Position numbers and translations under genes: made by a program
Notes under the pieces: model-generated
What the model saw: only the letters and a program-made list of their open reading frames with translations
Told to the model about the DNA's origin: nothing
Databases searched by the model: none
Source: an uncultured Candidatus Melainabacteria bacterium
GTDB lineage: Bacteria; Cyanobacteriota; Vampirovibrionia; Gastranaerophilales; Gastranaerophilaceae
Reading direction: 5' to 3'
Length of the DNA stretch: 64,000 nt
Assembly: GCA_934754515.1 (NCBI GenBank)
Contig: CAKVIG010000004.1
Span: 41,764-105,763 of the forward strand
Shown here: piece after piece, positions 1 through 64,000 of the stretch
How positions within the stretch are numbered: position 1 is the stretch's first letter
How the letters are laid out: each line of letters begins with the position of its first letter

Positions 1-288
1 TATCGTAATTCAAATTTTTGTGCAAAATTTTATCATTATCCTAATGCTTATAACCACCCTGAAATAGCTAAAGGATTTGAAAAAGCAACAAAAGAGTATC
101 CAAACTATGTTTTATTGCAAGACCAAATTTCTTATTTTGGTGAAGACCAATTCTATTTGCTAGGTAAAAATGTTACAGTTTTTGATACAATGTCTTTGAC
201 AAATAGAAGAAAATATTTGACAAACGAAGATGTTGTTGATAAATTGGTCGGGCTTTTTCATAAAATGTTAGGGAATGAAGTTAAATAA
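1..288 (+). CDS. 3' end of an unidentified protein (open from window edge)
   Basis: Frame 1 is open from nt 1 to TAA at 286-288 (...YLTNEDVVDKLVGLFHKMLGNEVK*). The stop overlaps the next ATG (TAATG). No family recognised. Confidence 0.5.
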   Translation, partial: YRNSNFCAKFYHYPNAYNHPEIAKGFEKATKEYPNYVLLQDQISYFGEDQFYLLGKNVTVFDTMSLTNRRKYLTNEDVVDKLVGLFHKMLGNEVK

Positions 289-713
289 TGGCACGCAAAA
301 AATACCAAAACAAGACTATTCATTTTGTTATAACCTTTTTGCTTATGGCAACAGGGATTTATTATTTTGGTTTGAGTTATGTTCCTAAAAAGCTTTATGA
401 AACCCAAAAGATGAAGCCTAATCAGGTTGAAATGTATTATGAAGATGAGTGGTGTACTCCCGATTTTGGACGCAAAGAAGTTATTCTTTGGGATATGACA
501 AGAGTCGATTGCATGACAAAAGATTATGCAATTGAGTTTGACTTTGCTAAAAAGTGGGCAGAATCAATCGGACAATCACTTTATTATTCTAAACTTACAG
601 GAAAAGCTCCTGCAATAGTTTTAATTTTAACAACTCCAACCGATTATAGATACGTTAAAAGAATTGAAAGACTTGATAACGGGATTAAAGTATTTTTAAT
701 CGAGGCATTTTAA
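288..713 (+). CDS. hypothetical membrane-anchored protein
   Basis: 141-aa ORF with an N-terminal hydrophobic helix (IHFVITFLLMATGIYYFGL). Coupled to the upstream ORF and followed by a terminator hairpin. Confidence 0.6.
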   Translation: MARKKYQNKTIHFVITFLLMATGIYYFGLSYVPKKLYETQKMKPNQVEMYYEDEWCTPDFGRKEVILWDMTRVDCMTKDYAIEFDFAKKWAESIGQSLYYSKLTGKAPAIVLILTTPTDYRYVKRIERLDNGIKVFLIEAF

Positions 714-727
714 AAATTCATAAAAAA

Positions 728-748
728 AGAGCCATCAGGCTCTTTTTT
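728..748. terminator. bidirectional hairpin terminator between convergent genes
   Basis: AGAGCC-atca-GGCTCT stem, flanked by an A-run upstream and a T-run downstream. Confidence 0.6.
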
Positions 749-1136
749 ACTTGATATTTAAACGTTTTAATGCTTCAGCGATGAGTCCTTCATTTTTTAA
801 AAACTTTTCGGTGCTTCTTAATGAATGATAATGCTGGGTAAGATGTGTTTTAGGAGCAAGCCCTAAAAAATATTTAATTTTTTCTAATAGGGTTGGATTG
901 TCCTTTTTTGCTGTAATTGAAAGTCTATACAATGTTTCACCCGGATAATGTATGTTATCTTGTCCGCTTGCCGTAACTTCTCTCATTTCACCATATATCG
1001 TATGGTTTTTAGCTGCGTTTATCATATTTTTGCTGTCTGCGAAAACACTGGAATAGCCATTAACCCATTTGCCTTGAGTTATTACCATTCCTTTAAAGTT
1101 TGGCTGCATAGCTGTGTTAATAGGATTAATATTCAC
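747..1136 (-). CDS. hypothetical protein with MNINPIN...QPNFKG N-terminus
   Basis: 129-aa ORF. Its N-terminal motif is shared with ORFs at 9106 and 62961. No family recognised. Confidence 0.55.
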   Translation of the reverse strand: MNINPINTAMQPNFKGMVITQGKWVNGYSSVFADSKNMINAAKNHTIYGEMREVTASGQDNIHYPGETLYRLSITAKKDNPTLLEKIKYFLGLAPKTHLTQHYHSLRSTEKFLKNEGLIAEALKRLNIK

Positions 1137-1201
1137 GTTATACTCCTTAAAATATTTTATATTTCGACTGAGATTATTTTATCTGAATAGGACAAAAAAG
1201 T

Positions 1202-1229
1202 AAAGCTTCGATTCATTGTTCGAAGCTTT
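1202..1229 (-). terminator. rho-independent terminator after accC
   Basis: 10-bp stem AAAGCTTCGA/TCGAAGCTTT, followed by a T-run on the minus strand. Confidence 0.65.
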
Positions 1230-1235
1230 TACTGA

Positions 1236-2594
1236 TTATTTTTGTTTCTTTTCTTTTCTCTTATAGAAATCTTCTATAAATCCTGTATTGAAGTTTCCGC
1301 TCATAAATACTTCATCTTCAACGATTTCTTGGTGGAAAGGTATTGTTGTTTTAATTCCAGTTACAACATATTCTTTCAAAGCTTGATACATTCTGCGTCT
1401 TGCTTCGTTTCTGTTTTGTCCCCAACAAATCAATTTACCAATCATTGAATCATAATATGGTGGAATTGAATATCCCGGATAAACATGAGAATCAACTCTT
1501 ATACCGAAACCACCAGGGGCAAAATAGCCGTCAATCTTACCCGGACAAGGCATAAAGTCATGTTCAGGATCTTCTGCGTTGATACGGCATTCGATTGCGT
1601 GACCTCTCAAAAGAACATCATCTTGAGTGTAACCTAATTTTTTACCTGATGCTACAAGGATTTGTTCTCTTACGATATCAACTTGTGAAATCATTTCAGT
1701 TACACAGTGTTCAACTTGAACACGTGTATTCATTTCCATAAAATACCATTTTCCGTCATGGTCAAGCAAGAATTCGCAAGTACCTGCGCCTTCGTAACCG
1801 ATAGCTTTCGCAGCACGAACAGCAGCAGCACCCATTTCTTTTCTTGTTTCTTCGTCGATTGCAGGAGAAGGAGCTTCTTCTAACAATTTTTGGTGTCTTC
1901 TTTGAATAGAACAATCTCTTTCACCTAAGTGAATAACATTGCCGAAAGAGTCACCTAAGATTTGAACTTCAATGTGACGAGGGTTTTCCAAATATTTTTC
2001 AGCATAAACTCCAGGGTTGCCGAAGAATTTTTCAGCTTCCATTTGGCAAAGGTTCATGTTTGTTTCCAACTCATCATCGCTTCTTACGATTCTCATACCT
2101 TTACCGCCGCCACCTGCAGTTGCCTTAAGAATGATAGGATAACCTGCTTTGTGAGCAAATTCTCTAGCTTGTTCTACTGAGGTTAAGATACCTGTGCCCG
2201 GAGTAACAGGAACATCATTTTCAATCATTGTCTTACGAGCAGTCGCTTTATCACCCATCTTACGCATAGATTCCGCAGATGGCCCGATAAATTTGATACC
2301 GTGTTCTGTACAAATATCAACAAAATCGGCTCTTTCTGACATAAAACCATATCCCGGGTGGATAGCGTCACAGCCCGTCATTAAGGCTGTTGAAATAATA
2401 GCAGGAATGCTCAAATAACTTTGTGCACTAGGTGCAGGCCCGATACAATATGCATCTGTTGCCAATCTAACGTGTAATGACTTCGCGTCTGCTTGAGAAT
2501 ATACTGCAACCGTCGGAATGCCTAATTCTCTACACGCTCTAATTACTCTAACTGCGATTTCGCCTCTATTTGCTATTAATACTCGTTTAAACAT
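1236..2594 (-). CDS. accC: acetyl-CoA carboxylase biotin carboxylase subunit
   Basis: 452 aa with ATP-grasp biotin carboxylase signatures (MFKRVLIANRGEIAVRVIRAC, GGGGKGMR, EMNTRVQVEH). Lies directly downstream of accB. Confidence 0.97.
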   Translation of the reverse strand: MFKRVLIANRGEIAVRVIRACRELGIPTVAVYSQADAKSLHVRLATDAYCIGPAPSAQSYLSIPAIISTALMTGCDAIHPGYGFMSERADFVDICTEHGIKFIGPSAESMRKMGDKATARKTMIENDVPVTPGTGILTSVEQAREFAHKAGYPIILKATAGGGGKGMRIVRSDDELETNMNLCQMEAEKFFGNPGVYAEKYLENPRHIEVQILGDSFGNVIHLGERDCSIQRRHQKLLEEAPSPAIDEETRKEMGAAAVRAAKAIGYEGAGTCEFLLDHDGKWYFMEMNTRVQVEHCVTEMISQVDIVREQILVASGKKLGYTQDDVLLRGHAIECRINAEDPEHDFMPCPGKIDGYFAPGGFGIRVDSHVYPGYSIPPYYDSMIGKLICWGQNRNEARRRMYQALKEYVVTGIKTTIPFHQEIVEDEVFMSGNFNTGFIEDFYKRKEKKQK

Positions 2595-2606
2595 AACCCT
2601 TCCTTT

Positions 2607-2693
2607 GACGTCGTTAAGGCGTTAAGTCATTAAGGCATTAGGTTCATTTATTATAATGAACTTAAAGTCTTAACGACTTAAAGACCTAAAGAC
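2607..2693. repeat. intergenic inverted repeat with 8-nt periodic arms (GTTAAG flavour)
   Basis: The left arm GTCGTTAAG GCGTTAAG TCATTAAG GCATTAGG TTCAT pairs imperfectly with ATGAAC TTAAAGTC TTAACGAC TTAAAGAC. It fills the accB-accC spacer. Confidence 0.6.
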
Positions 2694-2697
2694 TTTC

Positions 2698-3159
2698 CTA
2701 TTCCACATACATCAAAACTTGACCAAATTCGATTGGGTCACCGTTTTTAACGCAGATTTGAACTACTTTACCTGCTTGTTCAGCTTTGATTTCGTTCATC
2801 AATTTCATTGCTTCAATAATACATACAACATCACCAACGTTAACAGTTGAACCCACTTCTACAAATGGAGCTGCGTCAGGGGAAGACGCTGCGTAGAAAG
2901 TACCTACCATAGGTGAAGTGATTGCTTTGCCTTTAACTTCTTCTTTAGCAGCAGGAGCCGGTGCAGAAGCTGCTTGAGGTGCAGCAGGTGCTGCTTGCGG
3001 AACGGCTGCAACAGCAGGTGCAGAAGCTACCATGTTAACTTCTGGTAAATCTTTTCTGATAGTGATAGCTTGTTCACCATCTTCTAAAGAAATTTCTGTT
3101 AAATCATTGTCAGCAATGATTTTTGCTAATTTTTCTATATAGTCTGATTCAAATTTCAT
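2698..3159 (-). CDS. accB: biotin carboxyl carrier protein
   Basis: 153 aa with an Ala/Pro-rich linker, then a biotinyl domain carrying the EAMKLMNEI motif. Confidence 0.95.
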
Positions 3160-3171
3160 TTTTATCTCCTT

Positions 3172-3300
3172 GAGTTGAAAAGTCGAAAAGTTGAATAGTT
3201 GAATAGTTCAATAAGTTCGCTATCGCTCACGAAATATCTTTATGACCGAAGGGAATTAAATAAACTTTTCAACTCTTCAGCTTTTCAACCTTTCAATCTT
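3172..3300. repeat. intergenic inverted repeat with 8-nt periodic arms (GTTGAAAA flavour)
   Basis: The left arm GTTGAAAA GTCGAAAA GTTGAATA GTTGAATA pairs with the right arm AAACTTTTCAACTCTTCAGCTTTTCAACCTTTCAA. Homologous to the element at 50272-50401. Confidence 0.65.
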
Positions 3301-3301
3301 T

Positions 3302-3859
3302 CTAAACTCTATCCAAGTATTCATTGCTTCTTGTATCAACTCTAATTACATCACCGTTTGATACGAAGAATGGAACGTTTACAACAGCACCTGTTTCAAG
3401 TGTTGCAGGTTTTGTACCGCCTTGAGCAGTGTTACCCTTTTCAGCAGGTGGAGTATCAACAACTTCCAACTCAACGTGAGCAGGAATATCAACACCGATA
3501 ATTCTCTTATCGTGCATCAAAACTTGTACAATCATATTTTCTTTAAGGTATTTTACGCCATCACCAACTTGGTCATCTGTAAGTTGAAGTTGTTCGTAAG
3601 TTTCGTTATCCATCATAACGTAATCTTTACCTTCTTTGTATAAATATTGCATTTCTCTACGGTCAAGCATAGCTTTTGCAACTTTTTCACCGGCTCTGAA
3701 AGTTTTTTCGATAACGTTACCTGATTCAACGTTTTTAAGCTTTGTTCTAACGAAAGCTGCGCCTTTACCGGGTTTAACGTGTAAGAATTCAACAACGTTC
3801 CATAGACCGTTATCTAGTTCAAGTGTCAAGCCATTCTTTAAATCGTTTACTGAAATCAT
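3302..3859 (-). CDS. efp: translation elongation factor P
   Basis: 185 aa with the conserved [16 protein letters not shown] loop. Overall it looks very similar to cyanobacterial EF-P as I remember it. Confidence 0.97.
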
Positions 3860-4026
3860 ACGTGCTCCTTAAATATATTACTATTCGTCTTTTTTCTTGA
3901 TACTAACATAAAGGCGTTTTTCTCGCAACCTACTTGCTAAATCTGTAATTCTAAGTAGAAATTATCACTTCTTAAACTCAACGGATTTAAGAATGTAACG
4001 TTTTGTAACGTTTCATTTAAAAAGCC

Positions 4027-4053
4027 TAAAGTTTTTCAAAAATCTGCCGATAT
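4027..4053 (+). promoter_or_regulatory. sigma-28 (FliA) type promoter
   Basis: TAAAGTTT-N11-GCCGATAT matches the enterobacterial consensus TAAAGTTT-N11-GCCGATAA. It ends 36 nt before the ATG at 4090. Confidence 0.7.
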
Positions 4054-4089
4054 ACATGTTACTAAAGGGAAAAAATAAGGAGCAATAGT

Positions 4090-6471
4090 ATGTCAAACGA
4101 TGTATCAAGAGTTTATCAATTTTTAGCAAACTTAGGCGATTGGAAAACAAAGGCTGATAAAAATAGTGATGGAACGATTATTAAATCCGAATTCAGTTCT
4201 TTCATGGAAGAAAATTATGACTGGGACGGCGAAACAACTAATGCAGGCAAAAATGATTTAATCAATTCCTTCTGGAAAGCTATTGATACAAACCAAGGCG
4301 GTAAAATTTCCGGTACAAGATATAAAAACAAAAACGCATTGGATAGCAAAGAAATAAATGCAATGCAAGACCGCATTGATGTTTATGAAAAATTAAATGA
4401 ATATGTTGCAGATATCCAAGCTCCTAACGAAATTTCAGATAAAGCAGGTTGGAAGAAATCAATTTCCGCTTCCTTAGCAAATACAACAGAAACTTTGATT
4501 AAACAAGGTGTTACAGCGGATACTTTAGCAGAAGAATTAGATAAAATTATTGAAAATGTAAAAAACAAAACAACTGCTGATTATTGCGCAAATGAATATC
4601 TTAATACTTCAATGAAAGATGTTGTAAAGCAATACGGTTATGCTTACGCTGATGATGCAACATTGAAAGGTATTATTGATAACTTTGTAAACAATTTGCC
4701 TGAAGATTCTGACAGTGCTTCTATTAAACAAACAGTAGAAGAAATTATTGACGCTTATATGGCAACTGCAACAGGTGACGGCAGTGAAGATATTTCAATC
4801 TTGGAACAATATGGCTACACACCAAGCAATAATACTGCAATGAACGATTTGCAAAAAAGTATTGTAAAAACTAAGTTAACAGAAGCTTTGGCAGATTTGA
4901 AAAATGAAGCTGATTACAAAAATAACAGCGCATTGTATGACACTGCAATTAATGAGTACATTGATTCAATATTAAATGACAAAACTTATGGCGACTATAC
5001 AAATGATACGATTGAATACTCTTTACAAGCATTCAAAGACAGTGAAACAGGTAAAACTTTAACTAAGACTATTGAAGTTAAAAACTTGTTCAATAGTGAT
5101 GAATTCAAAGCGTATCTTACAGACAAATTAAGCTCATCATTTGCTGATAGAGTTTCAGGCTTGATGAAAGGTGAAATTTCAGCTTATGACGATATTCAAG
5201 CTCAAGCATTAGAAAAAGCTAAGAATGGCGATTTTGACACAAACGGTACATTGGATACTCAAAAAGCAATTGATTGGGTTGTAGAACAAATGACTCAAAG
5301 ATTGACAGAATTCTATCCAAATGGTTTGAATGATATGTCACTTACAGATTTGGGCGTGATGTATGACAAATTGGTTGAATCTGCAAAAGCAAATGAAGAT
5401 GCAGCTTCTGTAAAAACGGCAGCACTATCATACTGTAATGCAGTTGCGAAAAAGAGTACATTATTATCTCAAGCAGTTAAAGATATCTTTGGAAATTCTT
5501 ACGCAACAGAAATTAATAAATTAACTACTCCTGAAATTGAATCAAAAATGATAGATTTGAGAGCTAAGGTTGAAGAAATCGGCGATCCAAGTACATTTAA
5601 AGTTGCTGGTTGGGGGTCTTTACCAACTGAAATTTCTATGGCAACAGGTGGTAGCAAGAGTTACAAATTGGAATCAACTGTTACAAATGGCACATCTGCA
5701 ATTGCGGCTGATAGAATAAGTTATGGTTATAATGTAAAAAATGGTAATGCGAAAGTTTCAATTTCGGATGCAGGAGCATTAACAATCTCTGCAGGTAGCA
5801 CAAATGGTACATCTACGATTGAAATATATGCTATGGTTGATAATGCAAAAGTAGAACCTGCTATGACAATTAAAGTAACTTCAAATAAAGCCAACTTTGA
5901 CTGGGGTAGTATGACCGCTAAATACAATGGCTACATTGCAAATGGCAATGGTGGTGAAACTCCAAATTCTGTTAAAACATTGGGTGAATTATACAATAGC
6001 AACGGTGTTATTAATTTGTTACCAAGCGAAGGATTAATGAGAGGTACAAACTGGACAGGTGCCGTTGCAACGGCAAAGGCTAACGTTGGAAGTTTTGTTG
6101 AAATGCTAGCAAGCAATTGTACTGCAACTGGTGAGTATAATGAAAAAGCTTTGAATACTGCAAAACAAAAAGTTATAGCTTTGTATGAAACTGCATTTGA
6201 CCATTCATTAAAAAACTGGGCAGGCAAAAAGAAGACAAGAGATAACTTAGTAGAATTTGATGGCGAAAACTATGGTTATGAAGTAGCAAAATATTGGAGT
6301 AATGCTTCTACCCGAAACACTGCTTATTCAGCAGGTTGTAGCGCAAGCAATAACCAATTAGGTTTAAGAATTAGTGAACAGTATGACGACCATTGGTTCC
6401 AAGTAACAGTGAATGTAAAATGTGTAATGGACTTATTTAATAAATTTTACGAACAAGCATTGACTGCATAA
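4090..6471 (+). CDS. large hypothetical protein, N-terminal EF-hand, C-terminal Ig-like (Big_2-like) region
   Basis: 793 aa with an AAGGAG RBS. Canonical EF-hand loop DKNSDGTIIKSE plus a degenerate second loop DTNQGGKISG. A beta-rich segment (~res 510-600) resembles a bacterial Ig-like domain. No signal peptide. Confidence 0.8.
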   Translation: MSNDVSRVYQFLANLGDWKTKADKNSDGTIIKSEFSSFMEENYDWDGETTNAGKNDLINSFWKAIDTNQGGKISGTRYKNKNALDSKEINAMQDRIDVYEKLNEYVADIQAPNEISDKAGWKKSISASLANTTETLIKQGVTADTLAEELDKIIENVKNKTTADYCANEYLNTSMKDVVKQYGYAYADDATLKGIIDNFVNNLPEDSDSASIKQTVEEIIDAYMATATGDGSEDISILEQYGYTPSNNTAMNDLQKSIVKTKLTEALADLKNEADYKNNSALYDTAINEYIDSILNDKTYGDYTNDTIEYSLQAFKDSETGKTLTKTIEVKNLFNSDEFKAYLTDKLSSSFADRVSGLMKGEISAYDDIQAQALEKAKNGDFDTNGTLDTQKAIDWVVEQMTQRLTEFYPNGLNDMSLTDLGVMYDKLVESAKANEDAASVKTAALSYCNAVAKKSTLLSQAVKDIFGNSYATEINKLTTPEIESKMIDLRAKVEEIGDPSTFKVAGWGSLPTEISMATGGSKSYKLESTVTNGTSAIAADRISYGYNVKNGNAKVSISDAGALTISAGSTNGTSTIEIYAMVDNAKVEPAMTIKVTSNKANFDWGSMTAKYNGYIANGNGGETPNSVKTLGELYNSNGVINLLPSEGLMRGTNWTGAVATAKANVGSFVEMLASNCTATGEYNEKALNTAKQKVIALYETAFDHSLKNWAGKKKTRDNLVEFDGENYGYEVAKYWSNASTRNTAYSAGCSASNNQLGLRISEQYDDHWFQVTVNVKCVMDLFNKFYEQALTA

Positions 6472-6519
6472 AAGCACGTAGGGTGGGAATAGCGTAAGCG
6501 GTTCCCACCTCTACAGTCT

Positions 6520-7365
6520 TTAAACCAATTCTGCTTCAAACACATATTCAGCAGGGCCCGATAAGAAAACATCGCCTTCCGGTTTGTTTGGCGCGCCGTT
6601 CCAAACAACATTCACAACACCACCAGGAAGTTGAACTTCTACGGAGTTTTCAATATATCCGTTCAAGATTCCCGCTACAACGCTAGCGCAAGCACCAGTA
6701 CCGCAAGCCAAAGTGATACCGCATCCTCTTTCCCAAACTGCAAGTTCAATTTTTTTGTAAGATTTAATTTTTACAAACTCCACATTAGTTTTTTCAGGAA
6801 ATTCTGCGCTTGTTTCAATAATCGGGCCGTATTCTTTTGCAAATTCCATAACATCATCTTCAGGTGAAACGAAAATTACAAAATGCGGATTTCCCATTGA
6901 AACAGCATTTCCATCAAAAATCATATTCTTTACAGACATTTTGTAGTTCAAATTGTGATGAGGAATGAAAGGAATTTTATCGGATTCCAAAATCGGTTGT
7001 GACATATTTACTCGAACAAAGCCGTCATCAAGGATTTCAGGTTTAATAATCCCTGCCAAAGTTTTTACGGAAAACATTTTTTTATCTATAAGTTTGTTAT
7101 CATAAACGTATTTTGCAAAACATCTCATGCCGTTACCGCACATTTGAGCAGTTGAGCCGTCAGAATTGTAGAAAAACCAACCAATATCTGCTTCTTCGCA
7201 ACTTGTATTAGGAATAATAAGCCCGTCTGCCCCGACTCCAAAATGTCTGTCGCAAAGCATTTTAGCGGCATCAGTGATTTTCATGTCGAGTTTTAAGAAT
7301 TCGTCAAAGTCAATAATAACGAAATCATTTCCACAGCCTTGCATTTTTGTAACCTTTATTCCCAT
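6520..7365 (-). CDS. dapF: diaminopimelate epimerase
   Basis: 281 aa with both catalytic Cys motifs (CGNGMRC and ACGTGACA). Confidence 0.93.
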   Translation of the reverse strand: MGIKVTKMQGCGNDFVIIDFDEFLKLDMKITDAAKMLCDRHFGVGADGLIIPNTSCEEADIGWFFYNSDGSTAQMCGNGMRCFAKYVYDNKLIDKKMFSVKTLAGIIKPEILDDGFVRVNMSQPILESDKIPFIPHHNLNYKMSVKNMIFDGNAVSMGNPHFVIFVSPEDDVMEFAKEYGPIIETSAEFPEKTNVEFVKIKSYKKIELAVWERGCGITLACGTGACASVVAGILNGYIENSVEVQLPGGVVNVVWNGAPNKPEGDVFLSGPAEYVFEAELV

Positions 7366-7435
7366 CGTTTCTCCATTCGATATTTACTTAATAACTTCAT
7401 ATAGTACAATTAAATTATATAAAGGAATTTGAATT

Positions 7436-8671
7436 ATGGCAATAATAAAAGTACAAAAGGGAACAAAAGATATTCTTCCTGCAGAAATGCCTGTATGGCA
7501 CTTTATGGAAGACGAAGCAAGAAAGATTTTTACGGAATACGGTGCAAAAGAAATCAGAACTCCGATTTTTGAAGCAACCGAACTTTTCGCACGCGGTGTT
7601 GGTGATACAACCGATATCGTAAATAAAGAAATGTACACATTTGAAAAAAGCGAACGCTCATTAACACTTCGTCCCGAAAACACGGCAGGCGTAGTTAGAG
7701 CATTCATTGAAAACGGTATGCACAGACTTTCGGCACCCGTTAAACTTTGGTACAAAGGTCCGATGTTCAGATATGAACGTCCGCAAGCAGGTCGTCAAAG
7801 ACAATTCCATCAAGTTGGTGTTGAAGTTTTCGGAATTAAACAAGCTACTGCTGATGCGGAAGTTATTTTAATGGCGGTTAATTACCTTAAAGCACTTGGT
7901 TTGAACGATTTAAGCGTTGAATTGAATTCTCTCGGCTGTCCCGAATGTCGTGAAACTTTCAAAACAAAGTTAAAAGCTGTAATTAAGCCATATTTGAGCG
8001 AACTTTGTCCTGATTGCCAAGCAAGATATGAAAAAAATCCTCTAAGACTTTTGGATTGCAAAGTTGAAGAATGCAAAGAAATTTATGCGAAACCTGAAAT
8101 TCAGGAAGTTATTCAGTCTGATTTTATTTGTGATGATTGTGCAAACCACTTCAACGAATTGAAAGGCTATTTGGACGCTTTAAATATCAATTATTCAATC
8201 AATAAACTTCTTGTAAGAGGTTTGGATTACTATAACAGAACCGTTTTTGAAATTAAATCAAACAATTTGGGTTCTCAAAACGCTGTTTGCGGTGGTGGAA
8301 GATATGACAGTCTTGTTCGCAACTTGGGCGGAGAAGATACTCCTGCAATCGGTTTTGCAATGGGTATGGAAAGATTAGCGTCACTAATCGGACAAAAAGA
8401 AGCAGAAAGAACAACTGCATTTGTAGTTTCTAATAACACATTGGAAGCAATCAAGTTGACAGAAGAACTTCGCAGACAAAATGTTACGGCAGAATTTGAT
8501 TTGACAAATAAGAAGTTTGTAAAACAATTGGAAAAAGCTTCTAAGGTTTCAAAATATGCTTTAATTTTGGGTGAAGATGAAATTTCCACAAATAAAGTAA
8601 CGGTTAAAAATCTTGATACTTCAGAACAAAAGACTGTTGCTAGAGAAGATTTGTTGAAAGAAATTCTATAA
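7436..8671 (+). CDS. hisS: histidine--tRNA ligase
   Basis: 411 aa with class II aaRS motifs (YKGPMFRYERPQAGRQRQFHQVGVE, GGGRYD). Confidence 0.96.
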   Translation: MAIIKVQKGTKDILPAEMPVWHFMEDEARKIFTEYGAKEIRTPIFEATELFARGVGDTTDIVNKEMYTFEKSERSLTLRPENTAGVVRAFIENGMHRLSAPVKLWYKGPMFRYERPQAGRQRQFHQVGVEVFGIKQATADAEVILMAVNYLKALGLNDLSVELNSLGCPECRETFKTKLKAVIKPYLSELCPDCQARYEKNPLRLLDCKVEECKEIYAKPEIQEVIQSDFICDDCANHFNELKGYLDALNINYSINKLLVRGLDYYNRTVFEIKSNNLGSQNAVCGGGRYDSLVRNLGGEDTPAIGFAMGMERLASLIGQKEAERTTAFVVSNNTLEAIKLTEELRRQNVTAEFDLTNKKFVKQLEKASKVSKYALILGEDEISTNKVTVKNLDTSEQKTVAREDLLKEIL

Positions 8672-8703
8672 TATACAAGTTGAATTATTTTATAAATTAT
8701 TTG

Positions 8704-8736
8704 AGGTCTATCCTTTTGGGACAGACCTTTTTAATA
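8704..8736 (+). terminator. terminator after hisS
   Basis: GGTCTATCC/GGACAGACC stem followed by TTTTT. Confidence 0.55.
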
Positions 8737-8759
8737 TTGCGTTTTTATAAAAATAAGTT

Positions 8760-8890
8760 AATAACACCCTCTCCCGTCCTTCGGACACCCTCCCCATGTA
8801 AAATGGACAAAAGGGGAGGGAGTAACTTGCGTTAATTGAGCGACTTTAGCCCCCTCCCTTGGGGGAGGGGTAGGGGAGAGGGTGTTATTA
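8760..8890. repeat. GC-rich nested palindromic element (AATAACACCCTCTCC termini)
   Basis: The termini AATAACACCCTCTCC...GGAGAGGGTGTTATT enclose internal CCCTCCC/GGGAGGG hairpins. A near copy lies at 22437-22554. Confidence 0.8.
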
Positions 8891-8905
8891 AATTTTTCAA
8901 AAATA

Positions 8906-8938
8906 ATTTTCCACTTTCAATTTTCCACTTTCCATTAA
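8906..8938. repeat. half copy of TTTTCCACTTTC periodic repeat
   Basis: AATTTTCCACTTTCAATTTTCCACTTTCCATT matches the right arms of the elements at 11214-11283 and 36841-36990. Confidence 0.55.
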
Positions 8939-8943
8939 ATAAA

Positions 8944-9012
8944 TACCCACCCGCATCTGTAAGGCTCGGCACAGCCTCGCCAACATCTGCGACCTCCCTA
9001 ACAAGGGCGGTT
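8944..9012. repeat. ~65-nt two-hairpin dispersed element (copy 1)
   Basis: ACCCACCCGCATCTGTAAGGCTCGGCACAGCCTCGCCAACATCTGCGACCTCCCTAACAAGGGCGG. It aligns with five other copies in the window. Confidence 0.75.
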
Positions 9013-9105
9013 ATTCGTAAAATACGTTCAAGATAAAACTCATGAAATTTTTTACACCATTAACTTTTACTAACAAAAAATATTTTCAGCAGTTTTAAAA
9101 TTAAT

Positions 9106-9918
9106 ATGAATATTCAAAGTTACAATCCCTCGTTTCAAGCAAATATAAATTCTCGCAAACTAAATTTTAGTCGCAAAGATTTTTATGTTAGTATCCGCGG
9201 ATATGGTAAAAATCGGGCTTGGGCAGATGAAGTTAAACATACCGCTGATATTGCAGTTAACCTAATAAGAAATAATACGCTAATTGAAAATATTTTACGA
9301 TTTATAACAGCAGGCATAACCAAAGCTAATCAACACAGCTATGATATTTCTAAAGTCGAACATACAGGAATTTTGCGCTGCCCGAGAGAGAATTGGCGCT
9401 ATGGTTCTGACTGGGCAGGGTATGAACTTGTTACAAATTACTCTAGAATAAATAAATATTCAATATACGATCATAGATTTGATGCAACATTTTTTAAACC
9501 TTTGAAAAAACCATTCAAAGACATTGATTTAACTGTTCCTATTATTGGGCGAAATGAAAAATACTTGCGCCATGGCGACCCTGACTATGTAGGAAATGCC
9601 TTTGAACATATTTTTACATCTTATCAAGAATTTAAAAATTCGTTTAACAGCAAAGACGTAAACGAATCTCAACTACCCAAAATCAATGCTAAAATTGGTG
9701 AAATTCGTTGGCTTTTAGCACATGCGACACCTTGGGAAAGAGGTTCGGATGCGATTTCTAATGTTTTAATGCGAGCGATGTATAAATCTTTGGGAATAAA
9801 AAGCTTTCCTATTATGCGCGGTATTTCTTTAGATTTGGAAGCCTATTGCACTGAAATGAGCGACTACAAGAAAAATTTCGGCAGCTTTTTTGAAAAACCG
9901 CCAAAAATCATCGAATAA
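9106..9918 (+). CDS. hypothetical protein
   Basis: 270-aa ORF with N-terminus MNIQSYNPSFQAN, similar to ORFs 747 and 62961. Conserved-looking C-terminal block HATPWERGSDAISNVLMRAM. Family not recognised. Confidence 0.6.
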   Translation: MNIQSYNPSFQANINSRKLNFSRKDFYVSIRGYGKNRAWADEVKHTADIAVNLIRNNTLIENILRFITAGITKANQHSYDISKVEHTGILRCPRENWRYGSDWAGYELVTNYSRINKYSIYDHRFDATFFKPLKKPFKDIDLTVPIIGRNEKYLRHGDPDYVGNAFEHIFTSYQEFKNSFNSKDVNESQLPKINAKIGEIRWLLAHATPWERGSDAISNVLMRAMYKSLGIKSFPIMRGISLDLEAYCTEMSDYKKNFGSFFEKPPKIIE

Positions 9919-10545
9919 TTATTTACTCATTGCTCTTGAAACAATGATATACAAATTAACAAGCATGAATCCCAAGAATAATCCTGCTGTTACGTCCGTC
10001 AAAAAATGAACTCCGAGCCACAACCTTGACAAGCATACCAAGAAAATAAAAATTCCGAACAATGAAGTCAAGAAATATCTCCAAAAATCTGATTTTGCAT
10101 AATGCAGAACCAAATAAATTGAAATACCATAGAAACACATTGTAGTTGAAGCGTGACCTGATGGGAAGCTAAAACCTGAATAGCACATAATCCCCGGACG
10201 TTCTCTGCAAACAAAATCTTTAAGCAAATCCGTTACAACAAAAGATGCTTGCGTGAAAAATATTAAAAGAAAACATTTCATGTATCTTTTTTCGGATATT
10301 AAAACACTACCTGCCGCAATTTGAGGCCAAAGCATGTGATTTGCACGCCCGAATTCTGATATAACTTGCGCATAAGAAATCGGATATGGCGAAAGCGCCA
10401 AACGAATTGAATGAAGTATATTCATATCAATTTCGCGCAAATTTGGCATATATAAAACTAATAATGTTAAAACAACAAGCACGACAAGAGATATTATTAC
10501 ATAATTCCAATTTAGTGCAGTTCCATATTCTTTATTCTTGCTCAT
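9919..10545 (-). CDS. PAP2-family lipid phosphatase (possible undecaprenyl-diphosphatase)
   Basis: 208 aa, polytopic. PAP2 motifs PSGHAS and SRLWLGVHFLTDV. Confidence 0.8.
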   Translation of the reverse strand: MSKNKEYGTALNWNYVIISLVVLVVLTLLVLYMPNLREIDMNILHSIRLALSPYPISYAQVISEFGRANHMLWPQIAAGSVLISEKRYMKCFLLIFFTQASFVVTDLLKDFVCRERPGIMCYSGFSFPSGHASTTMCFYGISIYLVLHYAKSDFWRYFLTSLFGIFIFLVCLSRLWLGVHFLTDVTAGLFLGFMLVNLYIIVSRAMSK

Positions 10546-10615
10546 AATAAATTTCCTTTTAAGTCAACAAGTGAATATAACTTGCAAATTGATAGCAGAA
10601 AGTTGAGAATTATTT

Positions 10616-10637
10616 GGTGCAAAAAATTGCACCCTAC
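10616..10637. terminator. conserved GGTGCAAAAAATTGCACC hairpin (copy 1)
   Basis: Perfect hairpin GGTGCAA-aaaa-TTGCACC followed by CTAC. It lies between two minus-strand genes. Confidence 0.6.
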
Positions 10638-10667
10638 AATTTTTAAATTTCCCAAATTTCCGTACGC

Positions 10668-11171
10668 CTAAATTCCGCAACTCTTAAACTTCACCACAGC
10701 ATCAATTACTTTTACAAACAACTTAATCACGATTGGTGAGATTTCGCTTACGCATACTGCAAAGAAAAACAATGCAGCAACTGCAGCTATTAATTTTTGA
10801 ATATCAGAAAACATAAATACTTTGTTTTTTCTAAATTCTTCAATTCCCTTATACTCATCCGTGAAAGGTTTTACAGGGAATTTTTCTTCGATTTTTTCAA
10901 TAACGTTGGCATACTTAACCTTAATCAAAGTGTTATAAGAATCAACGTTCATCCACCACAAAGCACTTACCGAAATTCCAAACAGAGCGAACACTAAAGT
11001 TGCGCTGATTTTATTCAAGAAAACAATATTGCCTGTATAAATCATTGCAAAAATCAAAACAACAACCGCTGTCATATAGAATTTGTTTGTTCTAAAGTTT
11101 CTGTCAATAAATTTTTCTTTTTGTTCGCAGTATGTTTTATATTCGTTAAATATTAGCTCTTCTCTGTCCAT
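10668..11171 (-). CDS. hypothetical membrane protein
   Basis: 167 aa with several hydrophobic helices. No family recognised. Confidence 0.6.
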   Translation of the reverse strand: MDREELIFNEYKTYCEQKEKFIDRNFRTNKFYMTAVVVLIFAMIYTGNIVFLNKISATLVFALFGISVSALWWMNVDSYNTLIKVKYANVIEKIEEKFPVKPFTDEYKGIEEFRKNKVFMFSDIQKLIAAVAALFFFAVCVSEISPIVIKLFVKVIDAVVKFKSCGI

Positions 11172-11213
11172 TTCTTATTTATCCTTTCATAAGTTTTTTT
11201 AAATTTGCTTTTC

Positions 11214-11283
11214 TAAATTGAAAATGGACAATTGACAATTGAAAATTATTTAAAATATTTTCCACTTTCCATTTTCAATTTAA
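11214..11283. repeat. inverted repeat with periodic arms (GGAAAATG flavour)
   Basis: AAATTGAAAATGGACAATTGACAATTGAAAATT pairs with AATATTTTCCACTTTCCATTTTCAATTT. Located just downstream of ftsH. Confidence 0.6.
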
Positions 11284-11295
11284 ATATATATCTTA

Positions 11296-13167
11296 CTAAC
11301 CTATGTTATTTCGTTTGTCCTTAACCTCATTCATCAACGCTTCAAATTCTTTTTCGTCTAAAGTTTCTTTTTCAAGCAAGTTATGAGCGATGTATTCCAA
11401 CATATCTCTGTTTTCGCTTAAAAGATTTTTTGCATGTTCGTATTGAGCATCAACAATTTTCTTCACTTCTTTGTCAATATCAGCAGCAATTTCTTCTGAG
11501 AAATCTCTTGTGTTGCCGAAATTTCTACCCAAGAAAATGTGCTCTTGGTCTTTTCCGTAGGCCAAATTACCCATCTTTTCGCTCATACCGTAAGTCGTAA
11601 CCATGCTTCTGGCAAGACTTGAAACCTTTTCCAAATCGTTTGATGCGCCTGTTGTAATATTATCCTTGCCATAAATCAATTCTTCTGCAACACGTCCGCC
11701 AAGAATCATCGCAATTCTATCCAACAATTGGTTTTTGCGCATAGTCAAATGGTCTTTTTCAGGTAAAGTCAACGTAATCCCCAAAGCCATGCCACGAGGA
11801 ATAATAGACACTTTGTGCAACGGGTCACAATCCTTAAGCAATTTTGCAAGAAGTGCGTGACCAACTTCGTGATAAGCAGTATTCTCTTTTTCCTCGTCAG
11901 AAATAATCCTGCTTTTCTTTTCAGGCCCTGCCATAACTTTATCAATCGCTTCCTCTAAATCAGGCATCTCGATTTCTGACTTGTCATGACGTGCTGCAAG
12001 AAGTGCTGCTTCGTTCAACAAGTTTGAAAGATCTGCACCAGTAAATCCCGGAGTACGCTTAGCAAGGGTTTTCAAGTCAACTTCTTTTGCCAAAGGTTTG
12101 TTTTTCGCATGAACATTCAAAATTTGTTCTCTACCTAAAACGTCCGGTTTGTTAATAACAATTTGTCTATCAAATCTGCCCGGTCTGAGTAGCGCGTTAT
12201 CCAAAATATCAGGTCTGTTTGTCGCAGCCAAGATAATTATGTTAGTATTTTCGTCAAACCCATCCATTTCAACAAGCAATTGGTTAAGAGTTTGTTCTCT
12301 TTCATCATGACCACCGCCCATGCCTGCACCTCTTTGACGGCCGACAGCATCAATTTCATCAATAAACACAATACAAGGCTGATGTTTTTTTGCTTGCTCA
12401 AACAAATCTCTAACACGAGAAGCACCAACACCTACGAACATTTCAACGAAATCTGAACCGCTTATAGAAAAGAAAGGAACACCCGCTTCACCTGCAACAG
12501 CTTTTGCCATAAGCGTTTTACCTGTACCAGGAGAACCTACTAGAAGAACGCCTTTAGGAATTTTCGCGCCCAATTTAACGTATTTATCCGAATGTTTCAA
12601 GAAATCAACGATTTCTTCAAGCTCTTTTCTTTCTTCATCAATACCCGCAACATCTTTAAATGTTGTCTTAACTTTGCTATCCATAAGCATTTTGGCTCTG
12701 CTTTTACCGAAAGACATTGCTTGCGCGCCGCCCGCTTGAATAGATTTTATGATAAGCATAATGAAACCTAATACAAGCAAAATAGTTATTAAAGAAGAAC
12801 CTAAACCGAAGGCAGAACCTGAATCAGCCTTCTTTGCACTAATTTCAACATTATTTTCTTCTAATTTATTTAAAACATCTGAATTTTCAGGAAGAACAAC
12901 TTTGTATTGAAGTTTTGGAGGTCTTACATCTCCATAAATCGGATTTGACGCACTCTTTTTTGCCTCAGGCTGTTTTATGGGCAGAGCAACTAACATGTCT
13001 TTTCCCATATCAACGCTTTTAATTTCTTTGTTTTCAACTTTTTGCAAAAAGTTTGTATATGAAAGTTCTTCCGTGCTGGAAGTAGGGCCTGAAAAAAGCA
13101 TTGAAACGAATGCCAAAATCATAATCCCAAGAATAACGTACATGCCGACTGATTGATTTTTATTCAT
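11296..13167 (-). CDS. ftsH: ATP-dependent zinc metalloprotease FtsH
   Basis: Walker A GSPGTGKT, an AAA second region of homology, and the HEVGHAL zinc motif. I placed the start at the second ATG because GAGGGAG lies just upstream; the track ORF begins 21 nt earlier. Confidence 0.96.
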
Positions 13168-13289
13168 ATTTCTCCCTCGTTGTTTCATCTTTCGGTGAGA
13201 ACACTAAAACATTTCCCACACTACGGATTTAATATTGTTATTATAGCGTAATTAGTTTGTATAAGCAAACTTTCTGACATAAAAATAGA

Positions 13290-13411
13290 CACCTCACCCT
13301 AGCCCTCTCCTGTAAGGAGAGGGAATGACCAAGACTTGTTGATTAAAAGTAAAAAGTGTGTTGAAATGTTATGCTCGTCCGAATAATCCAAGACAGAGCT
13401 AGGGTGAGGTG
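13290..13411. repeat. GC-rich palindromic element (CACCTCACCCTA..CCCTCTCCTGTAAGGAGAGGG type)
   Basis: CACCTCACCCTAGCCCTCTCCTGTAAGGAGAGGGAATGACCAAGACTTG ... CTAGGGTGAGGTG. Related copies start at 16523, 57668 and 60524. Confidence 0.8.
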
Positions 13412-13514
13412 AAGATAAGAAATCAACCTTGTTTTAAAATGTAACTTTTTCTTTACAAAAAAGGCAATTATTTAACAAAACATGACTTTTAATATATAAG
13501 AACCTAGGAATATT

Positions 13515-14429
13515 ATGAGCGCGACTAATTTTTGGAACAATTTTAAAAACGGATTTTTAGACGGAATGTTTTTTAACAGCCCGTTATTTGGTTGTTTCAA
13601 CGGTTTTAACGGGTTTAACAATTTGAGTGTGTTTGGTGGTTGGAATTGTGGATTTATGGGCTTTGGCGGAACTTCTCCATCATTATTTTTAACGCCTAAT
13701 TTTAATGCAGGCACTTCTTTCCAATTGATGTCTGATATACCAATGCCTCAAGCTAATTTTAATTTTGATACTTCTAAAATGTTCAATAACAACATTTGGA
13801 ATAATTCACAAGCTGTGAATATCCCTTCTAACTTTAATTTCGGAAGCAACTGGAACAACTTCCCTACAACCGGTTTCAATTGGGGAAGCTTTGGTGATAT
13901 GATATCCAAAAGTTCAACCGGCACTATTGGCAAGATGGGATCTACATCTGTTAATGAAAAATATTTTGATAAAATGCTGAAATATATACATAGCCAAGAA
14001 GGAGGATATGCATATCATCCTGCCGATAATGGTGGTGCGACATGTAAAGGAGTAATCCAAACGACTTATGATAGTTATAGAAAAAGAAATAACCTTCCAA
14101 CACAGAGCGTAAAAAATATTTCTGATGCAGAGGCTAGAGCAATTGCTCATGAAATATTTGTAGCGTGTGGTGCTGACAAGATAGATAATCCTAGAGTAGC
14201 TTTAATGGTATTTGACATTGCCTATGGTTCCGGTGCTGCTAAAGCAAAGGAAATGTTTAAAAAGAGCGGTGGTGACATTAACAAATTGGAAACTCTTCGT
14301 AGGGAATTTTATAGTAACATAGTTCGTCGACGTCCTAGCCAAAAAGTATTTTTAAAAGGATGGAATAATAGAACTACACACACAATGGAATTTGCTAAAA
14401 ACAATTTACCTGAAACCAGTTTAGCATAA
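13515..14429 (+). CDS. GH108-family muramidase with F/N/G-rich N-terminal region
   Basis: 304 aa. The C-terminal half carries the GH108 signature EGGYAYHPADNGGATCKGV. The first ~140 aa are low complexity, rich in Phe/Asn/Gly/Trp. Confidence 0.75.
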   Translation: MSATNFWNNFKNGFLDGMFFNSPLFGCFNGFNGFNNLSVFGGWNCGFMGFGGTSPSLFLTPNFNAGTSFQLMSDIPMPQANFNFDTSKMFNNNIWNNSQAVNIPSNFNFGSNWNNFPTTGFNWGSFGDMISKSSTGTIGKMGSTSVNEKYFDKMLKYIHSQEGGYAYHPADNGGATCKGVIQTTYDSYRKRNNLPTQSVKNISDAEARAIAHEIFVACGADKIDNPRVALMVFDIAYGSGAAKAKEMFKKSGGDINKLETLRREFYSNIVRRRPSQKVFLKGWNNRTTHTMEFAKNNLPETSLA

Positions 14430-14589
14430 CAAATTTTCCATAAAAAAAAGCCGTTTCTTCAAGAGAACGGCTACCAGACTTGGGGAGGAGGTATGAAAAA
14501 CCGTTTGGTTTTCCATACCAAATTAATCGTCCAAATTTTTCAAAACTTTAGACAATTACTTAAAAACTCATCTGTTTGTATGAGAAACA

Positions 14590-15669
14590 CTACTTAATAA
14601 AAGGTAAATACGTTTTTAATTTCTTTAATCCGATGCCTATATAAGTAGTCGCAACCATTGTGATTACAAAATACAAATAAGTGTTTTGCGTCGGATTATA
14701 AATCCAATAAATATTGTGCAAATTTCTTTCTGCAAAAGGAATTCCATTTATCTTAAAGATAATTGCAGTTAAAATGAACATTACAGCCAAATGGTTTGCC
14801 ATAATATGATAAGTATTCTCGCCTATGAGTTTTATAAAGTTAATATTTTTAATGTATTCATAAGTTACATTGATAAACCACATAGAAAACCAAATTCCCG
14901 TAATACTTGTTAAAACAGGTACAATTATTTGATTATCAAATCTCGCCCAAACAAGAACATAACTCAAGCCAATTCCGTGTTCAGGCGTAAAATCCCTGTT
15001 AAAGTGCCACAAAATTGCTTGCAAGCAAATTACGGCTCCAAGGACTTTTGGGGTGAAAATATTATATTTGCCTTCGATTTTTGTTGTATAAAAATGTCCA
15101 AGATAGACAAAAAACAGTGAGAAAATTGTTCTTACAATCACAAGCAGAAGCGGTGTAACTTCAGGAACAATTTTGGTTAAAGGAATTGCCGAAAAACCCA
15201 AAAGAGTATAAAACGCAAATTTAATAAGTTCGCTTTTTTCTCTAAGCAGTCTTTGACAATACAAAAATATAATCATTGTAATAAATAATTGCGGTACAAA
15301 CCACATAGGACAAGATAAATCGAATTGGTGACCGTTAAGAAACGGAGTTATAAAAAAGTTTTTAAGGCTCAATTCCATTCCCCAGAATTTACCCGTAAGT
15401 TTTTCTATACCGATTGTAACAACCGCATAAAAAGCCGAATATAGGAAATATAAAACCAAAAGACTTTTTACCCTTCTTTTGATGTATTCAAAAACGTTAT
15501 CCAAGTATTTGTCTTTAAACAGCATGCCGGAAATAAAAAAGAACAAAGCTAGCTGAAAAGAATAAGGTGGAAACATATCAAAAAACCTAAATTCCAAGTG
15601 ACCTGATACAACTAAAATTATTGCTAACGCTTTTAATAAATTGATTTTGTCTGAAAATATTTTGTCCAT
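14590..15669 (-). CDS. acyltransferase family 3 membrane protein
   Basis: 359 aa, about 10 TM segments. N-terminal LKALAIILVVSGHL motif typical of O-acyltransferases. Confidence 0.7.
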   Translation of the reverse strand: MDKIFSDKINLLKALAIILVVSGHLEFRFFDMFPPYSFQLALFFFISGMLFKDKYLDNVFEYIKRRVKSLLVLYFLYSAFYAVVTIGIEKLTGKFWGMELSLKNFFITPFLNGHQFDLSCPMWFVPQLFITMIIFLYCQRLLREKSELIKFAFYTLLGFSAIPLTKIVPEVTPLLLVIVRTIFSLFFVYLGHFYTTKIEGKYNIFTPKVLGAVICLQAILWHFNRDFTPEHGIGLSYVLVWARFDNQIIVPVLTSITGIWFSMWFINVTYEYIKNINFIKLIGENTYHIMANHLAVMFILTAIIFKINGIPFAERNLHNIYWIYNPTQNTYLYFVITMVATTYIGIGLKKLKTYLPFIK

Positions 15670-15711
15670 AAGTTGATTGTAACATGGTTATTTAGATGTT
15701 CAATAGAATTT

Positions 15712-15774
15712 GGTGCAAAAAATTGCACCCTACCCTTTCTAAATTGAAATAAGTAGGGTGCAATTCTTTGCACC
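15712..15774. terminator. two inverted copies of the GGTGCAAAAAATTGCACC hairpin
   Basis: GGTGCAAAAAATTGCACCCTAC...GTAGGGTGCAATTCTTTGCACC between two minus-strand genes. Confidence 0.6.
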
Positions 15775-15793
15775 AATAAAATAGTTTACCCAA

Positions 15794-16063
15794 CTAACCT
15801 TCTAATTCATCTTTTTGCTTATTCAAAAGGTCTTGAAGCTTATTCATGATTTCTTCGCTTTTTTCTTGAGCGTCTGTAATCAAGTTATCAGCTTTTCTTT
15901 GGATGTCTTTTACTGTTTCGTCTGTTTTTTTAGCCATATCAGAAGCCATGTCACCAAGCATTTCTCTTGTTTCAGCACCTGATTTTGGTGCTAATAAAAT
16001 ACCTGCAACAGCACCAATAGCTGCGCCAACAGCGAAACCTGCTAAAAATTTTTGTACTGACAT
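15794..16063 (-). CDS. YtxH-domain protein
   Basis: 89 aa with a GGAG RBS. Gly-zipper helix GFAVGAAIGAVAGILLAPKSGAETRE followed by a coiled coil. Confidence 0.8.
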   Translation of the reverse strand: MSVQKFLAGFAVGAAIGAVAGILLAPKSGAETREMLGDMASDMAKKTDETVKDIQRKADNLITDAQEKSEEIMNKLQDLLNKQKDELEG

Positions 16064-16126
16064 AATTATTTTCTCCTTCTTTTGTAGTTTAATTTGTCTT
16101 AAGATTTTTTATATTGCCAAGTCGGT

Positions 16127-16495
16127 TTATTTCTTTTTACTAAATATTTTAAACGCAGAACACAAACCGCCAAAGAAGCCTTTTGACACAGTTCCCGTAA
16201 TACTTGTAAGTTTGCTCAAAAGGTTAAGCGGTGAATTTTTGATAGCGTCCTTAATTTTATTAACACTTTCATCTGCTTTAATAATAATTCCGCTTACAAT
16301 TTCAACTGACTTATTAATATTTTGCAATGTTGGAATAAGTTCAGTTTTAATAACAGTCGCTGTTTCATCAACATTTTTTGTAAGTTTAGATAAGTCAAAC
16401 AAAACCTTGATAAGCATTCCGCCAACAAGAATTACAATAACACCTGTTGCGTATGCCAAGAATGTTAGACTCTGATATAGATGTGTTGTTTCCAT
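16127..16495 (-). CDS. DUF948-like membrane protein
   Basis: One N-terminal TM helix then a helical region. I moved the start to the ATG preceded by AGGGAGAAGGAA; the track start is a GTG inside the GC-rich repeat. Confidence 0.65.
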   Translation of the reverse strand: METTHLYQSLTFLAYATGVIVILVGGMLIKVLFDLSKLTKNVDETATVIKTELIPTLQNINKSVEIVSGIIIKADESVNKIKDAIKNSPLNLLSKLTSITGTVSKGFFGGLCSAFKIFSKKK

Positions 16496-16522
16496 GTAAG
16501 TTCCTTCTCCCTTATGGGTCTT

Positions 16523-16656
16523 CACCTCACCCTAACCCTCTCCTGTAAGGAGAGGGAATGACCTAAAGTCGTTCAATTTATACTTATAAATATACCATTT
16601 CAATTAACAAATCTTGGTTATCCCCTCTCCTTACAGGAGAGGGCTAGGGTGAGGTG
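16523..16656. repeat. GC-rich palindromic element, complete inverted pair
   Basis: CACCTCACCCTAACCCTCTCCTGTAAGGAGAGGGAATGACCTAAAGTCGTTCAA ... CCCCTCTCCTTACAGGAGAGGGCTAGGGTGAGGTG. Confidence 0.8.
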
Positions 16657-16669
16657 TCTGTTTTTACCC

Positions 16670-16981
16670 CTAAATATCGTATTCAGACAAATCTTCAAGC
16701 TCTTTTGCTTTTCTCATTTTCTTTGACTTAAGCATGTTACCGAATTTTTTGTACTGTTTTTCTAATTTGTATTTTAACAAATCAATTGATTCCATTGCTT
16801 GTTTTTTAGCTTCATTTACAGCAGGTGAGTGTTTTTCAGCTAAATCACAAACTGTTTCTTTAACTTTAGCTCGCATTTCAGAACCGGGACGTGGTGCATA
16901 AAGAACACCAGCAACAATACCGCCGATTACACCTGCGATTAAGCCCATTCCGAAACCAAATGATGATTTATCTTTGCTCAT
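16670..16981 (-). CDS. YtxH-domain protein (second copy)
   Basis: 103 aa with GLIAGVIGGIVAGVLYAPRPGSEMR. Paralogous to 15794-16063. Confidence 0.8.
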   Translation of the reverse strand: MSKDKSSFGFGMGLIAGVIGGIVAGVLYAPRPGSEMRAKVKETVCDLAEKHSPAVNEAKKQAMESIDLLKYKLEKQYKKFGNMLKSKKMRKAKELEDLSEYDI

Positions 16982-17015
16982 TTTATCTACCTCTTTCTTA
17001 TAATCTATGCGCTTA

Positions 17016-17387
17016 TTATAGCATATTTTGAAGCAAGGTTAAACCCTTCCATGCAAATTTTGCAACTTTTGTTTTTCTTACTCTTTTAATAACCTTAATA
17101 TTTATAACCCAAAATAAAACCGATGACATTAGACTCTCGAGCTGTTTTCTTACAAACATGTTTCTTACTTCACGAAACTTCTCAACCCAAATCGGAGTAA
17201 GTTCTCTTACCTGTTCAGAAATTCCGTGTACAAGCTCCGTAATCTCTTGAATTTTGGGCTTTGCTTCAATTAAAAATTCATTTGTTTTATTGATATAAAT
17301 ATCAAATTTAATTAAGTTTAATAGAATTGCAAAAACTATTATGAGTTCTGCTATAAAAACTATTGCCGTAAAAAATATAAAAATCAT
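17016..17387 (-). CDS. DUF948-like membrane protein (second copy)
   Basis: 123 aa with an N-terminal TM helix then a helical region. Same architecture as 16127-16495. Confidence 0.6.
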   Translation of the reverse strand: MIFIFFTAIVFIAELIIVFAILLNLIKFDIYINKTNEFLIEAKPKIQEITELVHGISEQVRELTPIWVEKFREVRNMFVRKQLESLMSSVLFWVINIKVIKRVRKTKVAKFAWKGLTLLQNML

Positions 17388-17431
17388 ACTTATCCTATCG
17401 TATTTGTATTATTATATGATTATATTTTATA

Positions 17432-18766
17432 ATGACAAAATTTAAAATACACTCGGAGGATTATTTCTTGTTCTATTTATCACTTTTGTTTGCGCGCATG
17501 GCATATTTTGCTTTACATACAACAGGACTTTCAGCAGGAACTTCAATTATCGGCAAGTTTGTGCTTAAACTTGACCCGAATTTTCTCAGTGAGTGCAATA
17601 AATATATAGATACAAAAATTAACGTAACGGGAACAAATGGTAAAACTACAACCGCAGGCTTGATTTCGCACCTAATTGAAGGTTCAGGTAAAAGCGTAGT
17701 CAATAACGCAATGGGTGCAAATATGCTAACGGGTGTTGTGAACGCACTTTCAGTTTCTCTCAATCCTTTTAAGAAAACCGATTTTTCTGTGATTGAATCT
17801 GACGAAGCGTATTTATCAAAAATCTATGACAAATTTGATGCGGATTATTTGCTTGTAACAAACTTGTTCCGCGACCAACTTGACCGCTACGGCGAATTGG
17901 AAACTACAAAACGACTTATTCAAGACGGTATCAATAAGAAACCAAATCTCAAACTTGTATTAAACGCTGATGACCCGCTTGTTGCAAGTTTTGAAGGCGA
18001 AAATAAAATTTTCTACGGAGTTGAGAATGTTTATTACGCTGATGAAAGCTTGAAAGCTGATACTTCAACGGAAGAAACCTTCAGTTGTCCTTGCGGTAAG
18101 CCTTTAATGTATTCAAAGAAATTCTATGCCCAACAGGGACATTATTTCTGCACTTGCGGTTACAAGCGACCTGAGCCTAAATATAAGGCTGAAATTTCTT
18201 TGTATAAAGAATATTCTGTGATAAAAGTTAATGATGAAAACTTTGAAGTTCCGCTTGTCGGCTTATTTAATGCCTATAATGCACTTGGTGCAATCGCTTT
18301 ATGCAAAGAATTGGGAATTAAAAACATTATTGACACCTTGCCAACATTCAAGGTTGCGTTTGGAAGAAGTGAAGTTAAGTATTTAAACGGCAAACACACG
18401 CTTATTCAACTTATCAAAAACCCGATTGGTGCAAACGAAGTTTTGAAAACTGTTGATAAAGACTCAAATATTTTGATTGTTATTAATGATAATTATGCAG
18501 ATGGACGTGATGTTTCTTGGCTTTGGGATGCAGAATTCGAGTTTCTTAAGAACGCAAAACATGAAATTGTTGTTTCAGGAATAAGAGCGAACGACATGGC
18601 ACTAAGACTTAAATATGCAGGCGTTGAAAAGATTAAAATTATTAATGATATAGCACAGGCGGTTGAGTATGTGGGCAAAAATGCAGTTAATAACATTACG
18701 ATTATGCCAACATACACTGCGCTACTACAAATTAACAAGATGAAAAATTTAAAAAAGAAATTATAA
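17432..18766 (+). CDS. murT: Mur ligase family protein, MurT type (lipid II isoglutaminyl synthase subunit)
   Basis: 444 aa with P-loop GTNGKTTT, a Cys4 ribbon (CPCG...CTCG) and the C-terminal DGRDVSWLWDAEFE block (DUF1727). Confidence 0.8.
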   Translation: MTKFKIHSEDYFLFYLSLLFARMAYFALHTTGLSAGTSIIGKFVLKLDPNFLSECNKYIDTKINVTGTNGKTTTAGLISHLIEGSGKSVVNNAMGANMLTGVVNALSVSLNPFKKTDFSVIESDEAYLSKIYDKFDADYLLVTNLFRDQLDRYGELETTKRLIQDGINKKPNLKLVLNADDPLVASFEGENKIFYGVENVYYADESLKADTSTEETFSCPCGKPLMYSKKFYAQQGHYFCTCGYKRPEPKYKAEISLYKEYSVIKVNDENFEVPLVGLFNAYNALGAIALCKELGIKNIIDTLPTFKVAFGRSEVKYLNGKHTLIQLIKNPIGANEVLKTVDKDSNILIVINDNYADGRDVSWLWDAEFEFLKNAKHEIVVSGIRANDMALRLKYAGVEKIKIINDIAQAVEYVGKNAVNNITIMPTYTALLQINKMKNLKKKL

Positions 18767-18801
18767 GTTGATTTAGCGTACCAAATTGTTATAATTGAAT
18801 T

Positions 18802-19911
18802 ATGGACGGATTCAGTATTGGAAAAATTTTAGCAGGGTTAAGAAACCCCGAAATATACCTTAAAAAGCTTAAACAGCAAGGTGAAATCGGTACAAATACA
18901 GGCTTTAATAATTCTTTAACTCAACCTAAGCCTAATATTTCTCAAACGGTTTCTTCAACTATCGGCTTGATGCAGCAATTACAAATGAATCAAATTGCAA
19001 GCATGGACAGGTCTATTTATATTAAAAATCTACTTGGTCTACCACAAACTTTGGGTGAAATTTTACTTGCTGTTCAAGATAAAAACCGACCTATAAATAC
19101 AATTAATACAAATACTCTGTTGTTGAACGATTTGAATGAAGAACTTTTGAAAAATCAAAAAATGATTTCTCAACTGTTTGATGATACGTCTGAAATTCCT
19201 CTAAATGCGACTTCGCAAAACATTCAAACTCAAATTGCATCAAGCCAAAAAGATGCAGTAATGTTATTCTTTAGTGGAATGGTTCAAATGCCTGCAATTT
19301 CTGAAATGATTTTAAAAAACAGCAAACAGGCAGTTGCAAACCTAATAATTGCAATGGCTTCCGCTTCAAAAGGCGGAATGTCAAATGAACAAATTACTGA
19401 AACTTTGAGCATAATAAATTCTTGTGTTTCAATGGCAAGTTCTGATAATCCGACTCAAACGCTAAAAAGTTTAATGCTTTTATACCTGCCTTGGTTGCCT
19501 TTAAATGAAGGCGTAGGTTTTGATTTGGAGGTTGAAGCACCTGACGGTGAAAATGAGTCAAACAACTCTAAACTAACGGTACTTATTCAAACCAAAAATT
19601 ATGGCAATGTCAAAGGCGTCTTCACCCTAACAACATCAAATTCGGTTGATATTTATATTTTGTGTTCGGAAGATTTTCCTAAAAAAACTCTCCAAAAGAG
19701 CCTGATGGAAGAAAGTTCAGCGCACGCAATGAACACAACAATTGATGTTGAATCGGTTGAGCCTATAAAAAAAGAAACTTTTGAAAAACCGGAAGCAAAA
19801 GTCAATCTTTCTGCAACAAATGAAATGAATCCTTATTTACTTTTAATGGCACATGCATTTATTAGAAATACTATTTTTATTGACTCTAACAGTGTTAAAG
19901 AAGTAGCTTAA
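18802..19911 (+). CDS. hypothetical protein (weak FliK C-terminal-like segment)
   Basis: 369 aa. The segment KLTVLIQTKNYGNVKGVFTLTTSNSVDIYILCSEDFPKKTLQKSL loosely resembles hook-length-control domains. It is not a GatD amidotransferase. Confidence 0.55.
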   Translation: MDGFSIGKILAGLRNPEIYLKKLKQQGEIGTNTGFNNSLTQPKPNISQTVSSTIGLMQQLQMNQIASMDRSIYIKNLLGLPQTLGEILLAVQDKNRPINTINTNTLLLNDLNEELLKNQKMISQLFDDTSEIPLNATSQNIQTQIASSQKDAVMLFFSGMVQMPAISEMILKNSKQAVANLIIAMASASKGGMSNEQITETLSIINSCVSMASSDNPTQTLKSLMLLYLPWLPLNEGVGFDLEVEAPDGENESNNSKLTVLIQTKNYGNVKGVFTLTTSNSVDIYILCSEDFPKKTLQKSLMEESSAHAMNTTIDVESVEPIKKETFEKPEAKVNLSATNEMNPYLLLMAHAFIRNTIFIDSNSVKEVA

Positions 19912-19968
19912 ATATTTGAGCTAAATTTACATCCAACAAACCCTAACTGTAGAAAGGGGTAAAAATAA

Positions 19969-20040
19969 AAACCCACCCACACCTGTAAAGCTCGGCACAA
20001 CCTCGCAAACAGTTGCGACCTCCATAATCATGGAGGTTGC
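19969..20040. repeat. ~65-nt two-hairpin dispersed element (copy 2, divergent)
   Basis: ACCCACCCACACCTGTAAAGCTCGGCACAACCTCGCAAACAGTTGCGACCTCCATAATCATGGAGG. Both stems are kept through compensatory changes. Confidence 0.75.
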
Positions 20041-20081
20041 TAACGCAAGTTCGTTTGAAAATAATATTCTATGCACACAAA

Positions 20082-21137
20082 CTAACTCTTGTAAGGAATT
20101 CTTTTTGCCAACTGAGCTGATAGCATCAACGCTTTTTCTGCAAAAATCAACGGCAACTTATTAACATCACCATTAATAGACACCATAGCTCTATTATATG
20201 CAAGTCTTTCGCTTACTCCTGCTACAACCAAGTTTTCAATAGTATTCGCGAATCTATCATACACTTGGTCAATTGTTAAAGATTTTACAAGAGCCTCTGT
20301 CATAACCGGAACTATTCCCCAGTTAATTCGTCCTCCTCCGGCCAGATAATCATTGATTTTCTCTGCAATAATGGTTAAATTGTTCGGATTGTTATACGCA
20401 TCAAAAGATATTATATCCGCACCTGCTTCAATCGGGATTTGCCAATCACATTTTTCAAAACATTGAATACCAACAAGTCCATGATATTCTTTAATCTTTT
20501 GAATAATCTTAGCAAACATATTTACAATCACATCTTTTGTAATTTCTTCATTATTACGTTTTACATCACCGATTTTATATAATAATGGTTCTTCTAAAAT
20601 AATAATCGGCGTTGTTTCAGGAGATACTGCTTTGATTTCACTTATCAACCAAAGAGCTTTCGCAGAAAGTGATTGAATAATAAACTTTCTAAACATTTTA
20701 TCAGCCAGAATCTGCGCGCCTGATTTGTAATTTAAAGTTTGTGACATACTGAATGGTCCAAGCAAATTCACTACGGTTTCAGCAGGTTTAATACGCTCCA
20801 ATATTTGCAAATACTTATGAATAAAAGCAGTATCAATCTGAAACAGTTCCAATTTCTCCGCAGTTGGCTCATTATAAACAGAATCCAAATATAAACTGAT
20901 TTGTTTAAAATTCTCAATATTGCTTGTCAAAAAATATCTTTTTTCTTTTAATCCAACACCTGGCATGTGACCTAATGTCACATCAACAATATTATCTTGA
21001 GCCGAAAGATTTGGCAGCAAAGGAAGATAAGGAGAATGTTCAAACAATTTCAACATCATCTTTATCGCTAAAGAATTGTCTTCATAAGGAAGACTTCCCG
21101 TTGGTAAGCATTTTAATAAAAATTTTGGATTTGCCAT
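20082..21137 (-). CDS. hypothetical protein (possibly MetE/URO-D-like TIM barrel)
   Basis: 351-aa ORF. The N-terminal LPTGSLPY loosely recalls the GSFPR motif of cobalamin-independent methyltransferase-like proteins. Not firmly recognised. Confidence 0.5.
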   Translation of the reverse strand: MANPKFLLKCLPTGSLPYEDNSLAIKMMLKLFEHSPYLPLLPNLSAQDNIVDVTLGHMPGVGLKEKRYFLTSNIENFKQISLYLDSVYNEPTAEKLELFQIDTAFIHKYLQILERIKPAETVVNLLGPFSMSQTLNYKSGAQILADKMFRKFIIQSLSAKALWLISEIKAVSPETTPIIILEEPLLYKIGDVKRNNEEITKDVIVNMFAKIIQKIKEYHGLVGIQCFEKCDWQIPIEAGADIISFDAYNNPNNLTIIAEKINDYLAGGGRINWGIVPVMTEALVKSLTIDQVYDRFANTIENLVVAGVSERLAYNRAMVSINGDVNKLPLIFAEKALMLSAQLAKRIPYKS

Positions 21138-21208
21138 CTATAAAACTCTCTTTATTAAAAAACGTGCCAATAAGCTTTATTGGCACGTTCTTATAACATT
21201 CATTTAAA

Positions 21209-21703
21209 CTATGCTTCAGCTTCTTCTGTTTCTTCTACAGATTCTTTAACAACTTCTGAAGCTGTTACAACAACTTTTAATTCAGTTTTAACTTTTGAAG
21301 TTAATTTGATTAACATTGTAAATTCACCAATTCTGTTGATTGGAGCATTCAATGAAACAGTTTTTCTATCAACTTCAATACCGGCTTTTTCTTTTAATTC
21401 TTCGCACAATTTCTTAGTTGTAATTGTACCGAACAATTTACCGCTTTCACCAGCTTTAGCTGACAATTCGATAGAACCAAGTTTTTCAATTTGTTCAGCC
21501 TTAGCCAAAGCTTCTTGGTGTAATTTTTCTTGTTTAGCTTGAAGTCTTGCTAAATTTTGTTCTCTGTTTTTCAAAGCACCTTCAGTAGCTACTTCTGCAT
21601 AGTTTTTAGGAATTAGGAAGTTTCTGGCATAACCGTCTTTAACGTTTACTAAATCGCCAGCTTCACCAATGTTTTGAACTTCTTTTTTCAATATTACTTG
21701 CAT
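21209..21703 (-). CDS. rplI: 50S ribosomal protein L9
   Basis: N-terminus MQVILKKEVQNIGEAGDLVNVKDGYARNFLIPKNYA, with an acidic C-terminal extension. Confidence 0.95.
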   Translation of the reverse strand: MQVILKKEVQNIGEAGDLVNVKDGYARNFLIPKNYAEVATEGALKNREQNLARLQAKQEKLHQEALAKAEQIEKLGSIELSAKAGESGKLFGTITTKKLCEELKEKAGIEVDRKTVSLNAPINRIGEFTMLIKLTSKVKTELKVVVTASEVVKESVEETEEAEA

Positions 21704-21851
21704 TTCTTTTTCTCCTTTAATAATTATTGGGCTAGTATAAATTTATACTACCTGAAAAAAGATTAAATGTCGAGTCCCCATGATTTTACGCTTAAAATAA
21801 GTTCACAGAACAAGTTTTTACACAACCTTAAATTTGTTCTATAATCATTTT

Positions 21852-22385
21852 ATGGATATTTTTGTAATTGAAATAGTTGATGCAGATAATGTGCATAAGG
21901 AATTATTAAAAGAGTTTCAGAAAAAAGATATTTCTAACCCTAAAAAATGGAATGAGCACTGTCTTTCCTATTTGATGGTTGATAGAATTCTTAGAGATTT
22001 TTATCAAATTGAAAACCGTGAAATAGTTTTTAATGGCAACAAACCATTTCTAAAAACAAGAGAAAAGTTTTTTAGCATAAGTCACAGCAACGATTTTATA
22101 GCTTTAGCATTTTCAGATTATGATTGCGGTATTGATATAGAAAAAATAAAACTTAGAGAATTTGAAAGTATATCAAAACGCATGGGATTTAAATGCGAAA
22201 CATTAGAAGATTTTTATAATGAGTGGACAAAATATGAAGCCGAGTATAAACTTGGAAAACCTGCTCAGAAATTCAAAAAAATTCGATTGGAAGATTATGT
22301 ACTAACGGCTTCTAGCGTGAATGTTCTAGAAGAATTTGAAATTTATATTCAAAACGGAGAAGTTTTTCCTAACCAGAATGGTTGA
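21852..22385 (+). CDS. 4'-phosphopantetheinyl transferase
   Basis: PPTase motifs ISHSNDF and GIDIEKI. I set the start at the first ATG; the track start is TTG 18 nt upstream. Confidence 0.7.
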   Translation: MDIFVIEIVDADNVHKELLKEFQKKDISNPKKWNEHCLSYLMVDRILRDFYQIENREIVFNGNKPFLKTREKFFSISHSNDFIALAFSDYDCGIDIEKIKLREFESISKRMGFKCETLEDFYNEWTKYEAEYKLGKPAQKFKKIRLEDYVLTASSVNVLEEFEIYIQNGEVFPNQNG

Positions 22386-22436
22386 TTTTAGGGCATTTTG
22401 TATAAAGTTCGTTTATTTTTTGTCGATGAGAATATT

Positions 22437-22554
22437 AATAACACCCTCTCCTGCCTTCGGCACCCTCCCCGAGGGGAGGGGACTAAAGACGCTCAACTGA
22501 CGCAATCCACTCCCTCCCTTGGGGGAGGGTGCCGAAGGCGGGAGAGGGTGTTAT
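22437..22554. repeat. GC-rich nested palindromic element (AATAACACCCTCTCC termini)
   Basis: ~32-bp outer arms AATAACACCCTCTCCTGCCTTCGGCACCCTCCC / GGGAGGGTGCCGAAGGCGGGAGAGGGTGTTAT, with inner hairpins. Confidence 0.85.
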
Positions 22555-22592
22555 AAAAACTAAACCAACACTAAATCAAAAGCGAGGTACTC

Positions 22593-22760
22593 ATGGCAAG
22601 AATTATCAACTCCGGCGAACGCCGAATTATCAAAATGTCAGTGGACGACATTATTTCTGTGGTACAGGATTACCAAAGGATTGTACCACGCTTTTCAACG
22701 GCAGAAGACGCTCGAAACTATCTGAGCGACACAGTAGTCTACATTCCGGAAGATATTTAG
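22593..22760 (+). CDS. small hypothetical protein (55 aa, not in ORF track)
   Basis: GAGG sits 6 nt before the ATG. Translation: MARIINSGERRIIKMSVDDIISVVQDYQRIVPRFSTAEDARNYLSDTVVYIPEDI. The sequence is non-repetitive, and the track ORF in another frame starts inside the repeat. Confidence 0.45.
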   Translation: MARIINSGERRIIKMSVDDIISVVQDYQRIVPRFSTAEDARNYLSDTVVYIPEDI

Positions 22761-24418
22761 TAATATTCGGATGTTGACATGTCATTAAGAGCATTTTTAG
22801 CTTCTTCAAAAGAAGGGTCCTGCTCAAGAATTTCTATATAAAGTTCTTTAGCCTTATCTTTATTATTATTTTCGTAAAGCAAAGCCAAGTTGTATTTAGC
22901 CTCGATTAAATCGGGGTTATACAACAGGGCTTGTTTAAAAGCTTCTTCTGCTTTTTTAATATCATGTTGAGAAGCATACATTAAACCAACTCTATACAAA
23001 CCTGTCGGATTTTTATCATCAAAATTCAACAAATCAGTTAAAGCCTTTTTTTCCTCGAAAAAGTTACCCAGCTGATGATGTGCTTCTGCCAACAGCAGTA
23101 AATACTTTGCTTTAAATTGATTTTGCTTATCATATTCTAATGCTTTATTAATTGATTCAATACAGTTTGCATACTCTTTTTTTGCAAAATAATTTTTTGC
23201 ACCATTAAAATATATTTCTGAATTCAAAGCATTGTATTGAGTCGCATTTTTTAACAATTCAAAAGACTCATCAAGTTTATTCTGCTCTGACATATCAATT
23301 GCCCAAGCAATATATAATTCACATAGTAATAAATTTACAGTCTTTGCTTCTCTTGGTGTTGCTTTATCCAAAAGCAAGTTATACTTTTCCAATGCTTTTT
23401 GATAATTCTTCACTTGCAAATAAGCATCTGCCAATTCTAGGGTTACATCAAAACCATTTTGCGACATCATTGCCAAATCTTCTAAAATTACGATACCGTC
23501 CACAACTTTATTAAGTTTTATGTTAAAGGCTGCTATATCATTTCTAACTTTGAATTTATCAGAGCCTTGAATATCTAGCAATTTTTCAGAATATTCTATC
23601 GCCTTTTCATATTCTTCAGTTTCAACACTTAATGTAACTAAAGTTTCGTATATCCATAGAAGAGTTTTTGCATCCGTTACAAAAGTCAGCATAAACAACA
23701 ATGTTTCTTTAGCTACAGGATAATTTTTTATTTTAATATACAACTCTGCAAGTTTTCTATTTGTTGCAACATCATTCGGATAAATTCCTAATCGCGTTTT
23801 GTACGCTTCGAAAGCAGCAGGATAATCATGAGCTTCTTCATTCAACTCTGCTAATATTGACTGAACGTCCGCAATATCTTCGTCCAATTCCATCAGATCT
23901 GACAATACTTCATAAGCACCGATTGCAGAAAATAACTGGTCAGCGTCTCTATACAGTTCTGCCAATGTCCTAACAACATCTTTGTCATTTTTCTTATTTT
24001 CAAAAAGAAATTCATACTCCTTAATCGCCTTTTGAGTCATTTGTTTCTTTATATAACAATCAGCCAGAACTTGTCTTGTTTCTATGCTGTTCGGTCTTTT
24101 TTTCAATATAATGGAGCACTGCTTAATCGCTTGATTATATTTTCTATCTTCGTAATAAGCTTTTGCCAAATAAATTCTTACTTCTACATGCCCCGGCACT
24201 CTATCCAAATATTTTGTTGCTAACAGTTGTGCAAGAGCGTATTCTTTTTTATCGTAAAGAGCACCTACCTGTTCTAAAACATTCTTGGTTGAAAGTTGAA
24301 GGTCATCCCCCTTTTGAGAACCGCCACCTTGAAATAAAATTATTGAATACAAAATATAAATTGCTGCAACCGCAACAACAAACGCAACTACGATTATAAT
24401 TATATTTGTATCTGCCAT
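22757..24418 (-). CDS. TPR-repeat protein with N-terminal membrane anchor
   Basis: About 550 aa. TM helix IIIIVVAFVVAVAAIYILYSIILF followed by many TPR-like A-x-x-Y/L repeats. Start placed at the ATG; the track uses GTG 9 nt upstream. Confidence 0.8.
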   Translation of the reverse strand: MADTNIIIIVVAFVVAVAAIYILYSIILFQGGGSQKGDDLQLSTKNVLEQVGALYDKKEYALAQLLATKYLDRVPGHVEVRIYLAKAYYEDRKYNQAIKQCSIILKKRPNSIETRQVLADCYIKKQMTQKAIKEYEFLFENKKNDKDVVRTLAELYRDADQLFSAIGAYEVLSDLMELDEDIADVQSILAELNEEAHDYPAAFEAYKTRLGIYPNDVATNRKLAELYIKIKNYPVAKETLLFMLTFVTDAKTLLWIYETLVTLSVETEEYEKAIEYSEKLLDIQGSDKFKVRNDIAAFNIKLNKVVDGIVILEDLAMMSQNGFDVTLELADAYLQVKNYQKALEKYNLLLDKATPREAKTVNLLLCELYIAWAIDMSEQNKLDESFELLKNATQYNALNSEIYFNGAKNYFAKKEYANCIESINKALEYDKQNQFKAKYLLLLAEAHHQLGNFFEEKKALTDLLNFDDKNPTGLYRVGLMYASQHDIKKAEEAFKQALLYNPDLIEAKYNLALLYENNNKDKAKELYIEILEQDPSFEEAKNALNDMSTSEYY

Positions 24419-24519
24419 TTCTCTCACTTCTTTAAAACTGTAATATCATTATACATGATAGTTAAGAAAAGTAAAAGTTTTTGTTTACTTTTACTTATTT
24501 TTTATTAAATAATATAGGT

Positions 24520-25122
24520 ATGAAGAAAGCTTTTTTAATATCATTAATTTCATTATTAATTATATCTCCGGCAGTAATTGCCGAAAGTTGGGATGATTTT
24601 TCAGATTTGGACAGAGCTTGGGATGGACAAAAGTCTATCACTAATAAAGAATTTGAAGATGCAATCAATACACTTGAAGGAAAGCAAAAACAGAAAGAAG
24701 AAAAACAGCAAAAAAGAAAAGCTAAAAAAATAAGTGGCGGAGGCACAAGTTTGCATTCAGAACTTGCGCCTGGGGCTGAAATTCAAGGATTGACACCTTT
24801 AAAAAACAAAAATGACGAGGGTTTGCTTTTAAATGTGCCGGTTAATCTTATCATCGATGAAACTCCGCTTGATAAAGGTTACTATAAAGTTATTGCAGAA
24901 CGCGATAAAAGTAATGATATTTATTTGTCTTTTTATCAATCACAATATTTCAAGGGAAAAGTTCGCGCTTGTGAAACAAATGACGATTATGAAAGTGAAG
25001 ATTTGGATTTTGTAAAATTAATCCCTTATAATAAGAATTTTGTAAAAATTATATTTGGCTCGTTAGATTTTAATGCGTATGCATATATTAGATATGGCGC
25101 AGAAGAAGCAGGAGAAAATTAA
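24520..25122 (+). CDS. secreted hypothetical protein
   Basis: Signal peptide MKKAFLISLISLLIISPAVIAES. The track start is TTG 39 nt upstream. The C-terminal block with GYYKVIAER resembles ORF 53347. Confidence 0.65.
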   Translation: MKKAFLISLISLLIISPAVIAESWDDFSDLDRAWDGQKSITNKEFEDAINTLEGKQKQKEEKQQKRKAKKISGGGTSLHSELAPGAEIQGLTPLKNKNDEGLLLNVPVNLIIDETPLDKGYYKVIAERDKSNDIYLSFYQSQYFKGKVRACETNDDYESEDLDFVKLIPYNKNFVKIIFGSLDFNAYAYIRYGAEEAGEN

Positions 25123-25132
25123 AAAAATTAAT

Positions 25133-25149
25133 GGTGCAAAAATTGCATT
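25133..25149. terminator. degenerate copy of GGTGCAAAAATTGCA hairpin
   Basis: GGTGCAAAAATTGCATTC directly after the stop of the preceding gene. Confidence 0.4.
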
Positions 25150-25395
25150 CTATCTCTTTTTAATAGAAAACTGAAAGGGAAAAAGGAGAAATTGTTTTAA
25201 ATATTTCGGTATCATACAAACTAATTGCAATATTACAAAAATATGGTATGATTAAATTAGATTAATATGCGAGAGTCCATTTATAATGTTATTAAGCATT
25301 TTACTGGAATAGTATAAATATAGGATTTAAATTATTATTCGCTTTGATATAGTTTAAACTAGAGAGCAATTTAATAGTTAGAAGTAATAGTAAAT

Positions 25396-26067
25396 ATGCA
25401 AAAATATTTAAGAAGAAGAAAAGAACAAAAACGAGATTTAACAAACTTAACTGCTGATGAACTAATTGCAATGACCTTTAAACACTGCAATAACAAAAAA
25501 GTTCTTGTATCAATCTTGTCTTTGTTTATAGTTTTACCGATTCTATTAGGCGGTATTGTTATCAAAAATATTCATTCATCCGGTCAAGATTTGGAAGATG
25601 CAGATTTGGTATCTTTAGCTTCTGCGCCAATTACAGCGACTGCAGCTAAGAAGAATTTAATATCAATTCCAACTGGAACGGTAAAAGCTAATCCTTTCTT
25701 ACCATATAGAGAAATTAATAAAGGTTCTTCTGTAAGTGATGTTCCGACTTACGATTTAGTCGCACCACCGGAAGTTATTAATAAAAACTCTGATGCAGCA
25801 AGAGTTATGGATACAATTGTTTCAGGTATTTTGTATGACAAATTCAGTCCGTCTGCAATATTGAACATTGAAGGCAATGATTACCTTGTAAAAAAAGGGG
25901 ATGTTGTAAATAAATATAAAGTTTTAAATATTACACAAAACAGTGTTACCGTAAAATTGGGCAATAACACTTATAATGCCGGTATTGGCGAAATCTTAAC
26001 TGAAGGGTCTGTAAACTATAATGACGTTTCAAATTTGAGTAAAAAATTCGGAGGGGAAAGACGATGA
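25396..26067 (+). CDS. pilus assembly protein (PilP-like C-terminal domain)
   Basis: 223 aa with one TM helix. The C-terminal beta domain (VSGILYDKFSPSAILNIEGNDYLVKKGDVVNKYKVLNITQNSVTVKLG) is typical of PilP-like proteins. Its stop overlaps the pilQ start. Confidence 0.6.
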   Translation: MQKYLRRRKEQKRDLTNLTADELIAMTFKHCNNKKVLVSILSLFIVLPILLGGIVIKNIHSSGQDLEDADLVSLASAPITATAAKKNLISIPTGTVKANPFLPYREINKGSSVSDVPTYDLVAPPEVINKNSDAARVMDTIVSGILYDKFSPSAILNIEGNDYLVKKGDVVNKYKVLNITQNSVTVKLGNNTYNAGIGEILTEGSVNYNDVSNLSKKFGGERR

Positions 26068-27956
26068 GATATAATCATATGCAAAGACTATTGTCAGTAG
26101 CGTTATTATTAGCGTTCGCTGCACCTTCAGGTCTGGCTGTTTCAACTTATACATCAACGCCTAATGTTCAGTCTACGGTTTTGAGCGGCGATGTAAGATT
26201 AACAAACAGAAATGATAAAATTACATTAAGCTTGCGCGATTCTGATGTTAAGCAAGTGTTAAGAATGTTTGCGGACAAAGCAGGTATGAATATCGTTTTC
26301 CACTCATCTGTAGATGGAAAAGTAACTTTAGACTTAGTTAATATGCCGATTAACGATGCTTTTAACTTAGTTTTGCAAGTTGCAGGTTTGAACTATTACA
26401 CACAAAATAATACATTAATCGTTTTAGCAAAAGATAATGCAGATAACGCAGCTTTTTCTAAACAAGAAATGATGGTATTTCCTGTCAAATACGTAAGTGC
26501 TGGAAAAATTGCAAACTTCTTGAACAATAACGTATTTGGCATGAAAAAAGCAGGTTTATCAAGTGTAGATGCTGCAACAGTAAATGCCGCAACAAATGAA
26601 ATTATTGTTTTCGGTATGAAATCAGACGCAGCAATCGTTCAAAAGGTAATTGACCAATTAGATAAAGAACCATTGACAAAAACATTTGCAGTAAATCACA
26701 CAACTCCTGCTGAAATGGCTGATATGATTTGTAACATGTTATTACCTTCTCGCGGTTCACAAAGCGGAGAGTCTAAAGGTTCAAGCAGTAGCTTTGCTCC
26801 TGCAACACCAGGTGTTGGAACGACAGGTGGCGCAGCAAGTATAAATGGTGTTATGACTGGTGGTGCCGCTTCTACTACTTCAAGCAGTGATTTAAAACTT
26901 GGTGAAGGCGTTGTTGCTTGTACTGTATCAGGGCAAGCTTCCTCAACTACATCTGCACCGTTTGATTTGCAAAACTTAGCAATATCTTATTATCCTCAAA
27001 GAGGTACAATCATGATGATGGGTGGTTCAGAAGCTCAAATGCACATGATTGAAAACTTTATAAAAACAAATGACGTTAAACAACCACAAGCATACTTGGA
27101 AGTTTCAATTGTAGAACTTAACGAAGCAGGTTCTAAAGAATTTGCTAACAATTGGGCTATTCAATCAGATGCCTGGGGTGTTAAATTCAGTGGCGGTAGA
27201 GTTTCAGGAGGTAGAGAAGCTTCTCCTTATGATAGGGTTTATGATATTACAAAACACTATTGGACAGAACCAAAAGTCAATGATGATGGCACTATTACAT
27301 TACCTACATACACCGCTGTAACAGGTAAAGAAAAGGGTGTGTATCATGGTTCATACATTTCTTGGACAATGAACTACTTGATTGAAAACCGTAAAGCAAG
27401 AGTACTTGCTAATCCTAAATTATTAATCACTAACGGTCAAGAATCAACAATTGATTTGACTCAAGATTATGTAGAAAAAGTTACATCTGAGTTCTTGTCT
27501 TCAACATCAACAGGTGGGGCTGGAACTGGTACTGTTCAAAGAACATATACAATAGGTTCTGACCAAGGTATCAAAGTTGTATTAACGCCATTCATTTCTC
27601 CTGACGGTTATGTAACATTGAATATTAAACCTGAATATTCAACTGTAGCAGGTGAAGTAAGAACTCCAAGTGAAACTAATGATGGCAGCACAGACTTGCA
27701 AGCAACATTGTTAAGCAGAAGAAATCTTGATTTGAAAAACATCAGAATCAAAGATGGTGAAACTCTTGCGATTGGTGGTTTAATACAAGAAAATGAACAA
27801 AAAACAGTTCAAAAGATTCCTGTTCTAGGTGATTTGCCGGTTATCGGTGCTGCATTTAGATCAAGCTCTACAACCAAAGCAAAAACAGAACTTGTAATTA
27901 TGCTAACACCAAAAATCATCAATGATGGAGAAAACTCAGTAGCGGATAGTTTATAG
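26064..27956 (+). CDS. pilQ: type IV pilus secretin
   Basis: 630 aa with a signal peptide and secretin N domains. The C-terminal secretin domain ends with IPVLGDLPVIGAAFRS. A Gly/Ser/Thr-rich insert is present. Confidence 0.88.
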   Translation: MRYNHMQRLLSVALLLAFAAPSGLAVSTYTSTPNVQSTVLSGDVRLTNRNDKITLSLRDSDVKQVLRMFADKAGMNIVFHSSVDGKVTLDLVNMPINDAFNLVLQVAGLNYYTQNNTLIVLAKDNADNAAFSKQEMMVFPVKYVSAGKIANFLNNNVFGMKKAGLSSVDAATVNAATNEIIVFGMKSDAAIVQKVIDQLDKEPLTKTFAVNHTTPAEMADMICNMLLPSRGSQSGESKGSSSSFAPATPGVGTTGGAASINGVMTGGAASTTSSSDLKLGEGVVACTVSGQASSTTSAPFDLQNLAISYYPQRGTIMMMGGSEAQMHMIENFIKTNDVKQPQAYLEVSIVELNEAGSKEFANNWAIQSDAWGVKFSGGRVSGGREASPYDRVYDITKHYWTEPKVNDDGTITLPTYTAVTGKEKGVYHGSYISWTMNYLIENRKARVLANPKLLITNGQESTIDLTQDYVEKVTSEFLSSTSTGGAGTGTVQRTYTIGSDQGIKVVLTPFISPDGYVTLNIKPEYSTVAGEVRTPSETNDGSTDLQATLLSRRNLDLKNIRIKDGETLAIGGLIQENEQKTVQKIPVLGDLPVIGAAFRSSSTTKAKTELVIMLTPKIINDGENSVADSL

Positions 27957-27961
27957 AAATT

Positions 27962-30025
27962 ATGTCTAATCAACTGGAAAAATTAAAAAGTAGTATTAAA
28001 AGGGAATACGTAAATAATTTTGAATTAAACCTGATGAAATCATCAGGTTTTATTCCAATTGATAAAAGACAAGGTAAACTGTACACAATAATCAGTCAGA
28101 GAAGCTTAAGAGATATTGAGACAATCAGAGAAACCATCTCAAAAACGGTTCAGACTTATGGCGGCATTGAACCTATTCCTGTAAGTGATGCAATTTTTGA
28201 TGATGTCTATAATTTTGTAGATAATTTAATCAAAAATCCTGAAAGCGTTGAAACGGAAAAGGCTGAAGTTAAAGAACCACCTAAGCCAAAAGAAGTTACG
28301 GCAGAAGACATGCTGGTAACTATCGGTTGGATAAAAAAAGAACAGTTGCTTGAATCAGAAAAACTTGCGAAAGAAAAAAATGTTCCTTTAGATGAAATTT
28401 TTCATGAAAAAGGTTATTTAACTTATGAGCAAATAGTTTCTTATTTAAAGAAAAAATATGGTTGTGATGTAATTTCAAAATCCAATATTAAAGTTGATAA
28501 AAGTATTTTAAAACTTCTTCCCGATGATTTTGTAGAAAAGAAAAAAACAATCATTTTATCAATGCAGGATAATAAGCTTGCAGTTGCAATGGTTAATCCT
28601 ACTGACAATTACACAATTCGTGAAATTTCACTTTCAACAGGTCGTTCTTTGAATGTATATTGTATTCCGTATTTTGAATACGAACAATATTTAAAAGAAT
28701 ACTTTATGCAGAAAAAAACAGAACAGGCCGCTAAAGAAACCGAAAGAATCATTCAGAGTATTGAAGAGGAATCTGCACAATACAACAATGAAGAATCTCT
28801 TTGGACACAGGTTGAAAAAGAACTTCAAGACGCAAGCGGTAACGTTGCAAAGTTCGTTTACAAAATTATTACAGATGCGATTGATGCAAAAGCTTCCGAT
28901 ATTCACATTGAGCCAAGACTGGGCTACTATGTAGTTCGTGTTCGTTCTGATGGTATTTTGAAAAAAGTTCTTGAAATTCCGGGTAGTATCGAACAAGCTG
29001 TAATTACGCGTTTTAAGGTTCTTGCAAGAATGAACATTGCAGAACACAGACGTCCTCAAGATGGTACATTCTCTATCAAGTATAATGACAGAATGTACGA
29101 CTTCCGTATAAATACGCTTCCGGTTTCTGGCAAAGAAAAGGTTGTAATCCGTATTCTTGCGCCTGCTGTCAGCTTGAAAGCAGCCGGAGATAAAATGATT
29201 ATTGCCGGAGCTTCGGAAGAAGATATACAAAAAATCCATGACATGGTTCAATCACCTAATGGTATTATTTTGACATCAGGCCCTACAGGTTCAGGTAAAA
29301 CGACTACACTTTACACAATTCTGAAAGCTCTTAATAAAGAAGATGTTAATATTACAACAATTGAAGATCCGATAGAAATTAAGTTGGAAGGTATTAACCA
29401 ATCACAAGTTAACCCGAAAGCTGATATTACTTTCGCATCTTGCATGAGAGCAATTTTAAGACAAGACCCTGACATCATTCTGATTGGTGAAATCCGTGAC
29501 TTTGAAACATTGGAAGTAGCAATTTCAGCAGCATTAACAGGTCACTTGGTATTGAGTACAGTCCACACCAACTCTGCAGCTGCAACTGTTACACGTTTGA
29601 TTGAAATGGGTGCTAAAGATTACCTTGTATCTTCTACTCTGACAGGTGTAATTGCACAAAGACTTGTAAGAAGACTTTGTGACAAATGCAAAGAAGGTTA
29701 CTTCCCAACGGAAGAAGAAGTTAAACATATTTCTACTGAACCTGAAGTTCAAGAACAATTGTTAAAGACCAAACTTTACAGAAAAAAAGGATGCAAAGAG
29801 TGTGGTTATTTAGGCTACACAGGTCGTTTAGGTATTTACGAAGTTATGCCTATAACAAGAGAAATCAAAAAACTTATTGCACAAGGTGCGCATGATATTG
29901 AAATTGAAGAAGCAGCTGTTGCTGCCGGTATGAAAACGCTTAAATATTCTTGCTTGGAACACATTACAAACGGTGTTACAACAACAAGTGAATTCATAAG
30001 AGTATTAGGTTACGCGAGCGATTAA
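27962..30025 (+). CDS. pilB: type IV pilus assembly ATPase (GspE/PilB family)
   Basis: 687 aa with Walker A GPTGSGKTTT and Walker B DPDIILIGEIRD. Tetracysteine motif CDKC...CKEC. Confidence 0.92.
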   Translation: MSNQLEKLKSSIKREYVNNFELNLMKSSGFIPIDKRQGKLYTIISQRSLRDIETIRETISKTVQTYGGIEPIPVSDAIFDDVYNFVDNLIKNPESVETEKAEVKEPPKPKEVTAEDMLVTIGWIKKEQLLESEKLAKEKNVPLDEIFHEKGYLTYEQIVSYLKKKYGCDVISKSNIKVDKSILKLLPDDFVEKKKTIILSMQDNKLAVAMVNPTDNYTIREISLSTGRSLNVYCIPYFEYEQYLKEYFMQKKTEQAAKETERIIQSIEEESAQYNNEESLWTQVEKELQDASGNVAKFVYKIITDAIDAKASDIHIEPRLGYYVVRVRSDGILKKVLEIPGSIEQAVITRFKVLARMNIAEHRRPQDGTFSIKYNDRMYDFRINTLPVSGKEKVVIRILAPAVSLKAAGDKMIIAGASEEDIQKIHDMVQSPNGIILTSGPTGSGKTTTLYTILKALNKEDVNITTIEDPIEIKLEGINQSQVNPKADITFASCMRAILRQDPDIILIGEIRDFETLEVAISAALTGHLVLSTVHTNSAAATVTRLIEMGAKDYLVSSTLTGVIAQRLVRRLCDKCKEGYFPTEEEVKHISTEPEVQEQLLKTKLYRKKGCKECGYLGYTGRLGIYEVMPITREIKKLIAQGAHDIEIEEAAVAAGMKTLKYSCLEHITNGVTTTSEFIRVLGYASD

Positions 30026-30045
30026 GATTTAAAAAAGAGGATTCT

Positions 30046-31245
30046 ATGCCAATATATACATATACAGCGTTAAAACAAGGCAAAGAGATTGTTAAAGGTG
30101 AAATTACGGCTTCTAATCTTAAAGATGCACGTGATATCATTCGTAAAATGGGACTTGTTCCCACCAAAGTTAATGAGTATTCAGAAGCTAAGGCAAAAAA
30201 AAACAATCAATTAGCAAAATTGTCTTTGAGCGAGAAAATCGACTTCATATCGACCCTGCAAATCTTGTTAACATCAGGTATTCCTGCCGTCGAATCTCTG
30301 ATGTTTATGGAACAAGAAGCTGCTAAAAAGAAAATTCGTGATATGTCCAAAATTTTGAAAACTCAAATTATGGCAGGTTCTACTTTTGCTGACACTTTAG
30401 CAAGATATCCTCAAGTTTTCGGTTACATTTTTATCGGTTTGATTAAAGCCGGTGAAGAATCCGGTGAGTTGGAAAAAACTTTAGGTCGTATCAAAGACTT
30501 GCTTACAAAACAAGCTAACATCAAAGGTAAAGTTATTGGTACTTTGATGTATCCGATGTTCGTTGTAGTTTTAGCATTTTGTATTACTATTGTAATGCTT
30601 GTGTTCGTATTCCCTGCGTTCAAGGATATGTTTGAACAACAAGATAAAGCATTACCGCTCATTACATCCGTAATGATTAATGCAGGTGACTACTTGAAAA
30701 CATATTGGTTCACAATCCCTATTTTCATTGTTGCATTTTTAGCATTCTGCTATTTGATGATAAATTGGAAACCGGCTAGAGAGTTGTTGGACAAAGCTGT
30801 TTTAAAAGTTCCGCTCTTAAATAACTTGATTATGTACTCAAATTATTCAAACTTTTTATCAGTTATGAGCGTATCTTATGATGCAGGTATTCCGATTGTT
30901 GACTGCTTGCACTTGGCTGTAATTACACTTACAAACTCTGTAATGCGTAATAAAATGAGCAGCGCAATTGTTAAAGTTCAACAAGGTTTGCAGGTTTCAC
31001 AAGCTTTTAAATCGACTAAAATTGTTCCTAAAATGCTTCTGTTTATGGTTGCGACAGGTGAACAATCAGGTCGTTTAGGCGATATGCTTGAAAAAGGTGT
31101 AAACTTCTTGGATAAAACATTAGACGGTATTATTGATACAATGACCAAAATGATTGAACCTATTATGCTTCTTGTAATTGGTAGTATCGTACTTGTAATG
31201 GCATTGGCTTTGTACTTACCATTGTTCCAATCATACATGAGCTAA
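30046..31245 (+). CDS. pilC: type IV pilus platform protein (GspF/PilC family)
   Basis: 399 aa with the duplicated GspF domain architecture and three TM segments. Confidence 0.9.
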   Translation: MPIYTYTALKQGKEIVKGEITASNLKDARDIIRKMGLVPTKVNEYSEAKAKKNNQLAKLSLSEKIDFISTLQILLTSGIPAVESLMFMEQEAAKKKIRDMSKILKTQIMAGSTFADTLARYPQVFGYIFIGLIKAGEESGELEKTLGRIKDLLTKQANIKGKVIGTLMYPMFVVVLAFCITIVMLVFVFPAFKDMFEQQDKALPLITSVMINAGDYLKTYWFTIPIFIVAFLAFCYLMINWKPARELLDKAVLKVPLLNNLIMYSNYSNFLSVMSVSYDAGIPIVDCLHLAVITLTNSVMRNKMSSAIVKVQQGLQVSQAFKSTKIVPKMLLFMVATGEQSGRLGDMLEKGVNFLDKTLDGIIDTMTKMIEPIMLLVIGSIVLVMALALYLPLFQSYMS

Positions 31246-31267
31246 GGTGCAAAAAAGGAATTATTTA

Positions 31268-31549
31268 ATGGAAAATAACGAGATACTAGAATTATCAACT
31301 TCCGCATGGCGAGAAAAAGTTTATATAGAAACCGCTGAATTTATTATCAAAGGTTATGTTTTTATGCCAAAAATCGGTAAAAGAAACAGACTTTTATCAG
31401 AAATTTTGAACACAAATAAACAGTTTATTGCAGTCAAAAATTGTACTTTAGAATCAAAACTTGTGCCTCAAAGAGAAATCGAAAAGCATGATTTTTTGCA
31501 GGTTAACATTTCTACAATTCTTATTATAAGGCCATTAAACGATGACTAA
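31268..31549 (+). CDS. small hypothetical protein at end of pilus operon
   Basis: AAGGA RBS before the ATG (MENNEILE...). 93 aa. Its stop overlaps the next gene's start. Confidence 0.55.
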   Translation: MENNEILELSTSAWREKVYIETAEFIIKGYVFMPKIGKRNRLLSEILNTNKQFIAVKNCTLESKLVPQREIEKHDFLQVNISTILIIRPLNDD

Positions 31550-32357
31550 GACTTATGTTATTACAGGTTCAGCTTCCGGTATCGGACGCGCGTTACTAAA
31601 AGAACTGGCAAAAGACAATGTAGTTTTTGCAGGATATAGAAACAAAGCACACGAAAACGAACTAAAAGCAATCTCTGCCAATGTTTATCCTTTTTATATA
31701 GACTATTCTAAGCCCGAAACAATTAAACTGGCGGCTGATTATTTAGTTTCTAAATGTACAAAAATTGATACATTGGTTAATATTGCAGGCTGTGTAGTTG
31801 CCGGCCCTATTGAAAAAATTGAACCGTCAGAACTTAGAAGACAATTTGATGTAAATGTTTTTGGACATATTGAATTTACGCAAAGATTGATGGATATCTT
31901 AGAAAATGGAAAAATCATTAATATAAGCTCAATGGCGAGTTTTGGAATTTTTCCGTTTATTTCTCCTTATTGCGCTTCAAAACGCTGCTTAGACATGTTC
32001 TTCAATTCACTTTTGATTGAAAATAAAAAGAATATCAAAGTTGTATCAATTAAACCCGGAGTAATTTCTACACCGCTTTGGGGCAAATCTGTTAGCGAAA
32101 ACTCAAAGTATTTTGATAACTGCAAAGGTTATGAAAAAGAAATGAGATTTATGATAGCAAACGCGGAGCGTAATGAGAAAAAAGGTTTGCCGGTTGAGAA
32201 AGTTATAAGCATAATTTTAAAAGCAGATAAAGCAAAAAATCCGAAGCTTTCATATACCGTTGGCACAGATGCTTTCATGGCAAATCTTGCAACAAAAATC
32301 CCACAAAGTTGGCAAAATAGACTTATTAAACTTGGAATGAAAGCTAGAATGAAGTAA
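31542..32357 (+). CDS. short-chain dehydrogenase/reductase
   Basis: 271 aa with the TGSASGIGRA cofactor motif and the catalytic YCASK. Confidence 0.88.
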   Translation: MTKTYVITGSASGIGRALLKELAKDNVVFAGYRNKAHENELKAISANVYPFYIDYSKPETIKLAADYLVSKCTKIDTLVNIAGCVVAGPIEKIEPSELRRQFDVNVFGHIEFTQRLMDILENGKIINISSMASFGIFPFISPYCASKRCLDMFFNSLLIENKKNIKVVSIKPGVISTPLWGKSVSENSKYFDNCKGYEKEMRFMIANAERNEKKGLPVEKVISIILKADKAKNPKLSYTVGTDAFMANLATKIPQSWQNRLIKLGMKARMK

Positions 32358-32363
32358 TTCATT

Positions 32364-32390
32364 GGTGCAAAAATTTGCACCCTATTTTTT
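32364..32390 (+). terminator. GGTGCAAAAATTTGCACC hairpin plus T-run
   Basis: Hairpin followed by CTATTTTTT, 7 nt after the SDR stop codon. Confidence 0.7.
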
Positions 32391-32626
32391 AAAAAGTTGA
32401 CAGTTGAAAGTATTTTATTAAATATTTTCAATATTGCGAATTGTTCTATTCATCAAATCTATAGCTACTTCTAAACAATTACTGATATAAATATAACTTA
32501 TATCATCATTTTCAGTCGCTCTTTGCGTCACAATTAGACAACTTTTAATTTCTTCAAGTTGCAACCTTATATCTGCTAATTTATTCTCCATAATAACTCC
32601 TAACTTTAGAAATATAATTTTGATAA

Positions 32627-32642
32627 TAAGAACTATAGTTCT
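32627..32642. promoter_or_regulatory. perfect 16-bp palindrome, candidate operator of the XRE regulator
   Basis: AAGAACTATAGTTCTT, followed 3 nt later by a third half-site AAGAACACTAT. It ends 56 nt upstream of the XRE-family gene. Confidence 0.5.
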
Positions 32643-32698
32643 TTATAAGAACACTATCATGGATATATTTAAATTAAAAGTTACTTTATTATTTAAGT

Positions 32699-32914
32699 AT
32701 GAATAAGGCAGAGATTATCAAGCAAGTTGCAGAAACAATTCGTGTTGAACGTTTTAGAAAGCGATTGAGCCAAGAAAAATTGGCAGAAATGGCTGGAATT
32801 TCTACGAAATACTTAAATTCTATTGAAAATGAAAAAGTTAATCCAAGTATTACAATTGTTGTTCAACTTTGTAATGCTTTGGAAATTGAACTCAACCAAC
32901 TTATTACAAAATAG
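32699..32914 (+). CDS. XRE-family helix-turn-helix transcriptional regulator
   Basis: 71 aa with the Cro/C1-type HTH LSQEKLAEMAGISTKYLNSIENEKVNPS. Confidence 0.85.
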   Translation: MNKAEIIKQVAETIRVERFRKRLSQEKLAEMAGISTKYLNSIENEKVNPSITIVVQLCNALEIELNQLITK

Positions 32915-32995
32915 TAACAAGCTTTTTATTTCCTTTAATACTATTATTCAGATATAGCAAATTTTGTGCTAAGCTTAAAGGAAAAGGACGAGGTT

Positions 32996-33853
32996 ATGAA
33001 AAAATTTATACTTAACGCAGACGATTTTGGAATGAGCGAAGCTTATAACAGAGCTGTTTTGGAAGGCTACGAGTCTGGTATTTTAAAAAGTACAAGCCTT
33101 ACAGCTAACGGCGAAGCTTTTGAAGAAGCCTGCGAAAAAGTTATCCCTGCTTGTCCTGATTTGGGGGTGGGAATTCACTTAAATATTATCGAAGGCAAAG
33201 CCTTGTGTCCTGATTTAGACCAACTTACGGATACTCAAAGCAATCTTAACAACTCTTTCGGCGCGCTGCTTTTAAAATCACTAAACCCAAATAACAAAGC
33301 GTTTATGGAGCAGATTGAAAAAGAATTTAGAGCGCAAATAGAAAAAGTTATGAGCCGTACAAAAGTTACTCATATCGACTCGCACGTGCATACGCATTCA
33401 ATTCCAAAGATTTTTGAATTAACGGCAAAATTGGCTAAAGAATATAGTATTAAACAAATCAGAACACAGTTTGAAAAACCTTATCTCATGCCGGATGCGA
33501 GTAGAATATTTAATCGCAAATATCCGATAAATTTGATTAAAGTTGCGCTTTTGGAATTCTTTACACTCATAAACGAAAAAACCGTTTTCAAATATGGTTT
33601 GACTACAAATGATTATTTGCTTGGCGTTTCATTCACTTCTATGATGAACAGTTTAGCGATTTCTTACGGCTTGATGGCAATTAAATACGATAAAGTTATA
33701 GCCGAAGCTCTTATTCACCCTTGCAGATACGAAGACGGTACAATTGATAACCATTTTGAAGAATTTCAGATTACAAAAAATCAAAAACTAAAAGAAAAAA
33801 TCGAAAAATTGGGTTTTGAAATAACAAATTATGCCAATAATGAACAAGACTAA
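32996..33853 (+). CDS. YdjC/ChbG-family carbohydrate deacetylase
   Basis: NADDFGMS motif at the N-terminus, plus HIDSHVHTH. Start placed at the ATG behind AAGGACGAGG; the track start is GTG 30 nt upstream. Confidence 0.8.
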   Translation: MKKFILNADDFGMSEAYNRAVLEGYESGILKSTSLTANGEAFEEACEKVIPACPDLGVGIHLNIIEGKALCPDLDQLTDTQSNLNNSFGALLLKSLNPNNKAFMEQIEKEFRAQIEKVMSRTKVTHIDSHVHTHSIPKIFELTAKLAKEYSIKQIRTQFEKPYLMPDASRIFNRKYPINLIKVALLEFFTLINEKTVFKYGLTTNDYLLGVSFTSMMNSLAISYGLMAIKYDKVIAEALIHPCRYEDGTIDNHFEEFQITKNQKLKEKIEKLGFEITNYANNEQD

Positions 33854-35540
33854 AACCTTAACTGCAACACTTGTAATTCTTTTGCTGATTGCGTTTTCGC
33901 TTTTGCCGAAAGATAAAGAGTTTTGCGTTAAAAATGTAATATCACCAACAGAAATTCAACTTAATAACAATGAGATTTTGAAATTTGATGATATTCAAAC
34001 TTTTGATGCGAGCTATTCTCCAAAAAATAAAGAACTTGCAACAAAACTCGGAATAACTGAGGATGAAGCGTTTATTATCGGTAATTTGGCAAAATACTGG
34101 TCGCAGAATCTTCTGAGTGGTCGTGATGTTTTGGTTGAAAATGGGGATTTAATCTACTATAAATACAGCTACCAAAAGAAACTGGAAAATTCTGCATTCG
34201 GAATAAGAAACAATGAACCTTGCAGAAAATCCGCATTCAATAAACTGTTAAAATCAATCAGGCACACAAAATACGGAATTTTTGCTGACGATAAATTTTA
34301 TCCGATATCAAAAGAATTTGCTCAAGGCGATTTTATAATAATACGAAAAAGTCATTATTATAAATTATTCCCGAAAGCTTTTGTTAAAAAGGCAAAAGGA
34401 GCAAAGAAAACAAAATTTGAAAAATCAAAAATATATTTTAAACCGTTTTCTAATGGCAATATAAAAATCATTGTTTCTGATTTAACCACAAAACTTAAGC
34501 CTGACAGAAACTGTTCAAGTGATATCTGTAAAGAGATTTTGACTAATATTAATAACTCAAAGACGTCAATAGATATGGCGATTTACGGCTATTCTTCTAC
34601 ACCAGTGCTTGAAAGAGCGATAAAAGATGCACAAAATCGCGGTGTTAAAATCAGATTGGTTTATGATGTAGATGCAAAAAACCAAAACATATATCCTGAC
34701 ACATTTAAATTTGTTAGTTTAATTACCAGCTCAAAAAGTGATGGCGGGCTAAAAAACTCCAACGCCACAATGCATAATAAGTTTTATATTTTCGATAATA
34801 AAGCAGTAATTACAGGCTCTGCAAACCTTTCGCACACTGATATGTCAGGATTTAATTCCAACAACATAATTGTGATTAATTCACCTGATGTCGCTAAGAT
34901 TTATAAAACAGAATTTGAGCAGATGTTCAACGGCAATTTTCATTCTGCAAAAATTCCAACAGTGAACAATAAGGCAAATAATATGCAGATTTATTTTTCA
35001 CCACAGGATAAATCAATAAGCAGTGCAGTTTTGCCGATTATTGAAAACGCAAAAGATTATATTTACATCCCGATATTTGTAATTACGGAAAATCGAGTAG
35101 TTGAAGCTTTAATCAGTGCAAAACAGCGCGGAGTAGATGTAAGGCTTATTTCTGATGCGTTAAATGCTTCCGGTAAATATTCGAAAATCAAAGTTCTTAG
35201 AGCAAACGGAATTTTAGTAAAAATTGAAAACTACGCCGGCAAAATGCACTCCAAAACAATGATTGCGGATGATAAATATTCCATCATCGGTTCAATGAAT
35301 TTTTCTAAAAGCGGTGAAATAAAGAATGATGAAAACACGATTGTTTTAGAAAACGCAGAAGCCGCAAAATATTTGAAACGCTTCTTCTTATACCAATGGG
35401 ATAGAATACCTGATAAATGGCTTAACGGCTATCCTAGAGCCGAAGGCTGGGAATCTATCGGTTCTTGTACGGATGGAATTGATAATGATTACGACGGTTT
35501 AACAGATGCTTTAGACACCGGTTGTCAAAGCAAACATTAA
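33831..35540 (+). CDS. membrane-anchored phospholipase D-family (HKD) phosphodiesterase/nuclease
   Basis: 569 aa with an N-terminal TM helix and a degenerate SNase-like segment. Two HKD motifs (MHNKFYIFDNKAVITGSANLS, MHSKTMIADDKYSIIGSMNFS). C-terminal CTDGIDNDYDGLTDALDTGC motif. Confidence 0.85.
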   Translation: MPIMNKTKTLTATLVILLLIAFSLLPKDKEFCVKNVISPTEIQLNNNEILKFDDIQTFDASYSPKNKELATKLGITEDEAFIIGNLAKYWSQNLLSGRDVLVENGDLIYYKYSYQKKLENSAFGIRNNEPCRKSAFNKLLKSIRHTKYGIFADDKFYPISKEFAQGDFIIIRKSHYYKLFPKAFVKKAKGAKKTKFEKSKIYFKPFSNGNIKIIVSDLTTKLKPDRNCSSDICKEILTNINNSKTSIDMAIYGYSSTPVLERAIKDAQNRGVKIRLVYDVDAKNQNIYPDTFKFVSLITSSKSDGGLKNSNATMHNKFYIFDNKAVITGSANLSHTDMSGFNSNNIIVINSPDVAKIYKTEFEQMFNGNFHSAKIPTVNNKANNMQIYFSPQDKSISSAVLPIIENAKDYIYIPIFVITENRVVEALISAKQRGVDVRLISDALNASGKYSKIKVLRANGILVKIENYAGKMHSKTMIADDKYSIIGSMNFSKSGEIKNDENTIVLENAEAAKYLKRFFLYQWDRIPDKWLNGYPRAEGWESIGSCTDGIDNDYDGLTDALDTGCQSKH

Positions 35541-35710
35541 TAGGTATCGTTTATAAAATTAAACAAATTTGTATGTGATTGTTTGATTCTGGCTTGAAGT
35601 TTATACTTAAGCATAAGCATATCGGGATTAGATGTATAACTGTGCTTTTCGTTAGAATTTACTGCTATTTGTCTGTTCTTAGATGATAAAACCATGTCAC
35701 TATTAATCAT
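35537..35710 (-). CDS. small hypothetical protein (57 aa, not in ORF track)
   Basis: The ATG is preceded by AGGAA. A TTGGCA-N16-TATAAT promoter-like sequence lies at 35763-35790 on the minus strand. Translation: MINSDMVLSSKNRQIAVNSNEKHSYTSNPDMLMLKYKLQARIKQSHTNLFNFINDTY. Confidence 0.35.
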   Translation of the reverse strand: MINSDMVLSSKNRQIAVNSNEKHSYTSNPDMLMLKYKLQARIKQSHTNLFNFINDTY

Positions 35711-35806
35711 CTTATTTCCTTTCGGGTAAAATGTATATCTAAATTTTCGGTGTGTATTATATATTATAATTACAAAAAAATTTTTGCCAAGGGGAAATTG
35801 AAAAAT

Positions 35807-35844
35807 AAAATCTCGGTTTTATCAAAATTAAAAACCGAGATTTT
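35807..35844. terminator. bidirectional terminator after bioB
   Basis: Perfect 14-bp stem AAAATCTCGGTTTT / AAAACCGAGATTTT. Confidence 0.75.
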
Positions 35845-35872
35845 ACAAATATTTAATTATGTAACCTGATTA

Positions 35873-36799
35873 TTACGCTTTTTCTAAAACCTTACCTGCG
35901 TTTTTAATCATTTGCATATCTTCCATTGCTTCAACACCTTTTGTTGTCAAATAATCACCTGCAAGCAAGCCGTTAATTCCTGCTCTCAAGCCTAATTCTT
36001 GCATTTCCTTAGACAATCTTGTCTTTCTTCCGCCTGCGTAGCGCAAAATAGCTTTTGGAAGTACAATTCTAAAGATACAAATTGTTCTTATAACTTCTTC
36101 TTCGGTAATTTTATCTTCAAAGTTTTCCAAAGGTGTTCCCTTGATTGGGTTTAAAACATTTATTGGCACCGTTTTTGGATTAAGTTCCGCAAGAGAAAGT
36201 GCCATATCAATTCTGTCTTCTCTGCTTTCGCCCATACCCAAAATAACGCCTGTACAAGCTTCCATACCTGCTTCTTTAATCATATTTACAGTATTAACTC
36301 TATCTTCAAAATTGTGAGTTGTACAAATTTCTTTGTGATAATTTCTAGAGGTATTAATGTTGTGGTTAAATCTTTCAACACCGACTTCTTTTATTTGTTT
36401 GATTTGTTCTTTGTTCAATAGACCCAAAGAAGCGCAGCAGTGAATACCTTCGATTGATGCAACCGCTTTAATCATTTCCAAAATTTTATTAAAGTCGTCG
36501 CCGTTTTCGCTTCTGCCTGATGTTACGATACAAAATCTTGAAGCACCGTTAGCTTTAGCTTGTTCTGCAGCTGCCTTAACTTCTTCAACGCTCATCAAAG
36601 GGTGACACAAAATATCAGCGTGGTTGTGAACACTTTGAGAGCAGTATTTGCAGTTCTCACCGCATTTACCTGTTCTTGCGCTAATAATTGAGCAAACCTC
36701 AACTTCGTTGTTGAAATTTTCTTTAGTAACCTGTTCCGCTTTAGAAATAAGTTCTTCTAAGGGTAGATTATATAGGTCTAGTAGTTCTTGTTTGTTCAT
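35873..36799 (-). CDS. bioB: biotin synthase
   Basis: 308 aa with the radical-SAM motif CGENCKYCSQ and BioB-type downstream Cys residues. Confidence 0.93.
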   Translation of the reverse strand: MNKQELLDLYNLPLEELISKAEQVTKENFNNEVEVCSIISARTGKCGENCKYCSQSVHNHADILCHPLMSVEEVKAAAEQAKANGASRFCIVTSGRSENGDDFNKILEMIKAVASIEGIHCCASLGLLNKEQIKQIKEVGVERFNHNINTSRNYHKEICTTHNFEDRVNTVNMIKEAGMEACTGVILGMGESREDRIDMALSLAELNPKTVPINVLNPIKGTPLENFEDKITEEEVIRTICIFRIVLPKAILRYAGGRKTRLSKEMQELGLRAGINGLLAGDYLTTKGVEAMEDMQMIKNAGKVLEKA

Positions 36800-36840
36800 T
36801 TTATGTCCTTTCCTTTTTCGTGAGAAACTTGCGGGTGATT

Positions 36841-36990
36841 AAAATGGAGATTAATGGAAAATTGAAAGTGGAAAATGGAAAATTGTATTAAGAATTTTTT
36901 ATAGATTTAATTCGTTCAATATTAAACAAATTTTATTTCAAATAATATTTAAAATAATTTTCCATTTTCCACTTTCAATTTTCCATTTCA
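36841..36990. repeat. long inverted repeat with periodic arms (GGAAAATG flavour)
   Basis: AAAATGGAGATTAATGGAAAATTGAAAGTGGAAAATGGAAAATTG pairs with AATTTTCCATTTTCCACTTTCAATTTTCCATTTCAA across a ~70-nt loop. Located between mnmA and bioB. Confidence 0.7.
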
Positions 36991-37018
36991 ACCCCCTCTA
37001 CTTAATTTAATTCCCTAA

Positions 37019-38089
37019 CTACTCAATAACTCCTCCGCCCAACACGACATCTCCGTCATACAATACAACGGATTGTCCGGGGGCGATTGATTTTTGCATA
37101 TCTTCAAATACAACTTCTATTTTATCTTCGCCGATTGGACGAACTGTTACATTCGTCGGAGTCTGAGTCGAACGAATTTTTGCTTGGCACTTGATTTCTT
37201 TATCAAGCTTGTCAAACGCAATCCAATTCAAATCATCCGCTACAAGTCTGTCTTTAAAAGTTTTGTCCTTAAATCCGACAACAACCTCATTAGTTTCGCC
37301 TCTAAGCTCAACTACATACAAAGCCTCAGTTGAAGATATTCCTAATCCTTTTCTCTGACCGATTGTATAATTCCAAACGCCCTCGTGCTCGCCCAAAACT
37401 TTGCCATCCATATCAATGATATTACCGCGTTTTGGTTTTACTCCTAAAAGTTCATTATAATCGCCTTCATAAAAATCTTGCGAATCAGGTTTTTCAGCAA
37501 CTTCTAAACCTGCTTTTGAGGCAATTGCGCGAATTTCTTCTTTTGTGTAACCGCCTAAAGGTAACAAAATATTTTCTAATTGTCTTTGTTTTAAACGATA
37601 CAAAAAGTATGACTGGTCTTTATGTGGATTTACACCGCGTTTAAGCAAATATCTGCCGTTTTCATCCTGTTCAACTCTTGCATAATGACCTGTTGCAAAT
37701 TTTTCGAACTTTAGTCCGTTTTCTTTTGCAATATACGGTAAAACGTCAAATTTGATAAGCGAATTGCACCAAACGCAAGGGTTTGGAGTTCTGCCTTTCA
37801 AATATTCATCTCTAAAATTTTTCAAAACGATTTCGTCATACTTGCTTGCGCAATCAAAAACGTGAAATTCAATTCCTAATTCTTTGCAAACTTTTGCTGC
37901 TGATTCGATATCTTCTTTTTCGTCAGGACCAAGGCAAGCACCGTGACTGGAAGGATTGATTTTTACGCTCATGCCTTTGTCACCCCAGATAGCCATTGTA
38001 GCACCAATAACATTATGTCCCGCTTCTTTTAGAAGTAAGGCTGCCGTTGAAGAGTCCACTCCACCTGACATTCCAACTAATATATTCAT
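37019..38089 (-). CDS. mnmA: tRNA 2-thiouridine(34) synthase
   Basis: 356 aa with the PP-loop motif MSGGVDSS and a conserved catalytic Cys (NPCVWCN). Confidence 0.95.
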   Translation of the reverse strand: MNILVGMSGGVDSSTAALLLKEAGHNVIGATMAIWGDKGMSVKINPSSHGACLGPDEKEDIESAAKVCKELGIEFHVFDCASKYDEIVLKNFRDEYLKGRTPNPCVWCNSLIKFDVLPYIAKENGLKFEKFATGHYARVEQDENGRYLLKRGVNPHKDQSYFLYRLKQRQLENILLPLGGYTKEEIRAIASKAGLEVAEKPDSQDFYEGDYNELLGVKPKRGNIIDMDGKVLGEHEGVWNYTIGQRKGLGISSTEALYVVELRGETNEVVVGFKDKTFKDRLVADDLNWIAFDKLDKEIKCQAKIRSTQTPTNVTVRPIGEDKIEVVFEDMQKSIAPGQSVVLYDGDVVLGGGVIE

Positions 38090-38998
38090 TTATACGCAAG
38101 CTCCTATTAACATTTTTTCTATACATTCACAGGCTTTTTCGGCAACTTTTTCTTCAACCGTAACTTCGTGTTGTTCAAATTTTAAAGCGTTGTAAATATC
38201 TTCTAATGAGTTCCATTTCATATTTTGGCAAATAATATCTTCTCTAATCAAGAAAAATTCTTTGTCCTTATAATCACGTTTAAGTCTATCTAAAACACCT
38301 TTTTCTGTTGCAATCACAAAACTCTTTTCGTTAGAATTTGCAACGTAATCCATAATTTCTTTGGTTGAACCGACAAAATCTGCGATTTCTGAAACAGCTG
38401 TGTGGCATTCAGGGTGTGCAAGGATTTTAGAATTTGGATGTTCGCGTCTTGCATTTTCAATATCTTCAACACGAATTCTCAAGTGTGTTGGGCAAAAACC
38501 GTTGTAAGTAGTAACTTTTACGTTGCCTAATTTCTTTTCAACCCATTTGCCGAGATATGTATCCGGCAAGAAAAGTATTTCATCAGCACCAAGACTTTTT
38601 ACTACATTAACCGCATTTGAACTTGTGCAGCAAATATCGCACTCTGCCTTAACTTCAGCTGTTGAATTGATGTAACAAACAGCAGGGATATTCGGATGAA
38701 GTGCCTTAAACTGTCTTAATTGTTCAATATTAATCATGTCAGCCATAAAACACCCTGAATTCATGTTTGGCAAAAGTACCTTTTTTTCAGGGTTAAGAAG
38801 TTTTGCAGATTGTGCCATAAAGTGCACGCCTGCAAAAACGATTATATCAGCGTTTGTTTCTTTTGCTTTTTTGCTCAAATAAAAAGAATCACCGACAAAA
38901 TCAGAAACCGCATCAACTTCAACAGGTTGATAACAGTGAGTTAAAATTATCGCGTTTTTCTCTTTCTTAAGTCTATTTATTTCGTCTATGTAATTCAT
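38090..38998 (-). CDS. nadA: quinolinate synthase
   Basis: 302 aa with NadA family layout and conserved cluster Cys residues. It abuts the mnmA start. Confidence 0.9.
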   Translation of the reverse strand: MNYIDEINRLKKEKNAIILTHCYQPVEVDAVSDFVGDSFYLSKKAKETNADIIVFAGVHFMAQSAKLLNPEKKVLLPNMNSGCFMADMINIEQLRQFKALHPNIPAVCYINSTAEVKAECDICCTSSNAVNVVKSLGADEILFLPDTYLGKWVEKKLGNVKVTTYNGFCPTHLRIRVEDIENARREHPNSKILAHPECHTAVSEIADFVGSTKEIMDYVANSNEKSFVIATEKGVLDRLKRDYKDKEFFLIREDIICQNMKWNSLEDIYNALKFEQHEVTVEEKVAEKACECIEKMLIGACV

Positions 38999-39153
38999 AA
39001 AAATCCTTTCAAATATTTATACTAACACAAAGATTTTCAAACTCAAAAAATTTTATTGTATACCATAACATTTTGTTAACAAAGAGTTTTGAACAAATAA
39101 AGCCGGCTGAAACTAAAAATTCAACCGGCTCTATAATTCTAATGTTTAACTTT

Positions 39154-39744
39154 CTACTTAGTTGTTTGGATAAACAAACTAATTAAATCATTCAAAGCTG
39201 AATATTGTTTTTGGTAGCTTTGAGATTGTTTCTCAAGAGTTAAAATTTGTTTTTTATATTCTTGAATAGATGCTTGGCATTCTCTAGCTGAAACCTTCAA
39301 GTTTTCTTGAACTTGCTGTGCATCTTGCAAAACACTCTTCATTGAAATTCCCAACGCTTCCATAGTTTGTTTGATGATTTGAGCACCGGTGTGTCTTGAA
39401 ACACCGCTTGGAAGTTGTGAAATAAGTTTCTTAAGAACCGTAATATTTGCAGGCATTTCAAACTGTTCTGTAACAGGTTCTGAAATTGGTGCAGACATAG
39501 TTTTTGGTTCTGCAAAGAATGGGTCTTTTTCTTCTTCAATATCATCAAAGAAGTTTGTTGATTTAGCAGGTTTTGAAGGTTCTGCAAAGAAATCATCTTC
39601 TGCAGGAGCCGGAGTTGAAGAAGCAAAAATATCATCAGATGCTGATGAAAAATCATTCATTTGTTCTTCTTGTATATCCATATTTTCAGCTTGTTTTTTC
39701 AAAGCTTCTACAATCTTTTTCCCAACACTTTCGTTATTCGGCAT
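39154..39744 (-). CDS. acidic hypothetical protein with C-terminal coiled coil
   Basis: 196 aa with a GAGGGAG RBS. Repeated DDFFAEP/DPFFAEP motifs, then a helical C-terminal half. Confidence 0.65.
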   Translation of the reverse strand: MPNNESVGKKIVEALKKQAENMDIQEEQMNDFSSASDDIFASSTPAPAEDDFFAEPSKPAKSTNFFDDIEEEKDPFFAEPKTMSAPISEPVTEQFEMPANITVLKKLISQLPSGVSRHTGAQIIKQTMEALGISMKSVLQDAQQVQENLKVSARECQASIQEYKKQILTLEKQSQSYQKQYSALNDLISLFIQTTK

Positions 39745-39852
39745 AATTTTTACTCCCTCATAGGTTTACTTCAAAACAATTATATTTGAAACATGCGCAA
39801 AGTCCAATATTTTGTTATGTTTTGTAAAAACATGCAAAGTTATTTTAAACAA

Positions 39853-39874
39853 AAGGTGCTCTAGCGAGCACCTT
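39853..39874 (-). terminator. hairpin after typA
   Basis: AAGGTGCTC-tagc-GAGCACCTT, 7 nt downstream of the typA stop. Confidence 0.6.
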
Positions 39875-39880
39875 TATAAC

Positions 39881-41674
39881 CTATATACTCTTAAACTTAA
39901 CCAAATCTTGTTTTCTCATTCTGATATTTTCAGGAGTGATTTCAACAAGTTCGTCATCACCGATGTATTCTAAGCAATCTTCCAAAGAAAGTTCTTTGTG
40001 TGCTTGTAATGTTACCATAACATCAGCTGTCGCACTTCTCATATTGGTTAATTTTTTAGTTTTGCAAATATTAACTACAATATCTTGAGGTCTGTTACCT
40101 TCACCAATAATCATACCTCTATATACCTTAGTTTTTGGTGTAACAAAGAATACGCCTCTATCTTCAAATTGTGCCAAAGCGTAAGGAATAGCTTCGCCTT
40201 GTTCGTGAGCCAGAATAGAACCGCTTCTTTGTTTTGGAATTTCACCTGCGTATGGTTTGTATTCGTCAAATGTATGATACATAATACCTTCACCGCGAGT
40301 CATACGGATGAATTCTGAACGGAAACCAATCAAACCTCTGGCTGGAATTGAGAATTTCATATTTGTTCTGCCGTTAGCATTCTGCATCTCAATCATTGTA
40401 GCTTTTCTGCCTGAAAGTCTGTCGATACAAGAACCTGCATAAGTTTCAGGAACGTCTACCAACAAGTTTTCGAAAGGTTCTTGCAAGTTTTCACCTTCAC
40501 CTTTAAAGATAACTTCAGGTTTAGAAACTTGGAACTCGTAACCTTCTCTACGCATTGTTTCAATCAAAATACCTAAGTGAAGTTCGCCTCTGCCGCTAAC
40601 TTTGAAGCAGTCTGTTGAATCAGTGTCTTCAACTCTCAAACTTACATTCTTTTCTAATTCATCATAAAGTCTTTTTCTAAGTTGTCTTGATGTTACAAAC
40701 TTACCTTCTTGACCTGCAAACGGACTGTCATTAACTGAAAAATTCATTTGCAATGTAGGTTCATCAACCTTAATCAAAGGCAAAGCTTCAATGTTGTTAG
40801 GGTCGCAAAGTGTTTCACCGATATGAATATCGGAAAAACCAGCTATACCAACGATGTCACCTGCTTCTGCGGAATCAATTTCTACACGTCCTAAGTCGTG
40901 GAAACCGAAAAGCTTTGTAACTTTTCCTCTTTCAACAGAACCGTCTGCTTTAACCCAAGCGACTTGGTCTTGTGAGTGAATAACACCGTTTACTACACGG
41001 CCGATAACGATTCTTCCTACATATTCGTTATAATCAAGAGTTGTTGCTCTGAATTGGAAAGGTTTTGTTGAATCACCTGAAGGTTCTTGAATATTTTCGA
41101 TAATGCAATCCAAAAGCGGAATCATGTCTTTTCTTTCATCATCAAGATGTTTAATAGCAAAACCGTTCAAACTGCTTGCGTAAATATAAGGGAAGTCGAT
41201 TAAGTCTTCTCTGTCCGTTAACTCCGTGAACAAATCAAAAACCTTGTCCAAAGTTCCGTCAGGATCTGCTGCCGGTTTATCGATTTTGTTGATTACAACA
41301 ATAATTTTGATACCAAGTTCCAACGCTTTTGACAGAACGAATCTTGTTTGAGGCATTGGACCTTCTGCTGCGTCAACGATAAGTAAAGCACCGTCCACCA
41401 TACCCAATACACGTTCAACTTCACCGCCAAAGTCCGCGTGACCTGGAGTGTCGACTACGTTGATTTTAATACCTTTGTAGTCGATTGAAATGTTTTTAGA
41501 AAGAATTGTAATTCCTCTTTCTCTTTCTAAGTCGTTGCTATCAAGAACACGTTCTTGCACTTGTTGGTTTTCTCTAAATGCACCGCTTTGTTTTAGCATA
41601 CAGTCAACCAAAGTTGTTTTACCGTGGTCAACGTGAGCGATAATAGCGATGTTTCTAATATTCTTATTTGCCAT
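39881..41674 (-). CDS. typA: translational GTPase TypA/BipA
   Basis: 597 aa with G motifs AHVDHGKTTL, DTPGHADF and NKID, plus the BipA C-terminal domain. Confidence 0.96.
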   Translation of the reverse strand: MANKNIRNIAIIAHVDHGKTTLVDCMLKQSGAFRENQQVQERVLDSNDLERERGITILSKNISIDYKGIKINVVDTPGHADFGGEVERVLGMVDGALLIVDAAEGPMPQTRFVLSKALELGIKIIVVINKIDKPAADPDGTLDKVFDLFTELTDREDLIDFPYIYASSLNGFAIKHLDDERKDMIPLLDCIIENIQEPSGDSTKPFQFRATTLDYNEYVGRIVIGRVVNGVIHSQDQVAWVKADGSVERGKVTKLFGFHDLGRVEIDSAEAGDIVGIAGFSDIHIGETLCDPNNIEALPLIKVDEPTLQMNFSVNDSPFAGQEGKFVTSRQLRKRLYDELEKNVSLRVEDTDSTDCFKVSGRGELHLGILIETMRREGYEFQVSKPEVIFKGEGENLQEPFENLLVDVPETYAGSCIDRLSGRKATMIEMQNANGRTNMKFSIPARGLIGFRSEFIRMTRGEGIMYHTFDEYKPYAGEIPKQRSGSILAHEQGEAIPYALAQFEDRGVFFVTPKTKVYRGMIIGEGNRPQDIVVNICKTKKLTNMRSATADVMVTLQAHKELSLEDCLEYIGDDELVEITPENIRMRKQDLVKFKSI

Positions 41675-41765
41675 TCTTTTAATCCCTATTTCTTCTAGTG
41701 TTGATTTTACACTTATATTTTAAAACAAAAATTTTTATTTGCATAATAAAAATTTACAATCACAA

Positions 41766-41799
41766 AAAAGGGCTTTTCACAAGTAAAAAGCCCTTTTTT
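41766..41799 (-). terminator. terminator after glgC
   Basis: AAAGGGCTTTT...AAAAGCCCTTT stem flanked by A- and T-runs. Confidence 0.65.
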
Positions 41800-41804
41800 G
41801 AATT

Positions 41805-43040
41805 TTATAATCTTGCGTTTTTCGGAACTACCGTTACTCCGCCTTCTGAAACATAGAAGCCCCTTCTTATATCTTCATCTCTATCCACACCAATTTTTGT
41901 ATAAGGTGGAACATCGACATTTTTGTCTATAATCGCTTTTCTGATTTCTGAATAACGTCCTATATTAACATTTTCCATCAAAATACTATCAGAAACTTGA
42001 GAATAACTGTTAATTTTAACTTTAGGCGAAAGAACACATCTTGAAAGCATACCGCCGGAAACGATGCAACCTTCTGACACCATTGAATTTGTTGCCATTC
42101 CGACTCTATCGCCTTGTTGCCAAATGAATTTTGCAGGCGGATAGTTATAATTAAATGTTCTGATTGGCCACTCTTTAGAATATAAATTCAATTCAGGTTC
42201 ATAGTCTAATAAATCCATATTTGCCTGCCAATAAGCATCAATACAGCCGACATCTCGCCAATAACCTTTTTCTTTTTTTGTAATCCCCGGAAAATGATTT
42301 TCGTTAAAGTTATAAATAAAGATATTTTTACCTTGATTTAAAAGCATAGGAATAACATTTTTGCCAAAATCATGATTAGAACCATCGATTTTTGAATCTT
42401 CTTCCAAAGCATCCACAAGAATTTGTTTATTGAAAATATAATTACCCATAGATGCCAAGCACATTTTAGGATTATTCGGCATAGCTTTTGGAGGAGTTTG
42501 AGGTTTTTCTACAAAACCTGTTAAACGCCAATTTTCATCAACCTCAATAATACCAAACTCGTGCGCTTCTTCAATCGGAATTGGAATAGCGGAAATCGTC
42601 AAATCGGCATTTCTTTCTTTATGAAAATCAAGCATTTGACCAACATCCATTTTGTAAATATGGTCACCACCAAAAACACAAACATAATCAGGTTCTTCAT
42701 CGTGAATATGAAAAATATTCTGATAAACTGCATCGGCTGTCCCTTGATACCAAGCTCCGCCGGTTCTCATTTGCGCAGGCACTAAATCAACATATTGGTT
42801 TAAAAACGGTGACAAAACCCAGCCTTTAGAAATATGTTTATTCAAAGAATCTGATTTATACTGTGTCAAAACTTTTATCTTAAAGAAACCTGAGTTTATA
42901 AAATTATTTAAAACAAAGTCAATAATTCTATATCGTCCGCCAAACGGAACCGCAGGTTTTGCCCTGTCTTGAGTAAGCGGAAACAATCGTTTGCCTTCAC
43001 CACCTGCCAAAATCATTACCAATGCGTCATCTATTGACAT
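41805..43040 (-). CDS. glgC: glucose-1-phosphate adenylyltransferase
   Basis: 411 aa with the GGEGKRLFPLT motif and a left-handed beta-helix C-terminal domain. Confidence 0.94.
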   Translation of the reverse strand: MSIDDALVMILAGGEGKRLFPLTQDRAKPAVPFGGRYRIIDFVLNNFINSGFFKIKVLTQYKSDSLNKHISKGWVLSPFLNQYVDLVPAQMRTGGAWYQGTADAVYQNIFHIHDEEPDYVCVFGGDHIYKMDVGQMLDFHKERNADLTISAIPIPIEEAHEFGIIEVDENWRLTGFVEKPQTPPKAMPNNPKMCLASMGNYIFNKQILVDALEEDSKIDGSNHDFGKNVIPMLLNQGKNIFIYNFNENHFPGITKKEKGYWRDVGCIDAYWQANMDLLDYEPELNLYSKEWPIRTFNYNYPPAKFIWQQGDRVGMATNSMVSEGCIVSGGMLSRCVLSPKVKINSYSQVSDSILMENVNIGRYSEIRKAIIDKNVDVPPYTKIGVDRDEDIRRGFYVSEGGVTVVPKNARL

Positions 43041-43193
43041 ATAAACCCTCCTAAATATTATATTTTTATTTTAACAAATTTTAATAAAAATTGCACTTAC
43101 TTTTTCTATACAAAAAGGAAAAGTAAGAAAAATAAAAACATTCATTTATATTAACGCTTGTATTATAATTAATTTATGCAATAAGGAAATATT

Positions 43194-44018
43194 ATGAAAA
43201 CAGTAAATACATTCCAAAGATTAAAAAATAACAACGAAAAAATAACAATGCTGACTGCTTACGATTATTCGACAGCGCAAGTTCTTGAACAAGCTGAAAT
43301 TGACGGAATTTTAGTTGGAGATTCTCTTGCAATGGTAGCTTTAGGGTATGAAAATACTTATAATATTACAATTGACGAGATGACAGTGTTCGTAAAAGCT
43401 GTTGCACGCGGTGCAAAAAATTCTTTCATAATCGGTGACATGCCGTTTATGAGCTATAATTTATCAGTTGCACAAGGATTGGAAAATGCTTCTAAAATGA
43501 TTAAAGCAGGCGCATCAGGTGTTAAATTGGAAGGCTGCAATGATCATATCTTAACTCTTATCAAAAGATGCGTCGAATCAGGAATTCCTGTATTAGGTCA
43601 TTTAGGCTTTACTCCACAACTTATGAACACTATTGGCGGACACAAAATTCAAGGAAAAACCTCCGAAAAAATTGAAGAGATTTTAAGAAGCGCAAAAAAA
43701 CTTGAAGAAGCAGGTTGTTTCGCGGTTGTTTTAGAATTAATGCCAGAAGAAAGCGCAAAATATGTCACAGAAAATTTGAATATTCCGACAATCGGAATTG
43801 GTGCAGGCAAATATTGTTCGGGTCAAATTGTAGTAACAGATGATATTTTAGGCAAGTTTACGGATTTTGCACCGAAGTTTGTAAAAAAATATGCAAATTT
43901 ACATGACACAGTTTTAAACGCTGTTGAAGAATACATTGCAGAAGTTAAAAACGAACTTTTCCCATCAGAAAAAGAATCGTTTGAATTAAACAAAGAAGAA
44001 AAAGCTAAATTGGCTTAA
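43194..44018 (+). CDS. panB: 3-methyl-2-oxobutanoate hydroxymethyltransferase
   Basis: 274 aa with PanB family blocks (MLTAYDY, GDSLAMV, GDMPFMSY). Confidence 0.94.
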   Translation: MKTVNTFQRLKNNNEKITMLTAYDYSTAQVLEQAEIDGILVGDSLAMVALGYENTYNITIDEMTVFVKAVARGAKNSFIIGDMPFMSYNLSVAQGLENASKMIKAGASGVKLEGCNDHILTLIKRCVESGIPVLGHLGFTPQLMNTIGGHKIQGKTSEKIEEILRSAKKLEEAGCFAVVLELMPEESAKYVTENLNIPTIGIGAGKYCSGQIVVTDDILGKFTDFAPKFVKKYANLHDTVLNAVEEYIAEVKNELFPSEKESFELNKEEKAKLA

Positions 44019-44041
44019 TTTTTAGGCGGAGAAAAATAAAA

Positions 44042-45106
44042 ATGATTAATAGAAGAAAATCAAAACAAATATCAATAGGAAACGTAAAAATCGGCGGAGA
44101 TGCGCCAATAAGCGTTCAATCAATGTGTAATACGGATACAAGAGATGTGGCTAAAACATTAGACCAAATCAGCGAACTTGCTTCGGCCGGATGCGAAATT
44201 GTTCGTCTTGCGGTTTTAAACAAAGATGCAGCCGCTGCTATCAAAGATATTGTTGCAAAATCACCTGTTCCTTTGGTTGCAGATATTCATTTTGATTATA
44301 GATTAGCTTTGACTTGTATTGAAAACGGAATTCATGCTCTTAGAATTAATCCGGGAAATATCGGGAAAAAAGAACATACAATAAAAGTTGTAGAAGCCGC
44401 TAAAGCGCACGAAGTTCCAATCAGAATCGGTATAAACGCAGGCTCTTTGGAAAAAGAATTTGCGGAAATGGATATTCCTCTGCACGAAAAAATGGTTTTG
44501 AGTGCAATGCGCCATTTGGAAATTTTAGAAGATTTAAATTTCTATAATACAAAAGTTTCATTAAAATCTTCTGACGTTCCAACTACAATTGAGGCATATC
44601 GCTTAATGGCAAAAAAAGTTGATTATCCGCTTCATTTGGGCGTCACAGAAGCTGGTACTTTAAAATCAGGTTTAATCAAATCTTCAATTGGTTTAGGAAC
44701 ATTATTGAGCGAAGGAATCGGCGACACGATAAGAGTTTCTTTAACAGAACAGCCTGTTGAAGAAGTGCATGCCGGTTTTGGAATCTTGAAGGCTTTAAAT
44801 TTGCGCCAAAAGGGTATTAATTTTATTTCTTGCCCGACTTGCGGAAGAACTCAGATTAATTTAATCGGATTAGCAAAACAAGTTGAAGAAAAATTCAAAA
44901 ATTTAGATTTACCGATTACAATTGCTGTTATGGGATGCCCTGTAAATGGCCCAGGAGAGGCTCGCCATGCTGATTTTGGCATAGCGGGAGCAATTAAAGA
45001 AGGTTATATTTTCAAGAAAGGTGAAATTATAGCAAGAGTTCCTGAAGCCGACTTGATTAATTCGTTAGAAAATATTATAATGGAATCATATAGTTCAGAT
45101 AAATAA
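44042..45106 (+). CDS. ispG: 4-hydroxy-3-methylbut-2-en-1-yl diphosphate synthase
   Basis: 354 aa with cluster Cys motifs CPTCGR and GCPVNGPGE. Confidence 0.95.
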   Translation: MINRRKSKQISIGNVKIGGDAPISVQSMCNTDTRDVAKTLDQISELASAGCEIVRLAVLNKDAAAAIKDIVAKSPVPLVADIHFDYRLALTCIENGIHALRINPGNIGKKEHTIKVVEAAKAHEVPIRIGINAGSLEKEFAEMDIPLHEKMVLSAMRHLEILEDLNFYNTKVSLKSSDVPTTIEAYRLMAKKVDYPLHLGVTEAGTLKSGLIKSSIGLGTLLSEGIGDTIRVSLTEQPVEEVHAGFGILKALNLRQKGINFISCPTCGRTQINLIGLAKQVEEKFKNLDLPITIAVMGCPVNGPGEARHADFGIAGAIKEGYIFKKGEIIARVPEADLINSLENIIMESYSSDK

Positions 45107-45108
45107 GA

Positions 45109-45435
45109 ATGGGTGTTATGAGAAAAAATTTATTATTAGTTTTAGCTTTATTTACGCTAGTTTGCGTAAGAGCAAACGCAGATATTACTCCTGCACAAAT
45201 AACTGATCCGGAGTACATGATTAACAATGGTTTTTCAGAAGCAACTGCGGAAGAAGTTTTAATTATGAAAAATCGTATAGATGGGAAGCCTTGTGAACCA
45301 TTGTATGAAAAGAAAGCAAACAATAAATTTGTTAATTTCTTTAAGAATTGTTATTCATACTTAGATCCAAGCGTTGATAACGATGAAAGATATCACCATG
45401 ATATTCATCAATCACCAAGTTGGCATGACCTATAA
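45109..45435 (+). CDS. small secreted hypothetical protein
   Basis: 108 aa with signal peptide MRKNLLLVLALFTLVCVRANA. Confidence 0.6.
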   Translation: MGVMRKNLLLVLALFTLVCVRANADITPAQITDPEYMINNGFSEATAEEVLIMKNRIDGKPCEPLYEKKANNKFVNFFKNCYSYLDPSVDNDERYHHDIHQSPSWHDL

Positions 45436-45450
45436 GATTTAAATATAAAA

Positions 45451-45482
45451 AAGGCGACTTTCTTTGAAAGTCGCCTTTTTTA
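45451..45482 (+). terminator. rho-independent terminator
   Basis: GGCGACTTTC-ttt-GAAAGTCGCC followed by TTTTTTATTT. Confidence 0.8.
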
Positions 45483-45517
45483 TTTAGCACCCAATAATTT
45501 TGTTATATAATATCTCT

Positions 45518-46681
45518 ATGAACAGATTTAGATTTTTAACTTCAGGCGAAAGTCATGGAAAATGCCTGAATGCGATTATAGAAGGAATTCCAGCAGGAAT
45601 CAGAATCAAAGCCTCCGTAATTAATGAAGATTTGGCACGCCGCCAAGTCGGATATGGTCGCGGTGGCAGAATGAAGATTGAAAAAGACACAGTCGAAATT
45701 AAATCAGGTGTGCGCTTCGGTAAATCAACAGGTGCGCCGATTTGTCTTGAAATCAAAAACAAAGATTACGAAAACTGGCAAGAGGTTATGAACACCGAAC
45801 ATCAAGATTACCCTGCCCAAGAAACCTTAAAAAAGATTGAAGAGAAATCTTTCACAACTGTTCGCCCCGGACACGCTGATTATGCGGGTTATATTAAATA
45901 CAATTTTACCGACCTTAGAAATGTTTTGGAACGCTCAAGTGCAAGAAAAACAGCTATTGAAGTTGCAGTAGGTTCTGTTGCAAAACAAATCCTTAAAGAA
46001 TTCGGTATAATAGGTTTTTCTCATGTTGTGCAAATCGGGAACGTCAAACTTGATTTTTACCCGAAAACTTATACTTTAATCAAAGAAAAAGCCGAAAAAT
46101 CAGACGTGAGATGTGCGGATGATTTAACTGCAGATAGAATGCGTAACGCAATTGACGAAGCTGCCCAAGCAGGCGATACTTTAGGCGGAAAATTTGAAGT
46201 AATTTTCGGCAATCTTCCTGTCGGCTTAGGTTCTTACGTACACTGGGACAGATGTTTAGACGGACGTTTGGCGCAAGCGGTTATGAGTATTCCTGCGGTT
46301 AAAGCTGTTGAAGTAGGTGCAGGCGTTGACGCAGCATCGCTAAAAGGTTCTCAAATGCATGATGAAATTTTTGTTAAGAACAAAAATGTTTATCGCCATA
46401 CAAATAACGCAGGCGGAATAGAAGGCGGAATGACAAACGGCGAAGCCCTTGTAATCAAAGGTACAATGAAAGCAATTCCTACTATGCGCAAACCACTTGC
46501 AACTGTTGACATCAAAGACATGCAGCCTGCAAGCGCGCATTTTGAACGTTCCGATACTTGCGCAGTTCCTGCGTGTGCCGTTGTAGCAGAAGCTAGAGTT
46601 GCAATTATCCTAGCAGATGAGCTTTTAACTAAAATCGGCGGTGATAATTTTGTAGAAATGAAGGCACATTATGGCGAATAA
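45518..46681 (+). CDS. aroC: chorismate synthase
   Basis: N-terminus MNRFRFLTSGESHG. The track start is TTG 18 nt upstream. Confidence 0.95.
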   Translation: MNRFRFLTSGESHGKCLNAIIEGIPAGIRIKASVINEDLARRQVGYGRGGRMKIEKDTVEIKSGVRFGKSTGAPICLEIKNKDYENWQEVMNTEHQDYPAQETLKKIEEKSFTTVRPGHADYAGYIKYNFTDLRNVLERSSARKTAIEVAVGSVAKQILKEFGIIGFSHVVQIGNVKLDFYPKTYTLIKEKAEKSDVRCADDLTADRMRNAIDEAAQAGDTLGGKFEVIFGNLPVGLGSYVHWDRCLDGRLAQAVMSIPAVKAVEVGAGVDAASLKGSQMHDEIFVKNKNVYRHTNNAGGIEGGMTNGEALVIKGTMKAIPTMRKPLATVDIKDMQPASAHFERSDTCAVPACAVVAEARVAIILADELLTKIGGDNFVEMKAHYGE

Positions 46682-47180
46682 TATCGTTCTTGTCGGCATG
46701 CCTGCAAGCGGGAAAACTACAATCGGAACATTGTTGGCAAATCAACTTGATAACCATATCCACATTGATATTGACAGCGTTATTGAAAAAACTCAAGGAA
46801 TGAAAATTTCTGATATTTTCGCCAAATTTTCAGAAGATTATTTTAGAAAATTGGAATACGACACAATCAAAATGGTTTGCACAGGCAAAAACAAAATCAT
46901 ATCTACAGGTGGCGGTTCGTTTGAAAATCCTGATAATCGAGCAACTTTATTAAAGTTTGGAAAAGTTTTTTATTTGAAATCTGACCTTGATATATTATAT
47001 TATAGAATATCAGAGGATTCGACCAGACCTCTTTTACAGAAAGAAAATCCGCGCCAAGTCTTAGCAGATTTGATAAAAAAAAGAGAAGAAAACTATCAAA
47101 AAGCGCACTACACGGTTGACACAAGTGCAATGAGTGAAGATGAAATTGTAAGGTTTATTATAAATGAGGCAAATTCTTAA
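46671..47180 (+). CDS. aroK: shikimate kinase
   Basis: 169 aa with P-loop GMPASGKTT. Overlaps the aroC stop. Confidence 0.9.
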   Translation: MANNIVLVGMPASGKTTIGTLLANQLDNHIHIDIDSVIEKTQGMKISDIFAKFSEDYFRKLEYDTIKMVCTGKNKIISTGGGSFENPDNRATLLKFGKVFYLKSDLDILYYRISEDSTRPLLQKENPRQVLADLIKKREENYQKAHYTVDTSAMSEDEIVRFIINEANS

Positions 47181-48240
47181 AGTCCAAATCAGTGATAACA
47201 AAGAATATCCGATTGAAATTTCGGACAATAGTTTTGCAAAACTTAATCAAGACCTTTATGAAGCAACACACGGTCAAAAACGCCTTGTTGTAATGTCTAA
47301 AAAAGTTTATGATTTGTATTTTAATGAGCTTAATTTTTCGGAAGAAGAAGTCTTTGTTTTAAAAGACGGCGAAAAAGAAAAGAATTACAAAAACTACCTC
47401 AAAATAATGAAGCGAGCAATTGAGCGCGGTTTGACAAGAAACGATGTTATGATTGCAGTTGGCGGAGGCGTTATTGGTGATATAACAGGATTTGTAGCGT
47501 CTACTTATATGCGCGGAATTGATTTTATACAAGTTCCAACCACGTTGCTTTCTGCCGTTGATTCTTCTGTCGGCGGAAAAACCGCAATTGATTTGGCCGA
47601 AGCTAAAAACATTATCGGCACATTCTATCAGCCAAAAGCAGTTTATATCAATATAAATTTTCTTGATACGCTTGATAAACGACAGTTTATGTCCGGTATG
47701 GGTGAAATTTTAAAATATGCTTTTATTGAAGAAAGTTGTCATTATGAAAATCCGCTCTATTTATTTGAGTTCTTGACATTAGGCTGTGAAAAAATAATGG
47801 AAAAAGAGCCTTTAACTATAATCAGAATGATTGAATATTGCCTACACTTAAAAATCGCAGTTGTAAATCAGGATGAAAAAGAAGGCGGATTGAGAAAAAT
47901 TTTGAATTTTGGGCATACGCTTGCTCACGCTTTAGAAACAATTACAAAATACAAAAAATACACGCATGGTGAAGCTGTTGTTTTAGGCATGTTTTTTATA
48001 ATTGATTGGGCATACAAAAAAGAATACATAAGCTATTCTTATTACAGACTTTCAAAGGAATTATTGACTAAATACGGATTTAAACCGCTTAATAAAAAAT
48101 ATCCGACAGAAAAGCTTGTTGAAATTATGAAAAAGGATAAAAAAGCTTCTAGTGACAAAATTACGTTCATCATTCCTTGTGAAAAGAAACAAGTTAAAGA
48201 ACTTAAACTGGCTCCGCCTGAAGTTGAAATGATGTTTTAA
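47164..48240 (+). CDS. aroB: 3-dehydroquinate synthase
   Basis: 358 aa with GGGVIGD and metal-binding His motifs (HTLAHALE, HGEAV). Confidence 0.93.
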   Translation: MRQILKVQISDNKEYPIEISDNSFAKLNQDLYEATHGQKRLVVMSKKVYDLYFNELNFSEEEVFVLKDGEKEKNYKNYLKIMKRAIERGLTRNDVMIAVGGGVIGDITGFVASTYMRGIDFIQVPTTLLSAVDSSVGGKTAIDLAEAKNIIGTFYQPKAVYININFLDTLDKRQFMSGMGEILKYAFIEESCHYENPLYLFEFLTLGCEKIMEKEPLTIIRMIEYCLHLKIAVVNQDEKEGGLRKILNFGHTLAHALETITKYKKYTHGEAVVLGMFFIIDWAYKKEYISYSYYRLSKELLTKYGFKPLNKKYPTEKLVEIMKKDKKASSDKITFIIPCEKKQVKELKLAPPEVEMMF

Positions 48241-48329
48241 ATTCTCTTTTTTAGTTATTATTTTTTTGCTTGACTTTTTGTCAGGTTTGCCTTACTTTGG
48301 TTATACAAGTTGTAAGGAGAACCTAACAA

Positions 48330-48746
48330 ATGATTACAAAAAGTTTAGAAGATTATATCGAATACATCTATACTTCACTTTCTAACAACAAAGAGCTTAA
48401 AGCGATTGATATTGCTAAGAAATTCAACATATCTAGAGCGAGTGTTTCGGAAGCCCTAATCAGATTATGTGAATTAGGATTAGTTATATACGAAGGACGA
48501 AAAGGAATTATTGTTACTGAAAAAGGCGAAATTGAAGCAAAAAGAGTTATAAAAAAGCACCAAATTCTTTTAAATTTCTTCAATAAGGCTTTAAATATTG
48601 AATTTGAAAAAGCTTCGGATAATGCTTGCAAAATTGAGCATGTTATTGATGACGATGTTGTTTCAATATTGGAAAAATTTAATCAATTTAGCGATAAAAA
48701 TAATCTAAAAAAAGATTTTGTGGAGTTTCTACAAAATGATAAATAA
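48330..48746 (+). CDS. DtxR/MntR-family metal-dependent transcriptional regulator
   Basis: 138 aa. N-terminal winged HTH (LEDYIEYIY...ISRASVSEAL) and a dimerisation/metal domain (KKHQILLNFF...EH). Confidence 0.8.
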   Translation: MITKSLEDYIEYIYTSLSNNKELKAIDIAKKFNISRASVSEALIRLCELGLVIYEGRKGIIVTEKGEIEAKRVIKKHQILLNFFNKALNIEFEKASDNACKIEHVIDDDVVSILEKFNQFSDKNNLKKDFVEFLQNDK

Positions 48747-49719
48747 CATTAAATCTTTTGCAAAGTTTTTAGATCAACCAATGCTTATAGCGCATTTAAA
48801 TAAAAATATGCCGAAAATTATGCTTACAGGAACAGCTCTATATAGTGCAAAAAAGGGTTATGATGTTTATAAGGAGGATAAAACTTTTACAAGAACGAAA
48901 GATTATTTCAAGAACACGAGCATACTCTTTTCTTCCGCAGTTTGCGCTCTTCTTGCCCCAAAATTAGCCTCCAAAATCACACGGAGACCGCAATTAGAAA
49001 ATTTAAAGGCAATAAAAGAACAAAATACAAAATTTGTTGATGAGTTTATTTCAAAGAATAAAAATTCTTTAAGTAAAAATAGTCTAAAAACCTTGGAAGA
49101 AGCAAAAACCAACATTCTTTCATTGTCTAAAATCAAAAAATTAATGGAAGATTTAAAAGCAAAGAAGCTTGACGAATTTATGAAAAAATTAATTCCTGAC
49201 CCTGAAAATATAAGTTCTAAAGATATTTTTTCTGAAATCGGTTACTTATCAATATACGGCGCTATACCTGTTGTTGGAGGAATCACTAGCGGTTTAGCAG
49301 CAGATAAAATCGCAGGAGAAGACATTAAAAAAACAGCTCCCGACAAAGTAAGCGAAGGTTTGTATCAGTATTTGGCAAATATTTTTATGTGCAATATTGG
49401 AGCTGGAGTAGCTCTTGGGGTTTTAGAAAAATTGAATATAACCTCCAAAGCTTGCCGAGCAATAGGCATGGTTAGCGGAATAATCTTAACGGGTGTTATT
49501 GGCGGTTCCAAAATTGCAAATTATATAACCGACAAGGTTTCTAAAAAAGTCGGTATAAAAGATATTAAAGAAAGAAAACCCGAGCTAATAGATTTAGGAA
49601 TGCATACTGACGATATAGCAACTGTCGCAGTTTTATCAGGTTTAAAATGGATAGAACCATGCTTGCCGTTTTTGTATTCGATTTCTGGTTATAAAGCAGG
49701 GATTGGGTATAGGAATTGA
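48718..49719 (+). CDS. hypothetical membrane protein downstream of the metalloregulator
   Basis: 333-aa ORF (the start may be the ATG at 48736). Gly-rich TM helices in the C-terminal half. No known transporter family recognised. Confidence 0.6.
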   Translation: MWSFYKMINNIKSFAKFLDQPMLIAHLNKNMPKIMLTGTALYSAKKGYDVYKEDKTFTRTKDYFKNTSILFSSAVCALLAPKLASKITRRPQLENLKAIKEQNTKFVDEFISKNKNSLSKNSLKTLEEAKTNILSLSKIKKLMEDLKAKKLDEFMKKLIPDPENISSKDIFSEIGYLSIYGAIPVVGGITSGLAADKIAGEDIKKTAPDKVSEGLYQYLANIFMCNIGAGVALGVLEKLNITSKACRAIGMVSGIILTGVIGGSKIANYITDKVSKKVGIKDIKERKPELIDLGMHTDDIATVAVLSGLKWIEPCLPFLYSISGYKAGIGYRN

Positions 49720-49727
49720 AGTTTATT

Positions 49728-49758
49728 GTCGTGTTGGATGACAATTGTCCAACACGAC
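49728..49758 (+). terminator. 11-bp hairpin after the membrane protein gene
   Basis: GTCGTGTTGGA-tgacaattg-TCCAACACGAC. No T-run follows. Confidence 0.45.
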
Positions 49759-49836
49759 CAACACATCTTTATTAATTTGAAAAGTTATTATCAGGCAGTG
49801 TCTGACCTACATACTAATATTATATTTAAAAGTTAA

Positions 49837-49866
49837 GGGTGCAAAAAATTGCACCCTACTTTTTTT
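49837..49866 (+). terminator. GGGTGCAAAAAATTGCACCC hairpin plus T-run
   Basis: Conserved hairpin followed by TACTTTTTTT. Confidence 0.7.
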
Positions 49867-49906
49867 AATAAAATATGTTTAATATTGAATTTTATTCTTA
49901 ATGTTA

Positions 49907-49933
49907 AAGGCGCGATATTTTATATCGCGCCTT
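49907..49933. terminator. hairpin downstream of the glycyl-radical ORF
   Basis: AAGGCGCGATAT-ttt-ATATCGCGCCTT, a perfect 12-bp stem. Confidence 0.55.
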
Positions 49934-49962
49934 CATCTAATCTCTTACCTTTACCCTTTAGC

Positions 49963-50217
49963 CTAGCAGCCGCAGCCGTTACCTAAAGAAGCGTGGAATG
50001 TTCTTGAGATAACATCGTCTTGTTGTTCTTTTGTTAACTTAATGAAGTTTACAGCATAACCTGAAACTCTTACTGTTAATTGTGGGTATTTTTCAGGATG
50101 TGCTTGAGCATCAAGCAATGTTTCTCTGTTGAATACGTTTACGTTTAAGTGGTGACCACCCTTTTCAACATAACCGTCTAAAAGATTTATTAAGTTTTCT
50201 TCTTGTTGTGTTGTCAT
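49963..50217 (-). CDS. stand-alone glycyl-radical domain (C-terminal piece of pyruvate formate-lyase, GrcA-like)
   Basis: 84 aa from the ATG preceded by AAGGAA. Contains GGHHLNVNV and the radical loop [15 protein letters not shown]. Ends with the extra tail ASLGNGCGC. The track ORF starts at TTG 54 nt upstream. Confidence 0.85.
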
Positions 50218-50271
50218 TGTTTTATTCCTTATGTTTGTCGGATTCTTAATCCGCTCTACTACTTTCATCAA

Positions 50272-50401
50272 GAGTTGATAAGTTGAATGGTTGAAAGGAT
50301 GAAAAGTTCGTATTAAATACTTTCAATGTCTAACAAGTTAAACAATATAATTTCTTTTTAACAAACTTTTCAACTGTTCAACTTTTTCATCTTTCAACTG
50401 G
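50272..50401. repeat. inverted repeat with 8-nt periodic arms, inside the pfl split
   Basis: GTTGATAA GTTGAATG GTTGAAAG GATGAAAA GTTCG pairs with AAACTTTTCAACTGTTCAACTTTTTCATCTTTCAAC. Both arms are homologous to the element at 3172-3300. Confidence 0.7.
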
Positions 50402-50418
50402 TTGTTAAAGATTTTTCC

Positions 50419-52503
50419 TTAGCAACCGCAAGTTCCTTCTGAGCATCCGCAATCAAGTTGGATGTCCAAGTCGCCCATGAATACATCATCTTTACCCAAT
50501 GCGTTAGGGATAATTGAGAATGTATTTGAGATACCATCTTGAGCATCGTTGAATGGAAGCTTAGCAACTGAAGCCAAAGATGCTACAGCACCGTGAGTAT
50601 CACGTCTGTGCATTGGGTTAGCACCAGGAGCTAGAGGAATACCGGCTTTTCTACCGTCAGGAGTGTTACCTGTTTTCTTACCATAAACAACGTTTGAAGT
50701 AATTGTTAAGATAGACATTGTAGGAATAGAATTTCTATAAGTATAGTGTTTTCTAATCATATTCATGAATTTCTTAACAAGGTTAACTGCGAATTGGTCA
50801 ACTCTATCATCGTTGTTACCATATTTTGGATAATCGCCTTCAACTTCATAGTCAACAACCAAACCGTTTTCGTCACGGATAGTTTTAACTTTTGCATATT
50901 TGATAGCTGAAAGTGAGTCAGCAACTACTGATAAGCCAGCGATACCTGTTGCGAAATATCTCTTAACATCTCTATCGTGAAGAGCCATTTGAGATCTTTC
51001 GTAGCAATATTTGTCGTGCATGTAGTGGATAACGTTCAATGTATTAACATACAAGCCTGCTAACCATTCCATCATATCTTCATATCTTTCCATAACTTCA
51101 TCGAAGTCTAGGTATTCAGAAGTGATAGGTCTGTATTTAGGACCAACTTGTTCTTTAATTCTTTCATCAACACCACCGTTGATAGCGTATAATAAGCACT
51201 TAGCCAAGTTAGCTCTTGCACCGAAGAATTGCATTTCTTTACCAACTACCATTGAAGATACGCAACAAGCAATAGCGTAATCGTCACCGTGAGTAACTCT
51301 CATCAAATCATCGTTTTCGTATTGGATAGATGAAGTTGTGATAGAGATGTGAGCAGCATATTGTTTGAATGCGTGTGGTAATCTCTTAGACCACAATACT
51401 GTCATGTTAGGTTCAGGAGCTGTACCTAAGTTTTCTAGTGTGTGTAAGTAACGGAATGAGTTTTTAGTAACCATGTGACGACCGTCAATACCAACACCAC
51501 CGATTGATTCAGTTACCCAAGTAGGGTCGCCTGAGAACAATGAATTGTATTCAGGAGTTCTTGCGAACTTAACTAATCTTAACTTCATGATGAAGTGGTC
51601 AATCATTTCTTGAGCTTCTGCTTCAGTGATAACACCGTTTCTCAAATCTCTTTCAATGAAGATATCCAAGAAAGTAGAAGTTCTACCAACTGACATTGCA
51701 GCACCGTTTTGTTCTTTTACTGCTGATAAGTAACCGAAGTATAACCATTGGATAGCTTCTTTAGCGTTTGAAGCAGGTTTTCTGATATCGAAACCGTATT
51801 CATCACCCAATTCAGCCATTTCTTGCAATGCTCTGATTTGTTCAGCCAATTCTTCTTTTAATTGGATTTTTTCAGGTCTCATTTCGCCATCTAATGAAGC
51901 ATGTTGTTCTTTCTTGTCTTCGATTAATCTGTCGATACCATAAAGAGCGATTCTTCTGTAGTCACCAATGATACGACCACGACCGTAAGCATCAGGCAAA
52001 CCTGTCAAGATAGCTGCGTGTCTTGCTTTTCTCATTTCAGGAGTATAGCAATCAAAAACACCTTGGTTGTGAGTTTTTCTGTATTTTGTGAAAATTTCTG
52101 TAATTTCAGGGTCAACTTCGTAACCATAAGATTTGCAAGAAGTTTCAGCCATTCTGATACCACCAAATGGTTGTAGAGAACGTTTTAGAGGTTTATCTGT
52201 TTGCAAACCAACGATTTGTTCTAAGCTTTTGTCAATATAACCAGCCTTGTGAGAAGTGATTGTAGAAACGATTTTTGTGTCCATATCAAGAACACCACCG
52301 TTTTCACGTTCTTTTTTGAACAAATCGCAGCATTCTTGCCACAATTTTGTAGTTGCTTCAGTTGGGCCTGCCAAGAAGCTAGAATCACCATCATAAGGTG
52401 TGTAGTTTTTTTGGATGAAATCTCTTACGTTGATTTCTGACTGCCATTTGCCGCCAACAAAATCAGTTGTAGAAGATTGTTTTTCTAATGTTAATTCTGA
52501 CAT
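50419..52503 (-). CDS. pflB: pyruvate formate-lyase catalytic body lacking the glycyl-radical domain
   Basis: 694 aa with the active-site IACCVSS. It follows PflB as I recall it up to ...IPNALGKDD, then diverges into a 21-aa tail [21 protein letters not shown] and stops. Confidence 0.88.
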
Positions 52504-52722
52504 TTTAATCTCCTTGTCTTTTCCAGTCCATTTGGACTTTTTCTATTACTACTTGTTAATTTATATTATACCCCATAAAAAAATCATGACACAGTTGTTT
52601 AAACAACATTTATAAAGATTTTATAAATTTTTAATATTTCAAATTTAGCTATTGCAAAAAGTTGAAAAAAGAGTATAATAAAATTCTCGGATGAATAAAT
52701 TCCGATTTTAGGATAGTGTAGG

Positions 52723-53082
52723 ATGAATGTAACAAATATCAGAAATCAACAACAAGGCTTAATCAGACAAAGATTAGCAGAAATTTACACGCATGAAAGA
52801 GCACACAAAGCAAAAGGCGGTTCACTTACCGGTCCGATAGTTATTGATTGGAAAAATGGTATTCCGATTGGCGGGCATGTTTCTATAAAAATACCATCAT
52901 TAAACCCTAAAAATCCAAAGAAAACTATTGAAGAAGCTAATACCGTAATCAATTCCGCGATGGCACCTTCTGACCCGTCAAGTCAGGATTATAAGGTTGC
53001 AGGACAAGCAAAAAATGTTAAATCACAAGCAGAAAGATTACGAGCAAAGAAACAAAATAAGGGATTAGATTATTATGCATAA
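52723..53082 (+). CDS. SprA-related family protein (putative metalloprotease-like)
   Basis: 119 aa. HERAHKAKGG followed by GGHVSI and AMAPSDPSSQD blocks, typical of this family as I recall it. Confidence 0.6.
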   Translation: MNVTNIRNQQQGLIRQRLAEIYTHERAHKAKGGSLTGPIVIDWKNGIPIGGHVSIKIPSLNPKNPKKTIEEANTVINSAMAPSDPSSQDYKVAGQAKNVKSQAERLRAKKQNKGLDYYA

Positions 53083-53203
53083 AATAATTGAATTTTTATA
53101 TAATTTATTTGCACCTAAAAAGTTTGCGCTTGTAAAAGTAGAAAAAGACTAGCTTCTATAAGCTCTTATGGATAGAATGCTTTTTTACACGAAGCTTCGC
53201 TAA

Positions 53204-53268
53204 ACCTCCCTTGTTAGGGAGGTCGCAGTTGTGTGAACGCGAGTAAACTACAAATGCGGGTGGGTGTT
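53204..53268. repeat. ~65-nt two-hairpin dispersed element (copy 3, reverse)
   Basis: CCTCCCTTGTTAGGGAGGTCGCAGTTGTGTGAACGCGAGTAAACTACAAATGCGGGTGGGT. Confidence 0.8.
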
Positions 53269-53346
53269 GGTTCAATTCTGTAGTTAATATAGCTGTTATT
53301 AAATAGAAAAACTTGATTTACATTATAAATCCATTAAAATAAAAAT

Positions 53347-54084
53347 ATGTTTAAAAGAAGATTATTAATTTTAGCTTGCCTATTACTTTGCGTTCCAACA
53401 TTCGCGGATGATAATACTAACGGTATTTATGTCGGAACACCCAAAGGTTTTTATGATGACATTGACCCGAACAGCTTGGATGAAGACGAAGATTTGATAT
53501 CGCCTGCACAGCAGCAAGATGTTGCAATTCCTTCTCAAGGTGGCAATAATGAAGTAATTATTCCACCAACAAGAACCAAAGCGACAAAAGACTATACACA
53601 AATTTATAATGATTTAGAAGTACCGACTTTTTCATACCTTCATGATATCGACCCCGACCAATATTATGATATGAAAGACACGGCTTGGTCTGTTTATCCG
53701 CTATTCAGATTAAATTCACCGCTATATTTTAAAAATATAACAATCGAGCCCGGGTATTATTTGTTAACTCCGAGAGAACATAACGGTGAATGGTTTATGC
53801 TGTTTAAACAAAATGGAGTTGTAAAACACATTATACCTGTTTACGAAAGAGATTACACACCTGAAACTTTCTACAACGACCACATTCCAAAACCGAAGTA
53901 TACAACTGCACAAAAAATGCACATGGGATTTTTGGATTTTATAGGAAACTTTAAAAGCACAAAGAGAAAAACTCCTGTTCAGTCATATTTAGAAGTAAAT
54001 GATTTAGAAAATTATTTTGTTTCTATAATTATTTATTACGGTTCGCACAAATATTCTACAATTTTCAGAACCATAAGACTTTAA
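53347..54084 (+). CDS. secreted hypothetical protein
   Basis: 245 aa with signal peptide MFKRRLLILACLLLCVPTFA. The PGYYLLTPRE block resembles ORF 24520. Confidence 0.65.
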   Translation: MFKRRLLILACLLLCVPTFADDNTNGIYVGTPKGFYDDIDPNSLDEDEDLISPAQQQDVAIPSQGGNNEVIIPPTRTKATKDYTQIYNDLEVPTFSYLHDIDPDQYYDMKDTAWSVYPLFRLNSPLYFKNITIEPGYYLLTPREHNGEWFMLFKQNGVVKHIIPVYERDYTPETFYNDHIPKPKYTTAQKMHMGFLDFIGNFKSTKRKTPVQSYLEVNDLENYFVSIIIYYGSHKYSTIFRTIRL

Positions 54085-54154
54085 TAAATGTGATTTCCTG
54101 ATTGACATTCAATCTCCTTCCCTGCTAAAATAGTTTTTTCTAAAGGAGATTTAT

Positions 54155-54922
54155 ATGAAATATTCAACAGACGGATTACAGTATCACATTGGTCTAAAAG
54201 AAGGTGACGTTGGCGAATACGTTATTTTACCGGGCGACCCTAAAAGATGTGAAAAAATTGCAAAATATTTTGATGACGCAAAACTTGTTGCAGACAGGAG
54301 AGAATTTACGACTTACACAGGCTACTTAAACGGTGTAAAAGTCAGCGTAACTTCTACAGGTATTGGCGGCCCTTCTGCTTCTATCGCAATGGAAGAATTA
54401 GTAAAAGTCGGTGCGAAATACTTTATTCGTGTCGGCACTTGCGGTGGCATGGATTTGGACGTAAAAAGCGGTGATTTGGTAATTGCAACAGGCGCAATCA
54501 GAATGGAAGGAACTTCTAAAGAATATGCTCCAATAGAATTTCCTGCGGTTGCAAATTACGACATCGTAACAGCACTTATCAATTCTGCAAAAAAATTAGA
54601 CTTACCTTACCACGTAGGTGTTGTAGAATGTAAAGACTCTTTCTACGGACAACACAGCCCAGAATTAATGCCCGTAAATTATGAATTACAAAACAAATGG
54701 AATGCTTGGTTGAAACTTGGCTGTTTAGCTTCTGAAATGGAATCAGCTGCTTTGTTCATAGTAGCAAGTTATTTGAAAGTAAAAGTCGGTTCAATTTTCT
54801 TGGTTGTTGCAAATCAGGAAAGAGAAAAACGCGGTCTGGAAAATCCTGTTGCGCATGATACAGAATTAGCTATTAAAACAGCGGTTGAAGCAATTAAAAA
54901 TCTAATTGCTGAAAATAAATAA
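54155..54922 (+). CDS. udp: uridine phosphorylase (PNP/UDP family)
   Basis: 255 aa with [28 protein letters not shown] and EMESAAL blocks that parallel E. coli Udp. Confidence 0.88.
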
Positions 54923-54926
54923 TTTA

Positions 54927-54959
54927 AAGAGGATGACTTTTTAGTCATCCTCTTTTTTT
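54927..54959. terminator. bidirectional terminator
   Basis: AAGAGGATGACT-tttt-AGTCATCCTCTT followed by a T-run. Confidence 0.8.
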
Positions 54960-54960
54960 A

Positions 54961-55368
54961 TCACTTCTTTTTACAAACCTTTTTAAAAACATCTTCAAAA
55001 CTCTCAACGGGTTCTAAGCGGTAACCGCAGTGTTCAGCAAGAGTTCCACCCATTTTGAATAACTCTTCCTGTGGATATCTTCTGCAAATTCCGGGGCGTT
55101 TTTTATGAATTTTACACTTGTGTGTTTCTTTATCCAAATTCATGCACTCAAAAACAAGCCCTGTTTCATCTTTATCGATAATTTTAAGATAAGTGTAAAA
55201 CGGATGCAGTTTTTGCAAACGGTGAAATTCTTCTTCCGTTTGAATAACCTCTTTATGCTTAACATAAATCTTCTGACAACAGCGACCGCAGGCATTACAA
55301 GAGCCGGTGCGATAGTATTTTCTTTTCAAGATATACAAATAAAAAAACTTTTTTAATTTCTTAAACAT
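54961..55368 (-). CDS. YkgJ-family cysteine-cluster protein
   Basis: 135 aa with the CNACGRCC motif plus distal Cys residues (CKIHKKRPGICRRY). Confidence 0.75.
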   Translation of the reverse strand: MFKKLKKFFYLYILKRKYYRTGSCNACGRCCQKIYVKHKEVIQTEEEFHRLQKLHPFYTYLKIIDKDETGLVFECMNLDKETHKCKIHKKRPGICRRYPQEELFKMGGTLAEHCGYRLEPVESFEDVFKKVCKKK

Positions 55369-56542
55369 TCACAACTCTTGATTTTGCAAGTCTGTATTCT
55401 GATGAGTTTTCATTGGAAAGAAGCATTGCTTTCGAATAATATTTGTTAGAGGTCTTGAAGTCGCCTTCGTTATACAAAGCTTCGCCTTTTTCTAAACAAG
55501 TCTTAATTATACGAGTTTCAGGGTTGATAAATGATTTAATTCTATCAATTTTATCGCCCAACTCACTATGCAATTCATCTTTCAAAATCACACAGTTTTC
55601 GTATTCTAAAAGTGCCATGTGATAATTGTTATCATCGTAATATCTGTCAGCCCACTCTTTGTGACCTTGATAACTCAAATCATCAAACGAAGAATTCAAA
55701 TCTTTTATAACCTGCAAAGTTCTTAAATATTCTGACTGATTATGAATTACAAGCGGCAAAAGCCTTCTCATTGTACAATATGCAGCCGTATAATCACCAA
55801 GATTTATGAATACAGACGCAAGCTTTTGCAAGACATCCAAAGACTTGTTATCCAAGCATAGAGCTTGTTTCAAGAAAATCATCGCGTGCATATTGTCATT
55901 TTCTTCCAAATACGCCTTACCCAATGCTAAATTTATATCAAAACTGACAGGCATATTTTTAACGGCAAAAGTCAAATACTCAATTGCTTCAGAATAGTTT
56001 CTGACAGAAATCGCGCGTTGAGCCTTTTGCATAAATTCTTTACCGATTTCATTACAGCGGTTAATACTGTTTTTGATTGTCGAATACGATTGACCTCGGT
56101 CTTTAGCGTATTTGAGGTATTTTTCGTAATAAAAAACTGATTGGAATTTCATATTTTTAGAAAAATATGAAGTTGCAAGATTTAAGCAAACCGCTTCATC
56201 ATCAGGTTTGTAAGCATAAGCCGAAACCCAATTTTCAATCGCGTTTTTCAAATCTTCACGTTTGTAGAAAATATTACCCAAATATAAGTAAGAAGGGTTT
56301 TTAAAACTTTCTAAGCCGATAGATTTTTTGAAATATTCTTCTGCGGGCAGTAAGTCGTTGAGTTTGTAGTAACAGCGTCCGATTTCGTAATAAAGTTTAA
56401 AAGATGTGCTCATATTAAGCATATCCAAATAAAGCCTCAATGCGGAAGAATAATCACCTTTAGAATAGTGGTTCTTTGCTGCTTCAAGTCTTTTGTTTTC
56501 TAAATCTGAATTGTCGACAATATAATAATCAGACGATACCAT
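55361..56542 (-). CDS. TPR-repeat protein
   Basis: 393 aa with repeated TPR-like 34-residue units. Its stop overlaps the YkgJ start. Confidence 0.8.
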   Translation of the reverse strand: MVSSDYYIVDNSDLENKRLEAAKNHYSKGDYSSALRLYLDMLNMSTSFKLYYEIGRCYYKLNDLLPAEEYFKKSIGLESFKNPSYLYLGNIFYKREDLKNAIENWVSAYAYKPDDEAVCLNLATSYFSKNMKFQSVFYYEKYLKYAKDRGQSYSTIKNSINRCNEIGKEFMQKAQRAISVRNYSEAIEYLTFAVKNMPVSFDINLALGKAYLEENDNMHAMIFLKQALCLDNKSLDVLQKLASVFINLGDYTAAYCTMRRLLPLVIHNQSEYLRTLQVIKDLNSSFDDLSYQGHKEWADRYYDDNNYHMALLEYENCVILKDELHSELGDKIDRIKSFINPETRIIKTCLEKGEALYNEGDFKTSNKYYSKAMLLSNENSSEYRLAKSRVVNV

Positions 56543-56560
56543 AGCTGTATTCTATCACAT

Positions 56561-56911
56561 TTACAGCTCTAAATCACCTAACAATTTAGAATTTGTTACA
56601 AGCTCTTTTAACACATCATCTTCAAACGGGTCAACAACGCCATCTTTGAATAATTCTTGCATTTTTTCTAAATATGAAATATTGTCTTTATCGCTGGTTG
56701 CTATTTTAGTGAACTTATTTATATCAAGATCTCTTTGGAAAAGTTCCATTGCGTTAGAAGAAATCTCTGTTTTATCAACATAAGGGTTTGAATTATACCC
56801 TGCTTTTTGAAGATTGGTTCTTACTGAAGCAAGGTTAATGACATTACTCGCATTGTTTAATTGAGAGTTATAAAACAAACCGTTATTATTGTCATTAATA
56901 TTGTTGAACAT
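56561..56911 (-). CDS. hypothetical protein, possible FlgM-like anti-sigma-28 factor
   Basis: 116 aa, Asn-rich. The segment DKTEISSNAMELFQ resembles the FlgM D-x-V-x-L-S motif, and it neighbours a sigma-28 promoter. The assignment is tentative. Confidence 0.4.
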   Translation of the reverse strand: MFNNINDNNNGLFYNSQLNNASNVINLASVRTNLQKAGYNSNPYVDKTEISSNAMELFQRDLDINKFTKIATSDKDNISYLEKMQELFKDGVVDPFEDDVLKELVTNSKLLGDLEL

Positions 56912-57044
56912 ACTGCCCCAATCTCCCCAATTATTTTCTTACATTATCATACATTTTTTTTAATTTGTTATCAACCGTTTGGATGAGATTTAAAAAGATT
57001 CCTGCTCTATTTGTAAATAATTGTAACAATATAAATTAAAACTC

Positions 57045-57071
57045 TAAAGTTTTTCAAAAAAATGCCGATAG
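57045..57071 (+). promoter_or_regulatory. sigma-28 (FliA) type promoter
   Basis: TAAAGTTT-N11-GCCGATAG. The stretch CTAAAGTTTTTCAAAAA is identical to the promoter at 4027. Confidence 0.7.
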
Positions 57072-57122
57072 ATATAATACAAGACTCAAGAATATACATT
57101 TTATCGGAAAGGACAACAGGAT

Positions 57123-57278
57123 ATGTTAAAGAAAATCACAGCCCCAAGCAATAATACATTTTCAGGAGTTGAGTTTATTTTGAGGGGGGCAAAAAAGCGA
57201 AGAACAATGGCAATCGCTAATGCAGTTACAATTAATGCAGAGTCAGGAGTCCAAGCAAAACTGCAAGCTGTGAAGTAA
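57123..57278 (+). CDS. 51-codon ORF in sigma-28 transcription unit (coding status uncertain)
   Basis: MLKKITAPSNNTFSGVEFILRGAKKRRTMAIANAVTINAESGVQAKLQAVK. GGAAAGGA lies ~10 nt upstream. The unit is bracketed by the promoter at 57045 and the terminator at 57364. It may instead be a non-coding RNA. Confidence 0.35.
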   Translation: MLKKITAPSNNTFSGVEFILRGAKKRRTMAIANAVTINAESGVQAKLQAVK

Positions 57279-57363
57279 GAAGATAAGAGCATAAGTTTTG
57301 CAATGCAAAATTTGCTCATGAAGTTATGAAAAAGGCTGTCTAATTAAGATGGTTGAGAGTTTT

Positions 57364-57397
57364 AGCCTCCAAAATTTAAGATTTTGGAGGTTTTTGA
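57364..57397 (+). terminator. rho-independent terminator
   Basis: Perfect 10-bp stem CCTCCAAAAT-ttaag-ATTTTGGAGG followed by TTTTT. Confidence 0.8.
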
Positions 57398-57419
57398 TTT
57401 ATATGATTTCTAGAAGCGC

Positions 57420-57483
57420 ACCTCCCTTGTTAGGGAGGTCGCAGTTGTGCGAACGCAAGTGAGCTACAAATACGGGTGGGTAT
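57420..57483. repeat. ~65-nt two-hairpin dispersed element (copy 4, reverse)
   Basis: CCTCCCTTGTTAGGGAGGTCGCAGTTGTGCGAACGCAAGTGAGCTACAAATACGGGTGGGT. Confidence 0.85.
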
Positions 57484-57521
57484 TGATTTATTCTTTAATT
57501 TAATAAAGCAGTTATTAATAA

Positions 57522-57617
57522 GCTGGATTCCTCGGTGCTAATCGCACCTCAGAATGACACCAAGCTGTTCGTCACACGCCAAGTCATTCTGAGCGCGATT
57601 AGCGCGAAGGATCCAGC
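57522..57617. repeat. long palindrome (~35-bp arms)
   Basis: GCTGGATTCCTCGGTGCTAATCGCACCTCAGAATGAC ... GTCATTCTGAGCGCGATTAGCGCGAAGGATCCAGC. Confidence 0.8.
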
Positions 57618-57667
57618 CTTTGAATAACTATTATTATTTTTATTATTATTTTACCCTTACGGGAATT

Positions 57668-57928
57668 CACCTCACCCTAACCCTCTCCTGTAAGGAGAGG
57701 GAATGACCAAAACTTGCTTGATTTTTGTTATGTAAATACCCATCCTAACCTTCCCTAACTAGGGAAAGAGGTACCTCCCTTGTTAGGGAGGTCGCAGTTG
57801 TGCGAACGGGTGTGAGCTACAAATGCGGGTGGGTATTGATTTTGTAAAAAGAATAAAAATTTAATTTAGCCTCTCTCTGAACGACTTTAGGTCATTCCCT
57901 CTCCGTAGGAGAGGGCTAGGGTGAGGGG
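57668..57928. repeat. composite: GC-rich palindromic pair enclosing copy 5 of the 65-nt element (57773-57836)
   Basis: CACCTCACCCTAACCCTCTCCTGTAAGGAGAGGGAATGACC on the left and GGTCATTCCCTCTCCGTAGGAGAGGGCTAGGGTGAGGGG on the right. The B-type element is nested between them. Confidence 0.8.
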
Positions 57929-57956
57929 TCGTCCCGCGAGGGCAAACAAAATAAAT

Positions 57957-59786
57957 CTATATCAACTGCAACGCAATTGACGGATTTTGATTGGCGGTTG
58001 CTAGAAGCGTTGCAGATGCTTGTTGCAAGATTTGATTGCGGATATATTCGCTCGAAAGTTCGGCAACATCCGCGTCCTTAATTGTTGATTGAGTTGACGT
58101 CAAGTTGTTAATATTCACACCGATTGATTCAATCGCACTCATAAGGCGGTTTTCTATTGCACCTAGTGAGGTTTGTTGTTCGTTTATGCTTTTTAGAAAA
58201 TCATCAATAGTTTCCAAAGCATTTGTATTTGACATCGAAAGCCCATCTAAAGAGAAAATATCTAATTGAGAAATCGAAAAACCTAATTGGTCATTGTCCG
58301 TACCATTAATACCGATTTGCAATCCCATGTCTAAGTCGGGTGCAAGATAGTTTGGCAAAATACCTTGAGCTATCAAGTCTTTTAATTCTTTTTGAGTAAC
58401 TTTTGTCGCAGTACCGGAAGTAGGAGTACCTGAACCTATACCATTCAGATTCCCTGATTTATCAACAAAATAGGAAGTATCAACAGTTAAATTTTCAGCA
58501 GAGCCTATTATTCCTCCTTTTATACTGGCATCTATTATATTGCTTATTGAATAACAATTCTGTACACTTATATTACTCCCAGTATTAGCAGAACCAATCA
58601 GCCCACCTGCTTTTGATGTTGAACTTATTGTAGCAGTCGCATAACTGTTAGATATCCAAGCCTGATATGAAAGTATACCCGCCAAACCACCAACAGTGTT
58701 TCTTCCTGTTACATTGCCTTTAAAAAAACTATTTTGAATTTCTATATCGAATACTCCTTGTCCTATTAAACCACCACTTGCTCCCTTAGCATTGTTTACA
58801 TTGCCAATTAAATAACTATTATTTATATGAACACTGAATCCATATCCAACCAAGCCTCCCGTTGCTCCTAATATAGAAGCACCACCACCAGTTATATCAA
58901 CATTTTCTACACCGATATTTTTTATTACACTTTGACCCGCATACCCAAATAACCCTTGATAATTCTTTGCTCTATTAATGAACAAATTATCAATTTTATA
59001 CCCATTGCCATCAAAAGTACTTCGAAAACTATTACTTTTAGTTCCAATCGGTGTCCAACCACCGTTTTCTCGGTATGCAGATAAGTCGATGTCGTTAGCA
59101 AGAACGAATTCGGCATTGCCTGTAACGTTACCGTTATTGGTCATTGTTGCGAGTTTTGCAAGTTCTTCTGCGGTGGAAATTGAGTATGTGCCTGAGTCAA
59201 GGTTTGTGTTTTCATCTACGCTTGCAAGGGTGGTCATCGCGGAGGTGTCACGTTTTTGGACAGCCTCAATAAATCCCGAAGAAGTTGCTCTTGGGGAAGA
59301 TTGGGTTGATGTAGTCGAAGCAGTGCTTAAAGTTGCTATTGCGTTTGTTGCAATATTCGTTGAGGTTCCGCCGTTCAAGAGATTTATTCCATTGTACTGC
59401 GTTGTATTTTGGATTCGGAAAAGTTCTTTGACTATTGCGTTTGCTTCTGAATTTAAAGCGTCTAAAGAAGTTGAGCCATAAGTTCCGTTTTGAGCCTGTG
59501 TTGCAAGTGAACGAAGGCGCGAAGCCAAATCTGACATTTGAGAAAGAGAGCTTGAAGCTGTTTGAACCATATCTAAGCCCATCATTGCGTTTTCTTCTGC
59601 TATAGTGTATGCGCCGAGTTTTGTGGTGAGCGATGTCGAAATAGAATAATTTGCAGCATTATCTTTGGCATGATTGAGTTTGAAGCCCGTTGTCATGCGC
59701 TCGATTGCGTTATTAAGTCCATTGGTCGAGGTTTTGAGGTTCGATTGGACGATGAGAGATGAGAGGTTTGTGTTGATGGTTAGCAT
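57957..59786 (-). CDS. flagellin with GLUG-motif beta-helix insert
   Basis: 609 aa from the ATG behind GGAGG. N-terminal D0/D1 (MLTINTNLSSLIVQSNL...AKDNAANYSIS) and C-terminal D1/D0 (LGAIENRL...QNPSIALQLI). The central ~250 aa carry repeats of GGLxG...N(S/C)Y type. The track's 34-codon N-terminal extension runs into a repeat element. Confidence 0.9.
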   Translation of the reverse strand: MLTINTNLSSLIVQSNLKTSTNGLNNAIERMTTGFKLNHAKDNAANYSISTSLTTKLGAYTIAEENAMMGLDMVQTASSSLSQMSDLASRLRSLATQAQNGTYGSTSLDALNSEANAIVKELFRIQNTTQYNGINLLNGGTSTNIATNAIATLSTASTTSTQSSPRATSSGFIEAVQKRDTSAMTTLASVDENTNLDSGTYSISTAEELAKLATMTNNGNVTGNAEFVLANDIDLSAYRENGGWTPIGTKSNSFRSTFDGNGYKIDNLFINRAKNYQGLFGYAGQSVIKNIGVENVDITGGGASILGATGGLVGYGFSVHINNSYLIGNVNNAKGASGGLIGQGVFDIEIQNSFFKGNVTGRNTVGGLAGILSYQAWISNSYATATISSTSKAGGLIGSANTGSNISVQNCYSISNIIDASIKGGIIGSAENLTVDTSYFVDKSGNLNGIGSGTPTSGTATKVTQKELKDLIAQGILPNYLAPDLDMGLQIGINGTDNDQLGFSISQLDIFSLDGLSMSNTNALETIDDFLKSINEQQTSLGAIENRLMSAIESIGVNINNLTSTQSTIKDADVAELSSEYIRNQILQQASATLLATANQNPSIALQLI

Positions 59787-59807
59787 GAGAACCTCCAAGA
59801 GAGAGCT

Positions 59808-60207
59808 AATAACACCCTCTCCCCTGCCCCTCCCCCGAGGGAGGGTGTGAGATTTGTTTGGAGAATGTTTGCCCTTACGGGTAAACACCTCACCCTTTCC
59901 CTCTCTGTCACTAGCGTGACATCTCTCCCACTAAATGGATGCTGCGGGAGAGAACAAAGTTTTAATAATAATCTATACCTCTCCTGCAAGGAGAGGGAAT
60001 GACCAAGATTTGCTTGGGTAACGTCACCCTCACCCCTTGAGGGAGAGGGTAGAAAATCAAGTTGAGATTCACAGTGTGAAGCGAAGCTTAGATTTTCGGG
60101 TGTGGGGTCAATTGGATTTTTGGTTAAAGATTGCGTTAAGCAAGAAGAAGGATTGAACCCTCTCCCTAACCCTCTCCCTCGGAGAGGGAATAACCAAGAC
60201 GCGTTTG
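59808..60207. repeat. cluster of GC-rich palindromic elements upstream of flagellin
   Basis: At least five CCCTCTCC/GGAGAGGG-type hairpin modules in tandem, starting 22 nt upstream of the flagellin ATG. Confidence 0.8.
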
Positions 60208-60258
60208 TTTGGTTAACAGATATGCTTAAATCATTGGCAGAGCAGGCCTTTAGACTTA

Positions 60259-60267
60259 CCCCCCCCC
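60259..60267. repeat. C9 (G9 on gene strand) homopolymer
   Basis: Nine consecutive C residues in an otherwise AT-rich spacer, 473 nt upstream of the flagellin start. Confidence 0.9.
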
Positions 60268-60523
60268 GAAACAGTTAATTTCAGAGAGTTTGAGCAAGTG
60301 ATAAGTATTTTTCATCACACTTCTCGGCTGTCTGCTTCTCATTTTTGACACATATCCCTATGTTAGTCTTTCTATTATACTATCTTTAATTATACAATTC
60401 CACATTATTAAGATGTAGTAACATTTCATGAAGTGGATTGTTACAATTGTTTACAGTTGCGGGTTTTGTTGGGTGAGGAACGTTGACTGTGCAAGATTTT
60501 GCATATCGCAATGCGGGCTGTTT

Positions 60524-60620
60524 GTCACCCCCTCACCCTAACCCTCTCCCTAGGAGAGGGAATGACCTAAAGTCGTTCAATTAGCACATGCCACACCCTC
60601 CCTCGGGGGAGGGTGTTATT
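60524..60620. repeat. GC-rich palindromic elements (both subtypes fused)
   Basis: GTCACCCCCTCACCCTAACCCTCTCCCTAGGAGAGGGAATGACCTAAAGTCGTTCAA ... CACACCCTCCCTCGGGGGAGGGTGTTATT. Confidence 0.8.
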
Positions 60621-60635
60621 AACTAAAAAAACAAA

Positions 60636-60697
60636 ACCCACCCGCATTTGTAGCTCACTCCCGTTCGCACAACTGCGACCTCCCTAACAAGGGAGGT
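60636..60697. repeat. ~65-nt two-hairpin dispersed element (copy 6, forward)
   Basis: ACCCACCCGCATTTGTAGCTCACTCCCGTTCGCACAACTGCGACCTCCCTAACAAGGGAGGT. Confidence 0.85.
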
Positions 60698-60698
60698 T

Positions 60699-60731
60699 AG
60701 CTGCTTCCCTTGTCAGGGAAGCAGCTTTTTG
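60699..60731 (+). terminator. strong plus-strand terminator-like hairpin with no annotated plus-strand gene
   Basis: Perfect 12-bp stem AGCTGCTTCCCT-tgtc-AGGGAAGCAGCT followed by TTTTT. Confidence 0.55.
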
Positions 60732-60771
60732 GTAGGGCGTAAGCCCGTAAGAGCAAGTTAAAATCAATTAA

Positions 60772-61155
60772 TTACGCCAAATAGTCTAAAATAGCTCCGC
60801 CGATTTCTTCATTAGGATCAAACGGACAATCTTTAGGCGGATTTATAGAATTCCTGATAAGCATCGCACACAGAGGTCCAAACGCATCAGGAACTTTTAT
60901 CTTACGATAAATTCCTGCTAAATAAGTTTGTATATTCGGAGAATTCGTATCATTGTATTTTGACAAAGTAGGATAAAGTTCAACAACATCTTTATTGCCT
61001 TCATCTAACATTAAATTTAGCATATATAAATTTTCCAAAACCTCATCTTCCGATTTTGGATTCTCTAAAGAAGATTTTATTTGTGCCATACTTTTACTGT
61101 CCTTGATATCAAAAGTACAGTAATTTCTATATTGATTCGGATACGATACACTCAT
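60772..61155 (-). CDS. hypothetical protein co-transcribed with pilD
   Basis: 127 aa. Its start lies 2 nt after the pilD stop. No family recognised. Confidence 0.6.
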   Translation of the reverse strand: MSVSYPNQYRNYCTFDIKDSKSMAQIKSSLENPKSEDEVLENLYMLNLMLDEGNKDVVELYPTLSKYNDTNSPNIQTYLAGIYRKIKVPDAFGPLCAMLIRNSINPPKDCPFDPNEEIGGAILDYLA

Positions 61156-61157
61156 AA

Positions 61158-62063
61158 CTAAAAGTTTACACTAAAAAATATATAATATAAAGCACCCGCT
61201 GCAAGTGCCGGAACATAAGGCAAATAATTACGATTTTCTTCATGTTTTATATTTTTCATTATAGAAATCGCAAGCATTGCACCTACAATAACTAACGCTG
61301 CTAACGTCCAGTAATTCTGCCACAATAACTTAAAAATCATTACCGCAAGAACAAAAAGAATTGATAAAACACAAGTTTTTTTATTATTAATTTTATATTG
61401 ATTATATAAAAACATTGGTATAATAAAAATCATAGAAGCAACTAAAGCATACAAAAGTACAAACAAAATATCTTTTCCAACAATAGCACCAATAGCTGCC
61501 GCAACATACGTATCAGCCTCGCCCATAGCTCTTGTTCCCGCAAAAATATAACCGCTTCTTGCAATCAATTCCAAAACAAAAGCACCAACCGCCAAACCAA
61601 TCATGGAAGCAATCAGACCTGAAACGCCAAATTGAATAAAATTATATAAAATTCCTACAACTCCCATTGCAATTGCAATATTACAGTCAACGAGTTTGGC
61701 TTTAATATCTGTTGCAGTCATTACAATAAAACATGAAAGCCAAAATAGAACAAAAATCGTTTTTATATCAATTCCAAATTTTACAAAAGTAACACCAAAC
61801 AAAAGCATAGTCAGCAATTCAACTATCGGATATTGAACACTGATTTTTTCTTTACAAAAATAACATTTTCCGCCAAGTAATATATATGATAAGACAGGTA
61901 TATTATGCCAAAAATATAGTTTATGATTACATTTAGGGCATTTTGAAGCAGGAAATACAATACTTTCATTGCTTAAGGAACGCAAAATTACAACATTAAA
62001 AAAACTGCCCAAGCATAAACCGATTACACAAATCCAAAATAACAAATAATGAAACAAATCCAT
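61158..62063 (-). CDS. pilD: prepilin peptidase (A24 family)
   Basis: Polytopic, with the N-terminal zinc motif CPKC...CYFC. Start set at the ATG (MDLFHY) 1 nt after the sigma-factor stop with GAGG upstream; the track start is 27 nt further up. Confidence 0.88.
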   Translation of the reverse strand: MDLFHYLLFWICVIGLCLGSFFNVVILRSLSNESIVFPASKCPKCNHKLYFWHNIPVLSYILLGGKCYFCKEKISVQYPIVELLTMLLFGVTFVKFGIDIKTIFVLFWLSCFIVMTATDIKAKLVDCNIAIAMGVVGILYNFIQFGVSGLIASMIGLAVGAFVLELIARSGYIFAGTRAMGEADTYVAAAIGAIVGKDILFVLLYALVASMIFIIPMFLYNQYKINNKKTCVLSILFVLAVMIFKLLWQNYWTLAALVIVGAMLAISIMKNIKHEENRNYLPYVPALAAGALYYIFFSVNF

Positions 62064-62064
62064 T

Positions 62065-62859
62065 CTATACCTCGGTTGAATTATCAGCAATCATCTTATA
62101 CAACATACTAAATGCTTTTTTCATTTTTCTTGAAATTCTCATTTGTGTCATACCAAGCTTTTCTGCCATATCTTTTTGGCTCATATCATCGTAATAATAC
62201 ATTTTAACAAGTGCTTTATATTCATCAGGTAATTTTTCAATCACATCTTTCAAAACAATTTTGTCATCTTCGTTTTCACGAGCTTCTTTATAATCATCAT
62301 GTGCTGAAAGCACTTCTTCATAGCTTAAACTATCCGAATCAGAAAAAATATTTTCCAATGAAACTATGGATTTTCTTCTATCCGCCTGCATTGCAAAATC
62401 AACAGCTCTCGGTGTAACCTTAAGAGCTTCTGCAACATCATCATTAGTCAAATCATTCAACTGTTCATACGTTAACGAGTTAGTAAAAGTATTAATACGG
62501 AAAGATAGTTCTTGAATATGTCTTGGAACTCTTATTGTATTTAATTTATCACGCAAATAGTGCTTCATTTCACCAATTATTAAATAACCGGCATAGATTT
62601 TAAAATTGTCATTTACATCAGCAGAATAACTGTCAATAGCTTTCAGCAAACCTATCGCACCTGCTTGCACCATATCATCAATAGGGTCATAAGAACGCCT
62701 GGCAATTGTTCTTGCAATTCTTTTAACAATCGGAAGCATACGAGTTACAATAAGAGCCTTAAGTTTAGCTCTTTCATACTTATTAGTAGAAGCTTTATAA
62801 GCAGAGAGCCAGCTCGTTACTAATTCATACATTTGCTTATCGTTCTTATTACTTGGCAT
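62065..62859 (-). CDS. group-3 sigma-70 family factor (FliA/SigF type)
   Basis: Region 2 (DDMVQAGAIGLLKAIDSY...YAGYLIIGEMKHYLRD), region 3 (RVPRHIQEL) and region 4.2 HTH (SQKDMAEKLGMTQMRISR). Start placed at MPSNKN. Confidence 0.85.
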   Translation of the reverse strand: MPSNKNDKQMYELVTSWLSAYKASTNKYERAKLKALIVTRMLPIVKRIARTIARRSYDPIDDMVQAGAIGLLKAIDSYSADVNDNFKIYAGYLIIGEMKHYLRDKLNTIRVPRHIQELSFRINTFTNSLTYEQLNDLTNDDVAEALKVTPRAVDFAMQADRRKSIVSLENIFSDSDSLSYEEVLSAHDDYKEARENEDDKIVLKDVIEKLPDEYKALVKMYYYDDMSQKDMAEKLGMTQMRISRKMKKAFSMLYKMIADNSTEV

Positions 62860-62960
62860 AGTAAATCTATGATAGCACACACGCAAGGGATTATCAATTT
62901 TTATACGTTACATTGTTTGTATTTTTTTTTGCGTTATAATTGGTTTATGGAGTGTGTATC

Positions 62961-63299
62961 ATGCAAATCAACAATATTTCTCAACAACAGCCTGTTTTTG
63001 GTAAATTAGTCAGCGGTAAGAATTTAAGAAAAACTTTAGCTCCAGACAGACAGGATTTAATAAACAAATATAACGTTATAAGATTATATATTCGCCACGA
63101 AAATCTGCATAAAATTAATAATGCAGATATCATACTGGATTATTCTGATATCCACGGTTTTTATGGAATGATAAAAACCAAGTCACAATACTTGGCAGCT
63201 AATTTAAAAGATTACTACTGTAAAGTCAATGCTTCACAAAAAGCCTTACAAAATTTCAAAGAATGGGCTATTCAGTGGCAGCAAAAAATTTCACAATAA
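62961..63299 (+). CDS. hypothetical protein with MQINNISQQQPVFGK N-terminus
   Basis: 112 aa from the ATG with GGAG 10 nt upstream. The N-terminal motif is shared with ORFs at 747 and 9106. Confidence 0.55.
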   Translation: MQINNISQQQPVFGKLVSGKNLRKTLAPDRQDLINKYNVIRLYIRHENLHKINNADIILDYSDIHGFYGMIKTKSQYLAANLKDYYCKVNASQKALQNFKEWAIQWQQKISQ

Positions 63300-63303
63300 G
63301 TAT

Positions 63304-64000
63304 TTACAAATTTTCATGCGCCGAATTAACAACATCAGGAATTAAAATTTCAACTTCTTCACCTTCTGTCGCAAGCCAAACCAAGTATTCGATGTTTCCG
63401 GCCGGACCTTTGATAGAAGAATAGGTTAAACCCTTAATAATATAGCCTAAATCTTTAATACAAGCTAAAACATTTTCTATAACAAGCTCATGCGTTTTTT
63501 TGTCTTTTACAACTCCGCCTTTTTCAACGAGTTCTTTTCCTGCTTCAAATTGAGGTTTGATTAAGCAAATCATCTCATGTCCATCAGGATTGAGAAGAGT
63601 TTTTAAGTTCGGTAAAACCTTTGTCAAAGAGATAAAAGACAAATCAGATACCAATAAATCCGCCATTGGTTCATCATCCGAATAAATATCGCTTATAGTA
63701 CAAATCTTTAAGTTTGTTTTTTCAATAGTTTTAACTTGATTAGAACTCCTGATTTTCCAATCAAGTTGACCATATCCAACATCCACGGCATAAACAAATT
63801 TCGCACCGTTTTGAAGCAAACAGTCGGTAAAACCACCAGTTGAAGCACCAGCATCAAAACAAATCCTATCTTTTACTACAACATCAAAAGTTTCTAACGC
63901 TTTTTTTAATTTAAAACCGCCACGTGAAACGTAAGGCATAGATTTAACTTTAAAATCATATTCTTTTGAAGGGTCAATTTGAAAACCTGCTTTTGAAATA
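63304..64000 (-). CDS. tlyA: TlyA-family rRNA 2'-O-methyltransferase (5' end beyond window)
   Basis: YVSRGGFKL and GASTGGFTD SAM motifs. The frame stays open upstream of the track's ATG to the window edge (ISKAGFQIDPSKEYDFKVKS), consistent with a missing S4 domain. Confidence 0.85.
   Translation of the reverse strand, partial: ISKAGFQIDPSKEYDFKVKSMPYVSRGGFKLKKALETFDVVVKDRICFDAGASTGGFTDCLLQNGAKFVYAVDVGYGQLDWKIRSSNQVKTIEKTNLKICTISDIYSDDEPMADLLVSDLSFISLTKVLPNLKTLLNPDGHEMICLIKPQFEAGKELVEKGGVVKDKKTHELVIENVLACIKDLGYIIKGLTYSSIKGPAGNIEYLVWLATEGEEVEILIPDVVNSAHENL

Follow-up and report, generated by a model that had tools for sequence, protein, structure and literature searches.

Two adjacent open reading frames (ORFs) on the reverse strand of the 64-kb stretch of DNA analyzed here (hereafter, the window), from a gut Gastranaerophilales bacterium related to cyanobacteria but not photosynthetic, probably encode the two chains of a pyruvate formate-lyase (PFL) that is split in nature and assembles as a heteromer. 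Comparison with homologs points to an old family, shared by hundreds of species from gut and rumen, rather than a local accident. No glycyl radical enzyme is more widespread than PFL, which is central in anaerobic carbon metabolism. A functional two-chain PFL, as proposed in the initial annotation of this DNA, is favored because the split is conserved, both pieces show purifying selection, and the small ORF comes with a ribosome-binding site (RBS) and an ATG of its own. The features of the locus are listed in Table 1.

The larger ORF encodes the catalytic body. The Pfam PFL-like domain covers its residues 23-608 (E = 1e-222), and the protein scores 1147.3 bits against the TIGR01255 model (PflB/formate C-acetyltransferase), above the cut-off of 994.2, but matches only profile positions 5-663 of 744. 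The motif IACCVSS (residues 411-417) is invariant across 22 aligned homologs (98-100% identical) and includes the pair that we take to be the adjacent catalytic cysteines C418/C419 of the Escherichia coli enzyme. Alignment with E. coli PFL (PDB 1h16) extends over positions 8-679, and the last homologous stretch is ...NALGKDD; this bears out the initial annotation, which had the ORF following PflB to about residue 678 before switching to a 21-aa tail. The radical glycine (RVSGY) has no place on this barrel chain, and the motif RVSGYAV is found on the separate 84-aa ORF. The dN/dS values of the body against its relatives (0.04-0.10) indicate strong purifying selection and place it among the most conserved genes seen in this analysis. 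A structure predicted for the body alone, from an alignment of 22 sequences 98-100% identical, was unusable (pLDDT 34.7, pTM 0.32).

The small ORF supplies the missing segment, and the domain split is exactly complementary: the body matches only positions 2-49 of the 106-position Pfam Gly_radical profile and the small ORF positions 51-106, and, where the body stops at residue 679 of E. coli PFL, the small ORF, from its residue 6, corresponds to residues 682-758, RVSGYAV included. The small protein passes the cut-off of the NCBIfam GrcA3 model NF038360 (162.6 bits versus 158; profile positions 2-78 of 78) and stays below those of GrcA/YfiD (TIGR04365, 96 versus 170) and GrcA2 (NF008341, 108.4 versus 145). 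Its dN/dS values (0.02-0.08) again indicate strong purifying selection. The RBS, the identity of the ORF as the next PflB segment, and its GNGCGC end had all been correctly recognized in the initial annotation. The GC-containing hairpin downstream of the small ORF is likely the transcription terminator of the two-gene unit; a terminator consensus scan picked the next hairpin (49836-49857) instead. As noted previously for pflA, tblastn detected neither pflA nor a second PFL in the 64-kb window.

Table 1. Features of the split PFL locus and related elements in the window
Feature	Position	Strand	Basis
pflB-type catalytic body ORF, ATG start, 694 aa	50419-52503	-	ORF and translation
Homologous part of the body, residues 1-673: PFL barrel, Cys-Cys pair, first half of the glycyl-radical domain	50485..52503	-	profile and alignment
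C-terminal tail of the body, 21 aa, and stop	50419..50484	-	sequence and homologs
Intercistronic spacer between body and small ORF, 201 nt	50218..50418	-	sequence
RBS AAGGAA, 7 nt 5' of the small-ORF ATG, outside the spacer hairpin	50225..50230	-	sequence
Small ORF, 84 aa, ATG at 50217	49963-50217	-	ORF and translation
GrcA3-type glycyl-radical subunit, residues 1-78, RVSGYAV...RTFHASL	49984..50217	-	profile and alignment
Cys tail GNGCGC of the small subunit and stop, clade-specific	49963..49983	-	sequence and homologs
Perfect 12-bp GC-containing hairpin, AAGGCGCGATAT / ATATCGCGCCTT, ~30 nt 3' of the small ORF	49907..49933	-	inverted-repeat search
Second copy of the TTGAAnnn periodic inverted repeat, between accB (2698-3159) and efp (3302-3859)	3175..3304	.	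pattern search

Of the ~160 best-matching loci retrieved, nearly all share the same break, which is present in every retrieved GTDB locus with both pieces and in ~65 of 80 metagenome loci. Its carriers are other Gastranaerophilales, Ruminococcus callidus (including ATCC 27760), R. albus (including KH2T6), R. flavefaciens, Lachnospiraceae, and Oscillospiraceae; such loci, with a body ending near GKDD and a separate radical ORF, had been envisaged in the initial annotation. In Clostridia and other Gastranaerophilales, the same break after GK(D/E)x is found alongside a homologous tail and repeat-free spacers of 1-30 nt. One-piece relatives (L135, L153, L157-L159, and L161) are continuous across the junction (GKDETGEEQNLVALLDAY...) and have no Cys tail. 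Linkage of the two genes is not obligatory because six Gastranaerophilales loci (L003-L006, L008, and L013) carry the small gene with no body within 4 kb upstream. Directly downstream of the small gene, pflA is found in L002, L007, L009, L011, L016, and L018. With the small chain as query, a set of 50%-identity representatives yielded 4723 matches, of which the best 150 were short proteins or contig-end fragments.

An assembly error or a pseudogene has nothing in its favor beyond the unusual architecture, and its probability is negligible: the layout is identical in independent assemblies (the ENA contig L001, with both ORFs and the 201-nt spacer, and all 120 large-subunit homologs listed), which disposes of the artifact considered in the initial annotation, and the dN/dS values of both ORFs, within 0.02-0.10, speak against decay.

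That the locus nevertheless yields a single polypeptide, by readthrough, ribosomal bypassing, RNA splicing of the spacer, or protein splicing, is extremely unlikely. Introns and inteins are known in other glycyl radical enzyme genes, as in phage nrdD (PMC3653736), and the two ORFs of the window are in one frame because the 201-nt gap equals 67 codons. The spacer, however, contains three in-frame stops, and the RBS and ATG of the small ORF are conserved. In the relatives, the gap ranges from 1 to ~400 nt and all three relative frames occur, which excludes readthrough and frameshifting; in some lineages, the gap codes for another protein. No intron or other RNA family of Rfam was matched anywhere in the 64-kb window, no intein motifs were found, and the tail and the small-chain N-terminus are far too short for an intein. 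A gene interrupted by an intein, an intron, or a recoding signal was accordingly rejected, given the lack of Rfam matches, the spacer stops, and the variable frame and length.

The spacer holds an imperfect inverted repeat (~135 nt; arms at ~50270-50308 and ~50364-50399) composed of TTGAAnnn units with 8-nt periodicity, for which RNA folding gives a long imperfect hairpin (dG -42.2 kcal/mol, z -3.1). The periodic pattern has 13 matches versus 1.9 expected, a number reached in none of 100 shuffles, and the element is a copy of the one between accB and efp, as previously noticed. The initial annotation went on to propose that insertion of this repeat gave rise to the two chains and that these could be held together by a metal site or disulfide between their CGC tails. 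We consider this account, in which the break of a one-piece pflB is recent, quite improbable. The repeat does exist and occupies most of the spacer, but insertion as the origin of the split is refuted by the loci that share the break and the homologous tail and have short, repeat-free spacers. The periodic repeat is shared with L001; in other relatives, it is absent or swapped for unrelated hairpins, even in species with bodies 87-95% identical to that of the window. The repeat is therefore a late arrival in an existing gap. As a secondary insertion, the hairpin element may tune relative expression or mRNA stability.

The tail of the body is a conserved module without a counterpart in E. coli PflB or other one-piece PFLs, in which a Cys motif comes after a [VI]F.GD[LI]D[IV].LD core. 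Selection on the tail is strongly purifying (pN 0.08-0.33 versus pS 0.54-1.0), and it ends in CGC or CQ in all 120 large-subunit homologs listed (98-100% identical). The Cys motif is common (CGC, GCC, or C..GAC in many lineages) but not universal: about two Cys are conserved family-wide, Ruminococcus-type tails contain none, and three bodies (L072, L147, and L166) have no tail at all, so that the split does not depend on it. In the window, the body tail contains four Cys (CxCx4CxC) and the small-chain tail two. The GCGC tail of the small chain is a recent variation confined to a narrow clade; the small piece of most relatives has no Cys, and that of sister species either lacks a tail or carries a variable one of ~55 aa with a PRTSVGSMSMPSDF motif. 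Both GNGCGC and these long tails fall outside NF038360 because the model covers 78 positions. Conservation of the CGC tails, raised in the initial annotation, holds widely but not universally for the Cys motif of the body and only within the narrow clade for the small chain.

A general inter-chain site formed by the tails is mostly unsupported, given the Cys-free small pieces of most relatives and the Ruminococcus-type and tail-less bodies devoid of Cys; furthermore, body tails ending in CEGTCK/Q also pair with tail-less small pieces (L007, L009, and L104). In its favor, the small-piece Cys tails occur only alongside body tails ending in CEGTC(GC/Q), in five of five loci (the window, L001, L002, L094, and L096), a weak co-occurrence consistent with an interaction of the two Cys tails that may be specific to this clade. 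CGC-type ends are also unique to the two PFL pieces among the genuine ORFs of the window, and a genome-wide habit of such tails was rejected on this ground.

In the Ruminococcus-type loci with long gaps, the gap contains an unannotated third ORF of ~70 aa, here denoted ORF-X, on which the Cys part of the body-tail module resides. ORF-X consists of a GrcA3-like N-terminal part and a DC..GAC(C)QP motif and is under purifying selection. Searches against PDB, Pfam, and NCBIfam revealed only chance-level EF-hand matches and a weak match of the N-terminal part to the GrcA3 model, and a global profile-profile alignment with GrcA3 recovered N-terminal homology only (E = 3.9e-5, probability 44%). ORF-X could be a GrcA3 paralog in which the glycine finger was swapped for a DC..GAC(C) finger. 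It is conceivable, if rather doubtful, that the body Cys tail or ORF-X is a surrogate of the radical domain that occupies or gates the empty slot until an activated small subunit displaces it. Such a surrogate may rely on a latch (thiol, disulfide, or metal) close to the catalytic cysteines, and the extra GCGC of the small chain in the clade of the window would be part of this latch. If so, the split PFL would be a "cartridge" enzyme with a built-in placeholder, which would be a new mode of control and protection for a glycyl radical enzyme.

The small ORF resembles GrcA/YfiD of E. coli and Y06I of phage T4 (PDB 6owr), free small glycyl-radical proteins that can complete a PFL body. Once activated, YfiD combined with an engineered truncated E. 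coli PFL, tPFL(1-695), yields wild-type-level activity with weak binding, and its disordered N-terminal region of ~60 aa is needed to recognize cleaved PFL (PMC8683613). YfiD aligns from its residue 68, whereas the small ORF of the window begins ~11 residues earlier (in PFL numbering) and has no disordered N-terminus. GrcA is a back-up for a PFL with its own radical domain, whereas the partner body of the small ORF has none. The name of NF038360, "autonomous glycyl radical cofactor GrcA3," implies repair, whereas the evidence from the locus implies that this family member is the only radical domain of the enzyme. The term GrcA3 occurred in no paper of the literature searched, where we likewise found no description of a native split PFL.

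The name suggests an alternative, which we consider unlikely, that the small protein is a spare part for an oxygen-cleaved full-length PFL encoded elsewhere, with the adjacent body being a paralog with another role or a decaying copy. The sub-threshold matches to the GrcA2 and GrcA models, the small genes unlinked to any body, and a second PFL body near the locus in L023 are compatible with this alternative; if a full-length PFL is encoded elsewhere in the genome, GrcA3 could also, or instead, serve as its spare. However, the adjacent body retains the Cys pair under purifying selection and misses precisely the segment found in the small ORF, with neither overlap nor gap; the pairing is seen in ~140 loci from two phyla, and GrcA3 does not have the N-terminal region that YfiD requires.

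The best reading of these sequences is that the PFL encoded by the locus is an obligate heteromer whose radical subunit can be replaced. In this heteromer, the 694-aa chain would provide the barrel and the thiyl-radical cysteines, without the radical glycine, and the 84-aa chain would contribute the helix 682-692 and strand beta-10 of the barrel, together with the Gly finger (RVSGYAV) and the C-terminal helix. An activase of the PflA type, presumably encoded elsewhere in the genome, would radicalize the free or loosely bound small chain, which would then dock in the body and thereby complete the active site, in the way known for YfiD/GrcA and E. coli PFL cut at 695. Oxygen damage at the glycyl radical would then cost only the 9-kDa "cartridge," and the 78-kDa body would need no resynthesis. 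The body tail, an acidic, strand-like segment followed by the Cys motif, appears to be a conserved module tied to the split state that most likely helps in recruiting or holding the small chain or takes its place. We infer the activity, stoichiometry, and tail role of the two-chain PFL from sequence comparison.

Several known systems share individual features with the split PFL. E. coli PflB (TIGR01255; PDB 1h16 and 2pfl) has the same fold family, Cys-Cys pair, and RVSGY loop but is a single chain of 759-760 aa, whereas the last ~78 residues of the window pair come from a separate gene. The solved chains nearest to the body are two PDB entries named "Formate acetyltransferase," 38la_A (687 aa, 1170 bits) and 38lb_A (739 aa, 1168 bits), from other organisms, for which no publication was found in the literature searched. 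The first ends exactly at ...GKED, and the second goes on with ...GKSGNVMFGECDM, which aligns with the start of the window tail; a chimeric query aligned with the 38lb tail only to residue 696, the remainder being unrelated to the tail of the window. Neither chain contains the glycyl-radical loop because the small-chain query does not match either, and the entries include no GrcA3-like chain; by sequence, both look like split-PFL bodies.

Benzylsuccinate synthase (alpha-beta-gamma) and 4-hydroxyphenylacetate decarboxylase (HpdBC) combine a large chain with Cys-rich accessory proteins of 60-90 aa, resembling the body with its Cys tail or ORF-X. In these enzymes, however, the radical glycine is on the large chain, in contrast to the small chain of the window pair, and the beta and gamma subunits and HpdC have at least four conserved Cys that bind [4Fe-4S], compared with about two in the split-PFL family, none in some members, and four in the window tail. 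The phage nrdD "genes in pieces" also encode a glycyl radical enzyme in separate coding pieces (PMC3653736), but they were split recently and sporadically, in connection with introns, inteins, or homing endonucleases, whereas the split in PFL is ancient, with a fixed break and no mobile-element signature at its origin.

In current reviews, small proteins that bear the radical are described only as emergency replacement parts for an enzyme made in one piece (PMC13450708, June 2026). A PFL with its radical glycine always on a separate chain of 9 kDa appears to be the usual form in many of the abundant bacteria of gut and rumen, Ruminococcus, Lachnospiraceae, Oscillospiraceae, and Gastranaerophilales among them. 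Annotation pipelines at present give the body as a complete "formate C-acetyltransferase," take the small chain for a repair factor, and miss ORF-X. The split enzyme would offer a natural system for the old question of how the activase gains access to a glycine buried in the assembled enzyme, and it suggests a cheap way to tolerate oxygen damage, in which the fuse is replaced and the machine is kept.

The initial annotation had described the two ORFs correctly in every detail, as judged against ORF calls, domain profiles, and an alignment with E. coli pyruvate formate-lyase (PFL). The body, i.e., the PFL catalytic chain, matched the Pfam PFL-like family over residues 23–608 (E = 1e-222) and scored above the cut-off of NCBIfam TIGR01255 (formate C-acetyltransferase; 1147 bits, cut-off 994 bits), spanning just profile positions 5–663 of 744. 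The catalytic Cys pair (IACCVSS) occupies residues 411–417, the Pfam Gly_radical domain is represented by its first half only (profile positions 2–49 of 106), and the alignment to the solved E. coli PFL stops at chain residue 679 (...NALGKDD), after which 21 extra residues, the body tail, precede the stop codon. The small ORF matched the second half of Gly_radical (positions 51–106), aligned with E. coli PFL residues 682–758, and scored 162.6 bits against NCBIfam NF038360 (“autonomous glycyl radical cofactor GrcA3”; curated cut-off, 158 bits) while remaining below the NCBIfam GrcA and GrcA2 cut-offs. Thus, the two products are exactly complementary, and the small ORF has translation signals of its own. 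Also as annotated, no gene for the PFL activase (pflA) was detected within the window by tblastn.

Locations of the split-PFL genes, neighboring features, and related loci (L and P numbers denote related loci or contigs and homologous proteins, respectively; other coordinates are those of the window)
Feature	Location	Strand	Remark
PFL body ORF, 694 aa	50419-52503	-	ORF call
Gap between body and small ORF, 201 nt		-	Downstream of body; sequence
AAGGAA site of small ORF	50230-50225	-	Sequence
Small ORF, 84 aa	ATG at 50217	-	Sequence
TTGAAnnn element, spacer copy	50270-50400		
TTGAAnnn element, second copy	3175-3304		Between accB and efp
DtxR/MntR-family repressor	48330-48746	+	1.2 kb downstream of PFL locus
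Flanking ORF, 333 aa	48718-49719	+	No Pfam family
Flanking ORF, 245 aa	53347-54084	+	No Pfam family
FUR-family gene	L082:3271-3711; L084:3273-3755		Directly upstream of body gene
ORF-X	L029:3652-3989; also L019, L024, L037, L045, about 45 other loci		Unannotated
Small subunits with ~55-aa tail	L082:6001-6420; L084:6001-6417; L087-L093; P0007-P0120		Most close Gastranaerophilales relatives
Solitary GrcA3 genes	L003, L004, L005, L006, L008, L013, L098		Match about 4001-4240 or 3001-3240

An assembly artefact was rejected because the same ORF pair with the same 201-nt spacer is present on an independent ENA contig (L001) and all 120 listed large-subunit homologs (98–100% identical) carry the same tail, which terminates in CGC or CQ. 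A pseudogene was likewise rejected given the low dN/dS (Nei-Gojobori, against eight Gastranaerophilales relatives) of the body (0.04–0.10) and the small ORF (0.02–0.08), with pN far under pS in the body tail. The spacer contains in-frame stops, and in relatives the gap is between 1 and ~400 nt long with each of the three relative frames represented, which rules out readthrough, frameshifting, and a fixed intron or intein. No Rfam family matched in the window. The near-identical contig L001 has a different gene order downstream, with Thy1 next after the small gene, indicating a recent rearrangement on the 3′ side.

The two-piece arrangement recurs in relatives: a body ending in GK(D/E)x with a separate small ORF was found in Gastranaerophilales and Clostridia. 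A stand-alone ORF of 78–84 aa, starting M..Q(V/I/E)(D/E)NL..LLDGY, is present in 80 of the 80 best GTDB-species loci and, wherever a body also occurs, lies just downstream of this ~700-aa chain, in which GK(D/E)x leads into a tail whose core is [VIL]F.G[DE][LI][DE][ILV]. The same arrangement prevails among 80 metagenome loci (about 65 of them); both sets are the best loci among at least 600 entries each, and the family therefore extends beyond those examined here. In the best GTDB locus, L002, the small-ORF core is 100% identical to that of the window. Carriers among the GTDB loci include Ruminococcus callidus ATCC 27760, R. albus KH2T6, an R. flavefaciens MAG, and many Lachnospiraceae, Oscillospiraceae, and Acutalibacteraceae. 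The nearest one-piece relatives, all metagenome loci (L135, L153, L157-159, and L161), are uninterrupted across the junction and lack the Cys tail. Judging from these comparisons, split PFL is ancient and widespread.

In seven Gastranaerophilales loci, the GrcA3 gene is solitary: the 3–4 kb examined upstream contain no PFL body. The L005 gene has a divergent neighbor whose sequence, on visual inspection, suggests a Crp/Fnr-like regulator. A Candidatus Ornithomonoglobus MAG encodes a second body paralog beside the split-PFL locus (L023:2-1660, reverse strand; 68.5% identity to the window's body).

The 8-nt periodic inverted repeat (TTGAAnnn) that the initial annotation reported in the spacer and between accB and efp is real (13 matches versus 1.9 expected), and the spacer copy folds as a long hairpin (dG −42 kcal/mol, z −3.1), but the claim that its insertion caused the split was not borne out. 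The split is equally present in relatives whose spacer carries an unrelated hairpin (L094, L096, L007, L009, and L010; bodies 87–95% identical) or is only 1–33 nt long (16–33 nt, RBS included, in L082, L084, and L087; 1–30 nt in many Clostridia), and the L002 spacer carries another periodic element, also of 8-nt units (GTGATTAA / GTCACnnA). Since these spacers contain other hairpins or only short gaps, the TTGAAnnn element is a late insertion into an already existing intercistronic gap. Some hairpin recurs at the spacer in the window's nearest relatives, so an intercistronic stem-loop may be of benefit, through either mRNA stability or the stoichiometry of the subunits. The 8-nt periodic hairpin elements (two in the window, one in L002) form a Gastranaerophilales family that resembles REP or MITE elements.

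The body tail is a conserved module accompanying the split state. Its core, [VI]F.GD[LI]D, is followed by lineage-dependent sequence: LDCGC(C/S)E... (Gastranaerophilales, window included), LD.GCCE..., LDC..GAC.SPTLFEGLD..., C..C.NIPN..., or a Cys-free acidic end, DLDKLRGE... (Ruminococcus-type loci); a few bodies (L072, L147, and L166) have no tail. The body, not the small subunit, has a long tail (..SSYMTPL..) in L091 and L102. Cys-free tails go with long “gaps” of 190–410 nt that encode a third ORF of about 55–90 aa, ORF-X, between the body and the small ORF (in R. callidus, MAEHEVKEQDKSDELVDMIEKLMEDGSGHLTISEDDLMGEGLNVKTYRSMDCSKGNMACCQPTEFIEDE). ORF-X is absent from the window and has no family in Pfam or NCBIfam; its 51 distinct sequences show pN/pS of 0.2–0.5. 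The N-terminal part resembles the helix-plus-strand start of GrcA3 (model positions 2–29, E = 5.5e-5; hhalign of ORF-X versus GrcA3, E = 3.9e-5), and the ORF-X HMM matched the C-termini of fused PFLs as well as the small ORF of the window (about 1e-6). The C-terminal part combines DC..GAC(C)QP(T/N)E with an acidic end and has a weak match to body tails of the C..GAC type (E = 4e-4 to 1e-2, with Z = 1000). On this similarity, and given the association of Cys-free tails with ORF-X, the Cys module is carried either by the body itself or by a gene of its own.

The small-chain tail is much less conserved. Other Gastranaerophilales small chains are tail-less or end in a ~55-aa hypervariable, probably disordered tail containing the conserved motif EYTP.EE..PRTSVGSMSMPSDF..EKIHSNV. 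The proposal that matching CGC tails form an inter-chain site was mostly not borne out: the body-tail Cys module is present in many lineages, but GNGCGC-like small-chain ends (GNSCGC, GGCSCGC, GCGC) are limited to the window's immediate clade. Small-chain Cys tails were found only with CEGTC(GC|Q) body tails (5/5 loci), but such bodies also pair with tail-less small chains (L007, L009, and L104). Given this narrow distribution and the tail-less partners, matched tails would be at best a clade-specific embellishment.

Pieces of split PFL are already in databases: NCBIfam has the GrcA3 model, and the PDB has two chains named “Formate acetyltransferase,” 38la_A (687 aa, ending ...GKED) and 38lb_A (739 aa, ...GKSGNVMFGECDM plus 43 aa), which among solved sequences are nearest to the body. 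Like the body, both lack the glycyl-radical loop, and one begins the same VF/MF.G..D tail as split-PFL bodies. We found no linked paper for these entries, no GrcA3-like chain in the PDB copy searched, and no description of a native split PFL or GrcA3 in the literature searched; a review on glycyl radical enzymes from June 2026 covers YfiD-type spare parts alone (PMC13450708).

Metal/peroxide-type regulators near the locus may point to control by metals or oxidative stress. In several relatives, pflA is directly downstream. E. coli PFL cut at residue 695 folds correctly, and the truncated enzyme with YfiD, the free glycyl-radical domain, once activated, is as active as the wild type, but YfiD binding is poor; recognition involves the disordered N-terminus of YfiD and PFL residues 696–733 (PMC8683613). 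The sequence evidence makes it probable that the window pair is an obligate heteromeric PFL; the main remaining rival, a spare-part role of the small chain beside an undetected one-piece PFL, is rather improbable.

The window's copy is an ordinary split-PFL member; its small-chain tail is specific to its clade, and its repeat was inserted secondarily. In an obligate heteromer, the small chain would be the sole radical domain, activated by PflA while free or loosely held, and would then dock, complete the barrel, and place the Gly finger at the Cys pair. A recognition, holding, or placeholder role that is unneeded in the one-piece enzyme might fall to the body tail or ORF-X, and O2 damage would lead to the loss of just a 9-kDa chain.

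Follow-up and report, generated by a model that had tools for sequence, protein, structure and literature searches.

A flagellin gene from an uncultured Gastranaerophilales bacterium with a predicted GLUG-type beta-helix as its variable region

Flagellin is usually viewed as a propeller subunit and as a ligand of innate immunity, and we know of few flagellin outer domains with an established extra function. A flagellin gene in a 64,000-nucleotide stretch of DNA (here called the window) from an uncultured member of the Gastranaerophilales, gut relatives of cyanobacteria, raises the question of what else a filament might display. An initial interpretation based on the letters alone (below, the sequence-only reading) had proposed a GLUG-type beta-helix for its variable region, similar to those of IgA1-protease-type and other large surface proteins, which would give the flagellum an adhesin- or enzyme-scaffold-like surface and suggest a binding or host-interaction role. 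To our knowledge, these inhabitants of human and animal guts are without a cultured representative for flagellar work. We addressed the question computationally.

The open reading frame runs on the minus strand, which the sequence-only reading had left unstated, from an ATG at 59786 to the stop codon at 57957 to 57959 and encodes 609 amino acids; the features recognized in and around it are collected in Table 1. The mechanical open reading frame is limited by a GTG farther upstream, at 59888. We take 59786 as the real start because the MLTINTNLSSL beginning and a GGAGG sequence 6 nucleotides upstream of it are common to all of the paralogs described below. The public protein collection contains an identical 609-amino-acid protein (P0002).

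Table 1. Features of the flagellin gene and its upstream region (positions in the window)
Feature	Position	Strand	Basis
Whole flagellin gene, 609 aa plus stop codon (57957-57959)	57957..59786	minus	Stop-free translation; Pfam Flagellin_N, Glug, and Flagellin_C
N-terminal D0/D1 helical core, aa 1-140	59367..59786	minus	PF00669; model helices; phmmer to solved flagellins
Ser/Thr/Ala-rich low-complexity linker, aa 141-169, GTSTNIATNAIATLSTASTTSTQSSPRATSS	59280..59366	minus	Predicted disordered, pLDDT <50
Conserved junction (GFIEAVQKRDTSAMTTLASVDE) and N-terminal beta-helix cap, aa 170-276	58959..59279	minus	pLDDT 80-97
Beta-helix coils, one degenerate (~aa 277-305) and five GLUG	58464..58958	minus	Spacing, pLDDT, Foldseek
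Repeat scored alone by Pfam Glug, aa 361-388	58623..58706	minus	PF07581, profile positions 1-28 of 28
C-terminal cap and return segment, aa 442-482, YFVDKSGNLNGIGSGTP...VTQKELKDLIAQGILPNY	58341..58463	minus	Model and conservation
C-terminal D1 hairpin and D1/D0 helices, aa 483-609	57960..58340	minus	PF00700; model helix 523-600
Proximal leader, Shine-Dalgarno GGAGG (59792-59796)	59787..59826	minus	Common to all three long paralogs; leader alignment
~437-nt block of GC-rich palindromic repeat units in 5' leader	59827..60263	minus	Leader comparison, blastn
Upstream block of 195 nt, at least 97% conserved in all three long paralogs	60264..60458	minus	blastn

Both flagellin termini are complete, as the sequence-only reading had claimed. 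Flagellin_N (PF00669) matched residues 4 to 140 with 102.8 bits against a cutoff of 26.6, covering profile positions 1 to 137 of 139, and Flagellin_C (PF00700) matched residues 524 to 609 (57960 to 58217) with 65.7 bits against a cutoff of 23, covering positions 1 to 86 of 86. The predicted model contains long helices at residues 7 to 33, 40 to 100, and 108 to 128 of the N-terminal core, and phmmer matched the protein to solved flagellins at E values down to 2e-34. Besides, the C-terminus ATLLATANQNPSIALQLI is common to all eight flagellins that a survey of the genome recovered, i.e., three long paralogs with a GLUG-type module (the gene described here, C4, and paralogs C1 and C11) and five short flagellins of 284 to 364 amino acids, whose D0/D1 regions are 43 to 60% identical to those of the 609-residue protein. 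The same genome encodes the partners that assembly of a filament requires: for the junction protein, a FlgL-like open reading frame of 361 amino acids (C1:28192-29277); for the cap, a FliD_C domain (156.6 bits); and the chaperone FliS (110.2 bits). By domain identity, the 609-residue protein is a genuine flagellin.

It is conceivable that such termini serve only as a ticket for type III export, in which case the product would be a soluble or loosely attached exoprotein or would occupy a special site near the hook or tip rather than the bulk filament. The D0/D1 regions of the long paralogs do form a group apart from those of the five short flagellins, and an insertion in the leader of two paralogs (437 nucleotides; see below) might lower expression. 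However, both termini score like those of ordinary flagellins, the D1 hairpin segments YNGINLL and LQIGINGTDN are intact, the ribosome-binding site (GGAGG) is strong, and the members of the family have kept these termini over deep divergence, as expected if polymerization is under selection. We consider this alternative improbable.

The sequence-only reading was right that flagellin termini flank an insert, whereas its estimate of about 250 residues was too small: a 29-residue linker, variable in length and sequence among homologs according to their consensus, is followed by a folded module of about 313 residues (residues 170 to 482). The N-terminal cap carries the motifs EFVLANDIDLS, WTPIG, and FDGNGYKI, which align to FQLGADIDM...W...FDGDSHVIKN of the Bacteroides protein 3n6z, and the columns of the junction and cap that are invariant over 41 homologs comprise R179, D180, T181, M184, T185, E226 to L229, I233 to S236, W244, P246 to G248, and F258 to G262. 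The motifs that had been quoted for the insert were all found, and its "five or six repeats" correspond to five clear cores and one degenerate unit. The cores, GG[LI][VIA]G, begin at residues 310, 338, 366, 394, and 424 (spacings of 28, 28, 28, and 30 residues), and four of the five are followed by I/V.N[SC][YF]; the degenerate unit, QGLFG...IKNIG, lies at about residue 277. In the model, the coils consist of repeating sets of three to four short strands each, with pLDDT above 90. The insert passes the Pfam Glug (PF07581) cutoff, with 28.4 bits against 20.5, although only one of the five repeats (residues 361 to 388) is significant on its own; a six-frame search of the genome gave 22.2 bits at the same site. 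The C-terminal cap is modeled as two strands (residues 448 to 452 and 457 to 463) and a helix (465 to 473), and Y439, L468, I472, Q474, G475, L477, and Y480, in or near it, are conserved among flagellin homologs. No tandem repeats at the DNA level, which would be a sign of recent expansion or slippage, were found in this gene or in paralog C1, implying that the coils are old and have diverged at the DNA level.

Since a fold search with the full-length protein mixes matches to the flagellin core with matches to the beta-helix, the insert alone was used for structural comparison. AlphaFold predicted it to be all-beta (pLDDT 91.4, pTM 0.89). A Foldseek search with this model retrieved 3n6z at an E value of 6.8e-9 (TM 0.67/0.66, root mean square deviation of 3.8 Å, 22% identity over 325 columns) and IgA1 proteases at TMq values of 0.46 to 0.56. 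A profile built from the insert likewise matched 3n6z (E 6.7e-16) and M26 IgA1 proteases (E 1e-13 to 3e-12); when phmmer was run on the PDB with the insert as a single sequence, IgA1 protease came up at E 0.13 to 0.16 only. The similarity to IgA1 protease is limited to its N-terminal beta-helix, at chain residues ~169 to 383. Judged by the profile match to 3n6z and the fold prediction that agrees with it, the GLUG pattern is not a product of chance, and the proposal of a GLUG-type beta-helix in the variable region is borne out by both. An ordinary D2/D3 flagellin fold, which was also considered for the insert, was ruled out by the predicted beta-helix and the Foldseek matches.

Many right-handed beta-helices are carbohydrate-active enzymes, and one conceivable reading is that the beta-helix is itself a hydrolase or lyase and the filament a catalytic surface, comparable to flagellinolysin. 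Proteolytic flagellins do exist (Eckhard et al. 2017, PMC5595980), a pectate-lyase-like cluster was included in a survey of flagellin outer domains (PMC11532411), and our Foldseek search returned weak matches to pectate/pectin lyases and tailspikes. However, the 609-residue protein contains no HExxH motif and has only two histidines and one cysteine in its whole length. No peptidase or other enzyme family was detected in it with Pfam or NCBIfam, the Pfam matches being Flagellin_N, Flagellin_C, and Glug only. It does not belong with the M26 IgA1 metalloproteases, as the catalytic HExxH...E site and the Peptidase_M26_C domain are absent; nor with the flagellinolysin type (Flagellin_HExxH), as the hypervariable region has no HExxH metallopeptidase domain; nor with the pectate-lyase superfamily, for which there was no Pfam match and the best lyase or hydrolase folds gave E values of 0.009 to 0.04 and TMq of 0.19 to 0.39, with TM from 0.18 to 0.39 for such folds overall, against 0.67 for 3n6z. 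Besides, the solvent-facing positions of the coils are unconserved between paralogs, and IgA1 proteases do not use the homologous domain for catalysis: in Streptococcus pneumoniae IgA1P the beta-helix is part of an N-terminal domain (NTD) that makes contact with the Fab of IgA1 and acts as a gate to the active site, and catalysis resides in other domains (PMC7695701). The enzyme-scaffold idea of the sequence-only reading found no support here, and the enzyme reading of the insert was dropped for want of a catalytic motif or family, and we regard an enzymatic flagellin as extremely improbable.

The protein is not a one-off but belongs to a large family that is lineage-specific among named genomes. 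In about 110 of the 120 best-matching protein clusters, a GLUG module of this type is enclosed by flagellin termini, with lengths of 519 to 929 amino acids and from 5 to at least 18 repeats; the upper figure comes from the longest member that was read, P0103 (918 amino acids, at least 18 repeats). At least 16 of 22 genome loci contain open reading frames with flagellin C-termini, and these loci are labeled Gastranaerophilales, Melainabacteria, Vampirovibrio, "cyanobacterium," or "bacterium"; the named genomes that encode GLUG flagellins are all Gastranaerophilales or Melainabacteria. Occurrence across the order is patchy, with the family present in 17 of the 151 genomes and in 11 of the 44 genera. 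At several loci of the family only zero to three GGLxG cores are left, the N-terminal cap being kept and the coils degenerate. The one genome match from outside the Melainabacteria, in a Clostridia genome (L030), was considered as a GLUG flagellin beyond the lineage and rejected, because it is a secreted surface protein of 1391+ amino acids and not a flagellin. GLUG modules were also seen in phage proteins.

Within the genome, GLUG motifs are confined to flagellins, according to the six-frame search, and the three long paralogs are mosaics: the leader, the putative promoter block, and the termini are common to them, and the middles are different. Paralog C1 is 99% identical to the 609-residue protein in the termini and 61% in the middle, and its Glug match reaches 65.9 bits in three stretches. 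Paralog C11 is 84 and 80% identical in the two termini and 34% in the middle, and its Glug score of 17.8 bits falls below the cutoff of 20.5. At the DNA level, C4 and C11 are 99.4% identical by blastn over 899 nucleotides, from 670 nucleotides upstream of the gene to codon 76. The leader block of 437 nucleotides, whose borders are ambiguous by a few G, is identical in C11 and missing from C1. The conserved block of 195 nucleotides upstream of it is a putative promoter region. It starts with TGTAAACAATTGTAA (60441 to 60455), a genome-specific motif that recurs at another flagellin gene and at sigma-28-type promoters, with 12 sites in the genome against none in shuffles; four sites are upstream of flagellin genes, and three lie exactly 33 nucleotides upstream of sigma-28-type promoters. 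The block also holds a weak but conserved sigma-28-like sequence, CAAA-N15-GCCGAGAA, at 60321 to 60347, and the relaxed form of this pattern matches the genome 28 times against 9.2 in shuffles. No sigma-70-type consensus was found on the gene strand.

Taking these results together, we favor, as probable though well short of certain, a structural flagellin whose non-enzymatic module, of a binding/adhesive or scaffold type, would form a coat on the filament. In place of the usual D2/D3 outer region, the protein has a flexible Ser/Thr-rich tether followed by a predicted beta-helix with caps and about six GLUG coils of 28 residues. We infer the following course for assembly, geometry, ligand binding, and surface variation. 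The subunit would leave the cell unfolded via the flagellar type III channel, D0/D1 would polymerize into the filament core, and the beta-helix would fold outside, so that rigid, rod-like modules cover the filament surface. From linker lengths and confidence values, the short link on the C side suggests that the C-cap end is placed near D1, and the long disordered tether on the N side would leave room for a helix of whatever length. Most likely the module would offer a surface for binding or adhesion to ligands of mucus, host, or microbial origin, and paralogs with different middles behind a shared leader, promoter block, and termini might provide filaments with alternative surfaces.

The same paralogs, with their shared leader and termini and their different middles, would also suit an inert coat, i.e., a beta-helix that has no specific ligand and only makes the filament thicker and stiffer, as might help a cell swim through viscous mucus, while presenting an outer face that can be changed, the paralogs then serving antigenic variation or escape from flagellotropic phages or antibodies rather than adhesion. 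The variable repeat number across the family, the subthreshold Glug score of C11, the loci that keep the cap and few or no GGLxG cores, and the patchy distribution all fit with this explanation, and sheaths formed by outer domains are known to alter motility in viscous media (PMC10256154). On the other hand, the N-terminal cap and junction show dozens of invariant columns over 41 sequences, more than a simple spacer should require, although this conservation could be structural, and homologous modules elsewhere contact ligands (the IgA1-protease NTD) or are thought to be adhesive. We judge an inert coat to be a possible but rather unlikely alternative to the binding or scaffold module that we prefer. 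As for a particular ligand of that module, the contact of the IgA1-protease NTD with the IgA1 Fab suggests, by analogy, that host immunoglobulin A, or some other protein of the mucosa, might be a ligand of the GLUG beta-helix, in which case Gastranaerophilales filaments would be a multivalent antibody sink or mucus anchor and the paralogs a switchable binding set. We hold this to be very improbable; a study in chickens in which Gastranaerophilales were not immunoglobulin-coated is a weak point against IgA binding.

We know of no ligand for any GLUG module and of no tested function for the GLUG motif. The family described here presents the outer domain of flagellin as a predicted rigid rod of repeats, drawn from the gut surface-protein repertoire, whose length can be adjusted between 5 and at least 18 coils, and a genome may hold several alternative copies. 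If the rods bind, each filament would be a multivalent adhesin micrometers long; if they bind nothing, they would be a natural example of a length-tunable coating combined with surface variation. Either way, the insert module makes a ready target, with its length of about 310 residues, its high-confidence prediction, and a precedent as a soluble domain in IgA1 protease. The flagellar setting may give an easy read-out for the GLUG motif. GLUG modules have been proposed as parts of adhesins in other gut microbes, and the function of the motif has been described as unknown (PMC9723798). Our literature search found nothing relevant on a GLUG domain or a hypervariable beta-helix in flagellin and nothing on flagellin structure in Gastranaerophilales.

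Among known systems, the module has its closest free-standing counterpart in BACOVA_03286 of Bacteroides ovatus (PDB 3n6z, "putative immunoglobulin A1 protease"), which shares the capped beta-helix fold predicted here, the N-cap motifs (DIDL, W, and FDGxxHxIxN), and the GGxxG...NCY coils, whereas the insert is flanked by D0/D1 and a Ser/Thr tether. We take 3n6z to be a structural-genomics entry of untested function. The beta-helix of the M26 IgA1 proteases (S. pneumoniae IgA1P, PDB 6xjb, 6xja, and 7jgj; Gemella haemolysans, 7uvk and 7uvl) has homologous GLUG coils and the same fold; it is non-catalytic, and the flagellin insert is likewise without a catalytic motif. The flagellin is not a protease and has no counterpart of the G5 domain, of the LPXTG anchor, or of the middle and C-terminal catalytic domains (HExxH...E) of IgA1P. 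Giant GLUG surface proteins of the same order, with open reading frames of 2085 to 6347 amino acids and several modules each, are 41 to 44% identical to the insert in the closest cases; a T9SS-sorted protein of 966 amino acids and a Bacteroidales "GLUG motif-containing protein" are 35 to 37% identical to it, and the secreted Clostridia protein has the same cap motifs. Such proteins take the Sec or T9SS route out of the cell and stay anchored to its surface, whereas here the module sits in a flagellin and would take the flagellar type III route. The flagellinolysin family follows the same principle, a foreign domain in the hypervariable region between D0/D1 that is displayed by the thousands on each filament, but the domain inserted there is a metallopeptidase with an HExxH motif (Eckhard et al. 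2017, PMC5595980), in contrast to the repeat beta-helix without a catalytic motif described here. Finally, Sonani et al. [quoted passage not shown] Outer domains of beta-helix type and co-opted outer domains were already known from the survey, none of them with an experimental structure.

The long flagellin gene on contig C4 of the source genome lies on the minus strand, a correction to the sequence-only reading, and runs uninterrupted for 609 codons from an ATG at 59786 to a stop at 57957-57959. The longest mechanical ORF opens at a GTG at 59888; we take 59786 as the likely start because the protein then begins with the flagellin-typical MLTINTNLSSL, GGAGG stands 6 nt upstream, and the start is identical in two paralogs. 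Pfam detected Flagellin_N (aa 4-140, 102.8 bits) and Flagellin_C (aa 524-609, 65.7 bits), and NCBIfam returned only flagellin and FlgL models, every one below its equivalog cutoff, as expected because the lineage is divergent. Thus, the gene is an intact flagellin with complete polymerization termini. Two ORFs of 116 and 127 aa flank the locus, neither with a Pfam match at an E value of ≤0.01.

Features of the C4 flagellin, its leader, and the other flagellins of the source genome (C followed by a number, contig of that genome)
Feature	Location	Strand	Properties
Long flagellin C4	window 57957-59786	minus	609 aa
D0/D1 N-terminal helices	aa 1-140		
Ser/Thr/Ala-rich stretch	aa 141-169 (window 59280-59366)		predicted disordered, pLDDT < 50; varies among homologs
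Conserved junction (GFIEAVQKRDTSAMTTLASVDE)	aa 170-199		R179, D180, T181, M184, and T185 invariant in the 41-sequence alignment
N-terminal cap	aa ~200-276		single helix; EFVLANDIDLS, WTPIG, FDGNGYKI
Six coils	aa 277-441		three to four short strands each
C-cap	aa 442-482		short helix
D1 hairpin (LQIGINGTDN...) and C-terminal D1/D0 helices	aa 483-609		
Leader insertion	window 59827-60263	minus	several GC-rich palindromic units, ccctctcc...ggagaggg type
G9 run	window ~60259-60267		left junction of the insertion
Shared upstream block	window 60264-60458		195 nt; opens with TGTAAACAATTGTAA
TGTAAAnAATTGT[AT]A site	window 60441-60455	minus	
TGTAAAnAATTGT[AT]A site	window 57012-57026	plus	
TGTAAAnAATTGT[AT]A sites	C5:151522, C6:142962, C9:76050, others		
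Flanking ORF	window 56561-56911	minus	116 aa
Flanking ORF	window 60772-61155	minus	127 aa
Long flagellin C1	C1:228829-230883		667 aa; Glug 65.9 bits; coils more numerous and cleaner, at least 8
Long flagellin C11	C11:4794-6770		610 aa; junction and cap kept, coils degenerate; Glug 17.8 bits, under the cutoff
Short flagellins (n = 5)			284-364 aa

Between the flagellin termini lies a non-flagellin middle of about 340 aa; the sequence-only reading had rightly seen an insert here and had put its size at about 250 aa. We derived its anatomy from the C4 sequence, a 41-sequence alignment, and two AlphaFold runs. Cores of the form GG[LI][VIA]G occur at aa 310, 338, 366, 394, and 424 (spacing of 28, 28, 28, and 30 residues), with I/V.N[SC][YF] after each of the first four, and a degenerate unit stands ahead of them at about aa 277. 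All the repeat motifs quoted in the sequence-only reading were thereby recovered, and the Glug profile (PF07581) scored 28.4 bits, over the Pfam gathering score of 20.5. A separate model of aa 170-500, built with 49 aligned sequences, reached a pLDDT of 91.4 and a pTM of 0.89. We also observed that a Ser/Thr-rich disordered tether (aa 141-169) separates D1 from the β-helix; in flagellins, stretches of this kind are candidate sites of O-glycosylation.

Querying solved structures with the insert sequence alone gave a marginal match (IgA1 protease, E value of 0.13). A profile built from eight inserts matched 3n6z, which is Bacteroides ovatus BACOVA_03286, deposited as a "putative immunoglobulin A1 protease," at an E value of 6.7e-16, and it matched the M26 IgA1 proteases of streptococci and Gemella at 1e-13 to 3e-12, bearing out the kinship with the IgA1 protease GLUG module proposed from sequence. 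The alignment spans the cap motifs as well as the coils. Besides, the predicted fold matched 3n6z with an E value of 6.8e-9 (TM 0.67/0.66, rmsd of 3.8 Å over 325 columns) and the IgA1 proteases with a TMq of 0.46 to 0.56, and its best matches in a viral structure library were phage and giant-virus proteins of the GLUG type. These profile and predicted-fold matches identify the modeled insert (aa 170-500) as a member of the GLUG β-helix family and rule out an ordinary D2/D3 fold. A pectate-lyase-type enzyme is also ruled out, since pectate/pectin lyases, along with tailspikes and pentapeptide-repeat proteins, matched far more weakly than 3n6z (E > 0.009, TM < 0.4).

The source genome (1.95 Mb, 34% G+C, 98% complete) encodes a flagellar apparatus, including both FliD and FliS. 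Its nine Flagellin_N matches comprise one FlgL-like protein and, as the survey of flagellin paralogs revealed, three long flagellins (C1, C4, and C11) and five short ones. A six-frame Glug profile search of the whole genome matched nothing but the flagellin genes C1 and C4, so the motif exists only within flagellins in this organism. The long paralogs share the start, leader block, and C terminus of C4 and differ in their middles: protein identity to C4 over the first 140 aa, the last 90 aa, and the middle was 99, 99, and 61% for C1 and 84, 80, and 34% for C11, and the short flagellins reached 43 to 56% and 51 to 60% at the two ends. At the DNA level, C4 and C1 are 92 to 93% identical both through codon 280 and from codon 462 onward, the difference lying essentially in the coil array. 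This is the pattern expected if gene conversion or recombination keeps the ends and leader alike and the middles different. Indeed, an 899-nt stretch that begins 670 nt ahead of the ATG and ends at codon 76, beyond which the genes diverge, is 99.4% identical between C4 and C11 and points to recent gene conversion between them. Tandem Repeats Finder found nothing in the C4 and C1 genes; therefore, the coils did not arise by recent DNA duplication.

The 195-nt upstream block is common to all three long paralogs. C4 and C11 have an insertion of about 437 nt, identical in the two, that separates the shared block from the final 40 nt ahead of the ATG; the C1 leader lacks this insertion and joins "tttcgggg" straight to "caggggagaggg". 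The motif TGTAAAnAATTGT[AT]A has 12 sites in the genome, versus none in shuffles. Four are upstream of flagellin genes (the three long genes and the short C9 gene), and three precede consensus sigma-28-type promoters, TAAAGTTT-N-GCCGATAA, by exactly 33 nt, with TAAAGTTT as the -35 element. The motif may serve in the motility regulon as an upstream promoter element or as a regulator site, and these positions loosely tie the C4 gene to that regulon. On the gene strand of the C4 leader there is no sigma-70 consensus, and the sole candidate promoter is CAAA-N15-GCCGAGAA, a weak match, though conserved.

A word-seeded protein search with aa 190-500 as the query (E ≤ 0.001) matched 2,822 proteins. 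Among the best 120 clusters at 90% identity, about 110 are flagellins with the same middle, 519 to 929 aa long and some present on up to 119 contigs. The same termini, junction, and cap recur in the members that we read fully, and the number of coils ranges from 5 to at least 18; named database entries list these proteins as "hypothetical protein." Among species-representative genomes, we confirmed 22 loci, at least 16 of which code for an ORF with a flagellin C terminus (up to five such ORFs in one genome), and related loci in named genomes are labeled Candidatus Gastranaerophilales, Gastranaerophilaceae, Melainabacteria, or "Vampirovibrio." The sole match outside the lineage, from a Clostridia MAG, proved to be a large secreted surface protein rather than a flagellin. 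The family is selected for both the flagellin termini and the GLUG middle.

The module has a patchy distribution in the order (17 of 151 genomes, 11 of 44 genera), where it occupies either flagellin-sized ORFs or giant ORFs, the latter 2,085 to 6,347 aa long with several modules each. The closest giant-ORF modules are 41 to 44% identical to the C4 insert, on a par with flagellin copies of the same genome. Three giant ORFs in other genomes of the order (3,667 aa, G132:C34; 6,347 aa, G027:C1; 4,702 aa, G022:C34) carry many tandem GLUG β-helix modules with up to 44% identity to the insert. It is possible that the giant ORFs were donors or recipients of the flagellin module. Elsewhere, the nearest non-flagellin relatives are Bacteroidales surface proteins (35 to 37% identity), one with a T9SS sorting domain. 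We infer that, within this lineage, a flagellin likely captured a surface-protein module, after which coils were gained and lost and decayed.

The subunit would be exported N terminus first via the flagellar channel and would polymerize through D0/D1, and the β-helix would fold outside and coat the filament. The usual rise per β-helix turn is 4.8 Å, so the roughly seven turns that run from cap to last coil would form a rod of about 3.5 nm, or 4.5 to 5 nm with caps. The C-cap end is probably held near D1, because only about 10 poorly predicted residues link the C-cap helix to the D1 hairpin, compared with about 30 disordered residues ahead of the junction. The N-side tether would take rods of any length, which would explain the tolerance of the family for 5 to 18 coils with similar linkers. 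By analogy, we favor a binding or adhesive surface as the role of the middle because GLUG precedents exist and the cap is strongly conserved. The N-terminal domain of IgA1 protease, which holds a GLUG β-helix, contacts Fab (PMC7695701); other precedents are presumed adhesins of gut archaea, the giant surface proteins of the order, and phage proteins. The chief alternative is a coat that is inert and exchangeable, serving mechanics in mucus and evasion of antibodies or flagellotropic phages; it fits well with the mosaic paralogs and with the coil decay in some family members. The binding surface and the inert coat are not mutually exclusive.

Foreign outer domains in flagellins have precedents, such as proteolytic flagellins and Ig-like domains. 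In 2024, an AlphaFold survey assigned flagellin outer domains to 682 clusters; among these are cluster #35, which is pectate-lyase-like, and a "protease" cluster that has homologs outside the flagellins, and none has an experimental structure. Neither GLUG nor the Gastranaerophilales/Melainabacteria lineage is named in it (PMC11532411). Our literature search found no paper joining GLUG with flagellin. GLUG flagellins are real, widespread within one gut lineage, and uncharacterized, and the concept would not be unexpected to specialists in flagellar outer domains. The C4 flagellin differs from flagellinolysin in that it has no HExxH, only one Cys and two His in the whole protein, and no peptidase family in Pfam or NCBIfam; therefore, a protease or flagellinolysin-type enzyme is ruled out. 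In the IgA1 protease of Streptococcus pneumoniae, the β-helix (residues 781-1070) is part of the N-terminal domain, which touches the IgA1 Fab, shifts by about 10 Å, and gates the active site, the catalytic residues being in the middle and C-terminal domains (PMC7695701). The likeness of the C4 insert to the M26 IgA1 protease is accordingly that of a homologous β-helix, which in the protease lies within the noncatalytic N-terminal domain.
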